The translations under genes were made by a program, and so were the position numbers. A stretch of 23,270 nt of DNA from Anaerolineae bacterium (GTDB lineage: Bacteria; Chloroflexota; Anaerolineae; S140-20): NCBI GenBank assembly GCA_027021705.1, contig JALUTT010000161.1, forward strand, positions 1 to 23,270. The letters run 5' to 3'. This document shows, in pieces, positions 1 through 23,270 of the stretch. Below the pieces are notes generated by a model. The model saw only the letters and a list, made by a program, of their open reading frames with translations, had not been told where the DNA came from and did not search any database. Within the stretch, counting starts at the first letter, position 1, and each line of letters starts with the position of its first letter.

Positions 1-191
1 TGGTGCGTTTCATCGAGACGGAGGAGTGGGTCAGGAGCGTCGCCTTCTCCCCCGACGGCCTGATCCTGGCCGTGGGCCTGGAGGACGGCACGGTACGGTT
101 GTGGCAGACGACCGATGGATCGCCGATGCGCACCCTGAAAGGGCACACCGATTATACGATCTCCGTCCCTCCACCACAAGACTGTCCATAG
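1..191 (+). CDS. WD40-repeat protein, 3' end (runs in from the window edge)
   Basis: VRSVAFSPDGLILAVGLEDGTVRLW..TLKGHTD is a typical bacterial WD40 repeat. The last repeat breaks off after GHTDYTISV. Confidence 0.8.
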   Translation, partial: VRFIETEEWVRSVAFSPDGLILAVGLEDGTVRLWQTTDGSPMRTLKGHTDYTISVPPPQDCP

Positions 192-199
192 GTGAAGCG

Positions 200-1735
200 A
201 TGAACACGATCAAAAGACTATTCTCCATAGCGATGCTACTTTGCCTGTCTGCGGCCTGCTCCGGCTCGCCCCCTCCCCCGACGCCGGAACAGGAGGTCGC
301 GCCACCGCGACCTGCCAACATCCCGACCCCCACTGCCCCTTCCCTCCGGCCGCTGCCGGCGACTCCGACTCCCGTGGCTGCCCCCACCCGGCCGCCAACA
401 GCGACCCCGGCTGTGCCCGGCCCCACCTTGGCCGCCCCCGAACGGGCCGCGACCCTCCTCACCGTGGACGCCGTCCCCAGCGGGGAAACCCTCCGCCCGC
501 TGCTGGGCGTCAACCTGGGGCCGATCCCCGGCGGCACCGACCCCAACAACGCCGACGTGACCGCCCAGTACCAGGAGATCGGGGTGACCATGATCCGCAC
601 CCACGGCTACAGCGGCCCCCTCGATATGAGCGCCATGTACCCCGACCAGAACGCCGACCCCACCGATCCGGCCTCCTACCGGTTCGAGAGGAGCGACCGC
701 GTCTTTCAGGCCATCCTGGACGGTGGCTTTGAGCCGTACCTGCGCCTGGGTGATTCGTGGAACACCCCCGGCCTGGAACGGCGTGCCCCGACCAATCCTC
801 AGAACTGGGTGCGGGCCGCGGTCGAGGTCGTGCGCCACTACCGTCAGATGGCCGCGGAGGCCGGCATCCCCCTGCGCTACGTCGAAATCTGGAACGAGCC
901 CAACTCCAAACATTTCTGGGATTCCACGCCGCAGGCCTTTTTCGAGCTCTTTGCCCAGACCGCCAAGGCGCTCAAGGCCGAGTTCCCCGACCTGAAGGTG
1001 GGCGGTCCCGCCCTCACCCAGGGTGCGGCGATGCTCCCCCAGGGACGGCAGTACACCGAAAACTTTTTGGCTTACTTGCAAGACCACGACGTGCCGCTGG
1101 ACTTTTTGTCCTGGCACATCTATTCCAACGACCCGGAGGATTACCGCGAGGCGGCCCGCTTCTACCGGGAACAGCTGGACGCCCACGGCTACACCGATGC
1201 CGAAAGCCACATCACCGAGTGGAACACCGCCTCGGAGACCGGTCGCGGGGTAGCGAACGACGTCTCGCTGCGGGCCGGTGGCAAGGGGGCCTCCCTGCTC
1301 AGCGCGTTCTGGATTGTTCTGCAAGAGGAGGGCGTGGATGTCTCGACCATTTTCCGGGGGACCGACACCAGCATTGACGTGCCCGGCTTCTTCGGCATCT
1401 TCTACGCCGACGGGCGGCCCAAACATCCGGCCCTGGCCTTCTCGCTGTGGGCGCGGATGGCCGCCCACCCGCAGCGGCTGAACGTCGCCCACGGGGACGA
1501 TGGGCTGTGGGTGCTGGCCGGACAGGATGAGAGCGGTGAAATCGCTCTGCTGGTGGTCAACCCCACCGAGAGGCCCACCTCCTGGCAGGCGACCTACGCG
1601 GGGCGCGACCTCGGTCCGGGAGCCATCCTGTACCAGGTCAGCGACGCCGCCGACACGGTGCAGACCTTCACCCTGGAGTCGCCCGTCGTCGAGATCGGCG
1701 CTTATACCGTGCAGCTTCTGGTTGTGAGACCGTAA
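200..1735 (+). CDS. GH39-like (clan GH-A) glycoside hydrolase lipoprotein
   Basis: ATG at 200 gives signal peptide MNTIKRLFSIAMLLCLSAAC (lipobox) followed by a Pro/Thr linker. EIWNEP (acid/base) and HITEWN (nucleophile) motifs, plus LDFLSWHIY and KVGGPA. Confidence 0.85.
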   Translation: MNTIKRLFSIAMLLCLSAACSGSPPPPTPEQEVAPPRPANIPTPTAPSLRPLPATPTPVAAPTRPPTATPAVPGPTLAAPERAATLLTVDAVPSGETLRPLLGVNLGPIPGGTDPNNADVTAQYQEIGVTMIRTHGYSGPLDMSAMYPDQNADPTDPASYRFERSDRVFQAILDGGFEPYLRLGDSWNTPGLERRAPTNPQNWVRAAVEVVRHYRQMAAEAGIPLRYVEIWNEPNSKHFWDSTPQAFFELFAQTAKALKAEFPDLKVGGPALTQGAAMLPQGRQYTENFLAYLQDHDVPLDFLSWHIYSNDPEDYREAARFYREQLDAHGYTDAESHITEWNTASETGRGVANDVSLRAGGKGASLLSAFWIVLQEEGVDVSTIFRGTDTSIDVPGFFGIFYADGRPKHPALAFSLWARMAAHPQRLNVAHGDDGLWVLAGQDESGEIALLVVNPTERPTSWQATYAGRDLGPGAILYQVSDAADTVQTFTLESPVVEIGAYTVQLLVVRP

Positions 1736-1900
1736 TTCCGAATCTGACCACCTATCACTTCCCACTGTGGGAAGCTCTTTGACACGAGGTAGCGAGGGAA
1801 TGGGCCACAGCGGGCCGTCCACGAATTGCTCGCGAATGCGCGAATGGGGCGGTTCCCAGCTCGTGCATTCGTGCCCCCTTCGTGGGAGAAAGGAAGAGCT

Positions 1901-2509
1901 ATGTCGAGCGAGACGCCGGTGATCATACGCTGGGACTACGCGGGCAAGCCGGACCTGCTGGTGGGGACGGGGGCCACGCCTTCTGAAAGGGCGCTGGCGT
2001 GGGTTGCCGTCCTGGTGGCGCTCTCGGTGTACCTCGTCTTGCACCTGGCGGGGCGGCTGGATTGGCGACCTTGGCAGTACGTCGTGGCCGGCCTCATTGC
2101 CCTGGATGCGGGGGGCGGCGTGGTGGCCAACAGCCTCAACACCTGCAAGCGGTTCTACCACGCTCCCCTCCACGACGAGGAGAGTGGGATCGCGGCCTGG
2201 GCGAAGAACCACGCCTTCTTCGTCGCCCTGCACGTCCACCCCCTGCTTGTGGGGGTGTTGTACGCCGGCGCGGGTGGGCTGTTCTACGGCCTGGTGTGGT
2301 ATGGGCTACTGCTCCTCTGGAGCGCGGTTGTGCTCAAGGCCCCCCTCTATCTGCGGCGGCCCATCGCGATGCTGGGCATCCTCTTCGCCTTGCTGGTGAA
2401 CACGTACCTCATCACGCCGGTGGTGGGGTTCGAGTGGCTGATGCCGGCCCTGTTCCTCAAGATCGTCTACGGCCACCTGGTGCGGGAGGAACCGTACCGG
2501 CCGGCGTAG
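1901..2509 (+). CDS. hypothetical multi-pass membrane protein
   Basis: ATG at 1901 after purine-rich GAAAGGAAGAG; several hydrophobic segments; GC3-rich codons. Confidence 0.75.
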   Translation: MSSETPVIIRWDYAGKPDLLVGTGATPSERALAWVAVLVALSVYLVLHLAGRLDWRPWQYVVAGLIALDAGGGVVANSLNTCKRFYHAPLHDEESGIAAWAKNHAFFVALHVHPLLVGVLYAGAGGLFYGLVWYGLLLLWSAVVLKAPLYLRRPIAMLGILFALLVNTYLITPVVGFEWLMPALFLKIVYGHLVREEPYRPA

Positions 2510-5500
2510 ACGAGGGAGCGGTCACCTCGATGGCGATCCCCGGGGCCGTGCCCACCTTCTCCGCGTCGTACATATCGTGCACCGAGACGAAGAGGTGACC
2601 CCGGCCGGGCCGGACGGCGACGGCGTCCACGGTGAGGCTGGCCCGTTCGATGGGCAGGTGGGCGGTCTGGGCGTTGACGCCTCCCTTGAGCAGGGCCAGG
2701 GTGCCGGGCAGGAAGAGACGCACCAGCGGGGCGATGGTCTGCTCCTGGGGGGTGATGGTGATCTGCATCCGCTCACCCACCTCCAGCCGCCTCGTGCTCG
2801 GCTCAACGGTGAAGCGGAAGTCGCCCCGGGGCTCCAGGTGGTTGATCTCGATCTCCTCGTCCACCCGCACGATGAGGTTGTCGCTCAGGGCGGTCACCTC
2901 CCGGCCCACGTTCACCTCGCTCAGCAGGACCTCCCGCCCGTCGAGGATCGCCCGGGAGGTGGGGGCGAACTTGAGGGAGGCGAGCAGTTCGACCAGGGCG
3001 CGGGTGTCGGCGGTGGAGTAGAGCATGCCGTTGACCAGCTTGCTGGTGACGTAGGCGAAGGCGGGCCGGAAGAGAGGGTCACCGGCGTCGTACATCACCC
3101 GGGCCACGTCGGCCGTCACCTCCAGGGTGCCCCCCCAGGCGGTGCGGGCTTCCCAGTAGGCCCTCTCCCCGTCGCGGTGTACGTTCTGACGGAGGAAGGC
3201 CAGCGCCTTGGCCTTGGCGCGGCGGCCGTCGCCGGCGAAGTAGTAGGCGACCGCATCCTCCACCCCTTCCATCTCCTGGCGAAAGCGGGCGTCCAGCGGC
3301 AGGAGGGCGTTGTCCCGATACTTGGCCTTGAGCAGCGCATCCCGGGCCTTGGTCAGCATCTCCTCGGCCATGGGGAAGGGGAGGCCGCGCAGCCCGAGCA
3401 GCCGGTGCGCCACCCGCGCCGTGATCTCCAGCCCCGGCTGTCCACCGCACCAGATGGAGAACCGCCCATCGGGATGCTGGAAGGTGGAGAGCCGCTGCAA
3501 CCCCGCCAGGATGCGCCCCCTCGTCGTCGGCAGGTCACCCGACACGATCCCCTCGTGGATTCCTCGGTAGGCCGTGGCTAACCCATACAGGGCGCTCGAG
3601 GTCTGCTCCGCTCACCCGAAGGGGTAGTGGATGAGGGCGGTGATGGTCTCCTGGAGCACCTGCCCTGGCGAGTCGTAGACCACGACCCGCTCCCCCCGGA
3701 CGGTCTGGCCCCTGTCCAGGATCACCAGGCGGGAGGCGGTGACCTTCTGGAGGCCGGGCGGGGCCACGTCGCGGACGGTCCAGTCGGCCTCGTCCTCGCT
3801 CTCGAGGCGCACTTCCACGCGACCGGGGCCGGTGAGGGTGAACGGCTCCGTCCCGCTGCCGGCGACCTGGACCCGCTTCTCGCCGTCGGGGGTGGCGATG
3901 AGCAACCGGGCCGGGCGCCGGGTGCGGTAGTTGACCGCCGCGACGATCTCGTCGCCGGGCGAGGCGATGGCGGGGAGGTCCAGTTCGGCGTAGAGGGGCT
4001 TGTCCGCCTGCACGTCGGCGGTCAGCTCCCGGTAATCGGCCCCCTTGAAGAGGTAGGCCCGCACGCGCCAGGTGCCGATCTGGTCACCCAGTTGCACCGT
4101 GCGGGAGGCGCTGCCCTCCAGGTAGAAGAGCTCCAGGTGGGCCAACTCGGGGAACTCCATCCGCATCGGGGCGACCACCAACTCCAGGACCTCGGCTGCC
4201 TCAACCACCTCCTCGGGGGCCATTGGGCTTGGGATCTTCAGCCCTTCCATGCCTGGGGGGCGGGCAGCGCTGCGGAGCCGTCCACGGAGCACCGGAGCGC
4301 CGGTGAAGAGGTCCTGGGGAAGCTCCCACACCTGCTCCTTCGCGCTGGCGACGGTGTCGAGGGCCAGGTTGTGGGTGGCGTCGCGGATGCTCTCGTAGAT
4401 GCCCTTGGCCAGCTTGGGGAGCGGGCTTTCGTGCTCCAGCCGAGCGTCGTAGACCAGCAGCCAGCAGTAGGCGGGGATGGGCGGGGCGTCGGCGTGGGGT
4501 GGGGTGATGGCGATCTCCACCTCGATGGCCTCGCCGGGCCGGGCGGTCTGCGGTGCCGTCAACCGGGCCTCGAAGGCGACCGGCTTGATGACGACGCCCC
4601 AGCCCTCGAAGGGCTTGCCCTTGACGAAGGTGCCGACGGTGAAGAGGGTGTAGGGCGCGGAGACGTCGAAGGTCACCCGCTGGCCTCGCCGGAGGGAGGG
4701 GAACTCCAGGACCTGGGCGGTCCCCGCCCGGGGGTCGAGGACCACCACCTGGGTCGCGCCCAGGTCAGAGGTGGCCTGGAGTTGGCCCACGTCGGCGTGG
4801 GCGCTCTCCAGCGTCAGCGGCGTCATGCTGACCCCGCCGGAGCCCAGGTAGAAGCCGCGCACCGGTTGGGCCTCCTCCCAGGGTAGCAGCCCCATCTCCG
4901 CCACCGGGCCCAGCCGGTTGATGGCGATGCGCCTCCGCTCGACGGCCCCCGTGCCGGGGAAGGCCACCAGCGCGGTGTTGCCGTCGGGGGTGGTGACCTG
5001 GACGTGGAAGGGGCCGCCGTGGCCAGAGAGGTCGAAGTCGCCCTGGGCGAGGCCCTCTTTGGCCTCCACCTTCTGCGTGGCGATGACCCGGTCGCCACAG
5101 GCGCGGCATTGGAGCCCGAACTCCACCGGGCCGGCGTAGGGGACGGAGAGCCGCAACAGGCGGAGGGTGAAGGTGAGGTGGTCCCGGGCGTACTCGTGCT
5201 TCTCCAGGGTGGCGATGAGGGGGGAGAGGGTGTACTCGGCCACGCTGAAGGTGCACTCGGCCTGTCCGCCCTCCTCCAGGGAGACGACGGCGGTGTATTC
5301 CCCTTCCCGCAGGTCGGCGTAGCGGTGCAGTGCCAGCCCCTCCTGGTTGAGGGAGAGCGAGGCTTCGTAGACCTTGTTCCCGGCGAACCGGATCTCCAGC
5401 TTCGCCTCTCCCCCGGCCGCGTCGGGCGCGACGATGAAGAAGGTCGCTTCGTCGTCGGCCCGGTAGACCTTGCGGTCGGTGACGACGGCCAGGAGCTGGA

Positions 5501-5831
5501 GCGAGGGGTGGGGGAGTCGGGGCTGGTCGGGGAGGGGGGGGATGAGCTGGCCCTTCCTGCGGCGGCTCTTGAGCAAGCTTGCGATGGTCTGGGTGGGTTC
5601 CTCGTCGCCGAAGCCGACGGCGTGCCGATGGCGGGAGAGGATGGTGGGCCGGTCGAAACGGCGCACGGCGTCATCCACTCTCAGCGCCACCGGGTGCTCC
5701 CGGTCGGCCTGGACGAAGATGAACTGGCGTCCGATGAAGAGGCGCTCGCGGAAGTCGTGGACATCCTGCCCGCACCGGACGCATCGCTGCACGTCGGCCG
5801 GGTTGGGGTGAAAGCACTGGGGACAGAACAT
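2457..5831 (-). CDS. alpha-2-macroglobulin-family thioester-domain protein with N-terminal zinc ribbon; in-frame TGA at 3612-3614 predicted to encode selenocysteine (1124 aa with readthrough)
   Basis: A2M motifs VVTDRKVYR, PQTARPGEAIEV, LLVYDARL, RMEFPE..GDQIGTWRVRA, KPLYAELDLP..PGD, YPFG*AEQTSS and GLQRLSTFQHPDGRFSIW. The frame continues for 384 sense codons after the TGA. GGGAGG RBS before ATG 5831. Confidence 0.8.
3562..3611 (-). promoter_or_regulatory. candidate bacterial SECIS element
   Basis: After the UGA: GC-GCCC-[UGUAU]-GGGU-(UA bulge)-GC at +17..+35, with loop G at +24 followed by U. A possible outer helix is CCUCG(+11..15)/CGAGG(+46..50). Folded by eye. Confidence 0.55.
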
Positions 5832-5926
5832 CGTGGCCTCCCTGTACGTCGCCTTCCCGGCGATGCTCCCGCGTTTATCGCAGCGGATCCTCTATGAGTC
5901 GCCGAGCTTCGCTTCCTTCGTTGCTG

Positions 5927-5955
5927 ATTATAGCATCGTTGGGAGAGAAGAGCAA
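5927..5955 (-). promoter_or_regulatory. sigma70-type promoter of the A2M-like gene
   Basis: TTGCTC-17 bp-TATAAT with extended -10 (TGcTATAAT), about 95 bp upstream of the ATG. Confidence 0.7.
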
Positions 5956-6039
5956 CCGCGTCATTCGTTGTCCGCGCCGACGGTTCCAACGGGTGAGCGG
6001 GGAGTGGTGCTCTCAGCCCTGGCATCCTCATTCCGGGGC

Positions 6040-7155
6040 TCAATCCAACCGGTGCTGGACGCTGAGGAGAGCCACCAGGCCGATCCCCACCCCCAGCCCC
6101 ACCAGCGCCAGCGCCCGAGGCCACAGGAGCGAGAGGGGCGTCCCCTTCAGCATCACGCTGCGCAGGATGGCCAGGTAGTGTTGCAAGGGGGAGAGTTGGG
6201 CGATGAAGCGCAGCAGGGTGGGGAGGTTCTCCACCGGCACCAGGTAGCCGGCGAAGGCGATCTCGGTCATCGCCACCACGAAGACGTAGAGGATCGCTTG
6301 CTGCTGCGTGCGGGCTATGCTGGAGAGGAGGATGCCCCAACCGGTCTCGGCGACGACGAAGAGGAAGCTGAGCCCCAGCAGCAGCCCCAAAGAGCCCCGC
6401 AGAGGCACCTTGAAGCCCCAGAAGGTCAGGGGCAGCAGCAGGAGGAAGTCCACCAGGCCGATGAGGATGGCGGGGATCGCTTTGCCGGTGATCAGCTCGA
6501 AACGGCGCATCGGCGTCACCAGCAACTGCTCCAGCGTCCCCAGTTCCCGCTCCCGGGCCAGCCCCAGCGAGGCCACCGCCAGCGTTACCTGGTAGACGAT
6601 GAACCCCACTTGGGCGGGGATGGTGTAGTCGCGAAAGTTGAAGGTGGGGTTGAAGCGGACCGTCGCTCGCAGGTCCACCCTTCCTCTCTCCCCCTCCCTC
6701 CGGCGGGCCATCTGCCGCCGGACGAAATCGTTGATGGCCCCCTCCGCCGCCCGCAGCGCGGTGCTCCCCGCTACATCGTTGGAGGCATCGGCGACGATCT
6801 GGACCTGGGGGGCTCGGTTGGGATGGGCGAAGGTGGCGGCGAAGCCGGCCGGGATGATCAGCCCGGCGGTCGCCCTTCCCTCGTCCAGCAGCCGACGGAG
6901 CGCCGCCATATCCTCCGGGTAACAGCACGTCTCCAACTCCGGGGTGTTCTCCACCGCCGTCACCAGGGAGCGGCTGAGGGGGGAGCGATCGTAGTCCAGC
7001 ACGGCCAGGGGGAAGCCCTCCATGTGGCGGCCCGTCGCCTGGGCCATCAAAACAAGCTGGAGCAGGGGCAGCAGGATGAGAAAGGCGGTCAGCAGGGGAT
7101 CGCGCACGTACTGGATGAACTCCTTGACCACCATATTGCCAATGCGGTAGATCAT
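6040..7155 (-). CDS. ABC-2 type transporter permease (YbhR-like)
   Basis: N-terminal KEFIQYVRD plus a TM helix, extracytoplasmic domain, ARERELGTLEQLLVTP motif, C-terminal TM bundle, SPLQHYLAILRSVMLKG. Confidence 0.9.
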   Translation of the reverse strand: MIYRIGNMVVKEFIQYVRDPLLTAFLILLPLLQLVLMAQATGRHMEGFPLAVLDYDRSPLSRSLVTAVENTPELETCCYPEDMAALRRLLDEGRATAGLIIPAGFAATFAHPNRAPQVQIVADASNDVAGSTALRAAEGAINDFVRRQMARRREGERGRVDLRATVRFNPTFNFRDYTIPAQVGFIVYQVTLAVASLGLARERELGTLEQLLVTPMRRFELITGKAIPAILIGLVDFLLLLPLTFWGFKVPLRGSLGLLLGLSFLFVVAETGWGILLSSIARTQQQAILYVFVVAMTEIAFAGYLVPVENLPTLLRFIAQLSPLQHYLAILRSVMLKGTPLSLLWPRALALVGLGVGIGLVALLSVQHRLD

Positions 7156-7179
7156 CGTGGTCTCCCCACATAACGGTTC

Positions 7180-7276
7180 ACCCTCCCGCGGGTTAGGCGC
7201 GTTTCCGACGCGAAACCGTGCTTCAAATAGTCCATCGGGGCTGAAGGCGCCCTCGACCGGTGACCTGCGGGAGGGT
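7180..7276. repeat. 97-bp element bounded by 16-bp imperfect inverted repeats
   Basis: ACCCTCCCGCGGGTTA (7180-7195) pairs with TGACCTGCGGGAGGGT (7261-7276); both mismatches are G-U pairs on the + strand. Internal GGCGC/GCGCC and CGCGT/ACGCG complements. Confidence 0.65.
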
Positions 7277-7281
7277 AGGCT

Positions 7282-8388
7282 CTACAGTCGCTTGCGGAAG
7301 AGCAGCACGCTCAGGATGAACCCTCCCGCGCCCATAGCGACCAAGGCCAGGGCGGGGAAGAGCAGTCCCTCCAACCCAACCCCCTTGAGGAAGAGGGAGC
7401 GGTTGATGGCGATGAAATGGGTGGTAGGCAGGGCGTAGGCAATCAGCCGCGAGGCCAGCGAGCGGGTGCTAAGCGGCTGGATGAGGCCCGTCAGGAAGAA
7501 ACTGGGGACGAAGAAGGCCATCAGGACGACGAACATCGCCGTCTGCTGGCTGGCGACGAAGTTGGCAACCAGCAGGCTCAGCCCCATGCTGGCCACCAGG
7601 TAGACGGCGGCGAAGAGCAGGAAGAGCCGGAAGTCACCCCGGAAGGGGACCCGGAACCAGAGGGTGGCCACCAGCCAGGCGAGCACCGCGCCAACCAGGC
7701 CGCTGATGAGGTAGGCAACCACTTTTCCGGCCAGATACTCCATCCCTCGCAGCGGGGTGGAGATCAGCCCCTCGAAGGTGCCCGTCTCTTTCTCCCGGGT
7801 GAGGGCCAGGGCCAGGGCCAGGGCAGGCAGCACCAGGACGATGGCTGCCAGCCCAGGTACCATGCTGATCAGTGCCTTCGAGGCAGGGTTATACCAGAGC
7901 CGGCTTTCCACTTGGAGAGGGGTTAGGTGCAGGCCCTGCGTGCCCATCTTCGCGGTGAAGGCCTGGGTGCGGGCGCTCAAGCTGCTCAGCGTCTGGCCGG
8001 CGGCGATGGGGTCCATCCCTTCGATGAGGAGTTGGACCGGGGCATCCTCCCCCCGGCGGAGCCGTTGGTCGAAGCCGTGGGGGATCACCAGCACGCCGTC
8101 CACGCGGCCGGCCAGCAGCAACGATTCCGCCTCCTCGTACCTCTGGGGCTGCTCCGCCAGGCGGATCTCCCCATCGCTGATCAGGAAGGCCAGGTAACGC
8201 CGGGAGAGGGGGCTGTGGTCCAGGTCCACGGCGGCCAGGGCGATCTGCTCCACGTCGAGGGAGAAGACGTAGGAGAGAACGAAGAGGAGGAAAGCCGGCG
8301 AGAGGGTAACCAGGAAGAGGGTGCGCAGGTCCCGACGGATGTGGTGGAACTCTTTGCGGACGATGGCTAGGGTGCGGTGTAGGGACAT
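7282..8388 (-). CDS. ABC-2 type transporter permease (YbhS-like)
   Basis: KEFHHIRRDLRTL, DLDHSPLSR, RLWYNP, TREKETGTFEGLISTP and RSLFLKGVG motifs. Confidence 0.9.
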   Translation of the reverse strand: MSLHRTLAIVRKEFHHIRRDLRTLFLVTLSPAFLLFVLSYVFSLDVEQIALAAVDLDHSPLSRRYLAFLISDGEIRLAEQPQRYEEAESLLLAGRVDGVLVIPHGFDQRLRRGEDAPVQLLIEGMDPIAAGQTLSSLSARTQAFTAKMGTQGLHLTPLQVESRLWYNPASKALISMVPGLAAIVLVLPALALALALTREKETGTFEGLISTPLRGMEYLAGKVVAYLISGLVGAVLAWLVATLWFRVPFRGDFRLFLLFAAVYLVASMGLSLLVANFVASQQTAMFVVLMAFFVPSFFLTGLIQPLSTRSLASRLIAYALPTTHFIAINRSLFLKGVGLEGLLFPALALVAMGAGGFILSVLLFRKRL

Positions 8389-8394
8389 TGGACG

Positions 8395-8422
8395 GGTTGC
8401 AGATTGCAGATTGCAAGTTGCA
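8395..8422. repeat. 4x heptamer tandem repeat (RRTTGCA)
   Basis: ggttgca gattgca gattgca agttgca. Confidence 0.75.
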
Positions 8423-8445
8423 ATTCGTAGTTCGCGGAGTGCGGG

Positions 8446-8880
8446 TTACCGGAGAGCTTGTTGGATGGCCGGGGTCAGCCGGACCAGGACGTCGTGCAGC
8501 CGTTCCAGCCCCATCCCCACCAGGAACCAGGCCGGTGCGTAGTCCAGCCGGATGAGGCCGTGGACGTGCCAGCGGGTCCGGCTGTAGTCCCAAGGGCAGG
8601 CCCCGGTCAGCCGCCGCAGGAGCCAACCCGTGCCGTACTCCACAGTCCAGAATCCCAGGACGTAGAGGCTGCCTCGCGCAAGCCAAGGCCAGGGGCGCAG
8701 GAGATCGTGCAGCGGCTCGAAGAGGGGGGCAACCAGGCCGTAGATGGGGAACATCCAGAGATAGCTCTTCCCCTCCAGCCGCCAGCCTTGTTGCTCCCCT
8801 TTCAGCGTCGTCGTGACGGCGGTCCAGACGATCTCCATGCACCAGCCCAGCAGCCCATAGATGACGAAGCGGATGGCCAT
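8446..8880 (-). CDS. small membrane protein, putative ABC permease (DUF1113/CmpB-like)
   Basis: FVIYGLLGWCME, MFPIYG, VEYGTGWLL..CPWDYS..GLIRLDY motifs; GGGAGG RBS before ATG 8880. Confidence 0.75.
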   Translation of the reverse strand: MAIRFVIYGLLGWCMEIVWTAVTTTLKGEQQGWRLEGKSYLWMFPIYGLVAPLFEPLHDLLRPWPWLARGSLYVLGFWTVEYGTGWLLRRLTGACPWDYSRTRWHVHGLIRLDYAPAWFLVGMGLERLHDVLVRLTPAIQQALR

Positions 8881-8893
8881 CGGCGACCTCCCG

Positions 8894-9553
8894 CTATCCC
8901 ACATAGCGGAAGAGGGCCACGGCTATGGCTGAGTAGACAAAGATGAGGGCGCCGACGAGCAGCCCACCCAGCGCCCAATCCCGCACCGGGCGCTTCTCCA
9001 GCCAAGCGACGATGACGCAGAGGCTGGCGATGAGGGCGACGAAGGTGAGGATCACCCAGTGGCTTACGTGGGCCAGGAGCGAGGCGTTGATGTAGCGCCA
9101 GGCGTGGGCCTGATAGGCCATCTCCTCGTACCAGGTGTGCAGGATTGAGCCGACCACCGTCACCAGGCCGATGGCGGGCCACAGGCCGATCCGCCTCTTC
9201 AGCCAGAGGGTCAGGTAGCCGAGTTGAAGGAAGGCGAAGCCCCAGCCGGCGATGATGTAGTCAGGCGTCTCCCAGATTCGGAAGAGGGCGTAGTCATAGA
9301 CCAGCGTCTCGACGACCCGGGCGTGGTACCAGTCGGTGAGAAGCTGCACCAGGTCGGCGAAGAGGGGCAACACTAGCAGGCGGACCAGCAGACGGTTGCG
9401 GGTGAGGCCGGTGTAGACCAGGTAGGTCAGGACCATCTGCCAAGCAATGAAGGAAAAAGCCCACGGTCGGCGGAGGACCAGGCCGGCCAGACTCACCTCC
9501 AGCACCGTGAGCACCATCGTCACCAGGATCAGGCGGTCGGTACGGCTGTCCAT
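8894..9553 (-). CDS. hypothetical multi-pass membrane protein (DUF6989-like, tentative)
   Basis: AGGAGG RBS; about 7 hydrophobic segments; DW..V..TLVY, IWETP and YEEMAY patterns. Confidence 0.7.
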   Translation of the reverse strand: MDSRTDRLILVTMVLTVLEVSLAGLVLRRPWAFSFIAWQMVLTYLVYTGLTRNRLLVRLLVLPLFADLVQLLTDWYHARVVETLVYDYALFRIWETPDYIIAGWGFAFLQLGYLTLWLKRRIGLWPAIGLVTVVGSILHTWYEEMAYQAHAWRYINASLLAHVSHWVILTFVALIASLCVIVAWLEKRPVRDWALGGLLVGALIFVYSAIAVALFRYVG

Positions 9554-9648
9554 CGGGCCTCCTGGATTGGGTTTGCGAGGTCCCCTGAGTTCCTAGCGTC
9601 GGGATCCCTCCTCCGACGCAGGTGGACTTTGGATGGGCAGACGTCGAG

Positions 9649-9676
9649 ATTATACTCCATCCTGGGGAGGAAGCAA
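9649..9676 (-). promoter_or_regulatory. sigma70-type promoter for the leftward membrane/ABC genes
   Basis: TTGCTT-16 bp-TATAAT on the minus strand. Confidence 0.6.
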
Positions 9677-9685
9677 GGGGGCGGT

Positions 9686-9714
9686 TTGACCAGAATGCCA
9701 ACTGCGGTTATAAT
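9686..9714 (+). promoter_or_regulatory. sigma70-type promoter of ppdK
   Basis: TTGACC-17 bp-TATAAT, near consensus. Confidence 0.75.
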
Positions 9715-9850
9715 CGAGGCTGTCTGGAGGACAACCCTCACCCATAGAAGCCCAGCCCCCTCCTGCCATCTCCCAGGAGCCTCGGGCTCCTGGTACGCTT
9801 CGGTCAACGCCACGAAGGCATAACACAAAGCACGAAGGAGGATGGAAACC

Positions 9851-12604
9851 GTGAGCAAGAAGTGGGTCTACTTGTTCGACGAAGTGGATGAAGCGGAGGC
9901 TTATGCCGGCGATTGGGAGGGCGTGCGTAGCCTGCTCGGCGGCAAAGGGGCCGGTCTGGCCGATATGACTCGGGCCGGTATCCCCGTGCCTCCCGGCTTC
10001 ACCATCACCACCGAAGCCTGCAACGCCTACCTCTCCGCCGGCGAGAAGTTCCCCGACGGAATGTGGGAGCAGACCCTGGAAGCCCTCAAAAAGGTCGAGG
10101 AACGGACGGGCAAGGGATTTGGTGACCCCGAAAACCCGCTCCTCGTCTCTGTCCGGTCGGGGGCCAAATTCTCGATGCCCGGCATGATGGACACCGTCCT
10201 CAACGTCGGCCTCAACGACGAGACCGTCCAGGGGATGATCCGGCTGACGGGCAACGAGCGCTTCGGTTGGGATGCCTATCGGCGGCTCATCTCGATGTTC
10301 GGTTCCATCGTGATGGGCATCCCCGATGAGGCTTTCGACGAGGCGATGGACGAGCTGAAGCGGGAGCGGGGAGCGACCTTGGATACGGACCTGACGGCCG
10401 AGGATCTGAAGGAATTGGTCCGGCGGTTCAAGGCGATCTACAAGCAGCACACCGGCAGCGACTTCCCTCAGGACCCCGTTGAGCAACTCCGCCTGGCCAC
10501 CGAGGCCGTCTTCAAGAGTTGGTTCGGCAAGCGAGCAGTGGACTATCGAAACGCCACCGGCATCCCCCACGACTTGGGGACGGCGGTCAACGTGGTGACG
10601 ATGGTCTTCGGCAATATGGGGTGGGACAGCGGCACCGGCGTGGCCTTCACTCGGGACCCGGCCACCGGTGAGAAGAAGCTCTACGGCGAATACCTCCTCA
10701 ACGCCCAGGGCGAGGACGTGGTGGCCGGCATCCGCACCCCCAAGCCCATTGTCGAGATGGAGAAGGAGCTTCCCGAAGCCTTCGCCCAGTTCCTGGAGAT
10801 CTGTGAGCGACTGGAGCGTCATTACAAGGATATGCAGGACGTGGAGTTCACCATTGAGCGGGGCAGGCTTTGGATGCTCCAGACCCGGACGGGGAAGCGA
10901 ACGGCCCAGGCCGCTGTCAAGATCGCTGTGGACTTGTGCAAGGAAGGGATCATTGACAAGGCGACGGCCGTGCAGCGGGTGACGCCCGATCAGGTGGACA
11001 TGCTCCTGCACCCCCAGTTCGACCTGCAGGCCAAGGAGGAGGCCGTAGAGGCCGGTCGCCTGCTGGCAACAGGCGTCAACGCTTCCCCCGGCGCGGCCGT
11101 GGGCATGCTCGCCTTCGACGCCGACACCGCCGAGGAGTGGGGTAAGGGTGGCAAGCCCGTCATCCTTATCCGACCTGAGACCAAGCCCGACGACGTGCAC
11201 GGCATGCTGGCCGCCAAGGGCATCCTCACCAGCCGGGGCGGGGCAACCTCCCACGCCGCCGTCGTCGCCCGTCAGTTCGGCATCCCCGCCGTCGTCGGCT
11301 GCGAGGCCCTGGAGATTGACCTGGACAAGCGCACCGTCTCGGTCAACAGCATCACCCTCAAGGAGGGCGATTTCGTCTCCATTGACGGGGGCTCCGGCGA
11401 GGTCTTCGTGGGCGAGATCCCGACCGTCGCGCCCAGCTTCGAGGAACAGCCTGATCTGGTGACACTGCTGGAGTGGGCCGACGAGATCGCCGCCCAGGAG
11501 GGTGTCCGCCAGTGGCCCGAGGGCTATCAGGGCTATCCGACCCGGGGGCTCCAGGTTTGGGCCAACGCCGACTACCCCAAGGATGCCCAGCGGGCCCGCA
11601 ACTTCGGCGCTCGGGGGATCGGTCTCTGCCGCACGGAGCACATGTTCTTCGAGGAAGAGCGGCTGCCCATCGTCCAGAAGATGATCTTGGCCAAGACCGC
11701 CGAGGAGCGGGAGACCTATCTGAACCAGTTGCTCCCCTTCCAGCGAGAGGACTTCCGAGGCATCCTGCGAGCGATGGCCCCTTATCCCGTCATCATCCGG
11801 CTCATTGACCCGCCCCTCCACGAGTTCCTCCCCTCCTACGAGGAGCTGCTGGTCGAGGTGACGGAGATGCGGGTCAAGGGCATCAGCGGCCCTGAGCTGG
11901 AAGAGAAAGAGCGGTTGCTGGCCGCCGTGGAGGCGATGCGGGAGGCCAACCCGATGATGGGGTTGCGGGGCGTCCGGCTGAGCATCGTGATGCCTGAGAT
12001 CGTCAAGATGCAGGTGCGGGCCATCTTCGAGGCTGCCTGCTTGGAGGCCAAGGAAGGCGTGGACGTGCACCCCGAGGTGATGATTCCCCTGACCAGTTCG
12101 GTCAACGAGCTCAAGCTGATCCAGACCGAGTTGGAGAAGGTGGCCCGGCAGGTGATGGAAGAGCAGGGGATCGAGGTGGAGTACAAGTTCGGTACGATGA
12201 TCGAGATCCCCCGGGCCGCCTTGACCGCCGATGAGATCGCCGGCGTGGCCCAGTTCTTCTCCTACGGCACCAACGACCTGACGCAGATGACTTTCGGCTT
12301 CTCCCGGGATGATGCCGAGGGCAAGTTCCTGATGGACTACATCGAGAAGGGGATCCTCCCGGCCAACCCCTTCCAGACGCTGGATCAGGAGGGCGTGGGG
12401 AAGCTGGTGGAGATGGGGACGCGGCTGGGCCGTCAGACCCGTCCCGAGCTGGAGGTGGGTATCTGCGGGGAGCATGGTGGTGATCCCGAGTCCATTGACT
12501 TCTGTCACCGGGCCGGGCTGAACTACGTGAGCTGCTCCCCCTTCCGGGTGCCCATCGCCCGGCTGGCGGCGGCCCACGCTGCCCTGCGCCACGCGCCCCA
12601 GTGA
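9851..12604 (+). CDS. ppdK: pyruvate, phosphate dikinase
   Basis: LLGGKGAGLA, PLLVSVRSGA..SMPGMMDT, phospho-His motif GGATSHAAVVAR, GIGLCRTEHMFF, FFSYGTNDLTQ, GICGEHGGDP. GTG 9851 is preferred over ATG 9842 because AGGAGG directly abuts 9842. Confidence 0.97.
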   Translation: MSKKWVYLFDEVDEAEAYAGDWEGVRSLLGGKGAGLADMTRAGIPVPPGFTITTEACNAYLSAGEKFPDGMWEQTLEALKKVEERTGKGFGDPENPLLVSVRSGAKFSMPGMMDTVLNVGLNDETVQGMIRLTGNERFGWDAYRRLISMFGSIVMGIPDEAFDEAMDELKRERGATLDTDLTAEDLKELVRRFKAIYKQHTGSDFPQDPVEQLRLATEAVFKSWFGKRAVDYRNATGIPHDLGTAVNVVTMVFGNMGWDSGTGVAFTRDPATGEKKLYGEYLLNAQGEDVVAGIRTPKPIVEMEKELPEAFAQFLEICERLERHYKDMQDVEFTIERGRLWMLQTRTGKRTAQAAVKIAVDLCKEGIIDKATAVQRVTPDQVDMLLHPQFDLQAKEEAVEAGRLLATGVNASPGAAVGMLAFDADTAEEWGKGGKPVILIRPETKPDDVHGMLAAKGILTSRGGATSHAAVVARQFGIPAVVGCEALEIDLDKRTVSVNSITLKEGDFVSIDGGSGEVFVGEIPTVAPSFEEQPDLVTLLEWADEIAAQEGVRQWPEGYQGYPTRGLQVWANADYPKDAQRARNFGARGIGLCRTEHMFFEEERLPIVQKMILAKTAEERETYLNQLLPFQREDFRGILRAMAPYPVIIRLIDPPLHEFLPSYEELLVEVTEMRVKGISGPELEEKERLLAAVEAMREANPMMGLRGVRLSIVMPEIVKMQVRAIFEAACLEAKEGVDVHPEVMIPLTSSVNELKLIQTELEKVARQVMEEQGIEVEYKFGTMIEIPRAALTADEIAGVAQFFSYGTNDLTQMTFGFSRDDAEGKFLMDYIEKGILPANPFQTLDQEGVGKLVEMGTRLGRQTRPELEVGICGEHGGDPESIDFCHRAGLNYVSCSPFRVPIARLAAAHAALRHAPQ

Positions 12605-12621
12605 GCACGTTCCTTCCCAGA

Positions 12622-12653
12622 GGTGCCCGGCACGTCAAAACGTGCCGGGCACC
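12622..12653 (+). terminator. stem-loop after ppdK
   Basis: Perfect 14-bp stem GGTGCCCGGCACGT-CAAA-ACGTGCCGGGCACC; no U-tract. Confidence 0.6.
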
Positions 12654-12672
12654 GAAAACATCGGTAGCCCCC

Positions 12673-12701
12673 TTGTAGCTTTGACGGAAGCGAGGTACAA
12701 T
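12673..12701 (+). promoter_or_regulatory. putative sigma70 promoter upstream of the Rpn module and dnaG-rpoD
   Basis: TTGTAG-17 bp-TACAAT. Confidence 0.5.
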
Positions 12702-12725
12702 TGGGGAAGGGTAGCGAGGTGGGAT

Positions 12726-13007
12726 ATGACCGTCCTACGCGAGTCCCCTTGGTACAGAGAAATTCTGGAGGAGGGCCTCCAGCAAGGGTTGTAGCAAGGC
12801 CTTCAGCAGGGCCTCCAGCAGGGCCTGCGCCAGGGTGTGGTGCGTCTCCTCCAAGAGCGCTTCGGCACGGCCAACGGCCAGATGGAAGCCATTGGCCGCG
12901 ATCTGGAAGCCATCCGGGACCCCGATCTGCTCCAGGACCTGCTGGTCGAAGCGGCCCGTACCGAAAGCCTGGACGCTTTCCTCGATCGCCTGCGGTCCCT
13001 TGCCTAA
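12726..13007 (+). pseudogene. stand-alone Rpn/YhgA-type (DUF4351-like) C-terminal module with one in-frame TAG
   Basis: MTVLRESPWYREILEEGLQQGL*QGLQQGLQQGLRQGVVRLLQERFG..IRDPDLLQDLLVEAARTESLDAFLDRL. TAG at 12792-12794 replaces CAG in a GLQQ repeat. GAGGTG RBS. Confidence 0.75.
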
Positions 13008-13082
13008 GCACCTTTCTACGCCGGTACCGAGCCATCGCCGATTGGCCTGCCGGCCCGTTGGCCGGCTGACTCCCGGACCCCG

Positions 13083-15062
13083 ATGAACGTCGTAGACGAG
13101 ATCAAGGAACGGCTGGACATCGTGGACTTCGTCTCCCGCCACGTCCAGCTCCAGAAGACAGGACGGAACTACAAGGGGCTCTGTCCTTTCCACAGTGAAC
13201 GGACCCCTTCCTTCGTAGTTTTCCCCGAAACCCAGACCTGGCACTGCTTCGGCGCTTGCAACGAAGGGGGGGACATCTTTTCCTTCGTGATGAAGAAGGA
13301 AGGGTGGGATTTCCGCACCGCACTGGAAGAGCTGGCCCAGCAGGCCGGCGTCACCCTGCGGCCTCGGACGCCCGAACGGGCTGCCGAGCAGGAGCAGTAC
13401 CAACGGCTGCGGGAACTCCTGGTCGAAGCGACTACCTACTTTCACAACCTGCTGCTGAAAGCCCCCCAGGCCGAGTCCGCCCGCGCCTATGTAGCGCAAC
13501 GGGGCCTCAACAGCGAGACGGTTGAGCGCTTTCAACTGGGCTACAGCCTGGACGATTGGCACGCCCTGGAACGCTACCTGGAGAGCCGGGGATACGAACG
13601 GGCCGAGATGGTTCAGGCCGGCCTCCTGGTGGAGCGGGAGGAGGATGGCCGGACCTACGACCGCTTCCGAGGCCGGCTGATGATCCCCATCCGGGACTCC
13701 CGGGGCCGGGTGGTGGGCTTCGGAGCCCGCACCCTGGACCCCGAGGGCGTGCCCAAGTACATCAACTCGCCTCAGACGCCCCTCTTCGACAAGAGCCGCC
13801 TGCTCTTTGGTTTCTCCTTCGCCCGTCCGGCCATTCGGGCGATGGAGACGGCGGTGATCGTCGAGGGGTATATGGACGTGATGCAGGCCCATCAGGCCGG
13901 CTTCACCAACGTCGTGGCCCAGATGGGCACAGCCTTGACCGAGGAACACCTGCGTCAGCTTCACCGATGCGCCCGGCGCATCATCCTGGCCCTCGACCCC
14001 GACGCGGCCGGCAGTCGGGCCACCCTGCGAGGGCTGGACGTGGCCCGAGAGGCGCTGAGCGACGCCTGGGAGCCCGTTTTCGATCCCCGGGGCCTCCTCC
14101 GATACGAGAGTCGGCTGGGCACCGATCTGCGGGTCCTCACCTTGCCTCGAGGATGGGACCCCGACGATCTGATCCGTGACGATCCTGACCGCTGGGCCGC
14201 CCTGGTCGAAGAGGCCGTCCCCCTGGTGGACTACTACTTCGCCGCCGTTCTCGAAGGGCGGGACTTGGAGGACCCGGCCGAGAAGTCCCGGGCCGCTCAG
14301 GTCCTGCTTCCCATCATCCACGAGATTGCCGACCCGGTCCAGCGGGACCACTACCTTCAGAAACTGGCCCGGTTGCTGCGGGTGGATGAACGGACCCTGC
14401 TGGCCCAATGGAGGGGGCGCCGATCCCGGCGAGCCCCTGCCCGTCGGCCTGCCCAGCAGCCGGTATCCGAGCCGGGTGCGTCCCGCCGTCGCCTGGACCT
14501 GGAGAGCTACTGCCTGGCCCGTCTGGTGACCCATCCTGCCCTCCTGGCTGATGTGGATGCTGCCCTCGTCCAGGCGGGGTTGGATCCCTTGCTGCCGGGG
14601 GACTTCGAGGAGAGTCACAATCGGGCGCTCTTCCAGGCCCTGCGCCGGGCTCTGGAAGAGCGGGAGCCGGACACCGTGCCGGTGTGGCTGGAGTCCACAC
14701 TGGAGCCGTGGCTGTTGGAGCATCTGCAATCCCTCCAGACGCTGGATACAGCTCCTCTCCTCTTGAGCGAGCCACGCTGGTTGCGGGAGGCCCGAGCGCT
14801 CCCAGAGTCGGGGGAGGTGAGCGAGGAGAAACTCAGGGAAGACCTGGTCACTAGCGTGCTTCGTCTGAGAGAACGCCATCTCCGGCAGCGGAGCCAGGAA
14901 CTGCGCTTCCTCATTCAGGAACTCCAGGAAGAACCCGGATCGGACTTGGAGATGCCTCGCCGAACGATGCGTGCTTACACCCAGACGCTTCAGCGTCTGC
15001 AACGGGCGTTGGCACTCCGATCTCCCGAAGGACGATGGAGGGTGATGTCGGGACAGGTGTGA
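13083..15062 (+). CDS. dnaG: DNA primase
   Basis: CHC2 zinc finger ([17 protein letters not shown]), [18 protein letters not shown], Toprim VEGYMD and DPDAAG, DPDDL. Confidence 0.97.
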
Positions 15063-15081
15063 TCTTCTGAGGCAATGTCTG

Positions 15082-16749
15082 ATGACTGAGCAAAAGCAGG
15101 ACCCCACCAATCCGGAATCCTTCTTGGATCAACTGGTCGAGCAAGGCATCCGTCAGCGTTACCTCACGGATCAGGACATCCAGGCTGCTTTGACGGAGGC
15201 TTCCGTGGAGTCGTTAAACGCATTCTATCGTCGTCTGGCGGAGGAAGGTATCGAGATCCTCCCTGTCGAGGAACCCTCAGAAGGTCCGGCCCTGGAGGAG
15301 TTGGAGGCCCTGGAGAAGACAGCCCCGGAGAAAGAGGAACTCCTGACCGAAGAGATCGAGGCGGAAATCGAGGAATTGGCCGATGACCCGGTCCGTATGT
15401 ACCTTCGGGAGATCGGCCAGATCCCCTTGCTCACCCCTGATGAGGAGATGCGCCTTTCCACCCAGATGGCTGCGCTGGATTACTTGAACACCTTGGCCGA
15501 CCAGCTTCGGGAAGAGCAGGGGGGAGAACCGACACCCGCCGAACTGCTGAAGGTAGCCTATAGGGAACTGCGGGCCCACTGGAAGCAGGCCCTTGAGACC
15601 GGCCAGGAACTGGGCGTCGAGCCTCCCGGTCTGGATCTCTTCATCCAGGAGGCCAGGGCCTTACGTCGGCACTGGCGGCAGGATGCTCCCTCTCGCTTCC
15701 GGGCCTTCATCGAAGAGGGGAAGGCCAATGAACAGGAGGAGACTTGGAAGGTCCTAACCGATGCCCTCTTTGCCCTTTACCAAGGTCTCTACCTGCTCCC
15801 GGAGCCGCTCTTGGACCGCCTGATGGCCCACTACCGGCGATACCGGCGGCTGCCCCGCCCCTCGACCTTTGACCGATGGCTGCGCGAGCTCGAAGAAGCG
15901 GTCCTGCACAGGAACCTGAAGCAGCTTGAGACCTGGTCGGCGGAAGCCAAACAGGCGCTCATCCGGTCCAACCTGCGCCTGGTAGTCAGCGTCGCCAAGC
16001 GGTATATGGGTCGGGGGATCGCCTTTCTGGACCTGATTCAGGAGGGGAACATTGGGCTCCTGCGGGCCGTGGAGAAGTTCGACCACACCAAGGGGTACAA
16101 GTTCTCCACCTACGCGACCTGGTGGATCCGTCAGGCTATCAGCCGGGCTATCGCTGATCAAGCCCGCACCATCCGCATTCCGGTCCATATGGTCGAGACG
16201 ATCAACCGGCTGCACCGGGTTCAGCGGGACCTGGCCCAGGAATTGGGACGGGAGCCGACGTCGGAAGAGATTGCCCTAGAGATGGATTTCCTGGAGCCCC
16301 AGGAGGTGGTTGCCATCCAACAGGCCTGGGCGGTGGGTGAGCGGCCTGAACCGGCGCTGCAACGCAAGCTTCGCCGGGCTGCCGCGAAGGTACGGCGCAT
16401 TGTCCGTCTCTCTCAAGAGCCGATGTCCTTGGAGATGCCGGTGGGCAACGAGGAATCCAGCGAACTGGGCGATTTCATCGAGGACGAGTCCATCCCTGGC
16501 CCGGCGGACATCGCCTCCAACGAGCTCCTGAAGAAGCACGTGCGGGAGATCCTGGATCACCTCACAGAGAGAGAGCGTGAGGTCCTGGAGATGCGCTTCG
16601 GGCTCAAGGACGGCGAGGGCCACACTTTGGAGGAAGTCGGACAGGCCTTTGGTGTCACCCGCGAACGGATTCGACAGATCGAGGCGAAAGCGCTCCGCAA
16701 GCTTCGCCATCCTTTCCGCAGTCGTCAGTTGCGGGACTACTTGGGGTAG
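15082..16749 (+). CDS. rpoD: primary RNA polymerase sigma-70 factor
   Basis: [12 protein letters not shown] (region 1.2), [55 protein letters not shown]; directly after dnaG. Confidence 0.95.
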
Positions 16750-16784
16750 ATGCCCAACGTCCTGCCATCCCCAACCCTTCTATG

Positions 16785-16821
16785 CAAGAGCCCACGGGGA
16801 ACCGTGGGCTCTTGTCCTCTT
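16785..16821 (+). terminator. terminator after rpoD
   Basis: 13-bp stem CAAGAGCCCACGG-GGAA-CCGTGGGCTCTTG, followed by pyrimidines TCCTCTT. Confidence 0.7.
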
Positions 16822-16890
16822 GGGATCAACGGGTGGGGCCCGTTGCTTCACGGCACGTTTCGCGCCCATTCCCTTTCGCCCTTGCCAGGG

Positions 16891-16920
16891 CGCGGACCCG
16901 GCGGGTCGGACGGGTCCGCG
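16891..16920 (-). terminator. stem-loop just after the MFS gene stop
   Basis: 10-bp perfect stem CGCGGACCCG/CGGGTCCGCG, 3 bp from the stop codon. Confidence 0.5.
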
Positions 16921-16923
16921 AGC

Positions 16924-18255
<1,332 letters not shown>

Positions 18256-18305
18256 CGTGCTCTCCTCCTTTGTGTGAATTCGTGTGAAGGGAGGCAGTGG
18301 GTGAA

Positions 18306-18406
18306 ACGGGTCAACGAGTCAGCGAGTCAGCGAGTCAGCGAGTCAGCGAGTCAGCGAGTCAGCGAGTCAGCGAGTCGGCGAGTCGGCGAGTTGGCGAGTC
18401 AGCGAG
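18306..18406. repeat. octamer tandem repeat (GCGAGTCA), about 12.5 units
   Basis: Six consecutive perfect units at 18322-18369 flanked by variants ACGAGTCA, GCGAGTCG and GCGAGTTG. Confidence 0.95.
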
Positions 18407-18418
18407 GGGTGAGGCAGA

Positions 18419-20632
18419 TCAGGGTGCCGGTGGGGTCGGTGTGGCGTAGGGCGGGATGGCCTCGGGAGGCAGGGGCGTCAGCGGGAGGCCGAAGTAGGCC
18501 TCGACCACTTGCCGGAAGAGCGGAGCAGCGACGGCGGAACCCTCACCGGCGTTCTCCACCAGGACGACGACGACGATCTGGGGGTCATCGGCCGGAGCGT
18601 AGCCGGCGAACCAGGCATGGGGCAGGGCCTCCGCGCCAGGGGCTTCGGCGGTGCCCGTCTTGCCGGCCACAGGAATGCTCAGCCCTCGGAAGCGGTGGAA
18701 GGCGGTGCCCCCCCATCGTTGGGTTGCCCCTTCCATACCTCGGCGGATGGCTGCCAGCGTCTCCTCGGAGACAGGGAGGCGTTCCACAGCTTGTACCGGG
18801 AAGGGTTCCTCGGGCACCGAACCGTCGGGGGCCGCACCGATCCGGTCTATCACCCGGGGACGGTAGAGGATGCCCCCGTTGACGATAGCGGCCACGTAGC
18901 GGGCGACCTGGAGGGGCGTCACTGTCAAGAAGCCCTGACCGATGGCCAGGTTGACCCCATCACCGGCCGACCATCCCTCGCCCAGGTTCTCCAGCTTCCA
19001 CCGAGGATCGGGCACCAGGCCAGCCACTTCGGGGATGCCGACGATGCCGGTGGGCTGTCCCAGCCCGAAAGCCCGGGCGAAGTCGGACAGAAGCTGGGGA
19101 TCTTGGGTGAAGAGGGCCAGGCCAACATCGTAGAAGTAAGGGTCGCAGGAACGCTCCAGCCCCTGCACCAGCGTGATCGTCCCATGTCCCCCTTCCAGCC
19201 AGTCCTTCTTGATGGCCCCCGGCCCCAGCCCGGTCCAGATGCCGGTGCAGGTGTAGAGCGTGTCAGGTGTGTACTTGCCCTTCTCCAGAGCTGCAGCCAT
19301 CGTGATGATCTTGAAGACCGAGCCCAGGGGGTAGATGCCCTGGGTTGCCCGGTTGAGCAGGGGGCGGCGGGGATCAGCGAGGATGGCCGTCCGCTGGTTG
19401 CCGGCCAGCGGGGCGACGAAAGCGTTGGGATCGAAAGACGGGCTGCTGGCCATCGCCAGCACCGAGCCGTCACGGGGGTCCAGCACGACGATGGCCCCCG
19501 TGCGGTCGCCCAGGATTTCCTGGACCTGGTGTTGAAACTCTCGGTTCAGCGTGGTGTAGAGGGGACGGCTCACGCGCCCTTTCCGCTCCGCCAGCGTCTT
19601 CACTACCTCCCCTTGAGGGGTGATTACCTGCAGTGTCCCGCCGTGCTCGCCAGCCAGGTAGGGCTCTCCCCAGGCCTCCAGGCCGGCGACGCCTACCCAC
19701 TCGTCGCCTCGGTAGCCCTGGGCCCTGTACTCGGCCAATCGCTCGGCTGGGATGGGACCGACGTAGCCGACGATGTGGGGGGCGATGCCCCCATCTCGGT
19801 AGTAGCGGGCATCCTTCTCCCCCAGACGAAGGCCCGGTGTCTGCTCCAGGGCGTCCCGATAGGCTTGGCTGACGTCGAAGGGGATGTCGGCGATGGGGAT
19901 GTACCAGTCCGCCGGCTGGCCTGCGTACCGAGCCTGGATCTCCGCTGGAGTCAGGCCGGTGACGGCGCTCAGCGTGTTCAACAACGCCTGCTCGTCGGTG
20001 ATCTCGCCCGGCACCACCCCCACCGTCACAAGACGGGAGTCCACGGCCAGCCCCTGTCCCTCCCGGTCGTAGATGTTGGCCCGGCTGGGGATCACCCAGT
20101 CCATGTAGAGTAGGTTGCCTCCCTCCAGGTCAGGCCAGATCAGTCCTTCGTGCCAGTCCACACCCCATCGTCCTCCCTCGAAGCGCAGCGTCATCGTCTG
20201 ATCGGCCTCCAGTGAGCCGACCAGCGCGGTCTCCCAAGTGAGGTGGAAGGCAACCTGGGCTGTGGCTCCCTCCCGCAGTGCCGATCGGAGTTGGGTGGTG
20301 ACGGTAAGGACGGTAGCGGTGTCCAGAGCGGACTGGTAGAGGGTTGCGAAGCGCTTGGCATCCAGTTGGGCCTGCACCGACGGGACGAGCCAGGTGTACA
20401 TCCCCAGGTAGTCGCGGGCTTCGTAGGCGGCGAGGAAGGCGAGGGCAGCCCCTTCGGGATCCGGTGGTGGGGTAGCGGTAGGGGTGGGGGGAAGCGGGGT
20501 GGCGGTGGCAAGGGGAGAGGCCGGTGCAGCACTCGTCGTCGGTGGTAGGGTCGTCGTGGAGCCACCACCGCAGGCGGTGATCAGAAGGATCACAATGACC
20601 GGCAGAAGGACCAGTTTCTTCGGAAGGGGCAT
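18419..20632 (-). CDS. mrdA: class B penicillin-binding protein (PBP2-type), lipoprotein with NTF2-like N-terminal domain
   Basis: Lipobox LITAC, Pro/Thr linker, PSRANIYDR, GVAGLE, SxxK (GSVFK), SCD in the SxN position, KTGTAE, HAWFAGYAP. Confidence 0.85.
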   Translation of the reverse strand: MPLPKKLVLLPVIVILLITACGGGSTTTLPPTTSAAPASPLATATPLPPTPTATPPPDPEGAALAFLAAYEARDYLGMYTWLVPSVQAQLDAKRFATLYQSALDTATVLTVTTQLRSALREGATAQVAFHLTWETALVGSLEADQTMTLRFEGGRWGVDWHEGLIWPDLEGGNLLYMDWVIPSRANIYDREGQGLAVDSRLVTVGVVPGEITDEQALLNTLSAVTGLTPAEIQARYAGQPADWYIPIADIPFDVSQAYRDALEQTPGLRLGEKDARYYRDGGIAPHIVGYVGPIPAERLAEYRAQGYRGDEWVGVAGLEAWGEPYLAGEHGGTLQVITPQGEVVKTLAERKGRVSRPLYTTLNREFQHQVQEILGDRTGAIVVLDPRDGSVLAMASSPSFDPNAFVAPLAGNQRTAILADPRRPLLNRATQGIYPLGSVFKIITMAAALEKGKYTPDTLYTCTGIWTGLGPGAIKKDWLEGGHGTITLVQGLERSCDPYFYDVGLALFTQDPQLLSDFARAFGLGQPTGIVGIPEVAGLVPDPRWKLENLGEGWSAGDGVNLAIGQGFLTVTPLQVARYVAAIVNGGILYRPRVIDRIGAAPDGSVPEEPFPVQAVERLPVSEETLAAIRRGMEGATQRWGGTAFHRFRGLSIPVAGKTGTAEAPGAEALPHAWFAGYAPADDPQIVVVVLVENAGEGSAVAAPLFRQVVEAYFGLPLTPLPPEAIPPYATPTPPAP

Positions 20633-20673
20633 AGGGACATTCCCAGAGCGTGTTCCCGGAGATAGCGCCCTTC

Positions 20674-20702
20674 ATTTTACTACAGGTCTGGCCGGTGTAC
20701 AA
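20674..20702 (-). promoter_or_regulatory. sigma70-type promoter of the PBP gene
   Basis: TTGTAC-17 bp-TAAAAT, about 40 bp upstream of the ATG. Confidence 0.6.
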
Positions 20703-20788
20703 GGTTAAACCGCCGCACCAGAGCCCGACCGTTGATGGAGGCCGAGAGCGCGGGGTATAATGGGGAAGAGGTAAAGCCGATGGAGGCC

Positions 20789-21000
20789 TCAGGCCTCTTC
20801 GAGGGACGACAGCGCTGGGAAGGGACCGACGTTGTTCACCAGCGCGTCGAGCCGTCCGAACTGGTCCCGGATCAGGCGGATGACCTCCTCGGCAGCGGTC
20901 GGCACGGTGGCGTCGGCCCGGAAAGCGAGGGCCCCCGGTGCGAGGGTGTCGAAGCATTGACGCATCGCTTTGGTGTGGAAGGCCAGCAGCTCTTCCACTG
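20789..21000 (-). pseudogene. short-chain dehydrogenase/reductase (SDR) fragment
   Basis: ALAFRADAT..AAEEVIRLIRDQFGRLDALVNNVG matches the SDR betaC-alphaD-betaD segment; no GxxxGxG or YxxxK motif. Confidence 0.65.
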
Positions 21001-21034
21001 CCCGCCTGAAGGGGGAACCTACCCGAAAGAGGGG

Positions 21035-21385
21035 GGCCTGGAAGCGCCGGTGGGTAGGCACCGGCCTGAAGAGCCGGTGCTGGGGTGCATCGGCCTGGCA
21101 GCGCCGGTGCTGGGGGGGATGGGGGCGGCAGGGGGAGCCCCGGCCCCGTCTGTTCGACGGCGGCATCGGCCTGAAGCGGCGGGGCTGGGGTGCATCGGCC
21201 TGGCAGCGCCGGTGCTGGGGGGGATGGGGGCGGCAGGGGGAGCCCCGGCTCCGTCTGTTCGACGGCGGGGATGGGTAGGCACCGGCCTGAAGAGCCGGTG
21301 CTGGGGTGCATCGGCCTGGAAGCGCCGGTGCTGGGGGGGATGGGGGCGGCAGGGGGAGACCCGGCCCCGCCGGTTCACGGCGGGG
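21035..21385. repeat. three tandem copies of a ~105-116 bp G-rich palindromic unit
   Basis: Units start at about 21057, 21162 and 21278. Each has two related GCAYCGGCCTG... palindromic subunits plus GGGGGGGATGGGGGCGGCAGGGGGAG. Confidence 0.9.
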
Positions 21386-21409
21386 CGAGGCTCAGTGCCT
21401 TCAATCCCT

Positions 21410-22291
21410 TCAGTGGTTCAGTGATTCAGAAGCCCTACAGGATACCCCCTCCGGCAACTCCAGCTTCCAGACGGTGACCCAAGGGTAGTGGATGGCAGCA
21501 ACTTCTCCTTCAACACCCAACTGAAAGTAGACCCCGCTGTCATCGTGCGCCCAGCCCAGAATCCTATGGTTCCAGCCGGGCTTGAAGGCCCGGGCCAGCA
21601 GAGCGTTGTTCTCGGCTAAGCGGATCTGCGCCCCCAGAGAGGCGGTTGCGTAGCACCGGCCCCCGTGGGAGAAGCCCCGCTGCCGGCCGGTGAAGCTGCG
21701 GGAACGGGGCACCCGAATGTGGGGGATGGCCTTGACCCAGGCAGGGGGATCCGTCGCCGGCCCCTCCAGCGGCATCGCGAAGGGCTCTTCTCCCAGGGAG
21801 AAGGCGGTGAAGCCCCCTATCCCCAAGCTCTTGGTGACGTAGACGGGCCAAGGCGCTCTCGCCAGCCGGACCGGGTCCTCCTCCACCTCGGCCAACTTCC
21901 TCACCTCCATCCCCGGCATCTCCACCAGATAGTAGCAATCGCTAAACCCACTCCCCAAGATAAAGCGGTTCCGATCCACCCAACGCACCTCGGAAGTGTC
22001 AGGACACTTCAGCCGCCGGGGATACTCGACGCCCCGCACCAGGTCGAAGACCGCCCATTCCCTATGGAACATAACCAACAGCCACTCCCCCCCTGGAGAG
22101 AGAACAGCATAGTCCGCCTCCCGCTCGGCGGGAACGATGAGCTGCACCCGCCCCACCACCTCGTCCATCCGGTTGCTCCAGGCCAGCCGCTCCTTCAGAG
22201 AGCGGGGACGACAGGGGCCAAACTGGCACAGCAGCAGCAGCGCCAGCACCCCCAGGGTCAGCACTGCCCCCCACCGCTCCCCCTTCGTCAC
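21410..22291 (-). CDS. hypothetical exported/membrane-anchored protein, possibly beta-propeller-like
   Basis: GTG 22291 after GGGAGG; N-terminal hydrophobic stretch; LSPGGEWL, VRWVD and LGWAHDDSGVYF resemble TolB-like blades; a paralog lies 1167 bp away. Confidence 0.7.
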   Translation of the reverse strand: MTKGERWGAVLTLGVLALLLLCQFGPCRPRSLKERLAWSNRMDEVVGRVQLIVPAEREADYAVLSPGGEWLLVMFHREWAVFDLVRGVEYPRRLKCPDTSEVRWVDRNRFILGSGFSDCYYLVEMPGMEVRKLAEVEEDPVRLARAPWPVYVTKSLGIGGFTAFSLGEEPFAMPLEGPATDPPAWVKAIPHIRVPRSRSFTGRQRGFSHGGRCYATASLGAQIRLAENNALLARAFKPGWNHRILGWAHDDSGVYFQLGVEGEVAAIHYPWVTVWKLELPEGVSCRASESLNH

Positions 22292-22384
22292 GGCCCCACC
22301 TCCCAAGGCTTCACTTCCACCCAGTCATCGTACAACTCAAACCCTACCGCCTGGTAGCCGATCCCAAAGCGCCCCAGCCCCCCG

Positions 22385-22513
22385 CGACGGCCGACCGCCG
22401 ACGGCGGACCGCCGACCGCCGGGGTCGCCCGCTCGGCGCGGGGGGCAGCCCCGCGCACCGGGCCGGCGCACACAGAACACGAAGGGCACCAAGGCCCCCA
22501 AGGGCACGAAGCG
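22385..22513. repeat. 5x heptamer (SGACSGC) and 4x degenerate nonamer (CACGAAGGG-like) repeats
   Basis: cgacggc cgaccgc cgacggc ggaccgc cgaccgc at 22385-22419; cacgaaggg caccaaggc ccccaaggg cacgaagcg at 22478-22513. Confidence 0.65.
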
Positions 22514-22591
22514 CCACCGGAGGAAAAGGGGCAAGCCCTTCGGGCCAAACGGCCCCGGCCCCCAGAGACACCCCCCAGGAAAGGGATCGGC

Positions 22592-23148
22592 CTACTCCCC
22601 CCTACAGGATACCCCCTCCGGCAACTCCAGCTTCCAGACGGTGACCCAAGGGTAGTGGATGGCAGCAACTTCTCCTTCAACACCCAACAGAAAGTAGACC
22701 CCGCTGTCATCGTGCGCCCAGCCTAGAACGTACACCTCCCAGCCATGCTTATACGCCCACGCCAACAGGGCGTTGTCGTCGGCCGAGCGTATCTCCACCT
22801 TGTTACGCCCAAGAGCGTAACATCGGCCCTTGTGAGAAGGGGCCCGTCGCAAACCAACGTAGCTGCGGGAACGGGGCACCCGAATGTGGGGAATGGCCTT
22901 GACCCAGGCAGGGGGGTCCGTCTCCGGCCCCCCCAGCGGCATCGCGAAGGGCTCCTCGCCCAGGACGAAGGCAGTGAAGCCACCACTGATCAGACTTTTG
23001 GTGACGTAGATGGGCCAGGACGCCCTTGCCAACCGGACCGGGTCCTTCTCCACCACCGGCAGCTTCGTCACCTTCAACTCCGGCAGCTCTACCAGGTAGT
23101 AACAGTTGAGGGCAGGCCCTTCACCCAGGACGAAGCGGTCGGGCTCTA
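22592..23148 (-). pseudogene. 3' part of a paralog of 21410..22291, interrupted by IS630
   Basis: LEPDRFVLG..CYYLVELP onward aligns with VDRNRFILG..CYYLVEMP; similarity stops at the CTAG (23146-23149) at the IS end. Confidence 0.8.
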
Positions 23149-23270
23149 GTGGTTTGTCAAGTTTGAATTTGTGGATAGAGGTGCTTGAGCCGAATACGGG
23201 CATCTTCGGTTGTGAACTGCCAATCCACCTGCTTCTGAGAAGCGTTCCGCTCGCTATACCAGGCCCGTGT
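23147..23270 (-). mobile_element. IS630-family insertion sequence, right end (partial)
   Basis: Transposase C-terminus followed by TGACAAACCAC-TA; TA target inside a CTAG. Confidence 0.85.
23157..23270 (-). CDS. IS630-family transposase, C-terminal 37 aa (partial)
   Basis: TRAWYSERNASQKQVDWQFTTEDARIRLKHLYPQIQT*; W..RN..V.WQFTT.DAR..L..LYP is a characteristic IS630 tail. Not in the ORF track. Confidence 0.85.
   Translation of the reverse strand, partial: TRAWYSERNASQKQVDWQFTTEDARIRLKHLYPQIQT

Follow-up and report, generated by a model that had tools for sequence, protein, structure and literature searches.

The closest described bacterial counterparts of the protein reported here are the type I (thioester-bearing) alpha-2-macroglobulins ECAM (YfhM) of E. 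coli (PDB 5a42, 4ziq and 4rtd) and Salmonella A2M (SaA2M; 4u48 and 4u4j), which, like the protein encoded in the window (i.e., the whole stretch of 23,270 nt that was analyzed, from genome GCA_027021705.1), consist of an array of MG beta-sandwich domains and a helical TED. ECAM-type proteins carry a lipoprotein signal peptide and are periplasmic, and their genes are linked to pbpC. The PDB molecule name of ECAM is "lipoprotein YfhM". The window protein matches both proteins in fold over the whole chain (5a42, E 1.5e-37; 4u48, E 2.8e-36) at 12-16% identity, and the motif Y-P-[YF]-G-x-x-E-Q-T is matched column for column. By comparison, it is shorter (1124 residues versus about 1600-1650, with PDB chains of 1614-1647) and, unlike the ECAM type, has an N-terminal zinc ribbon and no lipoprotein signal peptide; pbpC was not found among the 10 window ORFs scanned. 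Moreover, ECAM and SaA2M have a Cys at the thioester column, whereas the window gene has a predicted Sec codon there, with the E and Q of the motif kept.

The fold is also shared with the eukaryotic thioester proteins A2M, A2ML1, CD109, insect TEP1 and C3/C4 (7q1y, E 7.6e-38; 8s3o, E 4.6e-37; 4d94; 7von; 8oq3), and the G-C-x-E-Q column and the TED are common to them and the window protein. The eukaryotic proteins are longer, use Cys, and are secreted and glycosylated, whereas the window protein comes from a bacterium, lacks an export signal and is predicted to be Sec-based.

With the known bacterial selenoproteins (FdhA, SelD, GrdA/B, Prx and Trx-like proteins), the window gene shares a UGA at a Cys column, the existence of Cys homologs, a downstream hairpin and a host with selA/B/C/D, and the window genome's own FdhA-type genes and selD have the same layout. 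The roles known for Sec are almost all redox activity or metal ligation, and in these selenoproteins the replaced Cys has a role of that kind, whereas in the window protein Sec would take the place of the acyl-carrying Cys of the internal thioester in a predicted capture warhead. BSepDB is given in PMC13326102 as comprising 111 bacterial selenoprotein families. The main texts of four selenoprotein catalogues and reviews (PMC13188914, PMC13326102, PMC12013277 and PMC9312934) hold no mention of macroglobulin, thioester or A2M. The window protein is very probably an uncatalogued selenoprotein, with a predicted covalent warhead that has selenium in place of sulfur.

Reading frame and position of the internal UGA

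The gene is interpreted here, with a probability of about 0.85, as encoding one 1124-residue member of the A2M/thioester-protein superfamily in which the thioester Cys is replaced by Sec. The features on which this reading is built are:

2457..5831, minus strand: whole gene, 1124 codons and a terminal TGA (2459..2457), with one internal TGA taken as read through
3612..3614, minus strand: in-frame TGA, putative Sec codon for residue 740, in the column of the thioester Cys (G-C-x-E-Q)
3603..3608, minus strand: codons for Glu742 and Gln743, the latter being the putative ester partner of residue 740
5837..5842, minus strand: Shine-Dalgarno sequence GGGAGG, by direct reading
5927..5955, minus strand: promoter-like TTGCTC, 17 nt spacer and TATAAT, by eye only

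The original prediction had joined two ORFs across a TGA into a single frame, and translation agrees with this. The sole internal stop on the minus strand between 5831 and 2457 is the TGA at 3614..3612, in the context ALIHYPFG-U-AEQTSSALYGL, and no frameshift was found in the gene. The ORFs at 3612..5831 (739 aa) and 2457..3545 (362 aa), both on the minus strand, are in the same frame and are separated by the TGA and 22 sense codons, giving 739 + 1 + 22 + 362 = 1124 residues; the peptide spanning the site is YPFG-x-AEQTSSALYGLATAYR, where x is residue 740. Two Pfam domains score above their cut-offs, TED_complement (residues 724-835; 23.8 bits, cut-off 22) and A2M (residues 572-631; 22.7 bits, cut-off 21), and MG2, at 17.4 bits, falls under its cut-off of 32.8. 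The family profile aligns YPfG-C-AEQT with YPYG-C-LEQT of ECAM (5a42, E 1.1e-14), and the TGA therefore occupies the thioester Cys column, which holds a Cys in both ECAM and SaA2M, as had been proposed.

The ribosome-binding site had been described as intact, and GGGAGG (5842..5837) is indeed located 5 nt upstream of the ATG. The promoter had been described in the same way; a perfect TATAAT (5932..5927), 17 nt after TTGCTC, can be seen by eye, but a consensus promoter scanner run over 2200-6200 called 0 promoters at its thresholds, and this part of the claim thus holds by eye only.

Conservation of the UGA and Cys alternates

A total of 58 entries (the window and 57 loci from Chloroflexota MAGs and metagenomes) were examined, of which 49 span the site. 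The site codon is TGA in 48 of these 49 and TGC, encoding Cys, in one (locus L067); TAA and TAG do not occur, whereas the actual ends of these genes are marked by TAA, TAG or TGA. The site codon is followed by AEQTSS in all 49 loci and, in the 48 TGA loci, by AEQTSS[A/T]LYGLA without exception. Cys alternates are also found among the database homologs, where three distinct Cys forms (P0002, P0003 and P0023) read GCAEQ. In a tree of 57 rows the three Cys forms are scattered, and two of them fall within the Sec clade of the window (95% support). The TGA was also seen outside this set, as contigs from three further runs of two other studies (X2, X3 and X4), which share about 99% identity with the window, show no difference at 3612-3614, which speaks against a base-call error.

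The original prediction that standard pipelines would split such a gene was borne out: 112 of the 120 database proteins listed end right after YPFG, and stumps of 700 aa are labelled "hypothetical protein" or "alpha-2-macroglobulin family protein" in the source databases. Members of what would be a new selenoprotein family, in which at least 47 distinct loci and at least 112 database clusters are counted, with Anaerolineae and other Chloroflexota as the main sources, are thus systematically cut in two by gene callers. A model of this family would have to be added to selenoprotein catalogues and to Sec-aware annotation.

Purifying selection downstream of the UGA

Among loci whose contig cleanly reaches the terminator, the frame stays open for 360-392 codons past the TGA. 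The median omega is 0.28 downstream versus 0.40 upstream (149 of 300 locus pairs), and differences at the strain level are mostly synonymous (8 of 9 overall, and 5 of 6 downstream of the TGA). Purifying selection on the downstream part is at least as strong as on the upstream part, with no sign of relaxation. A lone in-frame stop in one sequence resembles a nonsense mutation, but a pseudogene or a sequencing or assembly error was ruled out by the presence of the same TGA in 47 other loci and in the contigs from the two other studies, and by omega values that indicate purifying selection on both sides of a TGA in a gene free of frameshifts; the probability left to this explanation is close to nil.

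Gene callers annotate the locus as two genes, and the window has a GTG 22 codons past the TGA, as would be expected if the UGA were a true stop separating an MG-domain protein of about 740 aa from a separately initiated TED protein. This arrangement is extremely unlikely, considering that all 48 stop-bearing loci use TGA and never TAA or TAG, and that full-length, single-frame Cys versions exist. A conserved start is also missing, as the first possible start of a separate downstream ORF varies from +34 to +202 nt among loci. The 12 codons right after the TGA are kept at the protein level, T4, S5, S6, L11 and A12 varying synonymously, and the predicted model is one A2M-like chain. A single polypeptide with a decoded UGA is the reading followed below.

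Selenocysteine machinery and a candidate SECIS hairpin

A search for selA, selB, selC and selD, which had been suggested as a check on the original prediction, found all of them in the window genome: selA (566 bits), selB (350 bits), selD (376 bits, with an in-frame TGA of its own) and a tRNA-Sec (72.5 bits, anticodon TCA). Among 17 homolog genomes, selA was found in 15 and tRNA-Sec (>65 bits) in 16, each genome having at least one of the two. The genome with the Cys form carries the Sec machinery as well, and of 41 genomes sampled from the class, 35 have selA; co-occurrence with the machinery therefore does not discriminate.

The bacterial SECIS model calls for a stem-loop that directly follows the UGA and has, about 16-37 nt from this codon, a G in its apical loop. 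A candidate was found at the corresponding place:

3576..3596, minus strand: candidate bacterial SECIS hairpin, core CCC-UGUAU-GGG at 3592..3582, loop from 22 nt after the UGA

The core places a G-U within the hairpin loop, and in the FDH and selD SECIS hairpins of the window genome a G-U is likewise part of the apical loop, 18-33 nt past the UGA. Among 44 unique TGA-form sequences, synonymous sites are frozen at codons +7 to +10 (CTG 44/44, GGG 44/44, TAT 41/44 and GCC 26/26), whereas other invariant Leu, Gly and Tyr columns in the same sequences use 2-5 codons. The hairpin folds in all TGA forms (-6.6 to -15.3 kcal/mol), with a lower stem in two clade-specific registers, and is absent from the Cys form L067, which reads CUC UAC GGU; the window's own hairpin (-6.6 to -7.2 kcal/mol) is weak compared with the FDH SECIS of the genome. 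The stability excess over synonymous recodings is modest (mean -8.7 versus -6.9 kcal/mol; 5 of 32 TGA forms reach 0.05). RNAalifold called only the invariant CCC:GGG stem, without compensatory change, covariation was not significant, with neither proposed helix convincingly above its shuffle controls, and no family match to the candidate was found in an Rfam search. Read-through of UGA740 would depend on CCCUGUAUGGG and its synonymous sites.

The shortness of this hairpin, its non-significant covariation and the lack of an Rfam SECIS match would fit a UGA that is decoded, but not as Sec, either as Trp, Cys, Arg or Gly through near-cognate read-through or through SelB-independent local recoding. 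Such decoding is very unlikely. The TGA also terminates the window gene and many of the homologs, and the codon is therefore not reassigned; in addition, a UGA at a Cys column with Cys homologs is the usual signature of Sec, the full Sec machinery is present, and E and Q are invariant, although no ester could form with Trp, Arg or Gly at this site. Judged from these sequence comparisons, Sec is in all likelihood inserted at residue 740, since the UGA is conserved with Cys alternates, the downstream part is under selection, the machinery is present and a hairpin is located at the place of a SECIS. Sec at the thioester Cys position, the central claim of the original prediction, is thus supported, with none of the checks on machinery, UGA conservation, other assemblies and selection refuting it. 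SelB and Sec-tRNA(Sec) would decode UGA740 as Sec.

Predicted fold, selenoester and capture mechanism

The AF2 model of the whole protein (pLDDT 85.5, pTM 0.75) is an alpha-2-macroglobulin fold, with a predicted MG domain array, a helical TED and a C-terminal beta domain. The top 50 Foldseek matches are all A2M, TEP, C3/C4/C5, CD109 or ECAM (E 7.6e-38 to 4.7e-28) and include A2ML1, ECAM, CD109, SaA2M, C5 and TEP1 (E 1e-35 to 1e-38). The parts of the protein are:

2976..3668, minus strand: thioester-type domain (TED, helical toroid), residues 722-952, from AF2 helices, Pfam TED_complement and an ECAM TED profile match at residues 729-907
4170..4325, minus strand: candidate bait region, residues 503-554, disordered, hypervariable and just ahead of the Pfam A2M domain
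5757..5831, minus strand: N-terminal zinc ribbon CPxC...CxxC, residues 1-25, from the motif and a weak Pfam DZR match at residues 3-24
3447..3449, minus strand: Cys795 (W-C-G-G), which accompanies the Sec form

Sec740, Gln743, Tyr736 and Cys795 are all contained in the TED. Residues 503-554 have a pLDDT <50 and show no consensus in alignments A1 and A3; they form a flexible segment ahead of the Pfam A2M domain, which begins at residue 572, at the place of the bait region in ECAM and SaA2M. Tyr736 aligns with the first Tyr of SaA2M YPYGC, which, via the numbering offset, we take to be the residue that is mutated in 4u4j (Y1175).

By analogy with ECAM, A2M and C3, the selenolate of Sec740 would attack the side-chain amide of the invariant Gln743 in the folded TED, and the internal selenoester thus made would be shielded by Tyr736. 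A cut in the bait-like segment 503-554 would lead to a conformational change that exposes the ester, which would then acylate a nucleophile of the cleaving protease or of some other target, to which it would become covalently bound. Acyl transfer from a selenoester is faster than from a thioester, and capture could be quicker as a result. The selenoester is the ester with the better leaving group, and its spontaneous formation from the Gln amide may be less favorable than that of a thioester. Given the insertion of Sec, the odds are about even, or slightly in favor, that a Sec740-Gln743 selenoester forms and serves in covalent capture. All 25 aligned full-length sequences have E742 and Q743, AEQ is kept in all 49 site-spanning loci and Tyr736 is near-invariant (Y in 23 of 25 aligned rows), which provides indirect support for this ester. 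If confirmed, the chemistry of the 21st amino acid would be widened to acyl transfer, a non-redox use of Sec, and the family would offer a natural test of selenoester versus thioester reactivity within a protein.

Probable intracellular location and Cys795

The zinc-ribbon motif is present in 20 of 22 homologs, namely the 20 whose extracted sequence reaches residue 1. No signal peptide or hydrophobic segment was found, with Kyte-Doolittle 19-residue maxima of 0.26 (first 70 residues) and 1.28 (whole protein). Unlike the periplasmic lipoprotein A2Ms, the window protein therefore probably acts inside the cell, as suggested by the zinc ribbon together with the lack of a signal peptide or membrane segment. 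The family would represent a compact branch of the macroglobulin superfamily without a signal peptide, for which intracellular defence is a possible function; no conserved neighbor gene was found across loci. A cytoplasmic location is unusual for a protease trap.

All 21 Sec forms in alignment A3 have Cys795, as do 40 of the 41 distinct TGA-form translations, and two of the three distinct Cys forms have lost it (Q in L067/P0003 and E in P0023); ECAM and SaA2M have an Asp at this position. In the predicted model it is located in a beta-hairpin (residues 783-800) between TED helices and, by topology, would lie together with residue 740 at one end of the helix pair. Moreover, nearly all known selenoproteins are redox proteins, according to the abstracts of PMC13188914 and PMC9312934. 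These observations would also fit a Sec740 that forms no selenoester and serves instead as a redox or ligand residue, e.g., in a selenenylsulfide with Cys795, with the TED fold repurposed. This use of Sec740 is plausible but rather unlikely, as the conservation of E742, Q743 and Tyr736 is what would be expected of an ester partner and a shield and is not needed for a pure redox role, and the Cys form P0002 retains Cys795.

The capture reading, with a selenoester at Sec740, can be combined with Cys795. We tentatively suggest, at somewhat less than even odds, that the protein could carry the first natural protein selenoester and could be a cytoplasmic zinc-ribbon macroglobulin that captures intracellular targets (e.g., invading or phage proteases), and that after discharge of the acyl group the selenolate could be caught by Cys795 as a selenenylsulfide. 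Covalent capture would then be coupled to a redox latch, which is missing from Cys-based macroglobulins.

The TGA codon stands on the thioester cysteine column of a macroglobulin-fold protein

Translation of the minus-strand gene with its TGA read through gave one open frame of 1124 residues with a single internal stop, and two ORFs called in the window share this frame:

2457-5831, minus strand: whole gene, 1124 residues
3612-5831, minus strand: 739-aa ORF
3612-3614, minus strand: internal TGA, codon 740
2457-3545, minus strand: 362-aa ORF

The residues around the internal TGA read ...ITALIHYPFG-U-AEQTSSALYGL... (peptide across the site, YPFG-U-AEQTSSALYGLATAYR); the terminal stop of the gene is likewise TGA. 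The original prediction had described both the ribosome binding site and the promoter as intact. The former was borne out by a GGGAGG located 5 nt upstream of the ATG, while for the latter a TTGCTC-17 nt-TATAAT arrangement can be read by eye upstream of the gene and a promoter and terminator consensus scanner run on window positions 2200-6200 called 0 sites at its thresholds.

A family profile aligned YPfG-C-AEQT to YPYG-C-LEQT of E. coli YfhM (ECAM; 5a42, E 1.1e-14), and the same profile also aligned to Salmonella A2M, human A2M, C4, TEP1 and CD109; the TGA therefore stands on the thioester cysteine column. Pfam identified TED_complement at residues 724-835 and A2M at residues 572-631, both just above the curated cut-offs, as well as MG2 and a double zinc ribbon with weak scores; NCBIfam has no model for the protein. 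AlphaFold2, supplied with a 25-sequence alignment in which the TGA was read as Cys, returned a model (pLDDT 85.5, pTM 0.75) with a zinc ribbon, successive beta-sandwich domains, a helical domain (722-952) and a C-terminal beta domain; residues 503-554 are disordered, and the alignments are hypervariable over the same segment. The best 50 Foldseek matches of this model in the PDB were exclusively A2M-superfamily chains, at 11-16% identity, including A2ML1 (7q1y, E 7.6e-38), ECAM (5a42, E 1.5e-37), CD109 (8s3o), Salmonella A2M (4u48), C5, TEP1 and A2M. Within the thioester-type domain, E742 and Q743 are invariant in the alignment and Tyr736 is Tyr in 23 of 25 rows (Ser in L067 and P0003, two entries with Cys at the site). 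The Salmonella A2M residue aligned with Tyr736 is the first Tyr of YPYGC, probably Y1175, the shielding residue mutated in 4u4j.

The protein differs from ECAM-type macroglobulins in being 1124 rather than approx. 1600-1650 residues long and in the N-terminal CPxC...CxxC zinc ribbon of its homologs, which was found in 20 of 22, i.e., in all that reach residue 1. It also lacks a signal peptide or hydrophobic segment (the 19-residue Kyte-Doolittle average peaks at 1.28 over the whole protein and at 0.26 within residues 1-70).

Conservation of the TGA codon among homologs

A search of a 5.8-billion-protein collection with residues 560-1000 as query showed that, among the 120 matches listed, 112 proteins end exactly at ...YPFG (620-796 aa, 49-100% identical), one of them being the truncated product of the window gene itself. 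Source annotations of these truncated proteins are "hypothetical protein" or "alpha-2-macroglobulin family protein". Three of the listed matches (P0002, P0003 and P0023) are full length with GCAEQ and the remaining 5, with GC[FLA]EQ, are distantly related A2Ms that measure 1500-1850 aa.

At the DNA level, 57 loci were analyzed, 17 from species genomes and 40 from metagenome contigs, one of which (L069) is the window itself. The 17 MAGs are labelled Anaerolineae, Anaerolineales, Thermoflexales, Chloroflexota, Chloroflexia, Caldilineaceae and, in one case, Planctomycetia. Together with the window these make 58 entries, of which 49 span the site; the site codon is TGA in 48 (47 without the duplicate) and TGC in one (L067), and neither TAA nor TAG occurs in any of the 49, while the true terminators of the homologous genes are a mix of TAA, TAG and TGA. 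Among the nine loci without the site motif, seven stop short of the site, one (L105) is ambiguous there (residue X), where two alignment pieces also fail to join, and one (L106) is a frameshifted contig in which G-*-AEQTSS is yet legible. Of 40 genomes sampled from the class, one has an ortholog, again with one TGA; the others encode only distant A2Ms of approx. 2000 aa without stops.

A base-call error at the site can be excluded, since contigs assembled from three further sequencing runs of two other studies, approx. 99% identical to the window, show no difference across 3612-3614; one run (X1), from which the window's DNA may itself derive, was left out of this count. DNA nearly identical to window positions 3200-4000 was found in hydrothermal vent metagenome runs of three studies and, in a small proportion, in a hot-spring run; no RNA run was among those listed.

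Some loci, from metagenome or long-read contigs, depart from the general pattern. One sequence (L103) diverges approx. 20 residues past the site, L106 is frameshifted as noted and three (L068, L064 and L089) carry early stops, all of which look like assembly errors rather than biology. L065 (42% identity, Y-P-Y-G-TGA-AEQTS) is from the MAG labelled uncultured Planctomycetia, all other homologs being from Chloroflexota; this points to either a binning error or horizontal transfer.

The region downstream of the TGA is under selection as protein

Each of the 48 TGA loci has AEQTSS[A/T]LYGLA directly after the TGA, and wherever the contig runs cleanly to the terminator the frame remains open over 360-392 codons. 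Within this motif, the invariant residues T4, S5, S6, L11 and A12 vary synonymously, indicating that selection there acts on the protein. Pairwise dN/dS (NG86) among 25 full-length loci, using the 149 of 300 pairs with 0.05 < dS < 1.5 on both sides of the site, gave a median omega of 0.40 upstream (last 600 codons) and 0.28 downstream. The corresponding values in two close pairs were 0.164 and 0.137 (L054/L073) and 0.180 and 0.131 (L056/L078). Moreover, 8 of 9 strain-level differences in contigs are synonymous, including 5 of the 6 located downstream of the TGA.

These observations bear on two readings in which the TGA is not decoded. If the TGA were a true stop separating two genes, the second gene would need a start of its own; the position of the first available start codon relative to the TGA varies between +34 and +202 nt, and the frame is continuous and conserved across the site. 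If the gene were a pseudogene, neither the conserved open frame, the purifying omega downstream nor the predominance of synonymous strain differences would be explained. Both readings were therefore rejected.

Selenocysteine machinery is present in the genome

The window's genome (G000; 183 contigs, 94.9% complete) encodes selA (566 bits), selB (350 bits, with neighbouring pieces), selD (376 bits, with an in-frame TGA of its own) and a tRNA-Sec (72.5 bits; called by ARAGORN as tRNA-SeC, anticodon TCA). Two formate-dehydrogenase-type genes with an in-frame TGA were also found. Together with selD, these two are ordinary selenoprotein genes that we used as controls from within the genome; all three contain a single in-frame TGA, after which comes a GC-rich hairpin whose loop carries G-U:

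contig C5, 63076-64938: formate-dehydrogenase-type gene
contig C56, 110094-110849: formate-dehydrogenase-type gene
contig C41, 5488-6420: selD

Across the 17 genomes with homologous loci, selA was above the cut-off in 15 and tRNA-Sec (65-72 bits) was found in 16, with at least one of the two in each. As 35 of the 41 genomes sampled from the class have selA, and the machinery is likewise present in the genome of a Cys form (G056), its occurrence is compatible with Sec use and does not discriminate.

A candidate SECIS hairpin follows the UGA

Codons +7 to +10 ([G/A]CC CTG TAT GGG) are synonymously frozen across the 44 unique TGA-form sequences, with CTG and GGG in 44/44, TAT in 41/44 and GCC in 26/26, while other invariant Leu, Gly and Tyr columns of the same alignment use 2-5 codons; family-wide, GGG and TAT are minority codons for Gly and Tyr. 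The frozen bases form CCC-UGUAU-GGG, with a loop starting 22 nt after the UGA:

3582-3592, minus strand: candidate SECIS core CCCUGUAUGGG, at the frozen synonymous sites

The stem is lengthened to 7-8 pairs in two clade-specific registers, either as a continuous helix where Ser6 is UCN and Leu11 is YUG (e.g., L053, -15.3 kcal/mol) or, where Ser6 is AGC, as a helix with a 2-nt 3' bulge. The Cys form L067 has CUC UAC GGU and lacks the hairpin (-3.2 and -4.8 kcal/mol). The genome's own selenoprotein hairpins (formate dehydrogenase GUCGCC-GGUCU-GGCGAC; selD GCGCAG-GUU-CUGCGC) have an apical loop with G-U, 18-33 nt downstream of the UGA, and the hairpin of the A2M gene is the weakest in comparison.

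Structural statistics were unremarkable. The fold of the 81 nt from the TGA was unexceptional (z 0.68; 148 of 200 shuffles fold as well), and RNAalifold on 16 sequences recovered no stems other than the invariant CCC:GGG and a GCU/AGC pairing that surrounds the UGA, and counted 0 compensatory pairs. Over 40 sequences, 65.4% of cells were paired in the continuous helix (54/500 shuffles as high) and 85.4% in the bulged helix (292/500), and the covariation score of the two explicit helices was reached by 50/500 shuffles at best; covariation is not claimed because neither helix clearly beats the shuffles. Stability relative to synonymous recodings showed a modest excess, with 5 of 32 TGA forms at or below 0.05. 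An Rfam search of window positions 3400-3700 with E up to 10 returned three chance-level matches and no SECIS family. We regard the hairpin as a candidate SECIS element because of where it lies, because its synonymous sites are invariant and because the Cys form lacks it, and not because of covariation.

Two further elements were considered and dropped. A long-range lower stem (CCUCG...CGAGG) in the window is, by eye in alignment A4, not kept in other sequences. The 11-mer CCCTGTATGGG occurs in 3 copies in the genome where 2.5 are expected by chance, and the only copy that follows a TGA is that of the window gene, so it is not a genome-wide SECIS word.

Exchange of the probable selenocysteine with cysteine

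Selenoprotein families typically show Sec and Cys replacing each other at a single column. A FastTree phylogeny of the part upstream of the site was built from 57 rows, comprising all three Cys forms and one in two of the Sec forms with 700 aa or more; truncated proteins below that length and the remaining Sec forms were excluded. P0002 and P0003 fall within the Sec-form clade of the window (95% support), P0023 is a long-branch outlier, and the well-supported branches force at least two changes of state. P0003 and L067 have their last 25 residues in common and are probably the same protein. L067, from a Caldilineaceae MAG, has S-S-F-G-C (3973-3984) as its shielding motif in place of Y-P-F-G-U. 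Cys795 is missing from it and its branch is long (1.13), as if its evolution had sped up once Sec was replaced by Cys.

Probable selenocysteine insertion and its possible chemistry

The UGA at the thioester cysteine column is thus conserved and translated in a bona fide A2M-fold protein of Sec-competent organisms, with an invariant hairpin at an appropriate position. SelB-dependent insertion of Sec at UGA740 is highly probable (approx. 0.88 in our estimate). The original interpretation, a selenoprotein with Sec in place of the thioester cysteine, came through the tests that could have overturned it, namely those on machinery, Cys and TGA homologs, independent contigs and downstream selection. 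Within a known superfamily, the proteins very probably represent a new selenoprotein family whose Sec occupies an acyl-carrying rather than a redox position. Among the matches listed in a full-text literature search, nothing relevant linked selenocysteine or selenoprotein with macroglobulin, thioester or selenoester. The terms macroglobulin, thioester and A2M have 0 occurrences in the main texts of a 2026 review of prokaryotic selenoproteomes (PMC13188914), BSepDB (PMC13326102), deep-Sep (PMC12013277) and a 2022 review (PMC9312934), and 0 in Table S1 of the BSepDB supplement.

Given Sec, a selenoester could form between Sec740 and Gln743, shielded by Tyr736; cleavage of the segment 503-554 would act as trigger, and the attacking protein would then be captured covalently. 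We put the odds of this ester chemistry at even or slightly better, the main argument for it being that E-Q and Tyr736 are retained under selection. The main rival within the Sec reading is that Sec740 performs redox chemistry together with a second residue:

3447-3449, minus strand: Cys795, in F-S-I-W-C-G-G, co-conserved with the Sec form

All 21 Sec forms in the alignment of full-length homologs have Cys795, as do 40 of 41 distinct TGA-form translations; two of the three Cys forms have lost it (Gln in L067/P0003, Glu in P0023), and ECAM and Salmonella A2M have Asp at this position. Cys795 may be a selenenylsulfide partner or an acyl-relay partner of Sec740.

Genomic context

The neighbours of the gene in the window are:

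26-1735, plus strand: GH39-like glycosyl hydrolase
6040-7155, minus strand: ABC-2 permease
7282-8388, minus strand: ABC-2 permease
8894-9553, minus strand: DUF6989 protein
9842-12604, plus strand: pyruvate phosphate dikinase

As a further difference from ECAM-type proteins, no neighbour gene is conserved beside the homologs across the family, conservation being confined to a sub-clade of 5-7 loci; the neighbourhood therefore provides no operon clue to function. The same genome also contains two canonical A2M-like open frames of approx. 2040-2080 aa without stops (contig C100, 7394-7717, and contig C5, 9136-9354), so that the organism has long Cys-type macroglobulins alongside the short Sec form; the frame on contig C100 lies approx. 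10 kb from selA.
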